From assembly GCA_963827685.1 (NCBI GenBank), contig CAWHBU010000001.1, positions 288,001 through 352,000 on the forward strand: a stretch of 64,000 nt of DNA, read 5' to 3'. This document shows positions 1 to 64,000 of the stretch, piece after piece (position 1 is the first letter of the stretch; every line of letters starts with the position of its first letter). This stretch comes from an uncultured delta proteobacterium. GTDB lineage: Bacteria > Desulfobacterota > BSN033 > UBA1163. The position numbers and the translations under genes were made by a program. A model generated the notes under the pieces. The model was given only the letters and a program-made list of their open reading frames with translations, made no database searches and was not told the DNA's origin.

Positions 1-64
1 TTTCGGTCATTCATGGTTGAAAATTGGAATTTGTTTGGGATTTGTGATTTGGAATTTGGCGTTT
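1..64. repeat. Right arm of a heptamer-period inverted-repeat element (same family as 41530-41665 and 45500-45660)
   Basis: TTTCGGTCATT followed by TTGGAAT/TTGGGAT/TTGTGAT-like units; the reverse complement of the core AATGACCGAAA occurs in the other two copies. Confidence 0.7.
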
Positions 65-88
65 AAACGGCTTCTTACCCTAACGCCT

Positions 89-976
89 ATGATTTTTCTC
101 GATGCACTCCTTCAAGGAATCCTGATGGGTCTTCTTTTTGCCTTGGTTGCTCTCGGTCTCACGATCATCTTTGGCATGATGGACATCGTCAACTTTGCCC
201 ACGGCGAGCTCCTGATGATCGGAATGTATACCACTTACTGGACAAGCCTCCTCCTCCACATCGATCCCCTGATTACCCTTCCCGCTTCTGCAATCGTCGG
301 AATGCTTCTTGGGTTGGTATCCTATTACTGTTTGGTAAAATATTTGCTCCGGGGCCCGATGATTGCTCAACTTTTTGGGACCTTTGGGTTAATGCTCTTC
401 TTAAGATATCTTGCCCAATTTCTCTTTGGCATCGATTACCGGATCGTACAAAAAGGGTTGCTCGTTGGAAAGACTCTTTCATTGGGCCCCTTCAGACTTG
501 ATTGGACGAAGCTCTCCGCAGCCATTCTCAGTCTTATTGCATTCCTTTTCGTCTACTTCCTTCTTCATCGAACCAAACTGGGAAAAGCCCTCCGCGCCAC
601 GGCACTCAACAAGGAAGCAGCCAATTACATGGGGATTAAAACCGATCGGATGAATGCCCTTGCCTGGGTGATTGGCGGAGGAACCGTCGGCATGGCTGGA
701 GGTTTAATCGTTAATTTCTGGTATGTCTATCCTACCGTAGGCCTCCTCTTCCTCATGATCGCCTTTGCATCGGTGGCCATGGGCGGATTCGGGAGTATTA
801 AGGGAGCTTTCTTCGCCGGAATCCTGATCGGGATCATTGAGATGTTATTCCCGATGTTTGGTTATTTGACCGGCTGGGATTTCTTTGGCCCCCAATTTAA
901 ATTCACTGTCGTCTATTTTGCCTACTTCATCATCGTTGTTTTGAGACCTCAGGGACTGTTTGGATGGAAAAAATAA
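89..976 (+). CDS. livH: Branched-chain amino acid ABC transporter permease (LivH-like)
   Basis: GLTIIFGMMDIVNFAHGE and RPQGLFG motifs; ATG at 89 preferred because the upstream in-frame extension is repeat sequence. Confidence 0.9.
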   Translation: MIFLDALLQGILMGLLFALVALGLTIIFGMMDIVNFAHGELLMIGMYTTYWTSLLLHIDPLITLPASAIVGMLLGLVSYYCLVKYLLRGPMIAQLFGTFGLMLFLRYLAQFLFGIDYRIVQKGLLVGKTLSLGPFRLDWTKLSAAILSLIAFLFVYFLLHRTKLGKALRATALNKEAANYMGIKTDRMNALAWVIGGGTVGMAGGLIVNFWYVYPTVGLLFLMIAFASVAMGGFGSIKGAFFAGILIGIIEMLFPMFGYLTGWDFFGPQFKFTVVYFAYFIIVVLRPQGLFGWKK

Positions 977-1962
977 GGGACGCCTTCGACTTCAGAGATT
1001 TCTCAAAACCGGAAAAGGTTGGCTTTGCCATTTTCACCCTTTTCCTTCTCGTCTTTCCCTGGCTCGGCGCTGGATCCTTTGTCAAGGCCGTCGCGATCCA
1101 GTTCCTCCTTTTCTCCCTCTTCGGGATGGGATGGAATACCATCGGTGGCTATGGGGGTCAGGTGGAGCTGGGCAAAGCTCAGTATGTTGGGATCGGAGCC
1201 TATACTGTAGCTCTGGCCATGGTATGGTGGAAGATTCCTTTCTGGGCTTCCATGCCCGTCGGCGTCCTCATTGCCATTGGATACTCCTTCATCATTGGGT
1301 ATCCTCTTTTCAGGTTGAAGGGCCATTACTTTGCCATTGCCACTATCTGCACCTCATTGGTGCTTCAAGACATTTTTATCAACTGGAAGCTGGTCGGAGC
1401 CGCAAAGGGGATAGAACTTCCCATTCACGAGCACCCTGATTTTCTTTATATGCAGTTTAAGTCGGATAATTATTATTTCTATTTCATCATGGCCCTCTTT
1501 TATACTGCCATTTTCTATATGAACTGGTTTCGAAAATCAAAGTTGGGCTATCAACTCCGGATGATCAAGGAGGATGAAGAGGCTGCAGAAAGCCTGGGAA
1601 TTGATGCCCGGTGGTGTAAGATCAAGGCCTACTCCATTGCCTCAGCTTTTGTTGCAGTGGGGGGCGGATTCATGGCTGTTTATAATCTCTACATCGATCC
1701 CTATTCTGTTATGGATCTGGACCTCTCAATTAAAATCGCCTTGATGGCCATGTTAGGAGGAGCGGGTTCGATGTGGGGACCCATCATCGGCTCAGGTTTT
1801 TTAGTCCCTCTTGACCGCTTTCTCGGAAGCTGGCTGGGTGCTCAGAAAGGTTTGATCGGAGTTGACTTTATGATTTACGCTGCGCTGATCATGGTTGTCT
1901 CTGCCTATCAACCTCGGGGAATCTGGGGCATCATTGAGCAGTTTCGAAAAAGAGGTGCATAG
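964..1962 (+). CDS. livM: Branched-chain amino acid ABC transporter permease (LivM-like)
   Basis: GGYGGQVELG, RLKGHYFAIAT and LGGAGSMWGP motifs; overlaps livH. Confidence 0.9.
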   Translation: MEKIRDAFDFRDFSKPEKVGFAIFTLFLLVFPWLGAGSFVKAVAIQFLLFSLFGMGWNTIGGYGGQVELGKAQYVGIGAYTVALAMVWWKIPFWASMPVGVLIAIGYSFIIGYPLFRLKGHYFAIATICTSLVLQDIFINWKLVGAAKGIELPIHEHPDFLYMQFKSDNYYFYFIMALFYTAIFYMNWFRKSKLGYQLRMIKEDEEAAESLGIDARWCKIKAYSIASAFVAVGGGFMAVYNLYIDPYSVMDLDLSIKIALMAMLGGAGSMWGPIIGSGFLVPLDRFLGSWLGAQKGLIGVDFMIYAALIMVVSAYQPRGIWGIIEQFRKRGA

Positions 1963-1963
1963 C

Positions 1964-2695
1964 GTGGCATTTCTTGAAGTGATCGATCTGGTCAAAGACT
2001 TTGGCGGTGTGGTGGCCAATAACCATATCTCCTTCCAAATCAATCAGGGTGAAATCATCGGTCTGATCGGTCCGAATGGCGCTGGAAAAACAACCCTTTT
2101 CAACTGCATCGTCGGTTATCACAAGCCCGATTCCGGAAAGGTGATCTTCAAAGGAAAGGAGATCACAGGATTCAAGCCGTTCATGACCAATCGGGAGGGA
2201 ATTGGGAGGACCTTTCAGCTCACAAAGGTAACCACAGGAATGACAGTCCTTGAGAATGTGATGGTCGGTGCCTTTTGCAGGACTGACGACCGCTATCTTG
2301 CAAAAGTGGAGGCGGCTGCCCTCCTGGGCTTTCTGGGATTGGATAGTGTGAGGGCCTATCATCTTAACGAATTGCCTGTCGCCAGCCAGAAGAGGACAGG
2401 ATTGGCGAGGGCCTTGGCGACCCAACCAGAACTCTTGATGTTGGATGAAGTGGCCTCCGGCCTCAACCCTAAAGAAACTGAAGAGATGGTGGATCTTTTG
2501 AAAAAGATCCACAAAGAAAAGAAGATGACCCTCTTTCTCATCGAGCATGTCATGGAGGTGGTGATGCCCATCTCCCAAAGAGTCATCGTTCTCGATGGTG
2601 GCGAAAAAATTGCTGAAGGATTGCCGAAGGATATTGTGAAGAATGAACGGGTGATCAAAGCCTATCTGGGGGAGAAGTATGCTAAAGGTCTCTGA
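1964..2695 (+). CDS. livG: ABC transporter ATP-binding protein (LivG-like)
   Basis: Walker A GPNGAGKTT, LMLDE, C-terminal VIKAYLG; GTG start at 1964. Confidence 0.9.
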   Translation: MAFLEVIDLVKDFGGVVANNHISFQINQGEIIGLIGPNGAGKTTLFNCIVGYHKPDSGKVIFKGKEITGFKPFMTNREGIGRTFQLTKVTTGMTVLENVMVGAFCRTDDRYLAKVEAAALLGFLGLDSVRAYHLNELPVASQKRTGLARALATQPELLMLDEVASGLNPKETEEMVDLLKKIHKEKKMTLFLIEHVMEVVMPISQRVIVLDGGEKIAEGLPKDIVKNERVIKAYLGEKYAKGL

Positions 2696-3383
2696 GATTG
2701 AAGTTCGATACAGTGGCGTCCCCGTCATTCACAATGTTTCCCTTGAAGTGAACCAGGGAGAACTGGTCTCTGTGGTGGGTGCAAACGGTGCAGGGAAATC
2801 AACGCTGCTTAAGACGATCGCTGGTGCCCTCCATCCCTCCAAAGGTTCAATCCAGTTTGAGAATCAAGAGATCTCTCACCTTTCCACAGCCGATATTGTT
2901 GGGATGGGAATCACCTATGTGCCCGAGGCGCGTTTAATTTTCGGACCCCTCACGGTACAGGAAAATCTGGAATTGGGAGCCTATGTCCTCGATGATGATG
3001 AGGCGGTGAAAAAGAATTTGGAATATGTTTATCATCTCTTCCCCCGACTGGCTGAGAGACGTCTCCAGCAAGGAGGGACCCTCAGCGGCGGAGAACAACA
3101 GATGCTCGCCATTGGAAGGGGATTGATGTCCAATCCGAACCTTCTCATGCTCGACGAGCCCTCGTTAGGTTTGATGCCAAAACTTGTGGATGAGATGCTG
3201 GAGGCCGTGGCCAAATTGAAAGAGTCAGGGAAGACGATTCTCCTCGTGGAACAAAATGTTCGGGAATCCCTCGAATTGTCCGACCGCGGCTATGTCCTTC
3301 AAACCGGAAGAACCATCCACCAGGGAACGGGAAAAGAACTCCTCAACGCCGAAGTGATCAAGAAAGCCTTCCTGGGGTTGTAA
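2679..3383 (+). CDS. livF: ABC transporter ATP-binding protein (LivF-like)
   Basis: GANGAGKST, LSGGEQQMLAIGR, LDEPSLGL. Confidence 0.92.
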   Translation: MLKVSEIEVRYSGVPVIHNVSLEVNQGELVSVVGANGAGKSTLLKTIAGALHPSKGSIQFENQEISHLSTADIVGMGITYVPEARLIFGPLTVQENLELGAYVLDDDEAVKKNLEYVYHLFPRLAERRLQQGGTLSGGEQQMLAIGRGLMSNPNLLMLDEPSLGLMPKLVDEMLEAVAKLKESGKTILLVEQNVRESLELSDRGYVLQTGRTIHQGTGKELLNAEVIKKAFLGL

Positions 3384-3425
3384 CCTTTTACCTACGTCTC
3401 TAAGTCCAAAATCTGTTTAGATATT

Positions 3426-3505
3426 TTCTCCCCTCCCCTGGCGCCTGCCTGCGCGAAGCCCCGCCTTCCGGGACGAAGGCAGGGGAGAGAATTAAGGTGA
3501 GGGGG
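3426..3505. repeat. CCCTCCCC/GGGAGAG REP-like palindrome interrupted by a 40-bp CCTGCC...GGCAGG hairpin (3444-3483)
   Basis: Removing 3444-3483 restores cccctggcgggagagaattaagg, which matches the uninterrupted copy near 56970. Confidence 0.8.
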
Positions 3506-3583
3506 TAAGCGAAGTGAATGGTTGACTTTTCAAATGCCCGCTGTAGAATGTGCTAAAACACAAACATAAAGGAGGGCCCGACT

Positions 3584-3982
3584 ATGACAAAAGCAAGAAA
3601 AGTAAAAGAGATCAGTTTTACCATGCCGAATAAGGTTGGATTGCTTTCAGAGGTGACCACGGCTGTCGCTAAGGCAAAGGTGAATATTACCGCCCTATGC
3701 GCCTATGCGATGGAAAACAGTGCCTATTTTATGCTTACTGCTGACAGCAATGCAAAAGCCAAGAAGGCCCTCTCACTATTGGGGGTCACGATTGAAGAAA
3801 GGGATGTGGTTGAGGTAGAAATGCCCAACAAGCCTGGAGAATTACAGAAGGTTGCAAAAAAGATCGCCGATGCAGGCATTGATATCGAGTATATGTATGG
3901 GACAGCTGGAAAGGGTAAAACCCCAAGCTGTGTTTTTAAGACGGCCGATGATCAGAAGACGATCAAGATAATCAATAAATAG
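3584..3982 (+). CDS. Tandem ACT-domain protein
   Basis: Two ACT repeats (PNKVGLL..., PNKPGEL...AGIDIEYMY); GGAGG RBS; TTGACT-16-TAGAAT promoter at 3522-3549. Confidence 0.85.
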   Translation: MTKARKVKEISFTMPNKVGLLSEVTTAVAKAKVNITALCAYAMENSAYFMLTADSNAKAKKALSLLGVTIEERDVVEVEMPNKPGELQKVAKKIADAGIDIEYMYGTAGKGKTPSCVFKTADDQKTIKIINK

Positions 3983-4053
3983 AATTATTTAATATTGGAA
4001 GACTTGGGATCATGTGTGTCCACGCTGTTGAAAAACTTAAAAAGACTCACTAT

Positions 4054-4163
4054 GTCATGTTTCTGAACCTTGTACTGAACTTGATTCAGTATCGGTTCAG
4101 CATCTGATGGAATCAATGTGTTAGAGACCCCTGAAATTGATTCAGGGCATGGTTCAGGATGAC
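4054..4163. repeat. GTCAT...ATGAC compound palindromic repeat
   Basis: gtcatgtttctgaacc...ggttcagcatct and cctgaaattgattcaggg...ggttcaggatgac, with internal hairpins. Confidence 0.7.
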
Positions 4164-4191
4164 AAAATAGGACTTATTACAAAACCATCTA

Positions 4192-5247
4192 ATGAAAACA
4201 ATTGTACCTAAAACCCTATTGAAGGATCTGCGAGAGTTGATTGCAGCGGCGCAAAAGGATGTGGCGCGGGAGGTCAACTCCGCGCTGGTGCTGCTCTACT
4301 GGCGCATTGGCCAGCGCATCCGGCAGGACATCCTGAAAGAGAAACGGGCGGAATATGGGGAGCAGATTTTGCCGACGCTGTCGGCAGGATTGATGAAGGA
4401 GTTCGGTACGGGATTCACGGCGCGGAATCTCGCCAACATGGTTCGATTCGCCGAGGTATTCCCAGAAGAAAAGATTTTGCACACACTGTGTGCAAAATTG
4501 AGCTGGAGTCATTTCCGTTTGATCATTTACCTTGATGACGATCTCAAACGGGATTTCTATGCCGAGATGTGCCGGATCGAAGGATGGAGTGTTCGCATGC
4601 TCGAAAAGAAAATCAGCGGTATGTTGTTTGAGCGCACGGCATTGTCAAAGAAGCCTGAAAAGCTCATCCGCGAAGAACTTGATACCCTTCGCACCGAAGA
4701 CAAACTTACGCCGGACCTGGTCTTTCGTGATCCGTATTTTCTTGACTTCCTGGGTTTGAAGGATCGTTACCTCGAAAAGGACATCGAGGATGCGATCATG
4801 CGGGAGATGGAAAACTTTATCCTGGAGCTGGGTGTTGGCTTCACCTTCGTCGCGCGCCAAAAACGTATCCAGGTGGACAATGACGACTATTACCTCGATC
4901 TACTATTCTACCATCGTGGGCTTAAGCGGTTGGTGGCGATAGATCTTAAGCTCGGTGATTTCCGCCCCGCAGACAAGGGGCAGATGGAACTCTATCTGCG
5001 CTGGTTAGCCAAATATGAGCAAAAGCCCGATGAACAAGCGCCAATTGGACTGATTCTGTGTGCGGGAAAGAAGAAGGAAACTGTAGAATTGCTGGAACTC
5101 GAGAAGAGCGGCATACGCGTGGCACCGTATTGGACTAAGGTTCTGCCGCGGGAACTGCTACAGAAGAAACTGCATGAGGCCATTCAGCATGCCCGCGCCC
5201 GGTTGGTGGAAAAAGAACAGTCGAACGGAAAGAAACTGCTGTCATGA
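4192..5247 (+). CDS. DUF1016/YhcG-family PD-(D/E)XK nuclease-domain protein
   Basis: LYWRIG, LSWSH, FRDPYFLDFL, ELGVGFTFVARQ, DLLFYHR, GQMELYL, PIGLILC. Confidence 0.92.
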   Translation: MKTIVPKTLLKDLRELIAAAQKDVAREVNSALVLLYWRIGQRIRQDILKEKRAEYGEQILPTLSAGLMKEFGTGFTARNLANMVRFAEVFPEEKILHTLCAKLSWSHFRLIIYLDDDLKRDFYAEMCRIEGWSVRMLEKKISGMLFERTALSKKPEKLIREELDTLRTEDKLTPDLVFRDPYFLDFLGLKDRYLEKDIEDAIMREMENFILELGVGFTFVARQKRIQVDNDDYYLDLLFYHRGLKRLVAIDLKLGDFRPADKGQMELYLRWLAKYEQKPDEQAPIGLILCAGKKKETVELLELEKSGIRVAPYWTKVLPRELLQKKLHEAIQHARARLVEKEQSNGKKLLS

Positions 5248-6032
5248 ATGTCCAACAACTCACTGCCAAAAAAATCCGTAGTCTCATTCGAAAAGGGAAA
5301 TGGGATAAACCCACGGCAGGGTTGGCCATGGGTTATGCTCAGGCTAATCTGGTCATCCTCCCGCAGAAATATGCCTTCGACTTTCTCCTCTTCTGTCAGA
5401 GAAATCCAAAGCCCTGTCCCCTGCTTGAAGTCTTAGAGCCAGGGGAATTCATGACGAAGTTTTTGTCTCTGGATGCCGATATCAGAACGGATATTCCTCG
5501 TTACAACGTTTACCGAAAAGGAAAACTATGGAACACTGTCAAAGAAATCAAAACTTTTTGGGAGCCTGACTTGGTCAGCTTTCTTTTAGGTTGCAGTTTT
5601 TCTTTTGAAGAAGCAATGCTCCGGTCGAAAATCCCTATCCGCCATATCGAAGAGAATAAAAATGTCTCGATGTATATCACCCATATTCCCTGCAAGCCTG
5701 CTGGATTTTTTCATGGGCCAATGGTCGTTACGATGAGACCGATTCTACCAGATCAAGTTACCCGGGCGGTACAGATCACTTCACGTTACGCATTGGTGCA
5801 CGGCGCGCCCATTCATATCGGTGATCCTTCAACGATTGGCATTAAAGATCTGAAAAAACCTGATTTTGGAGATCCAGTGACCATTAAGAAGGGAGAAGTC
5901 CCGGTATTTTGGGCTTGCGGTGTGACGCCACAAGCTGTTGTGATGAAGGCCAAACCTGAGCTCTGTATCACTCATGCACCTGGCCACATGTTTATCTCAG
6001 ACTTGCTGAATGAAGAATTAGCCCTCCTCTGA
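5244..6032 (+). CDS. DUF1445 putative hydro-lyase (D-glutamate cyclase family)
   Basis: QANLVILP, FCQRNPKPCPLL, GCSFSFE, FWACGVTPQ, THAPGHM. Confidence 0.9.
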   Translation: MNVQQLTAKKIRSLIRKGKWDKPTAGLAMGYAQANLVILPQKYAFDFLLFCQRNPKPCPLLEVLEPGEFMTKFLSLDADIRTDIPRYNVYRKGKLWNTVKEIKTFWEPDLVSFLLGCSFSFEEAMLRSKIPIRHIEENKNVSMYITHIPCKPAGFFHGPMVVTMRPILPDQVTRAVQITSRYALVHGAPIHIGDPSTIGIKDLKKPDFGDPVTIKKGEVPVFWACGVTPQAVVMKAKPELCITHAPGHMFISDLLNEELALL

Positions 6033-6371
6033 TTCATTCATCGACTTCGAAGCCGTCTCTTCTTCCATCGCCTCATCCACCATCTGGTCTACATCATCCC
6101 CCATATCTTCTCCCATCTCCTTGCCCATCCGTTTCATCCATCTGGCCATGCTCTTCGGATCCTTCTCGTCCAGGCCGCCCCATTTCGATGGGTCAGCCAA
6201 GCTTTCCATTCTGCTTTCTTCCGAGCGGACCACTCTCACCCTGGAGAGGACACGGGACATTTTTTTACTTTTACATCGTTTGCATTGAGGGATAAAGGTC
6301 TCGTCGGTTTTGATCAGCAGGAATTCAGAGATCTTCCCACAATCATCACAACGATACTCGTAGATTGGCAT
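6018..6371 (-). CDS. FmdB-family zinc-ribbon protein
   Basis: MPIYEYRCDDCG...CKRC. Confidence 0.88.
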   Translation of the reverse strand: MPIYEYRCDDCGKISEFLLIKTDETFIPQCKRCKSKKMSRVLSRVRVVRSEESRMESLADPSKWGGLDEKDPKSMARWMKRMGKEMGEDMGDDVDQMVDEAMEEETASKSMNESEEG

Positions 6372-6385
6372 GTCACTCCCCCCCA

Positions 6386-7570
6386 CTATCCTCTCCCTGC
6401 AGGAGAGAGAAGTTTTTGAGGTTTTTTTCTAACGGCAAAATAGAAATAGACGAAATTGATGATACCCGTGAGAGATAGACATAAAAACATGATAGTATAG
6501 TTGGTTAACTGAAGGATAATGCCCATGATCACTGCCCCCATGCCCGCCCCTAAGTCAGTAAGCGCCGTAAAGGTACCCATCGCCGGTCCTCGAGTGGAAC
6601 CCGCACGGTCAATCGTATAGGCCAACAAGGAAGGATAAAGAAAGGCACTCCCAATTCCCCATATGATTGCAACAAGAATAAACATCGGTAAGGTACTGGA
6701 GAAGGCGAGGATTGGCATCGAAACGATAAGATTGAAGAGACAGGGCAAGATCACCTTTTCTCTGGAATAGGTATCCAATATCTTTCCACCCAAACCACGG
6801 ACCAAAATGAGCGTGATGGCAAAAGCAGCGAAGAAAAGGCCCGGGTTATCAACTCCTTTCTTCAGGGCATACAGAGGGAAGAAAGCAGTCATGGCCCCCC
6901 AGGTAATAGTGATTAAGGAAGCAATGATGGCAGGTGGAAGTGCTTCCAGACTTAAGAAAGGTTGTTTCTGGGAAAATAGATTTGCTGTTGGAAGACCTTG
7001 AATCTTTTCCAATTTGAGGGTGATGAATAGGCAGCATAAAGACAGACCGGTGCAGACCATGAAGAGGAACTTAAAGTTAAAGGGGAAGTCAAACCGGTTG
7101 ATGAGGAGCATTCCAAAGTAGGGGGCCAAAGCAAAAGCAAAATTGATAGATAAATAGAAGTAACTGATGATTTGCCCACGATTGGTTTCAGGGGTAATAT
7201 TGGCGAGCAGGGTGAAAGAGGCCGTTGAGAAGAAGGCCAATCCGACACCCTGAAAGATCCTTACGGCCAATAGGGGCCAGAAAGGGGGTGCAAAGAGATA
7301 GGCAACGGATGACGAGGCATAGAAGAGGGTTCCAGCAATCATGAAGCTTCTTTCAGGAATTTTGAGAAGGGCTTTTCCCACGATAGGCCTGAAGACTAAA
7401 GAGGAGACACTAAAGGCTCCGACAATAACACCAATCTCTGCTTCCTTGGCTCCCATTCTTGAAAGGTAGATCGGAAGGGTCGGAATGAGAATGTAGAAAA
7501 CGGATGAGAAAGTGAATTGGGCAAAGAAACAGAGAACAAAATCGCGGGTCAATATCTTCTGCGTCGGCAT
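6386..7570 (-). CDS. MFS transporter
   Basis: About 12 hydrophobic segments; MFS-like RIFQGVG and RGPAMG motifs. Confidence 0.88.
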   Translation of the reverse strand: MPTQKILTRDFVLCFFAQFTFSSVFYILIPTLPIYLSRMGAKEAEIGVIVGAFSVSSLVFRPIVGKALLKIPERSFMIAGTLFYASSSVAYLFAPPFWPLLAVRIFQGVGLAFFSTASFTLLANITPETNRGQIISYFYLSINFAFALAPYFGMLLINRFDFPFNFKFLFMVCTGLSLCCLFITLKLEKIQGLPTANLFSQKQPFLSLEALPPAIIASLITITWGAMTAFFPLYALKKGVDNPGLFFAAFAITLILVRGLGGKILDTYSREKVILPCLFNLIVSMPILAFSSTLPMFILVAIIWGIGSAFLYPSLLAYTIDRAGSTRGPAMGTFTALTDLGAGMGAVIMGIILQLTNYTIMFLCLSLTGIINFVYFYFAVRKKPQKLLSPAGRG

Positions 7571-7640
7571 CTCTCGTCTTGAGCTATTTTAAATTTTTCC
7601 TCTCCCTTTTGTAAAGGGATTTAAAGTTTCTTCCTGATGA

Positions 7641-7710
7641 GTGAAGCTCCCCGCCCATCCCGTCAGGACGGGACAGGCACGGCGGGGCTTGCGGGGCACG
7701 TTCCGGTCAA
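7641..7710. mobile_element. IS200/IS605-end-like hairpin (GAAGCTCCCCGCC...GGCGGGGCTT) with a nested 22-bp hairpin at 7656-7677
   Basis: Similar to 54330-54360; no transposase gene. Confidence 0.55.
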
Positions 7711-7791
7711 ATTCGGATTGACATCGACTTAATTTCTATTAATAATCCATTCAAGGCAGAAAAAAATAATAGATCGGAAGGAGGCTCATTC

Positions 7792-8079
7792 ATGGCAAAT
7801 CCAGAGAAGGTAATCTTAAAAATTGTTTCCGTCAAAGGGACCTGCGCAGCAGGCCATCATGTGGGCCAGGAATTTGATCTGAGCAAAGACTTTCTTTTGG
7901 GACTATCCGGAGATCCCCAGGCCATTTGTCCCTCAGCATTTCATGCCATCTTTCCCTCGTGGCGGGTGCTTCGGCATGGCGGAGAATTCCCCTGGGAAAA
8001 GGATCGAGACGAGACCACCATTGCCTGCCCCGATCCGTTCAATCCCGTGGTGATGGAACTCCGAAGGGTAAAAGAGTAG
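7792..8079 (+). CDS. TIGR04076-family protein
   Basis: GTCAAGHHVG, ICPSAF, CPDPFNPVV; GGAGG RBS. Confidence 0.8.
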   Translation: MANPEKVILKIVSVKGTCAAGHHVGQEFDLSKDFLLGLSGDPQAICPSAFHAIFPSWRVLRHGGEFPWEKDRDETTIACPDPFNPVVMELRRVKE

Positions 8080-8214
8080 GTCACTGAAAATTCACATTGA
8101 ACCATTTGTCCAAAATCATCAAACTGCTTCGAAATGATAAGAAGGGACTATGCCTATGGAATACACACCTCTTTTACCCCAATTGACCCAAAACGATTCG
8201 GCAAATCCTTTCTG

Positions 8215-8283
8215 ACTCCCCTTTACTAAAGGGGAGAACTTGTTGTCATCCCCCTTTATGAAAGGGGGATTGAGGGGGATTTT
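8215..8283. repeat. CCCCTTT-N-AAAGGGG palindrome pair (family also at 17656-17702, 19628-19667, 62909-62938)
   Basis: cccctttactaaagggg and ccccctttatgaaagggggattgagggggattt. Confidence 0.75.
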
Positions 8284-8448
8284 CACAGAGCGTTCAGCAT
8301 GCTCTCTAATGGTTGCATCCTTAGGGAAACATTTCAATGACGGAATTGTTTCTTTCGCTCAATTGGGGTTTTATTGTGTTTATTTGATTAACCCCAGAAA
8401 CTCAATGAACAAAAAAGTCTTGAACTTCTTTTGGGTATCTTTTATAAA

Positions 8449-8592
8449 GTGTTCACCCGTTCGGCCGCGCGAAGCCCCGCCTTTGAAGGCGGGCTAACGA
8501 AGCGCAGCTCAGGGTGAACCTTGAACCCCTCGGCCTGAGCTCGGGTCGAAGGCGAGTCCCGGCCTTCAAGTCGGGGAGTCGAAAGGTTCACC
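8449..8592. repeat. Multi-layer nested palindromic repeat (GTTCACC...GGTGAAC...GGTTCACC scaffold)
   Basis: Scaffold interrupted by gaagccccgcctttgaaggcggg, tcggcctgagctcgggtcgaa and cccggccttcaagtcgggg hairpins. Confidence 0.65.
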
Positions 8593-8613
8593 TTCCAAAA
8601 GAAAGGATAACCC

Positions 8614-10251
8614 ATGCAACGAGAAGTGATCAAAGCGAATATCGTCGTCTTTATTGCCAGTTTCTGCACGCTGGTCATTGAATTGGTGGCAGGAAGAATC
8701 ATGGCCCCCTATGTCGGAGTTTCCCTCTATACCTGGACAAGTATCATTGGAGTGGTGCTTGCCGGCATTAGCATCGGAGCCTATCTGGGTGGCCGGATTG
8801 CCGATCGATATCCCCGCTCCTCCACCCTCGGCTGGCTCCTCTTTTTTTCAGGCTTAGGGGCATTTTCCATCTCACCGTTGACCAATTTAATTGGCGGGGC
8901 CGAATTTCACACGACTCTGATGTCACGGATCCTGCTGATCACCACCATCGTCTTTTTTGTCCCCTCCTGTCTTCTCGGAATGATCTCGCCTGTCGTCGTC
9001 AAATTAACCCTCAACAACCTTGAGAAGACAGGCAATGTTGTTGGAAAGATCTATGCCTTTTCTACCCTCGGTTCCATTCTCGGGACATTTGCGACGGGAT
9101 TCTTTCTCATCTCCTGGATGGGGACTCGCTACATCCTTTTGACAATGGGGATCATCCTTATCATTTCTGCTTTAATCTTTGGGGGTTTTTTCAGAGGTAA
9201 GAAAGCCGTTACTCTCTTTCTCTTCTTCCTCTTTCTTTCGGCTCTCCTACCCGTCATAGGATTTTACGTTTACGCCACGACCAACTCAGAGGAAATTTCC
9301 TTTCCCACTTCTCCCATTGAATCCATCAAACAATCCTATACCTTTGCCTTCAAGCCTCCCTTAGATGAGGAGACCTATTTCTTTAACGAGAGCGACTACT
9401 ATACGATCAAACTAAAGAAGAGTATTAAAGGGAACAACGGAAATTCCTTAGAGTCTCTTGTCCTCGATCATCTGGTTCATTCTTATACTGACTTGAAGGA
9501 CCCCTTCTATCTTGAGTATGAATACATCCGAATATATGAAGAGATGGTGAGATGGCAGGCCAAGAAACGGGAATCTTTCAAAACCCTCTTTCTGGGGGGA
9601 GGAGGATATACCTTTCCTCGTTTTATGGAGGCAAAGTATCCTAAGGCAGAGATCCATGTGGTGGAAATCGATCCGGAGATCACCCGAATGGTAAAAAAAT
9701 ATCTGGGCGTCTCTGAGAATACCAAAATCCGTACCTTCAATGAGGATGGCCGCTGGTTTGTGATGAATTGTAAGGAGAGGGGGACCTATGATTTTATCTT
9801 TGGAGATGCCTTCAATGATCTTTCGATTCCTTATCACCTGACCACCAAAGAATTTGCCATGCTACTAAAAAGTCTTCTCAAACCAGATGGGGTGCTGATG
9901 GCCAATGTGATCGATAGTTTTAAACAAGGAGCCTTTATGCCCTCCTATATCCGGACCTTAGAAGAGGTGTTTGGAAAGGGGAATGTCCACCTCATGACTC
10001 TTACTTCGGATTATGATCATATCGGGATCAGTACCTTTGTGGTGGTGGCGAGTCCACGGAAGTTAGACATGGATGATTTCGTCAGGAAAGTGAAAGGAAA
10101 GGGAGGAGAGATGACCTCCCATGTCATGTCTCAAGACCAATTGCAGGAATTCTTAAAAAATCGTCACTCTGTGATTCTTACGGATGATTATGTACCCGTG
10201 GATAATTTGATCGCCCCCATCTTCGAAGAACGATTCGGATATCGGCAATGA
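8614..10251 (+). CDS. Fused membrane domain / spermidine synthase-like SAM-dependent transferase
   Basis: N-terminal TM domain (ELVAGRIMAPYVG); LFLGGGG, VEIDP, DFIFGDAF, LTDDYVPVD. Confidence 0.9.
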   Translation: MQREVIKANIVVFIASFCTLVIELVAGRIMAPYVGVSLYTWTSIIGVVLAGISIGAYLGGRIADRYPRSSTLGWLLFFSGLGAFSISPLTNLIGGAEFHTTLMSRILLITTIVFFVPSCLLGMISPVVVKLTLNNLEKTGNVVGKIYAFSTLGSILGTFATGFFLISWMGTRYILLTMGIILIISALIFGGFFRGKKAVTLFLFFLFLSALLPVIGFYVYATTNSEEISFPTSPIESIKQSYTFAFKPPLDEETYFFNESDYYTIKLKKSIKGNNGNSLESLVLDHLVHSYTDLKDPFYLEYEYIRIYEEMVRWQAKKRESFKTLFLGGGGYTFPRFMEAKYPKAEIHVVEIDPEITRMVKKYLGVSENTKIRTFNEDGRWFVMNCKERGTYDFIFGDAFNDLSIPYHLTTKEFAMLLKSLLKPDGVLMANVIDSFKQGAFMPSYIRTLEEVFGKGNVHLMTLTSDYDHIGISTFVVVASPRKLDMDDFVRKVKGKGGEMTSHVMSQDQLQEFLKNRHSVILTDDYVPVDNLIAPIFEERFGYRQ

Positions 10252-10408
10252 GGGATCGATCCGATCCGATGACAAGACATGTAGTTCTTTCAAGAAATTT
10301 CTGAAAAAGTCCAGAAATCCCTGATGTCCACTTTAGCACTGCCCAGATTGACAGAGATGAGGCCCCCGGATAAAATGAAAATGAACCTCTTGTGAGAAGG
10401 ATGAGTGA

Positions 10409-11617
10409 ATGGAAGATAAAAGAGACTTTGTGATGGTGACCGTGTCCGGTCCAGACCAGCCAGGAATCACCGCCACGTTCGGCAGGATTCTCGTGGAGAA
10501 TCAGGTGGAGATCGTGGATATCGAACAGGCCTCTCTTCAGGATTTTCTTGGGCTCTCCTTCCTCTTGGACATGAGCGGAGCAAAGCAGTCCAAGGATGGC
10601 GTTCTGAAGGACCTTCTCTTTGAAGCCAGTCGGCTTCATCTGACGCTTAATTTCCGGCTTTTCTCCGAGAAAGAATTGAAGGCCAGAAATAACAAGAACC
10701 TTTTTATTCTGACTTATTTTGGGGATACCCGGGCTCTGGCAGAGATTTCAAATATCCTGGCGGAGGAAAATGCCAATATCGAAATGATCAGTAATCTGAC
10801 TCGTCACTGTGCAAGTTGTGTGGAGCTGACCATCGATGTGAACGGGGTGAAGAACCTCGGCCATCTGAAGGAAAGAGTGATCGCCAAAAGCCATGAACTC
10901 AATATCGATCTCGCCCTCCAGAAGATGGAGGCCTATCGCAAAAACAAACGTCTCGTCTTTTTCGACATGGACAGCACCCTGGTGGATATGGAGATCATTG
11001 ACGAGATGGCCCAAAGGGCAGGGGTCTTCAGAGAGGTTTCAAGAATTACAGAGAAGGCAAGGAGAGGAGATATCGATTTTGAAGAAGCCCTGATCCAGCG
11101 TGTGGCACTTCTTAAAGGATTGAAGATTGAGGAATTAGAGAAGATACGCAGCGAGATGAGGCTCTCCGAAGGAGCTGAAGATTTGGTGGAGACGCTCAAG
11201 GGATTGGGCTATAAACTGGGTTTGGTGAGCGGAGGATTCGATTACTTTGCTAATTTTCTGAAGGATAGATTAAGTTTAGATTTTTCCTTTGCCAATCAAC
11301 TGGAGATCAAGAACGGAGCCCTGACCGGTAAAGTGTTAGGAAAGATTGTGGACAATACTTACAAGGCAAAGATCGTCAACATGGTTTCCGGCGAGGAGGG
11401 GGTGCTTCTAGATCAGACCGTCGCCATTGGCGATGGGGCCAATGATGTGTTGATGTTAGGTCAAGCCGGTTTGGGCATTGCTTACAATGCGAAGGAAAAA
11501 GTCGAGCGAGCAGCCAACATGAGCCTGCGCCGAACTCGCCTTAAGAATATCCTCTATATCTTAGGCATTTCAGAAGAAGAAATGGGTTCCTCAAGTCTTT
11601 GTAATGGCCCTCTTTAA
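10409..11617 (+). CDS. serB: Phosphoserine phosphatase with ACT domains
   Basis: FDMDSTL, VSGGF, GDGAND HAD motifs; N-terminal GPDQPGIT ACT domain. Confidence 0.95.
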   Translation: MEDKRDFVMVTVSGPDQPGITATFGRILVENQVEIVDIEQASLQDFLGLSFLLDMSGAKQSKDGVLKDLLFEASRLHLTLNFRLFSEKELKARNNKNLFILTYFGDTRALAEISNILAEENANIEMISNLTRHCASCVELTIDVNGVKNLGHLKERVIAKSHELNIDLALQKMEAYRKNKRLVFFDMDSTLVDMEIIDEMAQRAGVFREVSRITEKARRGDIDFEEALIQRVALLKGLKIEELEKIRSEMRLSEGAEDLVETLKGLGYKLGLVSGGFDYFANFLKDRLSLDFSFANQLEIKNGALTGKVLGKIVDNTYKAKIVNMVSGEEGVLLDQTVAIGDGANDVLMLGQAGLGIAYNAKEKVERAANMSLRRTRLKNILYILGISEEEMGSSSLCNGPL

Positions 11618-11662
11618 TCCTCGGTAAAGCCGATTCCTTTCCATCTCAACGGGCAAAGATCC

Positions 11663-12569
11663 TTATTTCAAAAGGCGCCCAACGATCCTTGCTGGAACAA
11701 TCATCGCAAAAAAGGGGAGCATATACAAAGCGGCAAGAGCGGGCGCGAGAGGGCCGAAGAACTGCGACGAGAAAACGACAATCAATACATTATTCATGTT
11801 GGCAAAAGATATAGCCCCCGCCAACCGGTCTTCCTTTTTCATCCCCCAGGTCACTAAAATTCCAACCATATGATAGATGACCGATAAAACGAAAGCCACA
11901 AGAATGATCTCTACCACTTTGACAGGTGTCTCTATGAAAAAGGATGAGTATTTTGCAAAGACACCAAGGTTAATGCAAGCAAACATAGATAAAGATACGG
12001 GAAATTGCCCCTTCTTCAGTTTTTCCAAAGAGGAAGGATAAAGATAGCGCAGTAGAATGACTGCCAAAGCAGGTAGAAATATCACCATGGCTAAGATCTT
12101 CACCATAATCAAAAAAGAGATTTCGATTGTTTGCCCAATTAAGAGGGAGACCAGAGCCGGAAGGGAAAAGGGAGCCAAAAGAGAAGAAACGACCACCATC
12201 ATCAATACAAGCAATGTGGAAGCTTCTAAAAGGCCCGAAATGAAAGGGGCCGACCACACCTGTAGAAATTCCGGAGAGAAGTAAAACAGGCACAGCATAT
12301 TCCGGCCAAAGGGTTTGAGTCAACAAGAAAAGACTGATTGGAATGATACACAGTTTAAAAAAGCATAAGATAAAAAGGACGAAAGCTTTCTTTCTTACCT
12401 CATTAAAGGCTTGAAGAAAATCGATCTTCAAAAAACTGAAGAACAATAGAAACATCATGAAGTAGAGAGGATAGGGAGCAAAGATCCTTCCAAACGCTGG
12501 AAGTCCGATACCGACCCCCATCGAAGAAAAGATGACGAAAAGGAGGATGAAATCATTTTTCTGAAACAA
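11663..12569 (-). pseudogene. Bile acid:sodium symporter-family protein, frameshifted near 12243-12251 (pseudogene or sequence error)
   Basis: Two overlapping hydrophobic ORFs join into one BASS-like protein (...STGVV|(A/G)PFISGLL...) if one base is removed. Confidence 0.7.
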
Positions 12570-12611
12570 TATAGGGTTCCTTCGTTAATATAATTATTGG
12601 CTGGATCTCTG

Positions 12612-13271
12612 TCACTTTCGGTGTGGCGGCAAAAACAGTTCAGTTTTGGGGGAGTGGATAACAACCGCTATGTGAACGATCGCATGAGTTATTGGTGAGC
12701 CTATTGGATTGGCTGATACCAAAGTCGGAATGGAAATAATGGTATTTCCTATATTCGCCTGGATTACTTTCTTTGACCAAAAATCCGAGTAGCCCAAATG
12801 ATAAGCCGTAGTGAATACAAGAATGAAAAGCCAGGCCAGAAGACCAAATGGTATTCTCTTTCCCAATGGTTTCTTTTCCACATCAAAGGCTCGCCAAGTA
12901 ACAATCCATGGGAATACTGACAAGAGTAAGCCGTCAATCGCTCCATAAACCAATCCTCTCCAGAATATTAACCAGGCTAAGTAAAGCCCTGTGAACTTTT
13001 CAGTTTGCGGCCTTGACAAAACATTCTGAACCATCAAGGCTCCGAAGATTAATCCGAGCAAGATTCCCCAAAACAATCTTCTGGAAAACCATTCTTTCAG
13101 ATTCAGCTGAGTTTTCTTTATGTAGATGGTGAAGAAAGTTATGATTATCGCAAAGTAGATGAGATAAAAAAGGTCCAGGGGCAAGGTCATTAGATCGCCA
13201 AAAATAAAAGAAGTGCCGAAACCTACCAGCGCCCCTAATACTATCCATTTGAGATGCCCAGGATTATTCAT
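12612..13271 (-). CDS. Hypothetical multi-pass membrane protein
   Basis: 219-aa hydrophobic ORF with GGAG RBS; family not recognised. Confidence 0.75.
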   Translation of the reverse strand: MNNPGHLKWIVLGALVGFGTSFIFGDLMTLPLDLFYLIYFAIIITFFTIYIKKTQLNLKEWFSRRLFWGILLGLIFGALMVQNVLSRPQTEKFTGLYLAWLIFWRGLVYGAIDGLLLSVFPWIVTWRAFDVEKKPLGKRIPFGLLAWLFILVFTTAYHLGYSDFWSKKVIQANIGNTIISIPTLVSANPIGSPITHAIVHIAVVIHSPKTELFLPPHRK

Positions 13272-13413
13272 GGTGGTTTCTCCGTTTCATTTAGTTTTGT
13301 CGCGGCCTAATCCCTGTGCAGAGAGTAGACTCGGTTACCCAATCTTCCCAATAGCATATATTTCCGATCAGATCAATTCAGCACTCCGATTCCTAGGATG
13401 GACTAATAATCCC

Positions 13414-13464
13414 TTGACAGCAGATTCATATTTGCTATAATTTATTTAGTAACACTAAGTAACA
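13414..13464 (+). promoter_or_regulatory. Sigma70-type promoter and probable antitoxin operator
   Basis: TTGACA (13414) -16 nt- TATAAT (13436), then AGTAACA direct repeats at 13448 and 13458. Confidence 0.65.
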
Positions 13465-13477
13465 ACAAAGGAGCACT

Positions 13478-13714
13478 ATGGCCAGAACAACAAGAACCAT
13501 AACCCTGTCTTTGCCTCCTGAAATGGTGGATAAGATTGAGGAGCTAATGAAAGAAGAGGGCAGGACAAGAAGCGAGCTCTTGAGAGAAGCCCTCCGGAGA
13601 TATGCTGAGGAACAGGAATGGAAAAAGATCTACCGTTATGGAGAGATGAAGGCCAGGGAAAAGGGAATCACCGAAGATCAAGTAGAAGATATTATTGATG
13701 CCCACCGAAAGTAA
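13478..13714 (+). CDS. CopG/ribbon-helix-helix antitoxin
   Basis: ITLSLPPEM...RTRSELLREALRRY; directly upstream of a PIN gene. Confidence 0.88.
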   Translation: MARTTRTITLSLPPEMVDKIEELMKEEGRTRSELLREALRRYAEEQEWKKIYRYGEMKAREKGITEDQVEDIIDAHRK

Positions 13715-14126
13715 ATCAAAACCAAAGGTGGTAATCGACACCAACGTCTTCGTCTCTGGGTTAACTTTCAAAGGCAAGCCACGAGAGGTCTTAGATTTGG
13801 TTTGGAGAGGGGACATAGAAGCCTATATTTCCACTTTTATTTTAAAAGAATTGGAAGAAACTCTTAAGAAGGATTTCGGTTGGGACAAAGATCAAATTAA
13901 GCACACAACGCAAAAAATCAAGGCAAAGGTAATCCTGGTCTACCCGAAGGACAAGGTCTCTGTTATTAAAGAGAAGGATGATGATAACCGCATTTTAGAA
14001 TGTGCCATCGAAGGAAAGGTTCAATACCTCATTTCTGGTGACCGAAAGCATCTTCTACCTTTGAAAGAATATAAAGGGATAAAGATACTATCGCCTGCCG
14101 AGTTTCTAAAACTCTTGTTCTTATAG
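13695..14126 (+). CDS. PIN-domain toxin (VapC-like)
   Basis: VVIDTNVFVS, DDNRILECA, LISGDRKHLL. Confidence 0.9.
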   Translation: MMPTESKSKPKVVIDTNVFVSGLTFKGKPREVLDLVWRGDIEAYISTFILKELEETLKKDFGWDKDQIKHTTQKIKAKVILVYPKDKVSVIKEKDDDNRILECAIEGKVQYLISGDRKHLLPLKEYKGIKILSPAEFLKLLFL

Positions 14127-14221
14127 CTGCAACGTTTACTGCTCATGCAGGAGGACCACGTAGAGAGGAAGAATATGGCCACCCAAGCAAAATCTAAGAC
14201 AGGAAAAAAGACTAAAGCCAT

Positions 14222-14605
14222 CTCTTGAAAATCTGTCAGGATGGAAAGAGGAAGCTTCGCGCTCCAGGCATATCGCCTCAGTTGATAGGCAGGACTTGTC
14301 TGGCTTTTGATATCAATGGAAGGTTTTTTGGTTTCAAGGAAAAACTTTCTAACACCCCCGATGCGAAAGCAGTAATCCGGCGCTTTAGTCGCCCCAGAAA
14401 TCTTAATCGCATCCTCATGGATGATGTCCTTATACTGTTCTGCGTATCCTGCCTTATTGGTCACATCCCAACCCAGGGCTTCAAAAAATGGATCGACGAA
14501 TTCTATTCGCAGTTGGGTCTCGTTATAGGCAGGACTATGGTAGGCGTCGATGTTACGTTGAAAGCGTTCAACGAGATCAGATATTTGTTTAAAGGCTTCT
14601 CTCAT
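14222..14605 (-). pseudogene. N-terminal fragment of a type IIG/HsdR_N-like restriction-modification enzyme
   Basis: YNETQLRIEFVDPFFEALGWD, APDYCF, FFLETKKP, YQLRRYAWSAKL, ILTDFQE; similarity stops abruptly. Confidence 0.8.
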
Positions 14606-14657
14606 GGGTGGATTTGAGCCTATTATAGTTTTTTGAGGGAAGGGTGTAAAGGAATAA

Positions 14658-14837
14658 TTAGATTTTGCCTTGGCGGAAGGCTTCTTGGATTTCAATTGTC
14701 TTTTTGGGAAGGAGTCTTCTCATTTTATTTGCGTAGAAAAGCCACTTTAAGCGGCGGTCCAGAGGCCATTTCCTATATTCATCAATCTGCTCTCTGCTTA
14801 CAGTATACGTAAAACCTTTCTTTTGCACTTCCTTCAT
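14658..14837 (-). CDS. 59-aa small protein (MKEVQKKGFTYTVSREQIDEY...RRLKWL...), probable partner of a nucleotidyltransferase
   Basis: Below the ORF-track length cutoff; GGAG RBS; ATGA overlap with the upstream remnant. Confidence 0.65.
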   Translation of the reverse strand: MKEVQKKGFTYTVSREQIDEYRKWPLDRRLKWLFYANKMRRLLPKKTIEIQEAFRQGKI

Positions 14838-14887
14838 CTCTCCAGCACCATCTTGAGATGTTCTACATCTGCAAGGTCCTGTTGCAT
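14834..14887 (-). pseudogene. C-terminal remnant of a nucleotidyltransferase-like gene (QQDLADVEHLKMVLER*)
   Basis: Resembles the R-x-QDLAD-x-E-x-L terminus of small nucleotidyltransferases; truncated next to a REP. Confidence 0.45.
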
Positions 14888-14893
14888 AACTTG

Positions 14894-14946
14894 GTTCCCC
14901 CTCCCCTTTATCCCCTCCCGTCAGGGGAGGGGATAAAGAGGGGAAT
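14894..14946. repeat. CCCCTCCC...GGGAGGGG REP-like palindrome
   Basis: cccctcccgtcaggggagggg; same family as 25878, 27160, 56961. Confidence 0.75.
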
Positions 14947-15147
14947 CCAGATGAAAATATTCGTAAGGGTTGGGATCAATGTACCAAAACTCATGAACCT
15001 TATCAAGGGGTTCTTACGTGAGCATTTTTCGCCGCCAGTAAATGACGGCGCACAATTCTGAGATTGTTTCTCCTACTTAAAGCGGGATCGCAATGACCAA
15101 GGGTGGAGATTTGACAAACTTGACCAAAAGGCGATAATTTGGGGACG

Positions 15148-17571
15148 ATGAAAGAAATTGTTGAAGTGGCTGTCGGCCTTCCTGTTTTTAAGACATTCCA
15201 CTATCGCATTCCAGAAAAAATGATGGGCTCTCTCCGGGTTGGGATGAGGGTGCTCGTTCCTTTCAAAGGGAGAAAGGTCACGGGTTTTTCAATCGATCTT
15301 TTAGAACAGCCTCCAAAAGGGGTAGAGGAGAAGTTACGGGAGGTTGAGGATCTCCTCGATGAAGCCCCTTTGATCGATCCTCAAATGCTCCGCCTTTATC
15401 GCTGGATTTCCGATTACTACCTTTATCCATTGGGAGAAGTGATCAAGACCGGCCTTCCGCCAGGACTTCAACTGAAGAGCGAACTGATTCTGAGCCTTAC
15501 TCAAGATGGGATGGAATCTCTCGCCCAAGAGGGATTGGAACCGATTCAGGAAAAGGTCTTTAAGGAAATTGGAAGATGTGGGAAAGGCTCTTTAAGAAAA
15601 ATCTTAAGAATGTTTCTCGGAGAGGTGTCGAGGTCTCAGCTCTTTTCCTGGAAGAGAAAAGGACTTCTCAATATTGAAGCCGGGATAGAAGGAAAAGAGG
15701 TCAAACCGAAATTTGAGAAGGTGATCGCGTATCAAGGGGGTGAGCCAACCCAACCGATTTCAAAAAAGCAGGCAGAGATTCTGAACTGGATAAAAGAGAA
15801 AGGAGACATTTCCTATTCCGAATTGAGCAAAAGATTTAAATCCCCTTCCAAATCCATCCAATCCCTTCATGTCAAAGGACTCGTCTCACTCTCCAGGAGA
15901 GAGGTCTGCCGTGATCTTTCTGTTCGGTCTGAACTCAAGCCTTATCCAAAGCCTGAGCCTACTTCTGATCAAGAAGCCATTCTCGTCGAGATCCTAAAGG
16001 GAATCCATTCGAAGCGATTTTCTCCGTTTCTGATTTACGGTGTCACTGGGAGCGGGAAGACGGAGATTTACCTTCGGGCCATTGAAGAAGTGTTGATCCA
16101 AGGCCGGGAAGCGATTGTCCTGGTTCCGGAGATATCCCTGACCCCACAACTTCTCTCCCGATTCAAGGATCGGTTTGGAGAGAACCTTGCTCTCCTTCAC
16201 AGCGGGCTTGGAAGGGGAGAGCGTTATGATCAATGGAGAAGAATCTGGAAGGGAGAGGTGAAGATTGCCATGGGGGCTCGGTCTGCCATCTTCGCTCCCT
16301 TTAAACGTGTGGGAATCATTATCGTGGATGAAGAGCATGATCCCTCTTACAAACAGGAGGAGAAGTTAAAATATCATGCCAGGGATGTGGCCGTAGTCCG
16401 CGCGAAACAGGTTGAGGCAACACTCCTCTTAGGGTCTGCAACCCCGTCTTTGGAATCGTTTTATAACACCGAGAAGGGAAAGTTTCGTCTCCTCAATCTT
16501 CCTGAGAGGATTGAAGGAAGACCCCTCCCAAGGGTGGAAATAGTGGATGCGAAGAAGGAAGGAGGTCTCCTCTCGGAAAAATTAAGGGCAGCCCTGCAGA
16601 AAAACATTGAAGATAAGAAACAGAGTTTACTCTTTCTCAATCGCAGGGGGTTTGCCAATTTTATCCTCTGCCCGGAATGCGGCCACACCTTCAAATGCCC
16701 GAATTGCAGCGTGACGCTCACTTATCATCTCCGGGATCGCTCTCTCCAATGCCATTATTGTGATTACCGAATCCAGGCACCAGGAGATTGTCCGAAGTGT
16801 CAAGGCCACCGACTTCAAGGAATGGGGATTGGAACCGAACGCCTGGAGCAGGAAATTAGATTATTATTCCCGGAAACACAAGTGGGAAGGATGGATCGCG
16901 ACACCACCTCGCGACGAAGATCTCATCTACAGATTCTAAAGAGACTCGAATCCGGGAGTATTGACATCTTAGTGGGAACACAGATGATCGTTAAAGGTCA
17001 TGACTTCCCTAACGTGACTTTTGTCGGGGTGGTCTCTGCGGATACGTCCCTTCACTTTCCTGACTTTCGATCGAGTGAGAGAACCTTTCAACTTCTCACC
17101 CAGGTGGCAGGAAGGGCGGGAAGGGGGGAGGTTTTTGGAGAAGTGGTGATCCAGACCTTTAACCCAGACCATTATAGTATTCTCAAGGCAAAAGATCATG
17201 ACTATATCGGATTCTATCGGGAGGAAATTCAATTCCGGAAAGCCCTGGAATATCCTCCTTTCTCACGGTTCATCAATTTTAGATTGATTGGAAACAGCGA
17301 AAAAAGGACGAAGGGGATGGCAGAGGAAATGGGGAGGATCGGACAATCCTTATTGAAAAAGGGGTATGGAAAAGGGATTGAAATCTTAGGTCCAAGCAGT
17401 GCGCCTTTCGCCAAGATGAGAGGAAAATATCGGTGGCAGATGCTGGCCAAAGGGAAGAGTCCTCAGTGGCTTCATCAATTTGCTAAGGAATTAGCATCCA
17501 GAATGGAGGTTCAGATAAAGGGAAAGGGTGTTAATCTGGATATTGATGTGGATCCGGTTTTCATCCTATAA
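15148..17571 (+). CDS. priA: Primosomal protein N'
   Basis: GVTGSGKTE, DEEH, LNRRG, Cys-rich zinc region, QVAGRAGR, DVDP. Confidence 0.97.
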   Translation: MKEIVEVAVGLPVFKTFHYRIPEKMMGSLRVGMRVLVPFKGRKVTGFSIDLLEQPPKGVEEKLREVEDLLDEAPLIDPQMLRLYRWISDYYLYPLGEVIKTGLPPGLQLKSELILSLTQDGMESLAQEGLEPIQEKVFKEIGRCGKGSLRKILRMFLGEVSRSQLFSWKRKGLLNIEAGIEGKEVKPKFEKVIAYQGGEPTQPISKKQAEILNWIKEKGDISYSELSKRFKSPSKSIQSLHVKGLVSLSRREVCRDLSVRSELKPYPKPEPTSDQEAILVEILKGIHSKRFSPFLIYGVTGSGKTEIYLRAIEEVLIQGREAIVLVPEISLTPQLLSRFKDRFGENLALLHSGLGRGERYDQWRRIWKGEVKIAMGARSAIFAPFKRVGIIIVDEEHDPSYKQEEKLKYHARDVAVVRAKQVEATLLLGSATPSLESFYNTEKGKFRLLNLPERIEGRPLPRVEIVDAKKEGGLLSEKLRAALQKNIEDKKQSLLFLNRRGFANFILCPECGHTFKCPNCSVTLTYHLRDRSLQCHYCDYRIQAPGDCPKCQGHRLQGMGIGTERLEQEIRLLFPETQVGRMDRDTTSRRRSHLQILKRLESGSIDILVGTQMIVKGHDFPNVTFVGVVSADTSLHFPDFRSSERTFQLLTQVAGRAGRGEVFGEVVIQTFNPDHYSILKAKDHDYIGFYREEIQFRKALEYPPFSRFINFRLIGNSEKRTKGMAEEMGRIGQSLLKKGYGKGIEILGPSSAPFAKMRGKYRWQMLAKGKSPQWLHQFAKELASRMEVQIKGKGVNLDIDVDPVFIL

Positions 17572-17655
17572 TGGACGGAACTTTGCTTCGCAAAGGGAAT
17601 CATGAAATGATGGAATACTGAAATATTGGGTCAAATTGTTTGGAAAATAACTTTC

Positions 17656-17702
17656 AAATCCCCCCAACCCCCCTTTACTAAAGGGGGGAGAGGGGGGATT
17701 TT
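17656..17702. repeat. CCCCTTT-AAAGGGG palindromic repeat
   Basis: aaatccccccaaccccctttactaaaggggggagagggggattt. Confidence 0.75.
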
Positions 17703-17726
17703 CATTTTTCGAAAAAGAGGTTGATT

Positions 17727-19004
17727 ATGATTGATCGGTCGCGTGGTTATTTTCGAAGAGAAAAGGAGACAATGTCGAAGAAAAGACGAGAGGCTTATTT
17801 GAAGGAGAGGCTCTCTGAAATTCTTCGCTATGGATACCGTTATTCCAAGGCAATTCAGTCAAGGTTTGATGCCGTGGGGATCAAACCTGAGAAGGTAAAG
17901 GATCTCAAGGATCTGGAGAAATTGCCTGTCACCAAAAAAACAGATTTGGTCGCTTTACAGAAACAGACTCCTCCCTTTGGAGGTTTTGAGATCGTCCCTA
18001 AAAAGGGCATAAGAAGAATTTATATCTCACCTGGACCGGTGTTTGAACCCGGGGAGTGGGATTACAAGGATATCCGATGGGCTCAAGCGCTTTTCGCCTG
18101 CGGGTTAAGAAAAGGGGATGTTGTTCTAAATACCTTTAACTATCACCTTACTCCCTTGGCTCTCATGCTCGATGAATCACTCAAGATGCTGGGGGCATCT
18201 GTCGTTCCTGTTGGCCCGGGAAATCTCTCGATGCAAATTCAACTGATACGACAACTCCATGTGACAGGATTCCTTGGAACGCCCAGTTTCCTCATGTCCA
18301 TAACAGAGGCCGCCGAGGGAATGTCCCTTCACCTGAAAAAAGATCTTTCTCTGAAGGCCGCCTTTGTCGGTGCAGAAATGTTCCCGGAGTCACTCCGCCA
18401 GAAGTTGGAAGGGAAACTTGAGATCTTCATCCGGCAGGCTTATGGCACTGTGGATGTGGGTTGTCTTGGATACGAATGCCCGGAGAAGAAAGGGATGCAT
18501 ATTCCTGAGGACGTGATGGTGGAGATCGTTGACACGGAGACAGGAAGACAATTAGAGATCGGTGCGACGGGAGAGATCGTGGCTACTACCTTCAGCAAGG
18601 TCTTTCCGATGATTCGTTTCGCCACGGGAGACCTTTCTTATCTGATCGGAGATCCGTGTCCCTGCGGTCGAACTTCGCCTCGCTTAGGAAAAATACTGGG
18701 GCGCACAGATCAGGTGACCAAAGTTTGGGGAATCTTCATCCATCCCTGGCAGGTTGATGAAGTGATGGCGAGATTTCCATGGGTGGCGAATTACCAAATC
18801 GTCGTCACCAGAAAAGAATATCGTGACCAGATGACGATTTATATCGAATTGAAAGAGGAAGGTGCTGACCAGAGCAGCTTGAAAAGAAGGGTGGAAAAAG
18901 AGATGGAGGAAGTTCTCAAAGTGAAAGGTGAAGTGGTGTTTACTGTAAGAGGGGGCATTCCGGATCGAGCCAAAAAGATTGATGATCGGAGGATCTGGGA
19001 GTAG
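17727..19004 (+). CDS. Phenylacetate--CoA ligase-family protein (PaaK-like)
   Basis: LPVTKK, GTPSFL, YGTVD, GEIVAT, IRFATGD, CPCGRT, GRTD. Confidence 0.88.
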   Translation: MIDRSRGYFRREKETMSKKRREAYLKERLSEILRYGYRYSKAIQSRFDAVGIKPEKVKDLKDLEKLPVTKKTDLVALQKQTPPFGGFEIVPKKGIRRIYISPGPVFEPGEWDYKDIRWAQALFACGLRKGDVVLNTFNYHLTPLALMLDESLKMLGASVVPVGPGNLSMQIQLIRQLHVTGFLGTPSFLMSITEAAEGMSLHLKKDLSLKAAFVGAEMFPESLRQKLEGKLEIFIRQAYGTVDVGCLGYECPEKKGMHIPEDVMVEIVDTETGRQLEIGATGEIVATTFSKVFPMIRFATGDLSYLIGDPCPCGRTSPRLGKILGRTDQVTKVWGIFIHPWQVDEVMARFPWVANYQIVVTRKEYRDQMTIYIELKEEGADQSSLKRRVEKEMEEVLKVKGEVVFTVRGGIPDRAKKIDDRRIWE

Positions 19005-19009
19005 AAAGA

Positions 19010-19516
19010 ATGGGGAACGAGGCAAAGGTCAAGGTGGGGGGTATCATGTCAAGTTCGGGTCTCGCGACAGTGAGTATCCTTTCGTTGCCGAATCGGCCTG
19101 ATGTTGCCGGGACAGTCCTCCACGCGCTGGGGAAGCGGAATATCAATATCGAATTTGTCGTCCACAACCTCGACCTCGAAGGCAATGGGAACATGACTTT
19201 TTGCATCGACCAAAAGGATCTGGAGGCCGCTTTGGCGGTACTGGAAGGAGTCAAACCTCTGATCGAGGCGAAGGGGATTTCTTATTATCCCAATGTGGCG
19301 GTGATCAGCGTTTTCGGCCCTCACTTCAGGGAGAGGCCGATGATCTCCGGTTTAATGTTCAATGCCTTGGGAACAACAGGCATCAATGTATTGGCGATTA
19401 GCACCTCGATCTCAAGTTGTTCCTGCCTCATCCAAGCAGATCAGGCAGAAGATGCCATGAGGGCCCTTCACGAAACCTTTGAGGCTCCCCATCAGGTCAC
19501 GAAGTTTGCACCATAG
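19010..19516 (+). CDS. ACT-domain protein (aspartokinase regulatory-subunit-like)
   Basis: PNRPDVAG...INIE and GINVLAISTS ACT motifs. Confidence 0.8.
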   Translation: MGNEAKVKVGGIMSSSGLATVSILSLPNRPDVAGTVLHALGKRNINIEFVVHNLDLEGNGNMTFCIDQKDLEAALAVLEGVKPLIEAKGISYYPNVAVISVFGPHFRERPMISGLMFNALGTTGINVLAISTSISSCSCLIQADQAEDAMRALHETFEAPHQVTKFAP

Positions 19517-19528
19517 GTGGAAAGTAAC

Positions 19529-19612
19529 GTGTCCGTGCCTGGCGCTGAAGTGCTTCGCCTGCCTGCGCGAAGCCGCTTCGGCGAAGGCAGGGCACGCAAG
19601 CGTGTCCGTAGC
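19529..19612. repeat. Triple-nested palindromic elements
   Basis: gtgtccgtg[cctggcgctgaagtgcttcg[cctgcctgcgcgaagccgcttcggcgaaggcagg]gcacgcaagcgtg]tccgtagc. Confidence 0.7.
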
Positions 19613-19680
19613 CAAATGAGACTAATAATCCCCCCTCGCCCCCCTTTACTAAAGGGGGGTTGGGGGGTTAAGGAGTTTTT

Positions 19681-19941
19681 GTGGAAAAAACTCTTGAGAG
19701 ATTAGCTGAACAGATTCTTTCCTTTGATGAGGCCTCCCTGTTCAACCTGAGGGAGAAGTATCGTTTGAAGATTGAGCATTTTGATGGAACAAAGGACTGG
19801 GAAAAGTCGGTGATCATCTACTGCATCATCAATGCCGTCAGCTCGAAAAATACCCTCTTCAACGAGAATGTGCTGAAGAGGAAGGAAGAAAGGGAGAGAA
19901 AGCCACCCAAGGGTTACTCTACTCTAAAACGAGTTAAGTAA
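19681..19941 (+). CDS. Conserved hypothetical protein
   Basis: AAGGAG RBS with GTG start; FDEASL...WEKSVII...KN..FN pattern. Confidence 0.75.
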   Translation: MEKTLERLAEQILSFDEASLFNLREKYRLKIEHFDGTKDWEKSVIIYCIINAVSSKNTLFNENVLKRKEERERKPPKGYSTLKRVK

Positions 19942-19942
19942 A

Positions 19943-20036
19943 CCCCGTTAGAAATTCCGGCGGGGCAATAAACTCCGCCGGAATTATTTAGAATGTAACC
20001 CCGCTGCAGAGCAGCGGGTCATTATTTCTAACGGGG
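19943..20036. mobile_element. MITE with 13-bp TIRs (CCCCGTTAGAAAT) and TAAA direct repeats, carrying an IS200 right-end hairpin
   Basis: Perfect TIRs; TAAA at 19939-19942 and 20037-20040; 19997-20024 matches the reverse complement of 60570-60597 at 25/28. Confidence 0.75.
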
Positions 20037-20069
20037 TAAATGGAGCTCCACGGACAAGCCCCGAGGGGC

Positions 20070-20235
20070 TCAATTGGCCACGGTCTTGGTCTCAGGCCGG
20101 ACGAACCACCCATCATCCTCGGGCCTGAGGATGAAGCAGTTATCAATGAGAATATGATTTTCTCCATTGAAATCAATCCCATTGGTCCCGCATTCGGGGC
20201 GATTGGGATTGAAGAAGACATCATCTTCCCCCCCA
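20070..20235 (+). pseudogene. C-terminal fragment of an M24 (Xaa-Pro) peptidase
   Basis: IGHGLGL..DEPP, ENMIFSIE, GIEEDI; no N-terminal part. Confidence 0.65.
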
Positions 20236-20432
20236 ATGCTTACGGCGAGCGGGCAGTGGATAGTGTAGCCTGCAGTCCGGCTTCTATTTGGTTCAACCTA
20301 CTATAGGTACCTCCACTTTTTTCTTCGCCTACTACAGGTTGTGGCATAAATGGGCAAAAAAGGATTTAACACTTGACAAAGTGGGGGCCGGTATGCTAAC
20401 ATTGTGAATTAAAATTACAAGGAGGCTGGTTT

Positions 20433-21068
20433 ATGGAACTTAGTAAAACGCTAATACGCACAGAGCATCCTCCCCATCTAAGGGCTTACAATAAAAATAG
20501 GCTTCCCTTCTCTCGTATCTTCCGCAAGGCTGCCCTTTTTATCATCATCTTCATCATCTCCTTTCATGTCCCCAATTTCATTCCCAGTCTCGATCAAAGA
20601 GGGCGGACTATTAAAGAGATCCTGGAGATATTAGAGAAGCAACCGACGGGTCTGGCCAATGTGACAAAAGAGGAACTTGCTGAGGTCATCTACGAAGAGG
20701 CCACTCGTTACAATCACGACCCAAAATTCATCCTGGCTCTCATCGCCATTGAGAGTGAGTTCTATAACTGGTCCGTGTCTGAAAAGGGTGCCAAAGGGCT
20801 GATGCAGATTATGCCATATGTGGCACAGTCCCTCTCCCCAGAACTGGGTATTGAATGGAGCGGAGACAGGACCCTTTTTAACCCCTACCTCAATATAAGA
20901 ATTGGAATTTATTATCTTTCCCAGCTCATCCTTGACTTCAAGGATATCGAGGTCGCCCTGACGGCTTATAACTATGGTCCTACATATGTCAAAGGCCTTA
21001 TTGAGAGAAAAGAGCGGATTCCCCACGACTATTACCGCAAATTCCTAACAGTCTACCGAAGCATTTAG
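20433..21068 (+). CDS. Lytic transglycosylase (SLT domain) with N-terminal TM anchor
   Basis: IAIES, GAKGLMQIMP, ALTAYNYGP. Confidence 0.92.
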   Translation: MELSKTLIRTEHPPHLRAYNKNRLPFSRIFRKAALFIIIFIISFHVPNFIPSLDQRGRTIKEILEILEKQPTGLANVTKEELAEVIYEEATRYNHDPKFILALIAIESEFYNWSVSEKGAKGLMQIMPYVAQSLSPELGIEWSGDRTLFNPYLNIRIGIYYLSQLILDFKDIEVALTAYNYGPTYVKGLIERKERIPHDYYRKFLTVYRSI

Positions 21069-21327
21069 TTTGTATCGAGGAGGATTTCTGCCTGCGGCAG
21101 GAAGGAATCCCTCTTCGTTTTGACCCATCCCCCCTCTTTTATGGAGCCCCATGAGCGAGCCAATGGTACCAGCCCAAACGCCCCTTCGGGGGCAACACCC
21201 CGCGACCAGACAACTAATTCGCCCGCGGATAAACCTGTAGTTCTCTTAGTGTCAGGATAGAATTCCTTAATATTTTGTGGTAATTTATAATTATAAAGTG
21301 AGAATTCTCTCAGGGAGTGACGTTAAA

Positions 21328-22233
21328 GTGTCTTTCACCCCTTCCTATATCAGTCTTTTTCAAAAAGGAGAGCTCCAACAGAGGATACAGTGTTTGAAAG
21401 AACTTCTCAAGGAGTGTCGGCTTTGCCCGCGGGAGTGTAAGGTCAATCGCCTGGATGGAGAGGTGGGATACTGTGGTGCTGGCGCAGAACCCATGATTTC
21501 CAGTGCCTTTCCCCATTTCGGTGAGGAGCCACCTTTGGTCGGATATCACGGGTCAGGGACCATCTTCCTCGCCAACTGTAACCTTCGGTGTATCTTCTGC
21601 CAAAATTATGATATCAGCCATTTCGGAAATGGCGAACGCATTACCTCCTCAGATATGGCACGGGTTATGGTGAGGCTCCAAGAGATGGGTTGCCACAACA
21701 TCAACTTTGTCACCCCTACTCACTATGCCCCCCAAATTGTAGCCTCTCTTCCCGAAGCGGTCGAGAAGGGTCTTCGGCTTCCCCTTGTCTATAACTGCTC
21801 TGGATATGAATCCATAGAGGTGATTCGACTCTTGGAAGGGGTGGTCGATATCTACATGCCCGATGCAAAATATATGGACCAAAAGCATTCAAAGCAATTT
21901 TCGAATGCTCTGGACTATCCTGAGGTAGTCAAAAAGGTTCTCAAAGAGATGTACCGCCAGGTCGGAGACCTGACCACCAATTCTGAAGGGATTGCCGAAA
22001 GAGGACTCTTGATCAGACACCTGGTGATGCCAGATGGAGTCGCTTCTTCGGAAGCAGTTCTCAAGTTTATCGCTGAGGAGATCTCTGTTCATTCCTATAT
22101 TAACATCATGGACCAATATCGGCCCGAATACCAAGCCCATGAATATCCTGAGATCAATCGCCGTATCACCCGCAAAGAATATCTCGAAGTGATTCAGTGG
22201 GCTAAGCGCCACCAACTCCATCGAGGTTTTTAG
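21328..22233 (+). CDS. PflX-like radical SAM protein
   Basis: CRLCPREC, HFGEEP, CNLRCIFCQN, LLIRHLVMP; start codon uncertain. Confidence 0.9.
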   Translation: MSFTPSYISLFQKGELQQRIQCLKELLKECRLCPRECKVNRLDGEVGYCGAGAEPMISSAFPHFGEEPPLVGYHGSGTIFLANCNLRCIFCQNYDISHFGNGERITSSDMARVMVRLQEMGCHNINFVTPTHYAPQIVASLPEAVEKGLRLPLVYNCSGYESIEVIRLLEGVVDIYMPDAKYMDQKHSKQFSNALDYPEVVKKVLKEMYRQVGDLTTNSEGIAERGLLIRHLVMPDGVASSEAVLKFIAEEISVHSYINIMDQYRPEYQAHEYPEINRRITRKEYLEVIQWAKRHQLHRGF

Positions 22234-23124
22234 GTGAAATTACAGGAAGCTCTCCGAGAGATCCGATCCTTAAAGGAGAAGGTCCGATCCCTTACCAAAG
22301 AGATTGAATCCATCAAGGCCACTTCTCCAGAAGACCCTTCTCAAGTTGAGAAGATGCTCAAGATGAGGGGGATCAAAGTAATGCGGAAGAATCCCACTGA
22401 CCGCCTATTCTTTCCCCCGGATCTTTCTCCTTTTCACAAAGCCCGATTTTACGAGGTGATGAAGAAATACTCTTTTCGTCTGGTTCTGAGAGATATGATC
22501 AAATACCAGGATCGGTTTCGTATCCAGGATCTGACCCATTACTGTTCTTCCAAGGTGGTTCAAGGATATTGCGACCTGCTCTGCGAAATGGGGGCCATTA
22601 TGAAAAATGGAAGGGGAACATATCGAACCTGCGTCTCCCCCCTTTACAGTTTCGGACCCACCTTGGAATGGTTCATCGCGGAGTTGTTCAAAAGGGAATT
22701 TGCTTCTCCTTCAATCTATGGAGTGAGTGTGAAGAAGACTCCTTCTGGGGGTGACTATGATGTCATTGCCTGCTGGAATCAAAGGCTCGTCTATGTGGAA
22801 GTAAAATCCTCCCCTCCCAAAGGAGTTGAACGAAACGAGATTTCTTCTTTCTTTTCCAGAATCGATGATATCCTACCGGAAGTGGCCTTCCTCTTCAATG
22901 ATACACAGTTAAGGATGAAGGATAAATTGGTCGTGATGTTTGAGGAGGAATTAGAAAGGAGATATGGAAGGGAGTCCAAGACATCCTATCCAGTGGAAAG
23001 ACTGATCGAGGAACTCTTCCATGTCCAAAATCATGTTTTTATCGTCAACAGCAAGAAGGATGTCGTGGAGAATTTCCAGCTCTGCCTCAAATACTATCTT
23101 CATTATGGGGTGAAGGGAAGATGA
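22234..23124 (+). CDS. Hypothetical protein with a C-terminal PD-(D/E)XK-like fold
   Basis: GPTLEWF...GGDYDV...VYVEVKS; abuts pflX and overlaps polX. Confidence 0.75.
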   Translation: MKLQEALREIRSLKEKVRSLTKEIESIKATSPEDPSQVEKMLKMRGIKVMRKNPTDRLFFPPDLSPFHKARFYEVMKKYSFRLVLRDMIKYQDRFRIQDLTHYCSSKVVQGYCDLLCEMGAIMKNGRGTYRTCVSPLYSFGPTLEWFIAELFKREFASPSIYGVSVKKTPSGGDYDVIACWNQRLVYVEVKSSPPKGVERNEISSFFSRIDDILPEVAFLFNDTQLRMKDKLVVMFEEELERRYGRESKTSYPVERLIEELFHVQNHVFIVNSKKDVVENFQLCLKYYLHYGVKGR

Positions 23125-24836
23125 AAAATAGGGAGCTCGCCGATCTCTTTGAAAAGATGGCAGACATTTTGGAATTTAAAGGTGAGAATCCTTTTAAGAT
23201 CAGCGCCTACCGAAAGGCTTCAAGAATCATTGGGGATCTCACGCAAGACATTGAAGAGATCGCTGAACAGGGAAAACTCAAGAACATCCCGGGGATTGGC
23301 GAAGGGATGGCTCAGAAGATTGTGGAATATCTTAAAACAGGAAAAATCTCCAAATTTGAGGACGTCAGAAAGGGAGTATCCGATGAATTGATCGCCATCA
23401 TGGATATCCCAGGAATGGGACCCAAGACCCTTTCCATGCTTCACAGGGAGAAGGGAATCAGTAACTTCTCCCAATTGGAGAAGGCATTGGAGGACGGATC
23501 CCTGATGGGTCTCTTCGGAATAGGTGAGAAAAAGATAGAAAACATCAAACGGGGAATCCTACTCCTTAAGCAGAGCAAAGGCAGGATGAATTTAGGCGTA
23601 GCTTTTCCTGTGGCAAAACAGATTGCGGAGACCTTGAGGCAGAAGACAGGATCGAAAAAGATTGAATGGGCAGGCTCCCTTCGGAGAATGAAAGAGAATA
23701 TTGGAGACATCGACATTTTGGCCACTGGGCCGGATAAGAGAAAAATCGTTCAGGCATTTACGCATCTTCCAGAAGTCAAAGAGGTCTTAGCCTCTGGAGA
23801 GACCAAGGCCTCTGTCATCGTGGAAGGGGGAACGCAGATTGACCTTCGTGTGGTAGAAGAAGGTTCCTATGGTGCAGCGCTTCAATATTTTACCGGATCG
23901 AAGGGGCACAACATTCATCTGAGAGGAATCGCCAAGGCCAAAGGGATCAAGATCAATGAATACGGGGTTTTCAAAGGAGAGAAGAAGATCGGAGGGAAAG
24001 AAGAGAATGATGTCTATCGTGTGCTGGGGATGGACTGGATTGACCCCGAACTTCGTGAAGATCGTGGAGAGATCGAAGCGGCACAGAAAGGGCGACTTCC
24101 TAAGCTTGTTCAGGAATCTGAAATCAAGGGAGACCTTCATGTCCACTCCAAATGGAGCGATGGCATCTCCTCGATTGAAGAGACTGCCAAAGCTGCCCAG
24201 AAGAGGGGTTATCAATATGTGGCGGTCTGCGATCACTCGAAGTCTCTTAAGATTGCCCATGGGCTTGATGAATCGAGGGTGATGAAACAGATTGAGGAGA
24301 TTGATCACCTCAATGAAAAACTTAAAGGCTTTCAGATTCTGAAAGGGACCGAGGTCGATATCCTCGCGGACGGAAAGTTAGACCTTTCCGAAAAAATATT
24401 GGAGAAACTCGATATCGTCGTAGGAGCCATCCACAGTGGGTTTAAACAGGATAGGGGAAAGATGACGAAAAGGATCGTTCGAGCTTTGGAAAATCCTTAC
24501 ATTCATATCCTTGCCCATCCCACTGGCAGACTATTGGGAGCAAGGGACCCCTATGAAGTTGAGATTGAAGAATTGATGGAGGCTGCCAAGAAATATGGAA
24601 AAGCTTTGGAAATCAATGCCTACTTCGAACGCCTCGATTTGGATGATATCCATTGCCGGAAAGCAAAAGAGATGGGAATACGAGTGGGGATCGGAACCGA
24701 TTCTCACCATTTAGACCAGATGTGGATGATCAGTCTGGGAGTGGCTGTGGCAAGGCGCGGTTGGCTCGAAACCAAAGATGTTCTCAATACGTTTTCCCTA
24801 AAAGAAATTCTGAAGTGGTGCCATTCTCGGAAATAG
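23121..24836 (+). CDS. polX: DNA polymerase X / PHP 3'-5' exonuclease
   Basis: GSLRR, GDIDIL, YFTGS, INEYG, DLHVHSKWSDG, AHPTGR. Confidence 0.95.
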   Translation: MKNRELADLFEKMADILEFKGENPFKISAYRKASRIIGDLTQDIEEIAEQGKLKNIPGIGEGMAQKIVEYLKTGKISKFEDVRKGVSDELIAIMDIPGMGPKTLSMLHREKGISNFSQLEKALEDGSLMGLFGIGEKKIENIKRGILLLKQSKGRMNLGVAFPVAKQIAETLRQKTGSKKIEWAGSLRRMKENIGDIDILATGPDKRKIVQAFTHLPEVKEVLASGETKASVIVEGGTQIDLRVVEEGSYGAALQYFTGSKGHNIHLRGIAKAKGIKINEYGVFKGEKKIGGKEENDVYRVLGMDWIDPELREDRGEIEAAQKGRLPKLVQESEIKGDLHVHSKWSDGISSIEETAKAAQKRGYQYVAVCDHSKSLKIAHGLDESRVMKQIEEIDHLNEKLKGFQILKGTEVDILADGKLDLSEKILEKLDIVVGAIHSGFKQDRGKMTKRIVRALENPYIHILAHPTGRLLGARDPYEVEIEELMEAAKKYGKALEINAYFERLDLDDIHCRKAKEMGIRVGIGTDSHHLDQMWMISLGVAVARRGWLETKDVLNTFSLKEILKWCHSRK

Positions 24837-24910
24837 GGTTTAGGGGTTAGGTTTTAGCTAATCCCTTTCTGCGGCAGAAAGGTCTAAATTCAAATCTCTA
24901 ATCCCACATT

Positions 24911-25729
24911 TTAGAACCAGCGAAAGAGCTGTTTAATATCCTCTACATATTCGGGGAATGGAGCGGGAGTGAAGGAGAGGAAAAATGCGAGAAAAACAAA
25001 GCCTCCGAGTAACTTTCTTTTCCAATCAAGGGGGGTTTGATCATCCATCGGGGGTGGATGCCGGAATCCAAAGAGGATGATGAGGATGAGAAGGAGGAAC
25101 CATCCTGGATTGTAAAATACGGTGATAAAAGCCATCACGGCAATGGCAATGAGGAAGATAACCCGGCTCCTTTTTCCAAAGAGGCCATAAGCGATGTGGC
25201 CTCCATCTAACTGTCCGATGGGAAGAAGATTGAGGGAGGTGACAAAAAGGCCAACCCATCCCGCAAATCCGATTGGGTGGAGAACAATCTCATAATTTTC
25301 TGAAATCTCTCCTGAAACCAAACGCTGGATGAAGGAGAAGAGGAGAGGGTCTGCAAGGCGGAGCATTCCCTCTTTAATGTGTGAGGCAGGGACCACTTTG
25401 GAGAGTCTTAAGCCGATTACGATTGCGGGGATACTGAGGACAAGACTGGTAAGAGGGCCTGCCACACCGGTGTCGAAAAGGGCCTTTCGAGAAGAGACAG
25501 TGCTTTCCATGCGGATGACCGCACCCAGTGTCCCGAAAGGTGGGAGGGGGAAGGGCAAGAAAAAGGGCAAAGTCGCCCTTATCCCATACCTCCGTGACAT
25601 CAAATAATGGCCCATTTCGTGTCCAAAGAGGATGAGGATAACTGCAAAAGAATAAACAGGGCCTCCGACGATCCACGTGGAGGCCACTGTCAAAATGAAA
25701 AGCACAATATGGAGGGTATATCTTCGCAT
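24911..25729 (-). CDS. Site-2 protease (M50 family)
   Basis: HEMGH, AGP, NLLPIGQLDGGH. Confidence 0.92.
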   Translation of the reverse strand: MRRYTLHIVLFILTVASTWIVGGPVYSFAVILILFGHEMGHYLMSRRYGIRATLPFFLPFPLPPFGTLGAVIRMESTVSSRKALFDTGVAGPLTSLVLSIPAIVIGLRLSKVVPASHIKEGMLRLADPLLFSFIQRLVSGEISENYEIVLHPIGFAGWVGLFVTSLNLLPIGQLDGGHIAYGLFGKRSRVIFLIAIAVMAFITVFYNPGWFLLLILIILFGFRHPPPMDDQTPLDWKRKLLGGFVFLAFFLSFTPAPFPEYVEDIKQLFRWF

Positions 25730-25737
25730 TAAAATAA

Positions 25738-25830
25738 TTATTTCTTTTTCTTATGACGATCCCGGTCTAATTGCTTTTTGTGTTTGTGTTTTCGCATCTT
25801 CTTTCGGCGTTTCTTGACTACGCTTCCCAT
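25738..25830 (-). CDS. 30-aa AURKAIP1/COX24-domain protein (ribosomal bS22/mS38-like)
   Basis: MGSVVKKRRKKMRKHKHKKQLDRDRHKKKK; AGGAG RBS; absent from the ORF track. Confidence 0.9.
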   Translation of the reverse strand: MGSVVKKRRKKMRKHKHKKQLDRDRHKKKK

Positions 25831-25877
25831 GATCTCGTCTCCTTTCTTATGTATCCATATTGTAATCCAAACATCAC

Positions 25878-25983
25878 GCTCCCCCTCTCCCTGTCCCTCT
25901 CCCGCCAAGGGAGAGGGACCCTAATGGGATAATCCACTTAAAAATCCCTCCCCCTTGATGGGGGAGGGAAAGGGTGGGGGTGA
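25878..25983. repeat. Inverted pair of REP-like palindromes
   Basis: ccctctcccgccaagggagaggg ... ccctcccccttgatgggggagggaaagggtggggg. Confidence 0.8.
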
Positions 25984-25987
25984 ACTA

Positions 25988-26221
25988 TTAATCTACAATC
26001 ACATTGGTCTGAGTTCTCAGTACGCCGGAGAGTCCCTGGAGTTTGGTAACAATGAAATCGCCAAGGATATTGATGTCCGGAGCCTCTACCAGAACGATGA
26101 CATCATAAGGACCCGTTGTCGCATTGGCTCGCTTCACCCCTTGGATCTTAGCAGCCTCCTTCGCTACATCCCTGGCAGCCCCTGCCGTACACTCAACAAA
26201 GACGTAAGCTGAAATCGGCAT
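25988..26221 (-). CDS. Lrp/AsnC ligand-binding domain protein
   Basis: AYVFV, TTGPYDVIV, GVLRTQT. Confidence 0.88.
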   Translation of the reverse strand: MPISAYVFVECTAGAARDVAKEAAKIQGVKRANATTGPYDVIVLVEAPDINILGDFIVTKLQGLSGVLRTQTNVIVD

Positions 26222-26295
26222 ACAACCACCTCCTTCTGAAAAAAGAGATTATATCAAACCTTGTCCGATTTCAAGTTTAAAAAATTCGGATATTC

Positions 26296-27132
26296 TCATT
26301 TGACTTTACTCAGCTCTTTCTCATCGATGTGGAAACTGTGCTGGTCCGTTGGAAATGTCCCTTTCAACACCTCCTCTCTGTAAGATTCAACGGCTTTGAG
26401 GACCAGTTCGCTCAGGTTGACATATCTTTTAGCAAATTTGGGCGTGAAGCGATCGAACAGTCCCAGCACATCATGGACAACCAATACCTGCCCATCACAA
26501 TGAACACCTGCACCGATTCCAATGGTTGGGACCTTCAAGCGCTCTGTAATCCTTTTTGAAATGGGCGCTGGGACGGCTTCGAGGAGAACAGAGAAGGCGC
26601 CTGCCTCTTCAAGTGACAGGGCGTCATCAATGATCTTCTGGGCAGCCTGAGCGTCCTTACCTTGAACCTTAAATCCTCCAAGCATTGAAATGGTTTGAGG
26701 CGTGAGTCCGATATGGCCCATCACCGGGATACCGGCTTTGACGATGGCCCTCACGATCTCCTTGACACTGGCGCCTCCTTCCAATTTCACAGCATCGGCT
26801 CCCCCTTCTTTCATGAATCGGCCAGCATTGAGAATAGCGTCCCTTTCAGAAGTGTTATAGGACATAAAGGGCATATCGCCGATGATCAGGGCATATTTTG
26901 CCCCACGGGTCACGGCTTTGGTGTGATGAATCATTTCATCCATGGTGACCGGGAGGGTATTCTCATAACCCAATACGGTCATCCCCAAGGAGTCCCCTAC
27001 CAGAATGATTTCGATCCCAGCCCGGTCTTCGAGCAAGGCCATGGGATAATCATATGCCGTGAGCATCGTGATTTTCTTTCCTTCTTTCTTCATCGTCTGA
27101 ATATCCACCGGAGTGATCTTTTTACGGTCCAT
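26296..27132 (-). CDS. panB: 3-methyl-2-oxobutanoate hydroxymethyltransferase
   Basis: [35 protein letters not shown]. Confidence 0.97.
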
Positions 27133-27160
27133 CTTTTCCTCCTTCCATCATTTTTATCAT

Positions 27161-27273
27161 TTCCCCTCCACCCTCCCCTAGATCCCCTCCCGTCAAGGGA
27201 GGGGAGAGAAGAAGACTCCCTCTCCCCTTGCGGGAGAGCCTGCCTGCCGGTAGGCAGGGGTGCGGGGAGGGGG
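27161..27273. repeat. Inverted REP-like pair with a nested 20-bp CCTGCCTGCCGGTAGGCAGG (27239-27258)
   Basis: Removing the 20-mer restores ccccttgcgggagagggtgcggggaggggg. Confidence 0.8.
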
Positions 27274-27280
27274 CATTAAT

Positions 27281-28192
27281 TCAAAAGCTTTTCTCTATGG
27301 CTTTCACCAAATCGGTCACTGCTTGATTAAAAGGAACGGGGATCCCCAATAGTTGAGCTTCTCTCACCACGGCTCCATTGATGGCGTCGATTTCAGTTTT
27401 CCGTCTCTGATCAAAATCCTGACCCATCGAAGAGCGGTTCTCTCTGGTTGCTTCCGCTGCCTTTCGAACTCTTTCGATCGGGTCTTCTTCGATATGAACC
27501 CCTCTTCTCCTGGCGACCTCTGCCGCTTCAAGCACCAGTTTCTCCATCAACCTCGCGGTTTCAGGATAATCCAGGAGTTGACCATTCTTAAATCCGGTCA
27601 AAGCGGTCAAAGCATTGATCCCTGCGTTGACCACGAGTTTCCCCCACACTTGGTCATGGATATTCGGGGAGACTTCTGTCTCGATCCCTGCCGAATAAAA
27701 TATTTGAGCAATTCGAATGGCCCGATCGGTGATTCGATGATCCAGTTCCCCGATAAAAGTCTTCCCCCATCCAGCATGGCGAACGTGGCCTGGTTGTAGG
27801 AGCGTTGCCCCTTGGCCGGTGACTCCCAGCATGACCTTCTTCCGATTGATCTTCTTACAAATCACTTCCTCGTTCCCAAGGCCATTCTGTAAGGTAAGAA
27901 ATATCGTATCTTCCTTTTCAAGGACCAGGGCATCTGAAACCGCATTTTCGGTATCATAGGTTTTGACGAAGAAGATGACCAGATCAGCTTTTCCGACAGA
28001 GGTTACGTCGGGAGTGGCCCTCATTGGGATGATTTGCGACCCTTCCCTCTCTTCAAGGGTGAGACCGACTGAGCAGATTGTTTCGACTTGTTCCTTCTTG
28101 TAACCGACCAGCCAGAGGTCCTCTCCCGCACGGGTGAGGAGTCCGCCGAAGAGGCTTCCCATGGCTCCCGGACCGATCATCACCGTCTTCAT
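27281..28192 (-). CDS. panE: 2-dehydropantoate 2-reductase
   Basis: GPGAMG, LQNGLG, WGKLVVNAGIN, SSMGQD, TEIDAING. Confidence 0.95.
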   Translation of the reverse strand: MKTVMIGPGAMGSLFGGLLTRAGEDLWLVGYKKEQVETICSVGLTLEEREGSQIIPMRATPDVTSVGKADLVIFFVKTYDTENAVSDALVLEKEDTIFLTLQNGLGNEEVICKKINRKKVMLGVTGQGATLLQPGHVRHAGWGKTFIGELDHRITDRAIRIAQIFYSAGIETEVSPNIHDQVWGKLVVNAGINALTALTGFKNGQLLDYPETARLMEKLVLEAAEVARRRGVHIEEDPIERVRKAAEATRENRSSMGQDFDQRRKTEIDAINGAVVREAQLLGIPVPFNQAVTDLVKAIEKSF

Positions 28193-28350
28193 GGTCTTCC
28201 CTCAAATCATCGTAGATGAAAGTTAACCGAGGGCAATTGAAAAATCAAGCTTTTAAGCCCGCCACGGAGTTCAAAACTTTCGCATGACGAGGAGAGAAGG
28301 GGATAGGCGGGTTGTCACCATTTTAGAACCTTATTCGTGCTGCCTTTTTA

Positions 28351-28461
28351 TTAGATGACCTTGAGAAATTTTACGATGATTAAGATCAGCAAGAATACCA
28401 GGTAGAACCGTAAGAAGTAGAGTGCGATCTTTGTCATGCGAGTCATTTTCACACGGGGCAT
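28351..28461 (-). CDS. 36-aa single-pass membrane peptide (MPRVKMTRMTKIALYFLRFYLVFLLILIIVKFLKVI)
   Basis: GAGGAG RBS; starts 10 nt after the CBS gene stop; absent from the ORF track. Confidence 0.7.
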   Translation of the reverse strand: MPRVKMTRMTKIALYFLRFYLVFLLILIIVKFLKVI

Positions 28462-28471
28462 TGTATTCTCC

Positions 28472-29770
28472 TCAAACCTTTACCCGGGTTACAAGATCCT
28501 TCATGATATCATTGAAATGGATCACTCCCAGGATGTGATCCCGTTCATCAACAACAGGAATCATTCGATAATGATACTTAGCGAACATTTCAGCGAGATC
28601 CTCCCGTACATCATTTTCCTCTGCAACGACGGCGGGGGTAACCATGATTTCTCCCAAAGTCATCTGATCCGAAGAAAGCAGCAGTTCCCGTAAATCGACC
28701 ACACCGACAAGGGTCTGGTCTTCCGCACTGATTATATAGATATATGAGATTGCATCATGTTCAACACCGGAGCGTCTTATCTTTTCGAGAACTTCACCCA
28801 CTTGAGCGTGCTTGAATGCTGTCATAAAATTTGATGACATGATGTCCCTGGCTTTAGCTTCACGGTCTGAGAGAATGGCTTGTACGCGCTCGGCCTGTTC
28901 CGGTCTAAGCAATGTCATTAGATTTGTCATCTGCTCATGCGGTAAAACAGAAAAGAGATCTGCCAGCTGAGGAATCGTCATTTCGGATAGAATGGTGTGC
29001 GCTTTTTCCTTCCGTAGGTTGGCAATGATCTGTCGTTGTGCCCTGGGTTCTGCCTCGACCAGAGTCTCCGCAGCCTTTTCCGAATCAAGAGCTGAAAAGA
29101 GAGCCTGCTGTTCCTTACCGGACAATTCTTCAAGGGCATCCGCCAGGTCCTCGCTGGGCATCTGCAAGACCTGTTTACGGGTGACAGAGAGCGTCACTTT
29201 GTCTGTGGAAACAGCGTCCTCCAACGAAAGGGGCTGGACGTATTTCCACGAGATAAATTGATCTTTAACCCAGCGGATTCCTCCCAAACCCCACCTGCGT
29301 AAGAAACCATTGAAGGAAATATCAACGTGGACGATGATCAATTGACCCTTGGACTCCAGAAGATGGACGTCGTTAACCACCTCAATGCGCCGACCATCCA
29401 TGTCCAGGATGGTGCGCCCCATTAAGTGTTTGTCCACAAGTATCCACCCCGTTTGATCGACGAAAGGAGGATAGGTATTTCCGTTTTCAGGGGGTTGGAC
29501 AAAAATGGCATCGTCTTCAATCCTTAAGACTTTTGTCCAAGAGATAAATTCGGTAGGCTTACCCCATCCGTGCTCAACATAGATTCCTACGGCTTCAGGG
29601 TAAGGTTCTGTGAGAGAGAATACCAGATCGGTTAGTTTTCCGATCCGATCCTTAATCTTTCCTGCACAAATTGGACGCTTGATCAGTTCTGAAAAATAAA
29701 GGAATCGGTAGCTCCCAGGGCCACTGGCCGGGCTGGGTGTTTTTGAAGCATTGACAGCAGATGTTATCAT
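28472..29770 (-). CDS. PRC-barrel / MgtE intracellular N-domain / CBS protein (no membrane domain)
   Basis: ILDMDGRRIEVVND, DLADALEEL, CBS pair (LVGVVDLRELL, IPVVDE). Confidence 0.88.
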   Translation of the reverse strand: MITSAVNASKTPSPASGPGSYRFLYFSELIKRPICAGKIKDRIGKLTDLVFSLTEPYPEAVGIYVEHGWGKPTEFISWTKVLRIEDDAIFVQPPENGNTYPPFVDQTGWILVDKHLMGRTILDMDGRRIEVVNDVHLLESKGQLIIVHVDISFNGFLRRWGLGGIRWVKDQFISWKYVQPLSLEDAVSTDKVTLSVTRKQVLQMPSEDLADALEELSGKEQQALFSALDSEKAAETLVEAEPRAQRQIIANLRKEKAHTILSEMTIPQLADLFSVLPHEQMTNLMTLLRPEQAERVQAILSDREAKARDIMSSNFMTAFKHAQVGEVLEKIRRSGVEHDAISYIYIISAEDQTLVGVVDLRELLLSSDQMTLGEIMVTPAVVAEENDVREDLAEMFAKYHYRMIPVVDERDHILGVIHFNDIMKDLVTRVKV

Positions 29771-29786
29771 TTCGACCTCTCATTGG

Positions 29787-31097
29787 TCATTTAAAAAGAC
29801 CTGGAAAAAGGGTACTGATGCCCAAAAGTGTTGACATCAACGCCACGATAATGACAATGGTCCAATTTGCATAATTTTCCCAGGTGGTGCTGGTATGCTC
29901 ACCCATGCATGATTCATCATTCAAAAGAAGGAGTAAGAAGACAAGTGCTGCAGGCAAAAGGGTGACCGCTACCACCTGTACGAACATCGTAATGGTGACC
30001 AGGGGAGCACCCGGGATCAAAACCACCAGGCCCGAGGTGATCAGCATGGTCAGGTAGATCAGGTAGAACCATGGCGCCTCCCTCACCTTCAAATTCAAGG
30101 AGTGAGCCCATCCAAAGACCTCGCCCACGGCCCACGAGGAAGAGAGGGAGATGCAAAGAGCTCCCAGGAACCCAGCGTCAAAGAGCCCTATGGCGAATAG
30201 TCTACGTGCCAATTCACCATGTATGGACGGTAAAAGAGGTACAATAGCTTCGGCTGTTTGTTTGGCATCCTCAATCGTGATGGGTGGATGGTGATAATAA
30301 AAGACCGAGCTTGTGGCAATGATGATGAAAACGGCCACCACACACGTTAGAAAGGAGCCAATGAGTGTGTCCAATCGGCCGAATTTGATATCATGAATAT
30401 CCAGACCCTTATCCACCACAGCGCTTTGTTGAAAGAAGATCATCCAAGGGGCGATGGTCGTCCCGATGTTAGCCATGATGATGAAAATCAGGTCTCCGTT
30501 GAAACCAAAGGGTAAATTCGGATGATAAAAACCTCGGAACACCTCGTTCCAACTCGGCGCGCTTGGGGTTTCCATGGCCCAGAGGGCAGCAGGGATATAG
30601 ACAAAATTAAAAATGCAGAAGAAGAGGGCGATTTTCTCGAAGGTCCAGTATTGTCCTGAGATCACTATTGCGAATAGAATGATTGTCACGGAAACAAAGG
30701 TAAGCCAAGGAGGTACACCCAAGAGACTCATTGCAGCAATCATTCCGATGTATTCGGTAATCAAAGTTATCCAGTTGACAATGCCTAGGTCGATAAGGGA
30801 AAACCACCCCCAGAAAGACCCAAAACCATCGAAGATGGCTTCAGCATGTCCACGTTTGGTCACAGCTCCCAAACGGACTGTCATTTCCTGGACATAAAAG
30901 GCCATTGGCACGAGAGGAATGAACATCCAAAGGAGTGAAAAGCCGTACTTTGAACCTGTAACGGCATAGGTAGATATTCCTCCTGCATCGTTATCCGCTA
31001 CCATCACAATAATTCCCGGGCCGAGCACCGACAAGAAAATGATCAATTGCCGGCGTAGACGGGTTAGAAGATGGATGCTCTTACTGATCCAATACAT
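29787..31097 (-). CDS. NRAMP-related divalent metal (probably Mg2+) transporter
   Basis: GPG...ADNDAGG in place of DPGN; ANIGTTIAPW; about 11 TM segments. Confidence 0.88.
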   Translation of the reverse strand: MYWISKSIHLLTRLRRQLIIFLSVLGPGIIVMVADNDAGGISTYAVTGSKYGFSLLWMFIPLVPMAFYVQEMTVRLGAVTKRGHAEAIFDGFGSFWGWFSLIDLGIVNWITLITEYIGMIAAMSLLGVPPWLTFVSVTIILFAIVISGQYWTFEKIALFFCIFNFVYIPAALWAMETPSAPSWNEVFRGFYHPNLPFGFNGDLIFIIMANIGTTIAPWMIFFQQSAVVDKGLDIHDIKFGRLDTLIGSFLTCVVAVFIIIATSSVFYYHHPPITIEDAKQTAEAIVPLLPSIHGELARRLFAIGLFDAGFLGALCISLSSSWAVGEVFGWAHSLNLKVREAPWFYLIYLTMLITSGLVVLIPGAPLVTITMFVQVVAVTLLPAALVFLLLLLNDESCMGEHTSTTWENYANWTIVIIVALMSTLLGISTLFPGLFK

Positions 31098-31212
31098 AAG
31101 CAGTTCCTATTGCCAACGATTGAAGACCCAACTTTTTTGTAAAAAGTTTTTTACAGAGCAGCCAGTGAAAAGGGATATGGGATTTGATATTCCTATTGGG
31201 GGTGTCATACAT

Positions 31213-31256
31213 GGCACAACTCCGTTTCCTGCCAGGGCTGGTCCCGGAAATGTGCC
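31213..31256 (-). promoter_or_regulatory. Structured leader RNA element upstream of the NRAMP-like operon
   Basis: GGCACA/UGUGCC and UUCCG/CGGAG stems enclosing CCAG-CC-CUGG. Confidence 0.45.
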
Positions 31257-31265
31257 CAAGAGGGA

Positions 31266-31418
31266 CTAAATAGTTACCTTATTGGCCATCATTTCCGAGC
31301 TTCGATTCTTTTCTACTTCACCAGCAAAGGCCAAGTTATCCGAATCAACCGGGCTACCAGGAGGTTCCATTTCTTCGGGCTTAATCTCTTCCTCTTTTCT
31401 TTTCGTGATCAAAATCAT
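31266..31418 (-). CDS. Putative leader peptide, 50 aa (or 34 aa from the ATG at 31370), containing KPEEMEPPGSP
   Basis: Open frame in the 5' region of the Mg2+ transporter operon, ending 9 nt before the RNA hairpin. Confidence 0.4.
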   Translation of the reverse strand: MILITKRKEEEIKPEEMEPPGSPVDSDNLAFAGEVEKNRSSEMMANKVTI

Positions 31419-31584
31419 TAACTTACTCTTAGTATATTCGAACAAAGATTGTCAAGCAGAAAACGCAAAAAGGTGTCTTTTGAAGCCTGATTATTATCCA
31501 CTTCAATTATCTGTGAACCCAAAAAAGATTCTATCCCTGTGCCCTCTGCGCTATGCTCTATGCGTTTTGTTTGAAAGGAAGGTG

Positions 31585-32427
31585 TCAAATCGAAACTGTT
31601 CTCAATTCCCCCTTGGTCATCTCTTTCAAAGTTCTTTCGATTCGTTTCAGGAGGTCACCCTCAAAATCTTTTGGGGAATGGATCGGCAGAAGGAGGCATT
31701 TGAGTTCCGTCAAACCTTTACTCTCCATAAGCTGTTGAAACTTCTTCTCCACTTCAAGAGGATCAACCTCTCTCAAATGAGCCAAAACCCCACGGACCTC
31801 CTCCGGGCTATATCGCTCCACGATATCGTGTTCTCGCAATCGGATTTGGGATTGAAGGTGGTCGAGGGAGAGCGAATCCCCGCTGAACAGAAAGAGAGTG
31901 AGGGCTCGACTTCCAGCCATATGACGCCTCTCTTCCCCGATTTCTTCGGGGGTGGGCTCATAATCCAATTCCATCAATACCCTCAGATTTTTTATCAAGG
32001 CGACCTGGTTCTCTTCAGAGTGAAACCATTGGAGGGGTTCGGCCGGATGGTCCACCTTGGGAGCATGTTCTTTCAACCTTTTCATCGCTTCTATCTGGAC
32101 CATCGTGTATTCGAATTTGGAGTAGCAATTTTTTGCGATGAAGCCAAATTCCATGATTTCTTTGTCAAGCATAGAATCCCGGCGATAGTACTGCCGATAT
32201 TTCCCTTGAAGGAGTTGTTCGATTGCCTTAATCTCTGTCAGTCGATTTCGAATCTCCTTATACATCTCCCGGATATCGATGAAAATTCCTGCAGGAACAT
32301 GCTTCTCGGGACTGACCATTCGACACATCTCCTGAAAGTCCTCTATCGATTCCTTCAAGTAATGATGGTTGTTTTGAATGGTCTTTTCTAAACTCTTAAC
32401 ATACCTTTGAACTCGGTCTTGCTCCAT
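31585..32427 (-). CDS. Helical protein with a degenerate GGDEF-like C-terminal domain
   Basis: REHDIVERYSPEEV aligns with RQTDIVARYGGEEF of the neighbouring cyclase. Confidence 0.7.
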   Translation of the reverse strand: MEQDRVQRYVKSLEKTIQNNHHYLKESIEDFQEMCRMVSPEKHVPAGIFIDIREMYKEIRNRLTEIKAIEQLLQGKYRQYYRRDSMLDKEIMEFGFIAKNCYSKFEYTMVQIEAMKRLKEHAPKVDHPAEPLQWFHSEENQVALIKNLRVLMELDYEPTPEEIGEERRHMAGSRALTLFLFSGDSLSLDHLQSQIRLREHDIVERYSPEEVRGVLAHLREVDPLEVEKKFQQLMESKGLTELKCLLLPIHSPKDFEGDLLKRIERTLKEMTKGELRTVSI

Positions 32428-32492
32428 CGTTCATCCCAAACCCATTCTACTCCCATTTGCCTTTCTTTCCAATATGAAACTAATTGGAATCA

Positions 32493-32637
32493 GTAATGCC
32501 TCCGTTATGGGGAAGATTTTTATAATAATCGTAGCGCCCTCATTTATTGAGGGCGGAGTCCGTCGGCAATAAATGCCGACGCTACGAGAAAAAAAGATAA
32601 CTCCATAACCAATAATTACCCATCACTGAGGGATTAC
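32493..32637. mobile_element. MITE-like element (GTAAT.CCTC.GT.ATGGG TIRs) containing a GTAG-type REP doublet at 32531-32585
   Basis: Right end cccatcactgagggattac is identical to 55632-55650. Confidence 0.65.
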
Positions 32638-32660
32638 GCCGTCTGGAGAAGAATCAAATT

Positions 32661-33068
32661 TCAAAAAAGGAGAGGTTCTTTTCCCAAAGAGAAGAGATGC
32701 TTTCGAATGGGGTCATCGGCAGGTGGCATAGTCAATTTTTCCAACTCCCTGAGGTTGACCCATCGAAGATCATGACATCCAATGGGTTTGAGAGGGCCTT
32801 TCCCAACCCGACAACGATAGACCAAAAGAAGGATCGGGTAGGCTGGATAGGAATAGAAGACCGCATCAAAAATCATCCCCACCTCCGCCTCAACATCCAA
32901 TTCCTCCCTCAACTCTCTCCGTAAGGCCTCCCTCGGCTCCTCCCCCGCTTTCACTTTCCCTCCTGGAAATTCCCAAAGGAGTCCGTGGGGAGAATCCTTC
33001 TTTCGCTGGGTGACAAGAATTTTCCCTTGTTCTATGATCAATGCGGCGACGACGATGACGGTCTTCAT
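32661..33068 (-). CDS. MutT-like Nudix (d)NTP pyrophosphohydrolase
   Basis: WEFPGGKVKAGEEPREALRRELREEL Nudix box; MPPAD. Confidence 0.9.
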   Translation of the reverse strand: MKTVIVVAALIIEQGKILVTQRKKDSPHGLLWEFPGGKVKAGEEPREALRRELREELDVEAEVGMIFDAVFYSYPAYPILLLVYRCRVGKGPLKPIGCHDLRWVNLRELEKLTMPPADDPIRKHLFSLGKEPLLF

Positions 33069-33069
33069 T

Positions 33070-34101
33070 TCACCCCTCGATGCGATTCCGGCCGCGTTTC
33101 TTCGCCCGATAGAGGGCATGATCTGCCTCGCGGATCAAATCAGTGAGGGTGGAGATAGAAGTGGAAAAGGTGGCTACCCCCACACTGACCGTTACATCTT
33201 TATTGGGTTGGGCGCTCTCATTGGGAAAACGCGTGTCGGCCACATTTCTTCTCACCCTCTCCGCAATCTCTAAAGCTTTTTCTCTTCCTGCATTGATCAA
33301 GATGGCGGAAAATTCCTCCCCCCCATAACGGGCGACGATATCGGTCTGCCGGACCCCCCGCTGGATAAGAATGGAAATGGCCTTCAATGCCTGATCTCCG
33401 GCCAAATGGCCATTCGTGTCGTTGTAATTTTTAAAATAGTCGATATCGATCATGAGAAGAGAGAGGGGGGTTGCGTAACGTTTTTGGCGTTCTACTTCCA
33501 GAGTCAGCTGTTCGATAAAAAAACGGTGGTTATAAATACCGGTCAGGTCATCGGTATAAGAGAGCCGCAACGCCTCCTGTCCCATCACCCCGATCTCCTT
33601 CAATTTCTCTTTGTAGAGGTCCCTGGTCACCTGAAGCTCCCGGGCATAGAGATCTCTTTCTTGAATTTTTTCCGTGGACTCTTTTTTCGTCCTTTCAAAC
33701 TCTTCTTCGATCTCGATCCTTTCTCTCAGGTCTCTCAGCATAATGAAAATGACATCTTCCCTGGAAACCCCGAAGAGCTCGACAGGAATCCGTTCACCTA
33801 ACCGACTGGTAATCTTTGTCCGGAATCTAACCTCTTGCCCTTGTCCTATCTCCTCAAACCCCTCTCTGATCCTGTGTAGATCTTCGAGGGCGACGACATC
33901 CATAAAGACCCCCTGCTGAAGTTCTTCCGGAGGATACCCGAGTAGGTCCATCCCTTTTGTGTTCACCTTTAGAAAATCTCCATTAGGGTTGAGGATGAAG
34001 AATGGTTCCGGGATGACTTCGAAGATGGATCTCTGAAGACGGATTTCTTTCTCCAGCGCCTCCACTTTCGTCCGGACCTCTTTAAGAGAAAGAGTTTTCA
34101 T
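33070..34101 (-). CDS. PAS-coiled coil-GGDEF diguanylate cyclase
   Basis: DDLTG, DIDYFK.YND..GH..GD, RQTD I-site, GGEEF. Confidence 0.93.
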   Translation of the reverse strand: MKTLSLKEVRTKVEALEKEIRLQRSIFEVIPEPFFILNPNGDFLKVNTKGMDLLGYPPEELQQGVFMDVVALEDLHRIREGFEEIGQGQEVRFRTKITSRLGERIPVELFGVSREDVIFIMLRDLRERIEIEEEFERTKKESTEKIQERDLYARELQVTRDLYKEKLKEIGVMGQEALRLSYTDDLTGIYNHRFFIEQLTLEVERQKRYATPLSLLMIDIDYFKNYNDTNGHLAGDQALKAISILIQRGVRQTDIVARYGGEEFSAILINAGREKALEIAERVRRNVADTRFPNESAQPNKDVTVSVGVATFSTSISTLTDLIREADHALYRAKKRGRNRIEG

Positions 34102-34119
34102 ATCCTTATCCAGAAAACC

Positions 34120-34192
34120 GCATAGAGCTTGGAGGAAAGCGCATGGCGAAAAGGATTTTAACTCTGTGCTCTATGCACTCTGCGCTATGCTA
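34120..34192. repeat. Heptamer-period inverted array (GCATAGA/TCTATGC); half copy at 31531-31564
   Basis: gcatagagc..gcatggcg ... ctctgtgctctatgcactctgcgctatgc. Confidence 0.65.
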
Positions 34193-34243
34193 TTTGTTGG
34201 GTAGGGTCAGTATAGCAAATTCATCCCTAAGAGACAAAGGCGA

Positions 34244-34924
34244 TCATACCATTTCCTGAACTTCTCTCTCGATTTTCTTCAATTCCTTTGGATCATAAGG
34301 AACGGTGTTTTTTAATGAAGGGTCTAAAGGGTTTTCTGGATTGAAGTTCTGGAGGATGAATCTTTGGCCACCTTTCAACTGATCCCCAAGCATCCGGATA
34401 TCCTCTTCTTGATGCAGTCCTGGAACAACGGTCATCCGGAATTCATACTCCACTCTTCCCCTCTTCAGGATTTCGATCGACTCTAAAATGGGTTTTAGTT
34501 TGATGGGTAGACCGGTGGAGCGTGAATAACGAAATAGGTCTAAGGGCGCCTTCACATCCATGGAGATAAAATCAATCTCCCCTCCCTCAATCAAATTTCC
34601 TAACATCTGAGGGTTTGAACCATTGGTATCGAGCTTGACCAAAAATTTGTGTCGTTTTATTTCTCGAGCCAGAAGAGGAAGATCGGTATGGAGAGTGGGC
34701 TCTCCACCTGTAAGGCAAACTCCATCGATCCAAGTCCTCAGAGAATGGAGGCGGGCGAGAATGTCTTCCAATGGAACGGTAGCATACTGCTCAGGATGGA
34801 AAACAAGGGGATGGTTGTGGCAATAAGGACAGCGGAAATTACACAAGGGAAGGAAAAGCACCGAGCAGAGTTTTCCCGGCCAATCCAAAAAGGAGGTCTC
34901 TGAAAATCCTTTGATCTCGATCAT
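34244..34924 (-). CDS. nrdG: Anaerobic ribonucleotide reductase activating enzyme
   Basis: CNFRCPYCHN, TGGEPT, KLDTNG; in the nrdD operon. Confidence 0.93.
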   Translation of the reverse strand: MIEIKGFSETSFLDWPGKLCSVLFLPLCNFRCPYCHNHPLVFHPEQYATVPLEDILARLHSLRTWIDGVCLTGGEPTLHTDLPLLAREIKRHKFLVKLDTNGSNPQMLGNLIEGGEIDFISMDVKAPLDLFRYSRSTGLPIKLKPILESIEILKRGRVEYEFRMTVVPGLHQEEDIRMLGDQLKGGQRFILQNFNPENPLDPSLKNTVPYDPKELKKIEREVQEMV

Positions 34925-34940
34925 TTTCTTGAATCATACA

Positions 34941-35032
34941 AGTGACAGTGATTGTGAAAAGTGATAGTGAGTTGAAAAAAAAGATAATGGATCGGAGTGA
35001 TTCCCAACACCCAATCACTATCACTATCACCA
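34941..35032. repeat. Hexamer-period inverted array (GTGATA/TATCAC)
   Basis: agtgacagtgattgtgaaaagtgatagtgag ... caatcactatcactatcacc. Confidence 0.6.
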
Positions 35033-35296
35033 TTAGCCTCTGTATAAATGCTGCTTCACCTCCTGGAGGGTTGGGACAACCCCTCTCCAACTGATCACCT
35101 CTCTCTCTTCCTCATCCTCGATGACAATGGAAGGGGTGGAGCGAATGCTATAAAAGGAAGCCTCGGCCAGACCATCAATCGTGTCCAAATCGTAATTCAA
35201 AACCGGCACCCCTTCCTTTTTTAACTCCGTTCCAATCTCTTTGACAGCAGGACATTTTGGGCATTTCGCTTTAGTAAAAATTTTTATTAATCCCAT
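35033..35296 (-). CDS. Thioredoxin/NrdH-like redoxin
   Basis: CPKC motif and STPS cis-Pro loop; AGGAGG RBS; lies between nrdD and nrdG. Confidence 0.85.
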   Translation of the reverse strand: MGLIKIFTKAKCPKCPAVKEIGTELKKEGVPVLNYDLDTIDGLAEASFYSIRSTPSIVIEDEEEREVISWRGVVPTLQEVKQHLYRG

Positions 35297-35350
35297 GGCC
35301 TCCTCCTTTATTTCAAAATTTGACAGGCGGTTGAAAAAGAGCAATAGTCG

Positions 35351-35512
35351 GTCATTGCAAGGAGTCCCGCCATAGCGGGACGACGTGCCTGCACGCCGCA
35401 GTGCTTGAACACAGGGATTCTTAGTAGCATGAAGTTTCGGCACGCAGGCGTGGCAATCTATAATTATTTGATTTCTTTAAGAATGAGATTGCCGCGCTCC
35501 GCTCGCAAAGAC
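35351..35512. repeat. GTCATTGC...GCAATCT / AGATTGC...GCAAAGAC palindromic repeat with nested elements
   Basis: Contains tcccgccatagcgggac and the CGTG-bounded element at 35384-35452; half copy at 15060-15097. Confidence 0.75.
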
Positions 35513-35619
35513 ACCGAAAAGACTTTTTCAACAACCTGTTGCGCTTTAACATCCATTTGTTATTGATTCACCTTCGGTTCATCACTTCGTGCGAACTTTG
35601 TCATTTGACATTTGTAAAT

Positions 35620-37764
35620 TTATCCTACTTCCAGTGCCATCCCTTCTTCCTTCTCTTCCAAGAAAGTCTGGTTCCGATATCGGTTCCGGAGTTCTCCAAT
35701 CTTCCCTTTATTCCAACTGGAGATTTTAGTGAAATAGCCGGTAATCCGTGTTATGCCATCCACATCCACAGACCCACAGTAAGCACAAGAGGAACGAAGG
35801 CCCCGGCTTGTCCGATTGCAGCAATTACAGGTGGTGAACTCCGGAGAGAAGGCGATCTGGTCATTTTGAGTCAATTGAAAAGTTTTAATCACAAAATTGG
35901 CCAGCGATGACTTCGAAGGTCTTGCCTCCCCCAGCCAGATATGAGTTAATGCGCCTGCCTCAATCAGAGGGTGGAAGAGACCTTCTTGCCTTACTCGGTC
36001 AATAGGGTTCAACATGGCAGAATTGTTCAAGTAGGTGGAGTTCGTATAGTAGACTTCTCCTTTTGAGATGTCACCTTTCACAATGTGTCCCGATTGGGGA
36101 GAGTGATATTTGAGGTCTAATTTAGCAAATCGGTAAGCGGTGGATTCTGCGGGTGTCTGTTCCAGAACAAAACGCATTCCATAGCGCTGGCTGAACTTGT
36201 CCACTAATAATTTCATATGGGCGATGACCTTGAGACCAAATTTAAAGGCCTGTTTAGATTGATGCATCTCCTGCCCGGTATGAATTTGAACCAGTTCATT
36301 AAGCCCCACCATACCCACCAGAAAACTGGCACGGTGCATCCTCAAATAGGGAGATCCATCCCGATTCATGGCCAGCAACGCCAGGGGCCCGTTTTCCCCC
36401 AAGGAGAGAAGTTTTTCAATAAAGAGTTTCTTTTCTAGATGGGCCTTTACCGCCATCTCAACAAACTCAGCAATTTTAGAAAAGAGCTTAGAGTCATCCC
36501 CTTTGGCCAGGTACGCGATTCTTGCAAGATTGAGCGTCACGTTCTGGAGGGCACTGTATCGCATCTTCCAGGGTTGTTTGGCATCTTCAAGGTCTGTTTG
36601 ATCCAATTTAAAACTAAGACGGCAGCATTCAGAGATTTTGGCTGTCTCCCCGCGGTCGAAGACAAAGTAGGTATTTCCCTTCTCAGAGGCAACATCACAG
36701 ATGTGGTAAAGAAAATCCATATGGTCAGGGGTTTTAAAAAACTTCTCTGTAATATGAACCAGAGGTTTTGGGAAGAAGAAGGGCCTTCCGGATCCATCTC
36801 CTTCTTGATAGACGTTAAAGAGTGCCTTGGCAAAGCGCTGGGATTCCATCCAATAATCACTATAGGTCTTTCCTGTAAACTCCCCACCTGGTCCGATGGC
36901 AGGGACATCTTCAAAATGTTTGGGGATTTCCCAATAAAGATTGAGGTCAGTGAAGATGGCCTGTCCACCTCTGGCGACCGCTTGTTGGGAGAATTCGAAG
37001 ATCATCATCTGGGCCAATTGTTCCAGTTCTTGATCCGACCTCCCTACCAGATAGGGTGCGAAAAAGAGATTGATAGAGTCCCAACCAATCGCCCCGGCAA
37101 AATGACTCTGAAGGGCTGCTGCAAATTTCACCATATGGGCGAGCAACACCTCAGGGTGTTTGGCCGGCTTGGCCATCGCGATCGAATTGGGAAGACTCAG
37201 GCCAAATCGTTTGATGTATTCGAGGGACTGACCGCTACAGTATGGCCGATCGATAAAACCCAGATCGTGGAGATGAATGTCCCCGCGCATATGCGCATCG
37301 GCAATTTCCTGAGAGAAGACATTGAGCAGAGCGTATTCTTTCTTGATCCTCTCGGCTAAGGTGAGATTGGTGGCTTCAGGTCCATGAGGAACATTGGCAT
37401 TCTCTTTATTGGGATGGAGGATGAGCTGATCGACATCATAGAGAGGCATTCCCAAGCGGGTGTGCATCTTACGGGCCTGCTCGAGTCCTCTTTCGACTAG
37501 TTTGGTGTCCACGAGTTCACGGATAAGAGGGGCAGTGATGATTTTGATCTTAGAGGTAGCAATTAAGTCCTCGACCTCCCGGGCGATCTCTTTGGCTGTA
37601 TCGAAATCGACATAGGTCTCACGCATGAGGGCGTCGACAATTCTCTGCCGATCCCAGCCCAGCATCGCTTCGTCCGAGGTGCGAACAAAGAGAGCCATAT
37701 CTGTGGTTTCCACTTCTCCTTTAAATTCCTGATGATCCCCTTTCATCTCGATTACGGTTGCCAT
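35620..37764 (-). CDS. nrdD: Anaerobic (class III) ribonucleoside-triphosphate reductase
   Basis: ATP-cone-like N-terminus, GDIHLHDL, SECCRL, TPAEST, YTNS, zinc-binding Cys pairs, RITGY glycyl-radical loop. Confidence 0.96.
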   Translation of the reverse strand: MATVIEMKGDHQEFKGEVETTDMALFVRTSDEAMLGWDRQRIVDALMRETYVDFDTAKEIAREVEDLIATSKIKIITAPLIRELVDTKLVERGLEQARKMHTRLGMPLYDVDQLILHPNKENANVPHGPEATNLTLAERIKKEYALLNVFSQEIADAHMRGDIHLHDLGFIDRPYCSGQSLEYIKRFGLSLPNSIAMAKPAKHPEVLLAHMVKFAAALQSHFAGAIGWDSINLFFAPYLVGRSDQELEQLAQMMIFEFSQQAVARGGQAIFTDLNLYWEIPKHFEDVPAIGPGGEFTGKTYSDYWMESQRFAKALFNVYQEGDGSGRPFFFPKPLVHITEKFFKTPDHMDFLYHICDVASEKGNTYFVFDRGETAKISECCRLSFKLDQTDLEDAKQPWKMRYSALQNVTLNLARIAYLAKGDDSKLFSKIAEFVEMAVKAHLEKKLFIEKLLSLGENGPLALLAMNRDGSPYLRMHRASFLVGMVGLNELVQIHTGQEMHQSKQAFKFGLKVIAHMKLLVDKFSQRYGMRFVLEQTPAESTAYRFAKLDLKYHSPQSGHIVKGDISKGEVYYTNSTYLNNSAMLNPIDRVRQEGLFHPLIEAGALTHIWLGEARPSKSSLANFVIKTFQLTQNDQIAFSPEFTTCNCCNRTSRGLRSSCAYCGSVDVDGITRITGYFTKISSWNKGKIGELRNRYRNQTFLEEKEEGMALEVG

Positions 37765-37813
37765 ATGATCTCACCTTTTATTTTACGGTAGATGGTTAAA
37801 AAGATTTTTGGAA

Positions 37814-37860
37814 GGGCTATATTTAGTGTGACTAAGAATGATTACAACAATATATTGTTA
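37814..37860 (-). promoter_or_regulatory. Tandem NrdR boxes
   Basis: taacaatatattgttg and acactaaatatagccc (minus strand), 31 bp apart, upstream of nrdD and next to TTGACA (37863-37868). Confidence 0.85.
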
Positions 37861-37932
37861 TTTGTCAAGGAAAAACTTAGTTTGTGAAAAAAATATTTAG
37901 ATAGAGATTTTCAAGCATTCTACTCCGAAATC

Positions 37933-40900
37933 CTAACTATTTTTCCCCTTGTTATTGGATGAAGGAGTCTTTTGGAAAGGCCTCAGAGGCGTTTCGAGTA
38001 GGCGCTTGATGACTCCCCAAGAAGTTTCTTCGATGCTTTTTAGGGGAATAGCCTCAATCTTCGGATCATCCAGATTTCCTTTCACCTCATAGAAATAAGA
38101 GATGAACCCCTTATCCTTGCCCGTAAGAATATAACCCGCAACCGGGACATGACTTAATATCGTATCGACCGTCACTAACGGATGAACCCCTATCGTTACG
38201 TCGATCAAATTCTTACCCAGATTGACCTTTCCTATGAGAGTAATCCTCATGGCGTCGCTATCCACCAAAAAATCATCGGTGGAAGCAACGCCGTCATTGA
38301 CATGAATCGTCGCCGTCATATTATGGTAAGGAAGTCCCTTGGTTTTTAAGTCGGGGAGCCTTCCTTTGAGCCATTGAGAGACGTTGAGAATCGAAAAGAT
38401 TTTGGAGAGGATATTGAATCGTTCGATCACTCCATTTTCGACTTCAAGTCTCAAACTGCCATTGAGCGATTCTTTCATTTTTTGGAAATCCTCTCCCTCG
38501 CCTCTTAATTCCACCTTGTCAACGTGAACTCTTCCGGTGATCATCACCCTTTCCTCCTCCCCTTTTTGGAAGAGGGTTCGGATAAAGGCCTTGGCTTCCA
38601 TATTGGAGAAACGGGGCTTGATCTCAATTCTTATTCCCTTTTCCGTTGGTTTTATCCATCCCTCACCCCAGAAGTCCCCTCCATCTGATTTGAATTGAAA
38701 GGGATGGATGAGCAATGTTCCATCGACCGTCTTCATCTCTCCCTTCAGGTCCTGATAATGAAGGCTGCGGTATTTTCCCTTGTCGATCTGTACCTTGCCA
38801 TCGATCGACCAACTTGAAAGCCAATCCCTCATCTTTTCAAAAGAAGCTGAGGAGGTTCCTTGTTTTTTCGGAAAGAGCAGATCGAGGTCCAGTTGTGGAG
38901 AAGAGATCTGAAAGGAGAGCCGCCTCCCCGATCCCGCCAGGTTTGAGGCCTTTTCCACCTTCTGGGAAGAGACAGGGAAGGAAGACGAGTCGCGGAAGAG
39001 GGTGCCGGAAACGGTGACGGGAGAATCTCCCACCTTTCCCTTCAACTCATCGAATCGAATCTGTTCAGGGGTTATAAAAAAGGACCCCTGAATATGGGAG
39101 AGAAGAACGGGAATCTGCCGAGGTTGAAGGGTCATCCCTTTTAGTCGGATCTCACCTTCTTTTAAGGCACTGATCCATTTTTCCATTTTCCCCAGCCATT
39201 TCAGACGAACCTCTGCCACTCCGTCGAGTTCTTGAATCCCTTCTACATGCGATCGGATCTGATCTGAAAAGAGGGGTGACTTGATGAGCGAGAACAGTTG
39301 TTTTAGATCAATGGAACCCCATGTAGAAAGGTTCACCTCACCCTCTCTCATAAATCCGTTCAATGTCAGAGAGCGGCTACCCGATTGGATCTTCGTCTTT
39401 GAAAAACCTATTCCCAGATTGGAAAATGAGACTCCTCCTTCCTTAAAAACGAGAGGGATAGGATTTCCTTTCTGCAGGAGTGAAGCTTCCCTTGGGAAAA
39501 ACTCCCCTTCATAAGAGAAACGGGAAGTTCCTGGAAGGGTCTTCCCTTTGAATGAGATCTGGCTCGTCCCTGAAAGGGCTTCCAAGCCCACTGTTTTCGA
39601 TCGCACTTCTTCAGGGAAGATAGGAGTTTGAAAGAGGGTAAAGAGATTTTTGAGATCCATTCTTCCCTTGGCCATGATCTCGAGAGGATGATCCTTCTCC
39701 CCGTGTTTCCAAAAGCCATCCATCATCAGAGAGGAATGACCAAACTCCACCTGCGCCTCTGACCATTGGAGATCATGGTGGGAAAGCGCTACTCGTCCCC
39801 CTCCAATTTGGATTGGGAACGGAATTTGCTCATGAGTGAATTGGGTTTTTGAGAGATGATAGATCTCCTGGTGCTGAAAACGGAGGGGAGGCTTCAGGAG
39901 TCCTTTGGCAGAGAGGGAATATTGTGCCTTTCCTGAAAGCATGTGGATGGATGAAAGGGCACGACTGAATTCTTCCGGGATTCCTTCGGTCTTTGAGAGG
40001 GAGGGAAGATCCATCAAATCGAACTTGCCTTGGCACTCGATTTGAAGCGTGGGAACCTGCAGAAGCTCGGAGAAAGTGCCGTTCACTTTCTCCAAGGTCG
40101 AATGAAAGATTCTTCCTTCGACTCCTTTCAGGTAGAGATGACCTTCTTGGAAGAGGAGCCGACCTTTGAGATCTTCAAGGGGTGGAAAGTTCCAGGGGAG
40201 TTTCAATTGAGCTCCACTGAGTTTCGCCTCGATGGAGAGGACATGGGCATTTGCAAGCTGATCGCAGTGATCCACCTCGGGCATCTTTCCCGAAAGCCTG
40301 ATGGACACGGCTTGGAAAAAACCTTTTCCTTCTGACCTGAAAAGACGATCCGAGACGTCTGGAGTGATGATTCGGAAGGGGATAAATTTCTTTCCTTCTG
40401 CAATATCGAAGGGGCTGCTGGAGGCTTCGGCTTCCATTCCCATCTCTTTTGACCCGATATCATAAATCCTCCCCTTCGCCTTAACCGATATCTCTGGTAA
40501 TTCGATAGAAAAACGAGGGATCTTGAAATCTTTTGCATCATAGTCAGCCTCAAGATCGATGTTCATCCACTTCGGTTTTAGAACGGTTGAGAAAACCTGG
40601 GGGTAGTCAAAAAGGAATTCTTTAAATTTGATTTTTGCAGAGGTCTTAAAAGTTCCCCGGAAATCTCCTCGATAGCGAGCATCCAGGTCGAGGATCCCTG
40701 AAATCGTCTTCATAGGAAGCATTATTCTGAGATAAGGCCAGAAATGAAACGTTTCGATCCCTTTGATCTTGACCTCTGCTTCCACCCTTCCTTTTGAAAA
40801 ATTTAGGTCTTCAGGAATATCTTGAATTGTCCCATGGATGGAAAACAGGCCTTCTCTTTTAGAATGAATGATTTTCCCGTCGATTCGGAACGGAAAGGCG

Positions 40901-41481
40901 TTACGGAAGGAGACCTTTGAGAGCCTAAAATTGAAAGACCGTATCTCGGTTCTGAACGGTGACTCGCCCAATCCCTCATCTGAGAAGAAAACCTCTCCAT
41001 CTCGGAGGGCTAAAGAGCCTCCGAAAAGAGAGGTGAGCGCCTCCAGGATCTTCCTTTGTGTTTCCTTCGATTTTTCACCAGTCGAGGGATCGTTGAAAAA
41101 GACATTGAGCCGACCTTTTTTATCCCTGATGACATGGAGGATGGGACGATCAACGACAATTCGTTTCCATTTGATTTCCCTTTTGAGGAGGGGAAAAAGC
41201 TTGACCCTCAAGATCAGTCTTTTGGATTGAAGAAGATCAAAGGCCAGAGAGCGATCCTTTACACGGAAGTCTTCAAAAGCAATTCCCACTCCTCCCCACA
41301 AATTTATTTTTGCCTTCCCAATGGAAACTTCTCTGTCCAGGGCGGTCGCCAAGGACTTTTGTAGGATATCCCGGTAAACATTAGGGTCGAGGAAATAATT
41401 GATTGATAAAAGAAAGAAGATTCCGAGGACAATAATCGGAGTCAATATCCAGAGAATGATCCATTTTTTAGAACGAGCCAT
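37933..41481 (-). CDS. AsmA-like / YhdP-family envelope protein
   Basis: N-terminal TM, long beta-rich body, C-terminal P..GYIL...Y.V.G..DDP. Confidence 0.85.
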   Translation of the reverse strand: MARSKKWIILWILTPIIVLGIFFLLSINYFLDPNVYRDILQKSLATALDREVSIGKAKINLWGGVGIAFEDFRVKDRSLAFDLLQSKRLILRVKLFPLLKREIKWKRIVVDRPILHVIRDKKGRLNVFFNDPSTGEKSKETQRKILEALTSLFGGSLALRDGEVFFSDEGLGESPFRTEIRSFNFRLSKVSFRNAFPFRIDGKIIHSKREGLFSIHGTIQDIPEDLNFSKGRVEAEVKIKGIETFHFWPYLRIMLPMKTISGILDLDARYRGDFRGTFKTSAKIKFKEFLFDYPQVFSTVLKPKWMNIDLEADYDAKDFKIPRFSIELPEISVKAKGRIYDIGSKEMGMEAEASSSPFDIAEGKKFIPFRIITPDVSDRLFRSEGKGFFQAVSIRLSGKMPEVDHCDQLANAHVLSIEAKLSGAQLKLPWNFPPLEDLKGRLLFQEGHLYLKGVEGRIFHSTLEKVNGTFSELLQVPTLQIECQGKFDLMDLPSLSKTEGIPEEFSRALSSIHMLSGKAQYSLSAKGLLKPPLRFQHQEIYHLSKTQFTHEQIPFPIQIGGGRVALSHHDLQWSEAQVEFGHSSLMMDGFWKHGEKDHPLEIMAKGRMDLKNLFTLFQTPIFPEEVRSKTVGLEALSGTSQISFKGKTLPGTSRFSYEGEFFPREASLLQKGNPIPLVFKEGGVSFSNLGIGFSKTKIQSGSRSLTLNGFMREGEVNLSTWGSIDLKQLFSLIKSPLFSDQIRSHVEGIQELDGVAEVRLKWLGKMEKWISALKEGEIRLKGMTLQPRQIPVLLSHIQGSFFITPEQIRFDELKGKVGDSPVTVSGTLFRDSSSFPVSSQKVEKASNLAGSGRRLSFQISSPQLDLDLLFPKKQGTSSASFEKMRDWLSSWSIDGKVQIDKGKYRSLHYQDLKGEMKTVDGTLLIHPFQFKSDGGDFWGEGWIKPTEKGIRIEIKPRFSNMEAKAFIRTLFQKGEEERVMITGRVHVDKVELRGEGEDFQKMKESLNGSLRLEVENGVIERFNILSKIFSILNVSQWLKGRLPDLKTKGLPYHNMTATIHVNDGVASTDDFLVDSDAMRITLIGKVNLGKNLIDVTIGVHPLVTVDTILSHVPVAGYILTGKDKGFISYFYEVKGNLDDPKIEAIPLKSIEETSWGVIKRLLETPLRPFQKTPSSNNKGKNS

Positions 41482-41529
41482 AAATTTCTTTCAAATCCGA
41501 TTGCTGTAAACGTAACCAATTAGGCTTTG

Positions 41530-41665
41530 TCATTTCAAATTCCAAAATCCAAATCCCAAATTTCAAATAAGTTCCAAATCCAAATGACCGAAATGAAACC
41601 ATTTGAAAATTTGAATTTTCGTCATTGGAATTTATTTGCTATTTGGTGCTTGATATTTGGTACTT
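41530..41665. repeat. Heptamer-period inverted-repeat element
   Basis: (AAATTCC/AAATCCC)n-AATGACCGAAA-spacer-TTTTCGTCATT-(GGAATTT/ATTTGGT)n. Confidence 0.8.
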
Positions 41666-41718
41666 ATCTCAAAGATTAGTTTAAACATAATAAGGTAATT
41701 TCTTAAGCAAAAAAATTC

Positions 41719-42444
41719 TTACAAATTCTTGATAGCGTGTGCCAAAGTGAGGACATCTACCCTTTCTACTCCCCCTCTCAGCAACACCTTAGAGCATTCA
41801 TTGACCGTAGCTCCGGTGGTGTAGACATCATCGACCAAAAGAATCGACTTCCCCAATAATTCCTCCTTCCGGATCACATGGAAAGTCCCCCTCACCCCCT
41901 TTTCCCTTTCCACACCGCTGAGATTTACTTGAGGAATTGTGGATTTCTCCTTTTGAAGAATCGTTTTTTGGTAAGGGATGCCTGTTCGACGGCTTAGCTC
42001 CTTCACAAGGAGGAGGGCTTGATTGAATCCTCTTTGCCTTAATCGCTGGGTATGGAGCGGGACGGGAATCAGAAGGTCGTGGGAGTCAGGTTCCCAATAA
42101 CGATTCAATCCTTCTGCCAACCATTCCGCAAAAAAAGGCGTGAGGTGGGTTTTCCCCTCATATTTCCAACGATGGATTGCCTCTTGGAGAGACCCTTCAA
42201 AGGCTCCCAAAGCCCTTGCCATTGTAAAATATTTTCTGTGGGTCACACAAGCGCCACAGGGATGGTTCTCGATCTCTTTAGAGATGAAGGGAATTCCACA
42301 AATGGAACAAAACGGAGGTTCGATCCAGTGGATCTCTGAAACACAATTTGAACAGAACCCTTGTTGAGTTTCTTCTGAAAATTTTTCACAACAGGGGCAT
42401 TGCGGGGGAAGAAAAAACTGGAAGAGCGTTGATCGAAATTTCAT
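41719..42444 (-). CDS. comF: ComF-family protein (zinc ribbon + PRTase)
   Basis: Cys pairs, PVPLH, RGFNQ, LLVDDVYTTGAT. Confidence 0.92.
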   Translation of the reverse strand: MKFRSTLFQFFLPPQCPCCEKFSEETQQGFCSNCVSEIHWIEPPFCSICGIPFISKEIENHPCGACVTHRKYFTMARALGAFEGSLQEAIHRWKYEGKTHLTPFFAEWLAEGLNRYWEPDSHDLLIPVPLHTQRLRQRGFNQALLLVKELSRRTGIPYQKTILQKEKSTIPQVNLSGVEREKGVRGTFHVIRKEELLGKSILLVDDVYTTGATVNECSKVLLRGGVERVDVLTLAHAIKNL

Positions 42445-42535
42445 GATTTGTCCGAGTTTATACCTGCCCCAGGCAGGCAGAGCAGACATCATCGTTGAAT
42501 GAAATATAGAAAATTAGAATGGGAGGTGAACCCCT

Positions 42536-43879
42536 TCAGGAAAAAGACGGAGAAGGCAAGGAGATCGCTTTCTCGGCTTCCTTGATCGTATAGGTGCTCC
42601 ACTGATGACATTGGGGACAGTAAGCGATCCATTCTTTCGATTCTCTTGCGCAGGTGGTGCAAAAGAAGGAGAGGTAGGAAGTGCCGCTCAATTCGAAGGT
42701 CTTTTCAAATTCTTGGGCGGCACGACCAAAGTCTTTTTTGTGGAGATAGATTTCTGCGAGAAGCCTGTGAAAGGCCGGGAAATCCTTTACCCGTAGACTG
42801 ATTTCATTGATCTCCTCAAGCGCTTCATCCAACATTTCCAATCTCAAACAAAGCTTGGCATAAAAGAAGGCAAGCACCCAATTTTCGGGATCGTGTTGAA
42901 GTACCCTTTGATAGACGCGGATGAGGGTACTCGGATCTTCCCGCCTGAGATAAAGCTCTTCCAAGCGAAGGATGAAGACGATGGATTTGAATCGGGTGAA
43001 ACTCTTTCCCCAGACCTTCCCGGCAGAGGCCCATCTTCCCATTCGGAGGTAGATATCCCCCAGCAATACAAATCCAGGGTGGAAAGTCTTCCTTTCTCGA
43101 ACGATCTCCTTTACCTCCTTCAGGGCATTCTCCAGATTTTTTTCGCCCCCACGGCTCAAAAGATCTCTGGCACGCTCGTATTTCAACCCTAAATAGAAAA
43201 GGTTTTCCTCCTCCTCTGCCTGTTTCCCCTTGGTAAATTTGAGGATGGATCTTTGGATTCGGATCGCCTCCTCCCACCTTCTGCTATCCTGATAAATCTG
43301 CCTCAGACTTTTTAACGCCTTGAGATTCGTCTCATCCAAACCGATGGCCCGATTCAGAACCCGAATGGCTTCGTCGAGTCGCTTCATGCGCTGGTATACC
43401 CCTGCCTGACTGAGCAGGATGTCTATATTTCTCATTTCGATCAGCTCCGCCCTTCCCAGCCAATGGAGGGCGTCCTGATCATTGCCTTCGTGGAGGGCGA
43501 TCTCCGAAAGCCGGAGATAGAGATCGATCTGCATAGGATCTCTTTTTAACACCTCAATGAAGTGGGTTTTGGCCCTGGCCAGATCCCCCCGGAGAAAAAC
43601 ATCCATGCCTTTATTGAATTCCTCCTTGAGGGATTCCTCCTTTCTTTTTTGGCGAGAGTTTAGATAGTCTTTGATCGCCCGTTTGGCATCCCGAGCCAAG
43701 GTGCCGATGAAGACCAGCATGGCACCCAATACAAAAGAGGAAATCATGAGGATGGAGAGTTCCGTCTCAAAAATCTCCCTAAACAAATGAAATTCCACCC
43801 TCAAGGGATTCTGGTATGAAAGCCAAAGGAAGAAAACCATCACGATAAAGAGGAAGGTCAACAAAAGTTTAACTAACAT
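42536..43879 (-). CDS. LapA/LapB-like TPR protein with C-terminal zinc ribbon
   Basis: Two N-terminal TMs, TPR repeats, CTTC...CPQC. Confidence 0.8.
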   Translation of the reverse strand: MLVKLLLTFLFIVMVFFLWLSYQNPLRVEFHLFREIFETELSILMISSFVLGAMLVFIGTLARDAKRAIKDYLNSRQKRKEESLKEEFNKGMDVFLRGDLARAKTHFIEVLKRDPMQIDLYLRLSEIALHEGNDQDALHWLGRAELIEMRNIDILLSQAGVYQRMKRLDEAIRVLNRAIGLDETNLKALKSLRQIYQDSRRWEEAIRIQRSILKFTKGKQAEEEENLFYLGLKYERARDLLSRGGEKNLENALKEVKEIVRERKTFHPGFVLLGDIYLRMGRWASAGKVWGKSFTRFKSIVFILRLEELYLRREDPSTLIRVYQRVLQHDPENWVLAFFYAKLCLRLEMLDEALEEINEISLRVKDFPAFHRLLAEIYLHKKDFGRAAQEFEKTFELSGTSYLSFFCTTCARESKEWIAYCPQCHQWSTYTIKEAEKAISLPSPSFS

Positions 43880-43882
43880 CGT

Positions 43883-44350
43883 CTATAACTTTCCCTTTTC
43901 CAATTTGGTTAAACATGGAACACAATATTTCGCGACCGGCCGTACCTCGAGTCGTTTTAAACTGATAGGTCCTCCGCATTCCTCACAGATGCCGTAGGTT
44001 CCATTCTCGATACGATCTAAAGATTCATCCACCTCTTGGAGCCTCATTCGCTCATTCTCATTTAAGCTGAGCAAGATCTGTTTGTTATAAATATTGGCCG
44101 CCTCATCCCCAATGTCCTGAATACCATCTTGTCCCATTTCATTTGAAGATTCGACGATCTGTTTGACCTCACCGACGATCTGCTCCCGTTCCTTGAGAAG
44201 AATTTTTCTAAACCTTGCGATCGTCTTTCTATCCAGTTTATCCAGTCCCTTGTTCGGATCCGCTTGCGCCTTCACTTGGGACTTTACTTGGGGTTTAGCT
44301 TGAGATTTAGCTCGGGATTTAACTTTGGACTTAATTTTTCCTTTAACCAA
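43883..44350 (-). CDS. dksA: DksA/TraR-family C4 zinc-finger protein
   Basis: DIGDEA coiled-coil tip, YGICEECG, RL...P.A.YCVPC. Confidence 0.85.
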   Translation of the reverse strand: MVKGKIKSKVKSRAKSQAKPQVKSQVKAQADPNKGLDKLDRKTIARFRKILLKEREQIVGEVKQIVESSNEMGQDGIQDIGDEAANIYNKQILLSLNENERMRLQEVDESLDRIENGTYGICEECGGPISLKRLEVRPVAKYCVPCLTKLEKGKL

Positions 44351-44708
44351 TACTTCCTCCTTCTTGGAGATCCATTCGGGGGGCGTCGATCCAAAGCCCT
44401 TCCAAATCGTAAAATTTCCTCACTGGCTCCAGGAAGACATGGACAACCACATCCTCATAATCCATCAGAATCCATCTTCCCCCGGTCATTCCTTCCTGGC
44501 CCAGAGGCCGAATCCCTTTCTTTTTGAGAGCCTCCTCAATCCCTTGGGCGATGGCCTGGACCTGACGGTCAGACTTGCCACTGCAGAGGAGGAAATAATC
44601 GGTAAAGGAGATCGCCCCTTTCAACTCAAGAAGAACCGGGTCTAAGGCCTTTTTTTCAAGCGCTGCCTTCAAGCAGAGCAAGGATTTTGTTTTCGAATCG
44701 GTGGCCAT
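44343..44708 (-). CDS. rsfS: Ribosome silencing factor
   Basis: SDRQVQAIA, WILMDY.DVVVHVF, FYDLEGLW. Confidence 0.95.
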   Translation of the reverse strand: MATDSKTKSLLCLKAALEKKALDPVLLELKGAISFTDYFLLCSGKSDRQVQAIAQGIEEALKKKGIRPLGQEGMTGGRWILMDYEDVVVHVFLEPVRKFYDLEGLWIDAPRMDLQEGGSIG

Positions 44709-44792
44709 ATCCTCCTATGAGTAATTTTAAAGCTCGTATTATACCAGAAAAAACTCAGATGACAAATAAAAAATGCTGAAAAATGATTTTTT

Positions 44793-45479
44793 TTAGGGTT
44801 GGGGGGCCTTACGATAAAGCCGATGTTTTTGAATATAAGCCTCCACCTCGGCCGGGATCAGGTACCTCACAGACTCTCCTTTTTCGATCAACTCTCTGAC
44901 CTTTGTAGAAGAAATATCGAGAAACGAGATTTCTTTAAAATAGAGCTGGTGGCCCGAGAGGTGGACCCAGGACTTCTCTCCAGGGTCATATCGAAAATTT
45001 GGGATCAAGGCCTTTGGGAGCGGTGAGGACGAGCTGTTTTTTTGAGATCCCGGTCGGGCCATTACGATAAAGTGGCAAAGAGAAAAGAGATTTTGAAATT
45101 CCTTCCACGTCTCAATCTCTACAAAGGCATCCCCCCCCAGGATGAAGAAAAGGGCCTCCTGCTGTCTCTCTCGAAAAGAATAGATGGTGTCGATAGAGTA
45201 AGATTTTCCAGGCCTTGAGAGTTCAAGGTCACTGGTAGAAAAATGGGGGTTGTTTGAGGTGGCCAACCTCACCATTTCGAGTCGGTGCTTCGCCTCGATG
45301 ATTTTCTCCGTCACCTTGTGCGGCGGGATGGAGGAAGGGATGAAGATGATCTCCTCGAGCCGGAATGCCTCCCGAATCTCTTCTGCCCCCCGGAGGTGAC
45401 CCAAATGGATGGGATTGAAGGTCCCTCCAAATAACCCGATCCTCCTTTTCCCCCCTTTTTTCTTCGTCTCTTCCGACAT
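44793..45479 (-). CDS. nadD: Nicotinate-nucleotide adenylyltransferase
   Basis: GGTFNPIHLGH, PPHK, SYSIDT, ISSTKVR. Confidence 0.95.
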   Translation of the reverse strand: MSEETKKKGGKRRIGLFGGTFNPIHLGHLRGAEEIREAFRLEEIIFIPSSIPPHKVTEKIIEAKHRLEMVRLATSNNPHFSTSDLELSRPGKSYSIDTIYSFRERQQEALFFILGGDAFVEIETWKEFQNLFSLCHFIVMARPGSQKNSSSSPLPKALIPNFRYDPGEKSWVHLSGHQLYFKEISFLDISSTKVRELIEKGESVRYLIPAEVEAYIQKHRLYRKAPQP

Positions 45480-45499
45480 GGTCAAGTTAATAACCACCG

Positions 45500-45660
45500 A
45501 TAAAATCCCAAATCCCAATATCCAAATGCCAAACAAATTCCAAAATTCAATTCCAAATGACCGAAACTATTTCGTTTTGAATTTTGGTGATTGAATTTTA
45601 TTTGGAATTTGGTACTTGCCCTGCACCATATTAGGTACAGGGCTTGGAAATTGGTGCTTT
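45500..45660. repeat. Heptamer-period inverted-repeat element with a nested 28-bp hairpin (45619-45646)
   Basis: Same AATGACCGAAA core as 41530; insert ccctgcaccatattaggtacagggCTTG follows CTTG. Confidence 0.8.
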
Positions 45661-46923
45661 CATTTTCGGACCTGTCCTTCTCCATAGACAATAAATTTTG
45701 TCGTGGTCAATTCCTCCAACCCCATGGGGCCAAAGGCATGAAGTTTGGAGGTACTGATCCCGATCTCTGCGCCCAGACCCAGCTCGAACCCGTCATTGAA
45801 CCTCGTCGAGGCGTTGACCAGGACACAGGAGGAGTTGACTTCTTTTAAAAACCTCTGTGCATTCTGATAATCTGAGGTGATGATGGCCTCTGTGTGGAAC
45901 GAACCATATTTCGCAATATGTTCGACGGCTTCATGGATTCCCTTCACGACCCTGATGGAGAGAATGAGGTCTAAATATTCTTGAGACCAATCTTCTTCCC
46001 GTGCCTCCTTGATGTGAGAGAGAACTTTTTTTGTCCGAGGACATCCCCTCAGTTCCACCCCCTCTTTCTGAAGGACTTTTGCCACTTTTGGAAGGAATCG
46101 ACTTGCCACCTTTTCGTGAACTAACAAAGTTTCCATAGCATTGCACACCCCTGGTCTTTGGACTTTTGCATTGAGGCAGACCAGGCTGGCCATCTCCAGA
46201 TCAGCGGTCTCATCCACGAAGATATGGCAGACGCCTTTGTAGTGTTTGATGACAGGAATCTTTGAATGATTTGTCACGAATCGAATGAGCTCTTCTCCCC
46301 CCTGGGGATGATGAGATCGATCTGATCTTCCAACTGGAGCATCTCGCGGACCGCTTCTCTCTCCGTATGAGGAAAGATCTGGATCGCCTCCTGGGGGAGT
46401 CCCCTCTCGACGAGGACCTTTCGAAGAATTTGTCCGATAGCTTGATTCGAGTGGAAAGCTTCTGAGCCCCCCTTCAGGATGACACTGTTGCCCGATTTGA
46501 GGCAGAGGCCCGAGGCATCGGCGGTGACATTGGGCCTTGACTCATAAATGATTCCAATGACACCAATGGGAATCCTCATTCTTCCAACCATCAAGCCATT
46601 TGGCCTTTTCCACATCTTGATCACTTCGCCCACCGGATCGGGAAGGTGAGCTATTTCCCGAAGCCCTTCTGCCATCCCACGAATGACGGAAGGAGTCAAT
46701 CTTAATCGGTCGATCAATGACGAAGAAAGAGTTGCTTTCTCCGCAGCGGCGAGATCCTTTCGATTCTCCTTCATCAGCCGTTCCTGATGCCGCTCCAGAT
46801 TTTCTGCCATCTCGAGCAATGCCTGGTTTTTTGTGGCGGTGGAAAGCTGCGCCAGCCGACGAGAGGCCTCCTGAGCCTTTCTGGCCAACGCTCTCACTTC
46901 TGTCCTGAAATCCATTTTCTTTT

Positions 46924-46927
<4 letters not shown>
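45660..46927 (-). pseudogene. proA: Glutamate-5-semialdehyde dehydrogenase, frameshifted in a G6 run (46297-46302); possibly a sequence error
   Basis: [16 protein letters not shown] | [24 protein letters not shown]; one extra G restores [12 protein letters not shown]. Confidence 0.85.
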
Positions 46928-49141
<2,214 letters not shown>

Positions 49142-49201
49142 TCAGAGTACAAATCCTGCATCAAGCGTTGTGGGGGGGCAAAGTCCTGAATCCAGAGTGG
49201 T

Positions 49202-49456
49202 TCAGGAGGCGTAGACACTCACCTGTCTTTTATCTTTTCCTTTCTTCTCATATTTGACGATCCCATCAATTCTGGCAAAAATGGTGTAATCCTTTCCCAA
49301 CCCTACATTTTCGCCAGGATGAATCCGGGTCCCTTTCTGGCGGACCAAGATGTTTCCTGCCTGGACCCATTGCCCACCGAATCGTTTGACGCCCAGTCGC
49401 TGTCCTGCACTATCTCTGCCGTTCCGAGAACTTCCTCCTGCTTTCTTGTGTGCCAT
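49202..49456 (-). CDS. rpmA: 50S ribosomal protein L27
   Basis: [16 protein letters not shown]. Confidence 0.98.
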
Positions 49457-49483
49457 CACTTACCTCCAACCCTTTGTGGTGCT

Positions 49484-49544
49484 GTAGCGCCCCCGTTTAT
49501 CGGGGGCGGGTCAAAACTCCGTCGGCAATAAATGCCGACGCTAC
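49484..49544. repeat. GTAG-type REP doublet between rplU and rpmA
   Basis: gtagcgccccgtttatcgggggcg ... cgtcggcaataaatgccgacgctac; the last 27 nt are identical to 32559-32585. Confidence 0.8.
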
Positions 49545-49601
49545 CTCTCTGACACGATGGTTTAACCCATTATTCCCTTATTCCAATATTCAATCTGCCT
49601 G

Positions 49602-49916
49602 TCAGCTCAAAGCGATATCACTTACTTTCAAATACGTATACGTTTGGCGATGTCCTTTGAATCGTCGATAATTCTTTCTCCTTTTCATCTTATAGGTCAG
49701 GACCTTTTTCCCCTTACTTTCCTCGATAATTTCCCCTTTGATGACGACATGGGTCAGATGGGGAGTTCCAACCTGTGTCTCTCCTTCTTTGGAGACCATC
49801 AGGACATCTTTCAATTCCACCTGATCTCCTACTTTTCCTTCCAATTTTTCTACTCGGACGAGGTCTCCTTTGGAGACCCGATATTCCTTTCCACCGGTTT
49901 TCACCACTGCATACAT
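49602..49916 (-). CDS. rplU: 50S ribosomal protein L21
   Basis: MYAVVKTGGK, GHRQ. Confidence 0.98.
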   Translation of the reverse strand: MYAVVKTGGKEYRVSKGDLVRVEKLEGKVGDQVELKDVLMVSKEGETQVGTPHLTHVVIKGEIIEESKGKKVLTYKMKRRKNYRRFKGHRQTYTYLKVSDIALS

Positions 49917-49987
49917 CAGGCGCCTCCGAATTAAAATAATCGTTGAATATTAATTGATTTTTAACCTATTGTCAAATTCTCCTTTTT

Positions 49988-51481
49988 TCAAATTTCGATG
50001 ATGCTGAATTGCTCTTGGTGGAATCCGGGCTTGCCCTTAATGACGATTTTTTTCCTCAGTTTTTTCTCCAATTCCTCCACGCCGGCCCTCTCCTCTTCGT
50101 AAAGAAGGTCGGCGATCTCCGGATTGGCTTCGACCACGATGTTATGCCCTCCCAATTCCGTGGAAGTTCTTTCGATCTCTCGGAAGATATCGTAACAGAC
50201 CGTCGTCTTCGATTTGATCAGCCCCGCTCCCTCACAATAGGGACAGGGCTCACCCAGGATCCGAGAGATGTTTTCGCGGGTTCGCTTCCGGGTCATCTCC
50301 ACCAAGCCCAATTCTGAGATTTTAAAGATATTGGTCTTCTGACGATCTTTCTTCAGGGCCTCTTCGAAAGCCTGATATACCTTTTCCCGGTCTCCCTCTC
50401 TTTCCATATCGATAAAGTCAATGATGATGATCCCTCCAATATTTCGCAATCTCAACTGGTAGGCGATCTCCTTCGCTGCTTCCAGGTTGGTTTTAAGAAT
50501 CGTATCCGCCAAATTTCTTTTCCCGACATATCTCCCTGTATTCACATCAATGGGCACCAGGGCTTCGCTCATATCGATGACGATATACCCTCCGGATTTG
50601 AGCCATACCTTACTGCCCAGGATTTTGTCAATCTCCATCTCAATCCCGTAAGCATCGAAGATCGGCTCTTTTTTCTCGTAGAGGATCATCTCATATTTTT
50701 GTTTTGGCATATAGGTGTTGATGAAGGAGAGAATATTGTCATATTCTTCTTTAGAGTTGATGATGATTCGATTGACCTGAGGGGAGAGAATATCCCGAAT
50801 GACCCGCAGCACCATGGTCAGGTCACTGTGGATCAGCGAGGGGGCCGTTGAATTTTCTTTTTTCTTCTGGATGTTATTCCAGAGATGGATGAGAAATTCC
50901 ATATCGGTTCGAATTTCATCCGCCGCTGCCCCTTCGCTGGCCGTCCGGACGATAAAACCACCGGCAGGAGGTTTTATTGATTGGATGGTTTCTCTCAGTC
51001 TCTTCCGTTCCTTTTCGTCCTTGATCCTTCTCGAAATACCGATATGATCCACAAGGGGCATGTAGACAAGATACCTGCCGGGCAACGTGGTATGGGAGGT
51101 GATTCGGGTCCCTTTCGTGCCGAGGGGTTCTTTCGAAACCTGAACCAATATCTCCTGGCCTTCGGAGAGCAGGTTTTCAATCTGTGAGGAAGGGCTGCTG
51201 AAATAAGGGGGCATTTCTTCCCCTTGAAAGCCCATTTCCTCGTAATCTTCGATCACCCCGTGGACATCCGAGACATAGAGGAAAGCAGCTTTCTCCAACC
51301 CGATATCAACAAAAGCGGCCTGCATCCCTGGCAAAACCTTCACGACTTTCCCCTTGTAGATGTTCCCCATGATGCCCCGATCCTTGGTGCGTTCGATGTA
51401 AAGTTCGGCAAGGACCCGGTCCTCCAATAAGGCAACCCTTGTCTCCTGTTGCGTTACATTAATGATCAGCTCATTCGCCAT
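49988..51481 (-). CDS. rng: Ribonuclease G (Rne/Rng family)
   Basis: GNIYKG, AAFVDIG, IDVNTG, IIIDFIDM, EMTRKR. Confidence 0.95.
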   Translation of the reverse strand: MANELIINVTQQETRVALLEDRVLAELYIERTKDRGIMGNIYKGKVVKVLPGMQAAFVDIGLEKAAFLYVSDVHGVIEDYEEMGFQGEEMPPYFSSPSSQIENLLSEGQEILVQVSKEPLGTKGTRITSHTTLPGRYLVYMPLVDHIGISRRIKDEKERKRLRETIQSIKPPAGGFIVRTASEGAAADEIRTDMEFLIHLWNNIQKKKENSTAPSLIHSDLTMVLRVIRDILSPQVNRIIINSKEEYDNILSFINTYMPKQKYEMILYEKKEPIFDAYGIEMEIDKILGSKVWLKSGGYIVIDMSEALVPIDVNTGRYVGKRNLADTILKTNLEAAKEIAYQLRLRNIGGIIIIDFIDMEREGDREKVYQAFEEALKKDRQKTNIFKISELGLVEMTRKRTRENISRILGEPCPYCEGAGLIKSKTTVCYDIFREIERTSTELGGHNIVVEANPEIADLLYEEERAGVEELEKKLRKKIVIKGKPGFHQEQFSIIEI

Positions 51482-51507
51482 AACTGCTCCTTAAAAGTAA
51501 GAACATA

Positions 51508-51628
51508 GGATTGGAATACTGGAATAGTGGAATGGTGGAATGATGGGTTTTTAAGAGGAGAGCAACCCAACCATTATCCATAAGTCTTAGAAACCAATAT
51601 TCCAATATTCCATTTTTCCATCATTCCA
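51508..51628. repeat. Octamer-period inverted array (TGGAATAC/ATATTCCA); half copy near 17600
   Basis: ttggaatactggaatagtggaatggtggaatgatggg ... ccaatattccaatattccatttttccatcattcca. Confidence 0.7.
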
Positions 51629-54095
51629 TCTTAACAACCTTCAATTGAGCAAGCGGTTCCCCGGACAAACCCAATACGGCCTCAACGATCTCGATAGGTT
51701 TTGCCGTTCTTCCCACCGCCTTTCGAAGTACCAGTTCCACTCCCCATTGAAGCTCTTCCCCTGATCTCTCCTTTTTCTCCTTAATTTCCATCTTTTCGAT
51801 CAAGGGTCGAATATCCACACTCCTTTTCTTTCCATCTCTCTCCTGATCAACGAAGAACTCTTTTTTGTCCAAAGCCATTTTGATCTTCGGGGTGGCTTCT
51901 TCTTTTGAAAGGAGATGATCCAAGGGTATCCAGTAGATAGACGGATGGGGTAAGGAGGATAGATGAAAAAAGAGCGGAACCTCCTCGGCTTCCATGATCT
52001 CAATTCCTGGTGGCAGAGTTTGATTCAGTTTCTCCATGACTTCAGGAGGAGTGATTTTCCCCTCACACTCCATATCCAAGATCTCCGTCAAACTCTCCAT
52101 CCCCACCGGAAGGGCTGTTGCAAAAATGATTCTGGGCATCGGGTGAAATCCCTCAGAAAAACAGAGAGGAAGATCAGCCCTCTTTGATGCGCGATAGAAG
52201 AGATGCACCAGTTCTAAATGGCTCAGGAATCGCAACTCTCCCACCTTTCTGAATTTCAATCGAATCTTTTTCTTCATCCCTTTCTTTCGGATATCTTTTT
52301 TTGCCATTCTTTCCAAAGTTTTAATCTCTGACGGAACACTTTCTTTAACGGTGATGCTCTTTCCGTCACAGATCCCGCACCGATGACAATTCTCTTTCAC
52401 ACAAGAAGGACTGATTTTTTCTTCGAGGCCTCTCTGATACTCCTCCCAGAGAAATTGAGCATTCATTCCTGTTTCGACAAAAGACCACGGAAGGATATCC
52501 TCGAATTTTCTCTTTCGGGTGTGGAAATCCATCTTGAGTCCCATCTTCTCAAAGGCTTCTTTCCACAGGGGATAACGGAATTGATCACTCCAGCCATCGA
52601 AGCGACATCCGAGCCGAAAGGCCTCCACTAAGACCTGGGAAAGATTTCGATCCCCCATTGAAAAAATTCCCTCCAAAGAACTGAGATGGGGATCTTGCCA
52701 CTTAAAACGGAGATGGTTCCTCCTCACCCCGTCCCTCATAAAATTAAGCTTTTCCTTTATCTCTTCCAAAGGAATTTGGGACTCCCATTGGAAAGGGGTG
52801 TGGGGCTTGGGTACGAACGTAGAAACACTGACGCTGATATTGGGATAGATTTTCTGCCTCTCTCCTAAGGAAGCAATCTGTTTGGTCAACTCAAAGATTC
52901 CCCTTAAGTCCTCCTCCTTTTCTGTTGGAAGGCCCATCATGAAATAGAGCTTGATGTTCTTCCACCCTTTTGAAAAGAGATCTGAGACACCTTGGAAAAA
53001 GACCCTTTCATCCAACTCCTTATTGATCACTCTTCGAAGACGTTCTGTTCCAGCCTCGGGCGCAATCGTAAATCCAGTCTTTCTGACCCGCTTTACCTCC
53101 TCTGCCAATTGCCCCACCACACTCTCAATCCTTAATGAGGGAAAAGAGACAGCGACTTTCTCCGATTCAAATCGGTCCATCAGATCAGAGAGAAGAGGTC
53201 CGATGGAAGAGTAGTCTCCGGCGCTAAGAGAGAGTAAAGAGAGTTCTTCGTAACCTGTCTGCTTGAGGGAGGCATTGAGAATCTCATGAATGATCTTCGG
53301 ACTTCTCTCGCGGTAAGGCCGATGGATGAACCCGGCTTCACAGAAGCGGCATCCTCTTTTGCAACCCCTTGCGATCTCAATATTGAGACGGTCATGAACC
53401 ACCTTCATGTAAGGGACGATCGGGCAGGTGGGGAAAAAGGTTTGATTAAGGTCAGAAACAATTCTTTTACGAATCCTTTGCCCCTCTGTGTGTAAACGGG
53501 GGACATAGACTCCTTCCAGTTGTGAGAGGGATTTTAAGAAATCCTCTTTCTTCGCCCCGGCCTCTTTCGATTGAAGTGCGATATCGCAGATCTCCAAGAC
53601 CACCTCTTCACCATCTCCAATGACCATGGCATCAAAAAAATCAGCGACCGGTGCTGGATTAAAGGTCAAAGGACCTCCAGCGATGATCAGCGGGGACCGG
53701 TCATCCCTGTCTGTTGAGAAGAGAGGAATATTGGAGAGGTCGAGCATATTGAGAACATTGGTAAAGCAAAGTTCATATTGGAGAGAGAAACCGACAATAT
53801 CGAATTGATTGAGGGGGATGGAGGATTCGAGGGAGGAGAGAGGAATCCTTTTTTCCCTTAAGACTTTCTCTATATCTATCCAGGGGGCAAAAGCCCTTTC
53901 GCAGGCAACTTCTATTTTTGTATTTAAAATGTGATAAAGAATCTGAATTCCGAGGTGGGACATTCCCACTTCATAGACATCTGGAAAGGCGAGACAGAAT
54001 TTTAATTTGATCTGTGAAAGGTCTTTTCTTATTGAATTGACCTCTCGGCCCAGATACCTCACCGGTTTAGAAACGAGAGAAAGAAACTCTTTCAA
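51621..54095 (-). CDS. TIGR03960 B12-binding radical SAM protein fused to TIGR03936/DUF2344
   Basis: FPDVYEVGMSHLG, RGCKRGCRFC, APEAG, FDGW; C-terminal FLSHLE...GFHPMP. Confidence 0.92.
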   Translation of the reverse strand: MKEFLSLVSKPVRYLGREVNSIRKDLSQIKLKFCLAFPDVYEVGMSHLGIQILYHILNTKIEVACERAFAPWIDIEKVLREKRIPLSSLESSIPLNQFDIVGFSLQYELCFTNVLNMLDLSNIPLFSTDRDDRSPLIIAGGPLTFNPAPVADFFDAMVIGDGEEVVLEICDIALQSKEAGAKKEDFLKSLSQLEGVYVPRLHTEGQRIRKRIVSDLNQTFFPTCPIVPYMKVVHDRLNIEIARGCKRGCRFCEAGFIHRPYRERSPKIIHEILNASLKQTGYEELSLLSLSAGDYSSIGPLLSDLMDRFESEKVAVSFPSLRIESVVGQLAEEVKRVRKTGFTIAPEAGTERLRRVINKELDERVFFQGVSDLFSKGWKNIKLYFMMGLPTEKEEDLRGIFELTKQIASLGERQKIYPNISVSVSTFVPKPHTPFQWESQIPLEEIKEKLNFMRDGVRRNHLRFKWQDPHLSSLEGIFSMGDRNLSQVLVEAFRLGCRFDGWSDQFRYPLWKEAFEKMGLKMDFHTRKRKFEDILPWSFVETGMNAQFLWEEYQRGLEEKISPSCVKENCHRCGICDGKSITVKESVPSEIKTLERMAKKDIRKKGMKKKIRLKFRKVGELRFLSHLELVHLFYRASKRADLPLCFSEGFHPMPRIIFATALPVGMESLTEILDMECEGKITPPEVMEKLNQTLPPGIEIMEAEEVPLFFHLSSLPHPSIYWIPLDHLLSKEEATPKIKMALDKKEFFVDQERDGKKRSVDIRPLIEKMEIKEKKERSGEELQWGVELVLRKAVGRTAKPIEIVEAVLGLSGEPLAQLKVVKME

Positions 54096-54329
54096 TCCAT
54101 CACCATCTGGAAGTCGATTTTTAAGAAGATTTTAAGACACTAAAGGGGGATTCCCCCTATCATCCAACCTCTTTATGTAGTTAAAAATACTATAATTTTA
54201 ACCTATTGTCAATTTTGGTCAACGAGTTCAAAGGAGGATTTGGAACCATAAGATGACGCCGGAATTAATCATTGACACAGAGAAATCAGCTTGCTACATT
54301 TTTTTAGATCACTGGTTTCCACAAAAATA

Positions 54330-54495
54330 GTGAAGCTCGCCGGCCATAGGGCGGGGCTTCACGGATAGCCAAGGCTTTCCAGCCTCGGCGAAAATGCTGG
54401 CGGGACAAGAATGTTCCGCCTATCGAAATTTGACTCACTGCATTCATCCCCGCCCCTGCCTACCGGAAGGCAGGTACAGGGCAGGACATTCTGCA
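54330..54495. mobile_element. Non-autonomous IS200/IS605-like element (two end hairpins, no ORF) with a nested 20-mer at 54455-54474
   Basis: gtgaagctcgccggccatagggcggggcttc ... attcatccccgcc[cctgcctaccggaaggcagg]tacagggcagg. Confidence 0.55.
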
Positions 54496-54519
54496 GCATT
54501 TTCGTAGAATGAAGCTCAA

Positions 54520-55422
54520 ATGAATCTGGCGAATCAATTTATTTTATCTGCCATTCAGCTTCTCCCGAAACCTCTGGTGAAGCGGTTTGCCCTGCGCTAC
54601 ATCGCTGGCGAAGAACTCGATGATGCAGTTCGTGTTGTAAAAGGTATCAATTCAAAAAAGATGATGGGAACGATGGATGTCCTCGGCGAAAATGTCTCAA
54701 CACGGGAAGAATCTCTGGCGGCTGTGAGAGAGTGTGAGGAAGTCCTTCATTCGATCAATAAAAATCATCTGGACGCAAATCTCTCTATTAAACTGACTCA
54801 ATTCGGACTTAAGATCGATGAGGAATTCTGCCATTCAAATGCAAGGCGTTTGCTTGAGATCGCCTCCGGATACAACAATTTTGTACGGATTGATATGGAA
54901 GATTCATCCACGACGAGTGCCACATTGAAATTATATGAAAGGCTGCGCTCCGAAGGGTTTGAAAACGTGGGAGTCGTCGTTCAAGCGAATATGCGGCGAA
55001 GTAAGGAGGATGTCCAAAAAGTGATCTCCATGAGGGCTAATATCAGGCTTTGTAAAGGAGCTTATATTGAACCAGATGCTATTGCCTTCAAAGGCAAAGA
55101 GGAAATCAGTCTTAATTATGTAAAGCTCTTAAAAATGCTTCTCGGCGGAAAGTGCTATGTCGGCATTGCGACCCATGACGATTTTCTGATAGACAGTGCC
55201 TATCGATACATTCAGGAGATGAATCTCCAAAAGTCCGACTACGAATTTCAGATGCTTTATGGTGTAAAGAGTAAGCTTCGCGATAAAATTGTTACGGATG
55301 GGCACCGGCTGCGTGTTTATGTTCCTTTTGGCCAATACTGGTATGCCTACTCGATTCGGCGATTTAAAGAAAATCCTCAGATTGCGTGGTACGTCTTTCA
55401 AGCAATCTTTTCTGGAGATTAA
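54520..55422 (+). CDS. Monofunctional proline dehydrogenase
   Basis: RYIAGE, SIKLTQ, RIDME, RLCKGAY, ATHD, FQMLYG, YVPFG, RRFKE. Confidence 0.93.
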   Translation: MNLANQFILSAIQLLPKPLVKRFALRYIAGEELDDAVRVVKGINSKKMMGTMDVLGENVSTREESLAAVRECEEVLHSINKNHLDANLSIKLTQFGLKIDEEFCHSNARRLLEIASGYNNFVRIDMEDSSTTSATLKLYERLRSEGFENVGVVVQANMRRSKEDVQKVISMRANIRLCKGAYIEPDAIAFKGKEEISLNYVKLLKMLLGGKCYVGIATHDDFLIDSAYRYIQEMNLQKSDYEFQMLYGVKSKLRDKIVTDGHRLRVYVPFGQYWYAYSIRRFKENPQIAWYVFQAIFSGD

Positions 55423-55427
55423 TTCTG

Positions 55428-55651
55428 TGTAACCCCTCAGTCTCGGGTGCGGTTGGATCGGGGTGGTTTCCCCTCCGAAACCTTGAAAAGCGGATCATTA
55501 GAGAGAGGGGGATCGGCGGGTGGTGCTGAAGGAGTCGTTTTAGGGGCATCTCTACCTTGGCTCATCGCTCAAATGTGCCGCTTCAAGTTTTCTCCGGAGA
55601 GACCACCCCGATCCTGGGCATAGGATCTCCGCCCATCACTGAGGGATTACA
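55428..55651. mobile_element. MITE with TIRs and a 6-bp ATTCTG target duplication
   Basis: tgtaacccctcagtctcggg ... cccatcactgagggattaca; ATTCTG at 55422-55427 and 55652-55657; internal IR gatcggggtggt/accaccccgatc. Confidence 0.75.
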
Positions 55652-55717
55652 ATTCTGCTCAGTTTATCAGTTGACATCACCTTAGAAATTGTGGTATGAA
55701 AAATTAAAAATTGATCC

Positions 55718-55910
55718 GTGTTCAGGTGGCTTGAAGCCAAAAAGGGAACCCCCGTGAGAGTCGGGGACGGCCACGCCGCTGTAATCGGGTACGAAACTTG
55801 CCAGATCCACTATCCTTCGAGACTTCGGCATGAGCTCAGTCGAATGCCAAGCTTAGGATGGGAAGGGGCAAGAAGTAGGACGATCCGTAAGCCAGAAAAC
55901 CTGCCTGAAT
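55718..55910 (+). ncRNA. Cobalamin riboswitch
   Basis: AAAAGGGAA, CCGCTGTAA, CCACT...GGGAAGG, AAGCCAGAAAACCTGCC B12-box; upstream of tonB-btuFCD. Confidence 0.92.
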
Positions 55911-55961
55911 GCGCTTCACAATAGGTCTTCGGTGGAGGACTGTGAAGGGTGAGGTAGAAAC

Positions 55962-55995
55962 AAACCCAGTCTTTCATGCAAAGGCTGGGTTTTTT
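55962..55995 (+). terminator. Intrinsic terminator (riboswitch expression platform)
   Basis: aaacccagtcttt-catgc-aaaggctgggttttt. Confidence 0.75.
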
Positions 55996-56010
55996 ATTGG
56001 AATTTTGAAT

Positions 56011-56916
56011 ATGACTGGAAATGCAACTCTGAAGATCGCTGCTTCTATCTCGTTGGGTATCCATCTCTTATTTATCGGGATCGCCTCAAGTTTATTCCAA
56101 AACCCCAAGATCCTTCAAATGGACACGCGTTATGTTAAGGTTACTCTTCTACCCTTGGTGACCGAGGAGAAACCCGGTGCCAAGATTATTCTTCCTATTC
56201 CCCTGAAAGTTGGAAATCAAGATCCCGGGGAACCCGTATTTGACCGCAAGGGGCTAAACCAGAATCCCCTTTCCCCTTCCAAATCTATGGCAAAAAATAT
56301 TCCTCTCGAAGAACCGAGAACATTTCCCCAGCAACGAGAAGAGGAGAGAGTATTAAAAGAACCCATTAGCGTTGCCATGGCTGTGGGACCGCTTTCTGAT
56401 GCATACCTTAACAAGGGGGCGGATGCGGTTTCTTCTAAAGAGGCCGCTACCAATGGGGAGAATCTTTCCGTGTCTTTACCCGCTTTCCGCTCCGGAGAAT
56501 TCGATGGGGGTACTTTTTCATACAGTAGCTTTGGAGATGGAAAGGGGGCAGGAACCGGGTCTGGGAATGGAAGCTCCAGTAAAGGAGGTTCTGGAAAAGG
56601 GGAAGGAATTTTTGGGAAAATTTTATCCTCCCGCAGAGGGGGTAATGGGACTCGGCCCGGATATGCTGAGAATCCGAAACCTATCTATCCGCAGGAAGCC
56701 AGGGAAAAGGGATATGAAGGGGAAGTGGTCTTGTGGGTGGAAGTCCTTATCAGTGGGCAGGTAGGGCAGATTGAAATAAAGAAGTCATCCGGTTATGAGT
56801 TGCTCGATCGCTCCGCCCTCACTGCAGTGAAACAGTGGAGATTCATTCCCGCAAAGAAGGATGAGGTTCCAATCCCTCTTTGGGTAAACATTCCTGTCAA
56901 GTTTCAACTCCAATGA
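56011..56916 (+). CDS. tonB: Energy transducer TonB
   Basis: N-terminal S-x6-H TM anchor; PIYPQEAR..GYEG.V, SSGY..LD..A..AV..WRFIPA. Confidence 0.9.
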   Translation: MTGNATLKIAASISLGIHLLFIGIASSLFQNPKILQMDTRYVKVTLLPLVTEEKPGAKIILPIPLKVGNQDPGEPVFDRKGLNQNPLSPSKSMAKNIPLEEPRTFPQQREEERVLKEPISVAMAVGPLSDAYLNKGADAVSSKEAATNGENLSVSLPAFRSGEFDGGTFSYSSFGDGKGAGTGSGNGSSSKGGSGKGEGIFGKILSSRRGGNGTRPGYAENPKPIYPQEAREKGYEGEVVLWVEVLISGQVGQIEIKKSSGYELLDRSALTAVKQWRFIPAKKDEVPIPLWVNIPVKFQLQ

Positions 56917-57992
56917 TCTATTCATCAAAGAAAATAGGCATTAAAGACGGAAAGCTTAAGAACCTCCCCTCCCCTGGCGGGAGGGGATTAAGGGAAGGGA
57001 GAAGGAATAGGTGGGATGTCACCCTCACCCCAGCCCTCTCCCGCTTGCGGGCCGAACCCTTCAGCGGGCAGGCCCGTCAAGGGAGAGGGGAAAAGAAATT
57101 CTTTTTGGTGCTTTTGTTGTTCACCTTCATTTTGGCATCTAGTTCCCATTCCGCCGACTTAAATGTTAAAGATGAAGTAGGAAGAGAAGTGGCCTTCCCT
57201 TTTCCTCCAAAAAGGATTGTTTCCTTGGCTCCCAATATCACCGAAATCCTTTTCAGCCTTGGACTCGATGAAGAGATCGTGGGGGTCTCCATTCACTGTA
57301 ATTTTCCTGCAAAGGCCAAGAGCAAAGTTCGAGTAGGAAGCTATATCAGTCTCGATTTCGAAAAGATCGCCTCCCTCAACCCTGATTTGATCATTGCCAC
57401 GGCAGCTGGAAATACCCGGGACATGGTGGATCGCTTAGGGAAATTGGGGTTTCAGACTTATGTCATCTATCCAAAGAACTTTAATGATATCCTCCAAAGC
57501 ATCGCTCATATCAGTCAGGTCGTGAACCGGGAAAAAGAGGCGAGGGTGATCATCGAGGGAATGAGAAAGAGAAGCCAGAGAATAGTTGAACTCACAAACG
57601 GCCTTCCACGACCTAAGGTTTTTATCCAAATCGGAGATGCCCCCATTGTGACGGTAGGAAAAGGGAGTTTTGCAGATGACCTTATCCGGCTTGCCGGGGG
57701 TGAAAATATTGCAGGGAAAGAGGAAGAGGTATATCCTCGATTTGGAATGGAGGAAATTTTAAAAAGATCTCCAGAGGTGATCGTCATCAGTTCCATGAAT
57801 CCAAGAGGGGATTATCAGAGGATTATTCAGGAATGGACTCGTTGGAAGAGCATCCCAGCCGTAAAGAATGGCCGCATTCACCTCATTGACTCAGACTTGC
57901 TCGATCGGCCATCACCGCGCATCATCGACGGATTGGAGGAGCTCGCAAGAGTTCTCCATCCTGGAAAATTTAGAAGAACAGTGCAAAATTAG
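56913..57992 (+). CDS. btuF: Cobalamin ABC transporter substrate-binding protein
   Basis: RIVSLAPNITEILF.LG, PDL, RPSPR; ATG at 56913 overlaps the tonB stop (start uncertain). Confidence 0.88.
   Translation: MIYSSKKIGIKDGKLKNLPSPGGRGLREGRRNRWDVTLTPALSRLRAEPFSGQARQGRGEKKFFLVLLLFTFILASSSHSADLNVKDEVGREVAFPFPPKRIVSLAPNITEILFSLGLDEEIVGVSIHCNFPAKAKSKVRVGSYISLDFEKIASLNPDLIIATAAGNTRDMVDRLGKLGFQTYVIYPKNFNDILQSIAHISQVVNREKEARVIIEGMRKRSQRIVELTNGLPRPKVFIQIGDAPIVTVGKGSFADDLIRLAGGENIAGKEEEVYPRFGMEEILKRSPEVIVISSMNPRGDYQRIIQEWTRWKSIPAVKNGRIHLIDSDLLDRPSPRIIDGLEELARVLHPGKFRRTVQN
56961..57090. repeat. REP-like doublet within the btuF 5' frame, with a nested 33-bp element (57044-57076)
   Basis: cctcccctggcgggagggg ... 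caccctcaccccagccctctCCCG[...CCCG]tcaagggagagggg. Confidence 0.8.
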
Positions 57993-58054
57993 CATTGAAA
58001 AACTATCAGTGATCATTGTTAATTGATAATTTTTCGTTTTCCAATGAGATTCAG

Positions 58055-59086
58055 ATGAAGACTGTTACTCTAAAAAGAGTCCTGACCATTTCAATTCTCC
58101 TCAGCCTCCTCCTCATCTTGATTATCCTCATGTCCGTCACCATGGGAAGCGTAAAGATTCCACCCCTTCGTTCCATCCGTATTCTCTTCCAGTGCATTCT
58201 GGGTCTGAGGGGAGCTGGGAGCGAGACGGAGCGGACGATCATTCTTTCTCTCAGACTTCCCCGAGCTATTTTGGCAGGTCTCGTGGGAGCAGGTCTTTCT
58301 GTTTCAGGGGCTACGTTCCAGGCTCTCCTGAAAAATCCTCTGGCCGATCCTTATATTCTCGGAGTCTCCAGTGGTGCAGCCGTAGGCGCGATTATTGCCA
58401 TTCTCTTGGGGCTCAGCACCTTTTCCTTTGGCCTCCCTCTGGCTTCCTTCTTGGGAGCGCTCCTGACCATCCTCGTTGTCTTCTATTTCGGAAGACAGGA
58501 TGGAAGGATTCATCCGAATACGCTTTTGTTGGCGGGGGTCATCATCGGTTCTTTTCTCTCAGCCCTCATCATGTTTTTCATCTCTGTCTCCCAAAGAGAA
58601 GAACTTCATACGATCATCTTCTGGTTGATGGGAGACTTCAGTTTTTCCAACGCTCGGGCGATTCTAATCATCTTTCCTTATATTCTATTGGGCGTCTTCT
58701 TTCTTTATCTCCGCTCTCGTCATTTGAACCTCATCCTTTCCGGGGAAGAGAACGCTGTCCAGTTGGGGGTGGATGTGGAGAGGTTGAAACTGGTTTCCTA
58801 TCTTTCTGCTTCTTTGATCACTGCAGCATCGGTCTCCGTATGCGGTCTGATCGGTTTCGTGGGCCTGATCATCCCACATTCTGTTCGGCTGATCTTTGGC
58901 CCTGACCATCGTCTCCTCATCCCTTCCACAGCACTGCTTGGGGCTTCGTTTCTCATTGCTTCCGATACCTTTGCAAGAACCTTGCTCGCTCCTGTTGAAT
59001 TGCCCGTGGGCGTGATCACGGCCGCCTTTGGAGGTCCTTTCTTTATCTACCTTCTAAGGACGAGAAAGGCGATCAAAACATTATGA
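58055..59086 (+). CDS. btuC: Cobalamin/iron-chelate ABC permease
   Basis: RLPR, NPLADPYILGVSSGA, GFVGLIIPH, ELPVG. Confidence 0.9.
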   Translation: MKTVTLKRVLTISILLSLLLILIILMSVTMGSVKIPPLRSIRILFQCILGLRGAGSETERTIILSLRLPRAILAGLVGAGLSVSGATFQALLKNPLADPYILGVSSGAAVGAIIAILLGLSTFSFGLPLASFLGALLTILVVFYFGRQDGRIHPNTLLLAGVIIGSFLSALIMFFISVSQREELHTIIFWLMGDFSFSNARAILIIFPYILLGVFFLYLRSRHLNLILSGEENAVQLGVDVERLKLVSYLSASLITAASVSVCGLIGFVGLIIPHSVRLIFGPDHRLLIPSTALLGASFLIASDTFARTLLAPVELPVGVITAAFGGPFFIYLLRTRKAIKTL

Positions 59087-59880
59087 TTGAAGTCAATTCC
59101 ATCTCCTTCCGTTATCATGAAGATTGGGTGCTCCAGGATGTCTCTTTTCAACTGGAGAGGGGAGAGTTCGTTGGAGTGATCGGACCCAATGGATCAGGGA
59201 AGACGACACTCCTGAAGATCCTCTATCGTCTTCTTATACCCCAGAAGGGAGAGATTCTCTTTGAACTTGTCCCCATGAAGAGGATGGATCGAGCTGATAT
59301 CGCCAAAAGGATTGCTGTGGTGGCACAAGAGGCTCAACTTCTCTTTCCTTTCAGTGTGTTTGAAACGGTCCTGATGGGAAGATCTCCTTATCTTGGGCAT
59401 TTAATGTTTGAAAGCGAAAAGGATTTGGAAATTGCGAAAAAAGCGATGGGGTGGACGAAGATCCTTCCGTTTTCTGAAAGGCCCATGGACGAACTCTCCG
59501 GCGGAGAAAGGAAGAGGGTCTTCATCGCCAGGGCTTTGGCTCAGGAACCGGAGGTTATTCTTCTGGATGAACCCACTGCCAACTTAGACATCCAGCACCA
59601 GATCGATTTTCTCGATCTCATCCTCACTCTCAACCGGGAGAGAGGGTTGACCATTATCATGGCCTCTCACGATATGAACATTGCCTCTGAATTTTGTGAT
59701 CGGCTTATTCTTCTTCGGGAAGGAAGGATTTATAAAATGGGGACCCCTGAGGAGGTCATCACCCAGGAGAATATTGAATTGGTATATGGTTGCGAGGCAT
59801 GGATAGACCAAAATCCTGTCTCAGGAATGCCCCGGATCAGTCTCATAAAAAAGGGGGGATTAACTAAGAGGTTACATTGA
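59083..59880 (+). CDS. btuD: Cobalamin/iron-chelate ABC ATPase
   Basis: GPNGSGKTT, LSGGE, LDEPT, SHD. Confidence 0.88.
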   Translation: MIEVNSISFRYHEDWVLQDVSFQLERGEFVGVIGPNGSGKTTLLKILYRLLIPQKGEILFELVPMKRMDRADIAKRIAVVAQEAQLLFPFSVFETVLMGRSPYLGHLMFESEKDLEIAKKAMGWTKILPFSERPMDELSGGERKRVFIARALAQEPEVILLDEPTANLDIQHQIDFLDLILTLNRERGLTIIMASHDMNIASEFCDRLILLREGRIYKMGTPEEVITQENIELVYGCEAWIDQNPVSGMPRISLIKKGGLTKRLH

Positions 59881-60070
59881 AAAGATAGTTGAATGTGCTT
59901 CCAAACCTTTACCAAGCGGTTCTTTACATTGTTTTATGGGTAACATACAATGTCGCCTGAAGTGACGTTTGGAATGTGTCTGGAAATGAAGCAGAGAAAC
60001 GTTCAGCGGTTCCGCTGTAAAGCTTTGGCGATAAATCGCCCGGAGCTGTAATTGTCTTTTTTATAAAAAA

Positions 60071-60603
60071 TACCTGTTGAATACCGCCTAGCTCTGCTGG
60101 GCGGATGAAAACAGGTTCGCGAAGCGATAAGACATGGTATAAGTACTGCATGAGCTCGATAAAAAGAACAAGCCATGCGGTCTACGATTTGAAATATCAT
60201 ATGGTATGGGTTCCCAAATATCGGAAGATGATATTGGGAGGTGAGTTGGCAAAAAGGCTTAAGATGAGTTTTGAGCAAATATCGGAGAGGTACGAGTTTG
60301 AGATAGATACGATGGAGGTAAAGGATGATCATGTTCATTTATTTTTGTCTGCCCCTCCTCGGTATTGTCCGGCAGAGATTGTGCAGATCATAAAGAGTAT
60401 CTCGGCGAAAATGGTGTTCAAGCAGTTTCCAGAGGTGAAGAAAGAGCTTTGGGGTGGAGAGTTTTGGAGTGATGGGTATTTTGTTCGGTCTGTTGGAGAC
60501 AAAGTTACCTCTGAAGTCATACGTCGCTATATAAAGTATCAGCAACAGGAGCAATTAAGTTTTGAATTTTAATGCCCCGCAGCTCTGCTGCGGGGTTCTT
60601 TAC
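60071..60603 (+). mobile_element. IS200-type insertion sequence (tnpA only); boundaries approximate
   Basis: Subterminal hairpins ccgcctag-ctctg-ctgggcgg (60084-60104) and ccccgcag-ctctg-ctgcgggg (60575-60595) flank tnpA. Confidence 0.85.
60150..60572 (+). CDS. tnpA: IS200/IS605-family Y1 HUH transposase
   Basis: YHMVWVPKYR, DHVHL (HUH), LWGGEFWSDGYF, YIKYQ. Confidence 0.95.
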   Translation: MSSIKRTSHAVYDLKYHMVWVPKYRKMILGGELAKRLKMSFEQISERYEFEIDTMEVKDDHVHLFLSAPPRYCPAEIVQIIKSISAKMVFKQFPEVKKELWGGEFWSDGYFVRSVGDKVTSEVIRRYIKYQQQEQLSFEF

Positions 60604-60671
60604 TTTTTTGCCGGCTCAGCACACCCAACTATCTTTTGGAATGTCTTTTACGCAAATAGGGAGTTAAGAGG

Positions 60672-61877
60672 ATGAAACTTTGGGAAGAGATTGAAGTTGC
60701 GCAGAAAAAGATTCAAAAGGCCATCCTCCGAACTCCGATGATCTATTCAGATACCTTCTCAAGGCTGACAGGCAAAGAGGTCTTTCTCAAACTTGAAAAT
60801 CTTCAGAAGACCGGCTCTTTCAAAATCAGAGGGGCCTACTATAAATTGTCCCAACTCACTCCTTTGATTAAAAAAAGGGGAGTGGTGGCTGCCTCCGCAG
60901 GAAACCATGCCCAGGGGGTTGCACTGGCTTCTTCCATTTTAGGGGTCCATTCGACCATTGTCATGCCCGAGGGAGTTTCTCTTGCCAAACAAATGGCTAC
61001 TCAGGCATACGGCGGAGAGGTTGTCCTTTTTGGTCAAAATACAGATGAAGCCCTCCGTTATGCCAGGCAGCTAACGGAGGGTGATAAATTCTTTATCCAT
61101 CCTTTTGACGACGAACAGGTGATCGCTGGCCAGGGGACGATCGGGCTCGAAATTTTGAAGGAAGTTCCAGGAACGGAGGCTATCATTGTCCCAATAGGGG
61201 GCGGGGGGCTGATCTCAGGAATTGCTGCGATTGTAAAGAAGAGAAGACCTGATGTGAAGATTATCGGCGTTCAGTCTATTCATGCCGCTTCTGCCTTTTA
61301 TTCCTTGAAGAGAAAAAAGATTGTGGAGGTGAAGGTAAAACCAACATTAGCCGATGGGATTGCCCTCCAAAGGGTGGGGGAGATCACCTTTCCCCTGATC
61401 CAGAAAGGAGTGGAAGAGATTGTCACGGTGGAAGAGAATGAAATCGCCTCAGCCATCCTCCTCTTGATGGAGAGAAAACGTATCGTGGTAGAAGGTGCGG
61501 GAGCCACCCCATTGGCTGCGCTCCTTTCGAAAAGTTTGAAGACCAGGTTGAAGAAGATCGTCCTGGTCATCAGCGGAGGCAACATTGATTTTCACCTCCT
61601 CGACCGGATCATCGAGAAAGGCCTTGCACAAACAGGAAAGCTCGTCCGGATGAGTATCCTCTTAAGAGATGTTCCAGGAGCTCTGGCAAAACTCTCGGCT
61701 CTGGTCGCCGAACACCGGGCCAACATCCTTCATATCATCCACGAGCGGGCAGCTAAAGATATCCCGATTGGATTCTCAAAAGTAATTTTGGTTTTGGAGA
61801 CGCGCGGTTCAGACCATATCCGGGAGATTCAGCAGGGGTTTAGAGCGAAGGGGTATTCTCTCCAGATATTGAGTTAG
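60672..61877 (+). CDS. ilvA: Threonine ammonia-lyase with C-terminal ACT domain
   Basis: KLENLQKTGSFKIRGA, SAGNHAQG, GGGGL, SGGN. Confidence 0.92.
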   Translation: MKLWEEIEVAQKKIQKAILRTPMIYSDTFSRLTGKEVFLKLENLQKTGSFKIRGAYYKLSQLTPLIKKRGVVAASAGNHAQGVALASSILGVHSTIVMPEGVSLAKQMATQAYGGEVVLFGQNTDEALRYARQLTEGDKFFIHPFDDEQVIAGQGTIGLEILKEVPGTEAIIVPIGGGGLISGIAAIVKKRRPDVKIIGVQSIHAASAFYSLKRKKIVEVKVKPTLADGIALQRVGEITFPLIQKGVEEIVTVEENEIASAILLLMERKRIVVEGAGATPLAALLSKSLKTRLKKIVLVISGGNIDFHLLDRIIEKGLAQTGKLVRMSILLRDVPGALAKLSALVAEHRANILHIIHERAAKDIPIGFSKVILVLETRGSDHIREIQQGFRAKGYSLQILS

Positions 61878-61981
61878 CTTAAACTTTGAAAAAGATAAAC
61901 TGACAGGTGTGCTGAAAAAGCTTTACAGATTCTTTGTTTAATTGTAGGATGGTTTGTAGATCGAGAAGAGAGGAGTAATGC

Positions 61982-62908
61982 ATGCCTGAAGGGGAACATA
62001 CTTTAGCGGTCTTCATCGATTTTGAGAACCTTGCCCTGGGTTTCAGAGGCAAGAGGGATAGACGATTTGAGATCCGGAAGGTATTAGAGCGCCTGGTTGA
62101 GAAAGGGAAGCTCATCGTGAAAAAAGCCTATGCAGACTGGGCCGATTATGCAGAGTATAAGAAGCCCCTTCATGAGGCGGCCATTGAGCTGATCGAGATT
62201 CCAAAGCGTGCGATGACCGGAAAGAACTCCGCAGATATCCGACTTTGTGTGGATGCTCTCGACCTCTGTTATTCCAAAGAACACATCGACACCTTTGTTA
62301 TTGTTTCAGGCGACAGCGACTTCTCCCCCCTCGTCTCTAAGTTGAAGGAGAATGGCAAGCGGGTGATCGGACTTGGGATGAAGGAGTCGAGTTCCAACCT
62401 TTTGGTCGATAATTGTGACGAGTTTATTTACTATGAAGACTTAGAACGACCCTTGGGCATTCCGCCCAAGATCGAGCAGGATCTCCCCGAGAAGAAGAAA
62501 GAGGCTTTTCAACTTCTGGTGGACTCCGTGGTAGCCCTCGTCCGTGAGAATAAGGAAGTGCTCTGGTCCTCGATGGTGAAAGAGACGATGAAGCGAAAGA
62601 AACCCTCTTTCAATGAATCTTATCATGGCTACCGTACCTTCAGTGATCTCCTTGAAGATGCCGAAAAAGAAGGGATCATTCAGCTAAGAACCGATACCCG
62701 GAGCGGGACTTATGTCATCGTCGGATTTGGGAAGGATCAGAAAAAGGATGTTGCAGAAGAATTAAAGGAATCAAAAGAACAGAAAGAACGGAAACCCTCA
62801 AAACCTCGCTGGCGTTCACGCCCAAGGAAACCAAAACCCAAAACACCTTCACCGCCGCCTGAACCTCCGGATGTTCCTAATGCTTCGGAAACAGAGCCGA
62901 TCGTATAA
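61982..62908 (+). CDS. NYN-domain protein with OST-HTH/LOTUS domain
   Basis: FIDFEN, GKNSADI, SGDSDF, PSFNESYHGYRTFSDLL. Confidence 0.9.
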   Translation: MPEGEHTLAVFIDFENLALGFRGKRDRRFEIRKVLERLVEKGKLIVKKAYADWADYAEYKKPLHEAAIELIEIPKRAMTGKNSADIRLCVDALDLCYSKEHIDTFVIVSGDSDFSPLVSKLKENGKRVIGLGMKESSSNLLVDNCDEFIYYEDLERPLGIPPKIEQDLPEKKKEAFQLLVDSVVALVRENKEVLWSSMVKETMKRKKPSFNESYHGYRTFSDLLEDAEKEGIIQLRTDTRSGTYVIVGFGKDQKKDVAEELKESKEQKERKPSKPRWRSRPRKPKPKTPSPPPEPPDVPNASETEPIV

Positions 62909-62975
62909 CTCCCCCTCTCCCTCCTTTAGAAAGGGGAGGCGCCGTCGTCCAAAGTCAGACTATGGCGCCGGACAG

Positions 62976-64000
62976 TTGTGGAAATTTCGATTTCTCATTG
63001 TTATTCTCGCCTTTCTCATCCCGAGCTCTTTTTCAAAGGTCTCGTTCGCTCAAAAAGACCTTGGCGTACCGGTGAGGGAAGGCATCTGTTGGGGCACTTT
63101 CGTCGGCCCTGGAAAGACGGGAGAGAAGGATACGATTTACCTTTCCTTCGGACATTACAATGCCCCCCTTTTCGTTCTCGCTGTCAATCCTGATACAGGC
63201 CAAATCCGGCAATTCAACGGTCCTCTCTCCTCTGAGATGGGTTCGTGGGGATTCACCATCGATCATGAAAATCGTATCTATCTTGGGAGTTATTATTCTG
63301 CGCACCTTCTTCGTTTTGATCCGAAGACTGAAAAGTGGGATGATCTCGGGCAGCCTGCTGGAGAGTCTGAGTCTTTCATCTGTAAAATCACAACGGCAAG
63401 AGATGGGAAGATCTGGGGAGGAACTTATCCTTCGGCAAAGCTTTTTTCTTACGATCCCAAGACAGGTGTGATTCAAAATTATGATCGTATGGACCCAGAT
63501 CAGTTCTACTGTTATCCCACGGCTGGCAATGATGGTTTGATCTATTGTGCCATTCAATTTGAGAAGATGGACATTGTTGTCTTCAATCCAGAGAAAAAGA
63601 CCAGGACTTCTCTGATCCCGCAGGAAAGCCGAAAACCTGGTCGCATGAGTTTAGTAAAGGGAAAAGATGGAAAGATTTATTCCAAACTCTCGACTTCAGA
63701 CGAATGGTTCCTCATCGAAGGAGGAGAAAAACTGGTTGAAGTCTCTAAGTCTAATATTCCTTTTGCTCAAAGTGGCCTTCCGGATGGACGAACGTTTAGT
63801 CTCATCGATGGGAGCCTCCTCCGAATTGAGAATCCTTTAACAAAGGAGAAGAAAGAGATTCCTCTCAAATATGAAGCAGCGGGATCCTTCATCTTTGTCG
63901 TCGGCACAGGACCAGATGGTAAAATTTACGGGAGTAGCATGCTCCCTCTAAGACTCTTCGCCTATGATCCCCACACTCAATCTTTCAGAAATCTGGGCAA
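62976..64000 (+). CDS. Secreted beta-propeller-like repeat protein (partial; runs off the window)
   Basis: Open frame from TTG 62976 with a signal-like start (WKFRFLIVILAFLIP) and repeated DGKI(W/Y)G...YDP motifs; missing from the ORF track because it has no stop. Confidence 0.75.
   Translation, partial: MWKFRFLIVILAFLIPSSFSKVSFAQKDLGVPVREGICWGTFVGPGKTGEKDTIYLSFGHYNAPLFVLAVNPDTGQIRQFNGPLSSEMGSWGFTIDHENRIYLGSYYSAHLLRFDPKTEKWDDLGQPAGESESFICKITTARDGKIWGGTYPSAKLFSYDPKTGVIQNYDRMDPDQFYCYPTAGNDGLIYCAIQFEKMDIVVFNPEKKTRTSLIPQESRKPGRMSLVKGKDGKIYSKLSTSDEWFLIEGGEKLVEVSKSNIPFAQSGLPDGRTFSLIDGSLLRIENPLTKEKKEIPLKYEAAGSFIFVVGTGPDGKIYGSSMLPLRLFAYDPHTQSFRNLG

Follow-up and report, generated by a model that had tools for sequence, protein, structure and literature searches.

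A REP-like family of mini-elements with near-complementary flanking and inner tetranucleotides in the hairpin repeats of an uncultured delta proteobacterium

Described relatives and the three sites of the window

The spread of REPs and other very small repeats is still poorly understood, and IS110/IS1111 elements often target REP hairpins. The small dispersed repeats (SDRs) of Nostoc, reportedly described by Elhai et al. in 2008, are said to be about 21-27 nt long, mobile-looking and nested in other repeats; we know of no enzyme for them. IS608 (PMC3201880) and one REPtron (PMC8266576) have been shown to choose their cleavage sites by base pairing. In IS608, guide tetranucleotides 5′ of each hairpin foot pair with the cleavage or target tetranucleotide; the element inserts 3′ of the target and leaves a single copy behind on excision (PMC3201880), and the target can be reprogrammed (PMC5934647). 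In the Marinomonas REPtron, the positions cleaved to either side of the stem-loop are selected by a tetranucleotide beside a 5-bp palindrome (PMC8266576). The tags of REPs are GTAG or CGTC (PMC3733652).

The window analyzed here, meaning the whole stretch of 64,000 nucleotides (C1:288001-352000 of genome G000, which comprises 5.2 Mb in 14 contigs), carries three copies of a mini-element with the layout T-L1-X-L2-centre-L3-X-L4-T (Table 1). The linkers L1/L4 (CCTG/CAGG) and L2/L3 (CCGAA/TTCGG) are palindromic partners, whereas the tetranucleotides T and X are not; T is repeated in direct orientation, and so is X. On re-reading, all three sites have the layout given in the initial annotation, and the CGTG and CCCG forms share it. 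However, the unpaired 4x4 internal loop proposed there was not confirmed: T and X at the three sites all start with C and end with G, so that in the fold-back form only the two middle bases of the facing tetranucleotides mismatch, giving 2x2 tandem mismatches (G.T/T.G and A.C/C.A, or C.C and G.G).

Table 1. Mini-elements and host repeats at the three sites, in window coordinates
Feature	Position	Strand	Sequence or arrangement
b-type mini-element with both flanking CGTG	35384..35452	.	CGTG CCTG CACG CCGCA (35 nt) TTCGG CACG CAGG CGTG
b-type element proper	35388-35448		X = CACG on both sides, centre 35 nt
Host repeat unit A (CATTGC.AG...GCAATC)	35353..35458	+	b-type insert at its single CGTG
CCCG-type mini-element with both flanking CCCG	57040..57076	.	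CCCG CTTG CGGG CCGAA CCC TTCAG CGGG CAGG CCCG; X = CGGG on both sides, centre CCC
Host hairpin repeat B (CCCTCTCCC loop GGGAGAGGG)	57034..57089	+	CCCG-type insert inside its loop
Degenerate a/b-type copy with CGTG flanks	19534..19604	.	CGTGTCC-like tandem context, interrupted by c-type insert; left X one base short
34-bp c-type element (CCTGCCTGCGCGAAGCCGCTTCGGCGAAGGCAGG)	19558..19591	.	Nested between G and G, without 4-bp flanking repeat

Like REPs and REPINs with their RAYTs, the mini-elements are short imperfect palindromes that are non-autonomous, occur in many copies and lie between genes; as in the REPtron (PMC8266576), a conserved tetranucleotide stands beside a small stem, and RAYT-like genes are present in the genome. 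Unlike the REPs and REPtron described, the mini-elements have no GTAG or CGTC tag, the foot words being CACG, CGCG or CCCG on both sides, and the word at both feet is usually complementary to the full tetranucleotide on both flanks. Moreover, no RAYT gene in this genome is flanked by mini-elements, which insert into the tips of genuine GTAG REPs and are separate from them. A likeness to IS200/IS605 and its gene-less derivatives would lie in features of IS608, namely the target tetranucleotide paired with a guide tetranucleotide at the 5′ foot of a hairpin, insertion 3′ of that target and the single copy left on excision. In contrast to the two different ends of such elements, a mini-element is one tiny hairpin with the same word at both junctions; the ends of the resident IS200s are unrelated to it, and its a-type, described below, breaks Watson-Crick guide logic. 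The mini-elements therefore fall outside the GTAG/CGTC REP families, and they do not derive from the resident IS200s.

The remaining comparisons are looser. The Nostoc SDRs, likened here by description only, are also very small repeats nested in other repeats, in a different phylum. With terminal inverted repeats set between short direct repeats, the elements recall DDE-type MITEs with fixed-length target duplications, but a mini-element may total only 30 bp, sits in hairpin loops, has flanks complementary to an internal word, and has no parent IS among the unpaired half-sites screened in this genome (see below). IS110/IS1111 elements likewise read their target by nucleic-acid pairing, yet they depend on two internal components, a DEDD recombinase gene and a long structured RNA, neither of which fits into 30-75 bp; the analogy to IS110 bridge RNAs suggested initially therefore fails, because a 30-bp element cannot hold a bridge RNA.

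The mini-element family and its insertion sites

In the genome, a relaxed search returned 51 loci, and about 45 of these are clear members of the mini-element family. A generic pattern gave 27 matches per strand and a stricter one 22 matches, against none for the same patterns read backwards. The elements measure 30-75 bp and have no ORF; as imperfect palindromes scattered between genes at about 45 loci of G000, they follow the REP type of organization. The b-type reads CGTG CCTG CACG CCGAA GTGC...(G/A)CGT T(T/A/C)CGG CACG CAGG CGTG, its centre varying between 6 and 45 nt in length, and the a-type reads CGTG CCTG CGCG CTGAA GCGC TACGG CGCG CAAG CGTG (38 bp including flanks); the two often adjoin with one CGTG in common. 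The CCCG form is present in G000 as the single copy at window position 57040, and a d-type has the sequence CAGG CCTG CCTG CCGAA GGGCAG TACGG CCCG CAGG CAGG. Taken together, 116 elements from G000 and from 81 loci of relatives fall into 67 clusters of flanking context; T is the same on both sides in 47 of these, and CGTG is the target in many independent contexts, comprising 21 b-type and 10 a-type clusters.

Related c-type elements are inserted between two G with no 4-bp repeat and often occupy the loop of the CCCTCTCCC hairpin. Genome-wide, they occur in a 20-bp form (CCTGCCTGCCGGTAGGCAGG) at about 64 loci and in the 34-bp form at about 48 loci. Within the window, c-type mini-palindromes lie at 3444-3483, 19558-19591, 27239-27258 and 54455-54474. 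The CCCTCTCCC hairpin repeat is also found at 25883-25917 with an internal partial duplication, reading CCCTCTCCC TGT CCCTCTCCC GCCAA GGGAGAGGG.

Elements were detected in 24 of 41 relatives and in 33 of the 55 genomes of the taxonomic family, which includes a record titled Deltaproteobacteria bacterium RBG_16_49_23, while the reversed control pattern was absent everywhere. The CCCG-type and d-type also occur in genome records of Bacteroidota and Dehalococcoidia, and a-type copies in many metagenome contigs. Metagenome runs from 13 studies of sediment, wetland and peat contain DNA nearly identical to the window region. The metagenome loci listed contained only 9 extra elements, all of the usual types, and a phylum-wide scan of 401 genomes for CYNG-type copies yielded only one further family member. 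A scan of genome records, used as a rough control, returned at least 146 matches, mostly by chance and in GC-rich genomes; among the 146 listed, the same flank on both sides was found only in four members of the family. The CCCG copy of relative G006 occupies a non-orthologous place but lies inside the same host repeat as the window copy, and so does not represent an event independent of it. No Rfam family matched at the elements, and no published description of the family was found in the literature searched, although any junction data for Nostoc SDRs (Elhai 2008) may bear on its novelty. In kind, the elements belong with REPs and mini-MITEs.

Intact copies were found for two of the host repeats. 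Host repeat A occurs uninterrupted as CATTGCGAG...GACGTGGCAATC and in other intact copies such as CATTGCGAGGAGTCCCGCTTTGGCGGGACGACGTGGCAATC, with one CGTG; the empty form, for example CATTGCGAGGAGCGAAGCGACGTGGCAATC, also has a single CGTG. Host hairpin B is empty at C2:520767, where it reads CCCTCTCCC GTCAA GGGAGAGGG with a single CCCG. These paralogous copies bear out, for host repeats A and B, the earlier statement that removal of the element with one T restores the host repeat, the empty paralogous sites carrying a single T. They also uphold the description of the element as a non-autonomous mini-insertion. We consider it very likely that the family is a mobile mini-element with tetranucleotide specificity.

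The target word, located within the loop of another hairpin repeat or next to it, ends up on both sides of the insert; it is CGTG for the a- and b-types and CGGG or CAGG for the CCCG- and d-types. Other contexts of insertion are host repeat C, CGTGTCC-like tandem repeats, the loops of ATTCCCG...CGGGAAT hairpins, the tips of genuine GTAG REPs (b-type and c-type) and hairpin family D (…GAAGCCTT GGCG TAGG…). In host hairpin D (CCCACC...GGTGGG; metagenome loci L244-L353), the compensating stem variants CCCTCC/GGAGGG and CCCGCC/GGCGGG hold the same a-type insert, and among the matches listed the right flank is GGCG at 11 or more loci and TGCG, TACG or TGCA at 13 or more.

After insertion, composites spread as units. 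The window b-type composite has two near-identical copies, at C2:872574-872682 (95% identity) and C3:791033-791110 (97%), and a 259-bp composite consists of two inverted host-A units with the outer inverted repeats GGTTGAAAAAG.../...CTTTTTCAAC. The latter, at window 35358-35616, is absent from the orthologous place of relative G009. The search for empty orthologous sites suggested initially gave a negative result: no empty allele lacking just the mini-element turned up, whether at orthologous places in the genus relatives or among the contigs of four metagenome runs, the intergenic stretches with composites not being conserved in the genus and only whole composites differing. Contigs of the four runs were compared with window 50000-60000, contig breaks at an element being uninformative as to empty alleles, and in run X2 one contig spans an unchanged CCCG copy. 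Another, from run X4, skips 56916-57170, that is, the whole intergenic repeat block including the CCCG copy. This block (56917-57169) is not conserved in the genus, whereas the genes on either side of it are.

Complementarity of the flanking and inner words

In every class seen, T differs from the reverse complement of X by no more than one transition. The match is perfect at both ends in the b-type (T = CGTG, X = CACG; 21 clusters) and in CCCG-type copies with T = CGGG and X = CCCG, which occupy two contexts (window/G006 and L075 = L357) among the matches listed. It is also perfect at the left end of the d-type (CAGG with XL = CCTG; at least 5 contexts) and at the right end of the host-D copies (GGCG with XR = CGCC; at least 11 loci) and of one further context (TGCG with XR = CGCA; at least 3 loci). 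b-type variants with CATG or TGTG opposite CACG are one transition off, and the foot tetranucleotide makes three of four pairs with the flank in the 10 a-type clusters and in CCCG-type copies at CAGG. A random tetranucleotide would fall within one transition in 5 of 256 cases, or in 3 of 16 given C..G ends; for two independent classes, the chance is roughly 0.0004 to 0.035. The complementarity between the flanking and inner words thus hints at self-guided targeting.

Strict self-programming is nevertheless contradicted by the a-type. Its X is CGCG, yet it is flanked by CGTG/CACG in 10 of 10 clusters and never lies between two CGCG, although CGCG accounts for about 26% of all occurrences of these three words in the genome (P about 0.05 for 0 of 10). 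Among the matches listed, the further a-type contexts from metagenomes likewise have no CGCG on both sides. Of the initial view that the element is self-guided and that X changes with T, the near-complementarity in every class holds, with perfect pairs in the window CCCG copy and the CGTG b-type; free covariation does not, since the a-type CGCG always sits at CGTG/CACG.

The corollary that a changed X goes with a changed target was likewise sustained only in part. We scanned the metagenomes for a-type copies in which the last base of XR is not G (120 loci or more). Among the matches listed, the flank followed the changed XR in one context each for CGCC (host D) and CGCA, whereas the usual CGTG/CACG-like flank was kept in roughly 16 or more other CGCA contexts and in 4 or more other CGCC contexts. 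Since most copies with a variant X keep the usual flank, most variant X reflect decay after insertion, and the matching cases are single events, which could be explained by chance or by quasi-palindrome correction after insertion. Similarly, the CCCG-type copies listed have CAGG in three contexts (L358, L359 and L366) and CGGG in two, and T stays CAGG where XL is CCTG (d-type) or CCCG (CCCG-type), the centre compensating (GGGCAG versus GGGCGG).

The centre of the element also matches X, in the combinations CACG-GTGC, CGCG-GCGC, CCCG-GGGC and CGGG-CCC. This match is present at 90 of 136 ends, compared to a permutation mean of 29 and maximum of 46, though these copies are related. X covaries more strictly with the centre than with T, indicating that the firm covariation lies inside the element and that T is largely a lineage trait. 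DNA folds revealed several competing pairings; in the composite, XL pairs with the right-hand T and the centre with XR. The composite folds are more stable than shuffled sequences (z about -3), while the elements alone are not (z -0.3 to -0.6).

Two other origins of the layout were considered and rejected. If X were templated from the target at insertion, the a-type would not keep CGCG at CGTG sites, as it does in many contexts. An origin by nested insertion, with an inner element entering a CCTG-X-CAGG shell at X, meets the rarity of shell-only forms, of which there were three matches; the only one of the three in a host repeat (C3:1107094) looks like a deletion between the two X.

Candidate enzymes and routes of movement

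The genome has 25 hits to Y1 HUH enzymes (PF01797), comprising 18 copies of a 545-bp IS200, 3 of a second IS200 and 4 single-copy RAYT-like genes. The RAYT-like genes lie at C2:956008-956478, C4:98138-99001, C6:19600-20600 and C6:428147-428668. The end hairpins of the 545-bp IS200 are CCGCCCAGCTCTGCTGGGCGG and CCCCGCAGCTCTGCTGCGGGG, and those of both resident IS200 types are unrelated to the mini-elements. One of its 18 near-identical copies lies in the window at 60060-60604 (tnpA match 60180-60542). There was no a-, b- or c-type motif within 2.5 kb of any of the four RAYT-like genes, no TnpB was found in the genome, and seven IS110-type hits were recorded. One RAYT-like gene (C6:428147-428668) has a GTAG-tagged REP doublet on both sides, with about 19-25 other copies, and is a classical REPtron.

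RAYT-like hits (E at most 1e-10) were present in 29 of the 33 element-bearing genomes of the family versus 12 of the 22 without the element (Fisher p = 0.01, the genomes being kin and hence not independent); the four element-bearing genomes without such a hit are 69-87% complete. As kin are not independent and repeat-rich genomes may hold both, this association is a weak hint. No specific RAYT orthologue tracked the elements, close orthologues of two of the RAYT-like genes occurring in only 4 genomes each, and a rough screen of 147 unpaired half-sites in G000 gave nothing convincing as an autonomous relative or parent IS. Thus, of the enzyme acting in trans that the initial annotation had postulated, candidates are present as Y1 HUH genes, but none is tied to the elements; and the correlation with HUH, RAYT and IS110 genes that it recommended amounts to the weak RAYT association, with no RAYT gene of this genome flanked by elements.

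The mini-element is best read as REP-like and non-autonomous, with tetranucleotide-specific insertion that may be driven by an HUH enzyme on single-stranded DNA, and pairing of flank and foot in such a reaction is the best available mechanism, one that we favor tentatively. A Y1 HUH enzyme similar to RAYT/TnpA-REP would act in trans, with hairpin-dependent cleavage and joining of single strands. X, which abuts the 5-bp stem (CCGAA/TTCGG) and has T beyond it on both sides, would serve at the foot of the small central hairpin like the guide tetranucleotide of IS608 and REPs, and would pair with the cleavage or target word T. T on both sides could reflect a duplication as well as an element with a 3′ word identical to the target; in the proposed reaction the element's own 3′ word would be the target, giving T on both sides without duplication. 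The near strand symmetry would put such a word at the 5′ foot of each strand, and hence produce the odd order T..rc(T)..rc(T)..T. The pairing would tolerate one transition (G.T-type) and would not be the sole determinant of the target, so that the element would not be freely reprogrammable. The complete picture, in which a strand-symmetric REP-like mini-element with its own targeting word owes its movement to a RAYT-like HUH enzyme acting in trans and nests hairpins across phyla, is possible but doubtful. If it were true, a point change would redirect the element, CGCG to CGCC leading to GGCG sites, CGCG to CGCA to TGCG sites, and CACG to the CCCG class to CGGG sites; and if self-programming were real, this would be the smallest known self-programmed mobile DNA.

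Several features could also be expected of a minimal MITE, consisting of little more than two abutted terminal inverted repeats and mobilized by a DDE transposase. T would then be a genuine target-site duplication of 4 bp, made at a preferred word, and its complementarity to X would be incidental. The identity of T on both sides in 47 of 67 clusters is consistent with this, equally with the HUH reaction, and the sharing of CGTG by the a- and b-types despite their different X, as well as the retention of the usual T by variant-X copies, argue for it. We nonetheless regard it as unlikely: no full-length element with matching termini emerged from a rough look at the 147 unpaired half-sites, the complementarity recurs in two separate classes (CGTG/CACG; CGGG/CCCG and CAGG/CCTG), the insertion sites are hairpin loops, and the related c-type has no duplication.

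Somewhat less likely again is an enzyme-independent template switch between hairpin tips, in which the nascent strand, during replication, finds microhomology in the four nucleotides of T and carries what lies between two T from a donor hairpin into another T-bearing hairpin. The flanking word would then be inherited with the element and not read by X, as suggested by the behavior of T as a lineage trait independent of X (a-type at CGTG, CCCG-type at CAGG). Hybrid flanks such as GGTG...GGCG and TGTG...CGTG, the location of all sites within hairpin-forming repeats and the one copy with a deletion between two X (C3:1107094) point in the same direction. However, four nucleotides are very short for such specificity, near-identical cores occur in different phyla, and the X-T complementarity is left unexplained.

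The direct T repeats around the element and the single T at empty sites would also arise by site-specific recombination, if T were the 4-bp crossover core shared by the target and a small circular or hairpin intermediate. The inferred junction, CAGG-T-CCTG, has CCTG/CAGG as perfect inverted arms around T, and the seven IS110-type genes could be invoked. This route appears improbable, given that no recombinase is linked to the elements, that 30 bp leave no room for a bridge RNA or a gene, and that T differs by single bases between copies. That the elements are not mobile at all, but a structured RNA or DNA motif under selection whose complementarity amounts to local 4-bp hairpins, is very improbable, since the strong internal pairing of X with the centre and the stability of the composite folds (z about -3) stand against filled and empty paralogous repeat copies, nesting and tandem arrangement with one T in common, the lack of an Rfam match and elements that alone fold no better than shuffles (z -0.3 to -0.6).

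With elements as short as 30 bp, nearly strand-symmetric, present in several phyla and complementary between flank and foot over four nucleotides, the family could provide a natural series for testing 4-nt pairing as the setter of the target in non-autonomous elements, and would also show how nested hairpin repeats grow. Should the pairing be irrelevant, the family would still clearly illustrate insertion into hairpin loops with specificity for a tetranucleotide, and would still give rise to spurious ORFs and broken assemblies in sediment metagenomes. Elsewhere in the window, a cobalamin riboswitch (Rfam RF00174, 93.8 bits) was found at 55707-55922 on the plus strand, upstream of a 335-aa ORF (55909-56916).
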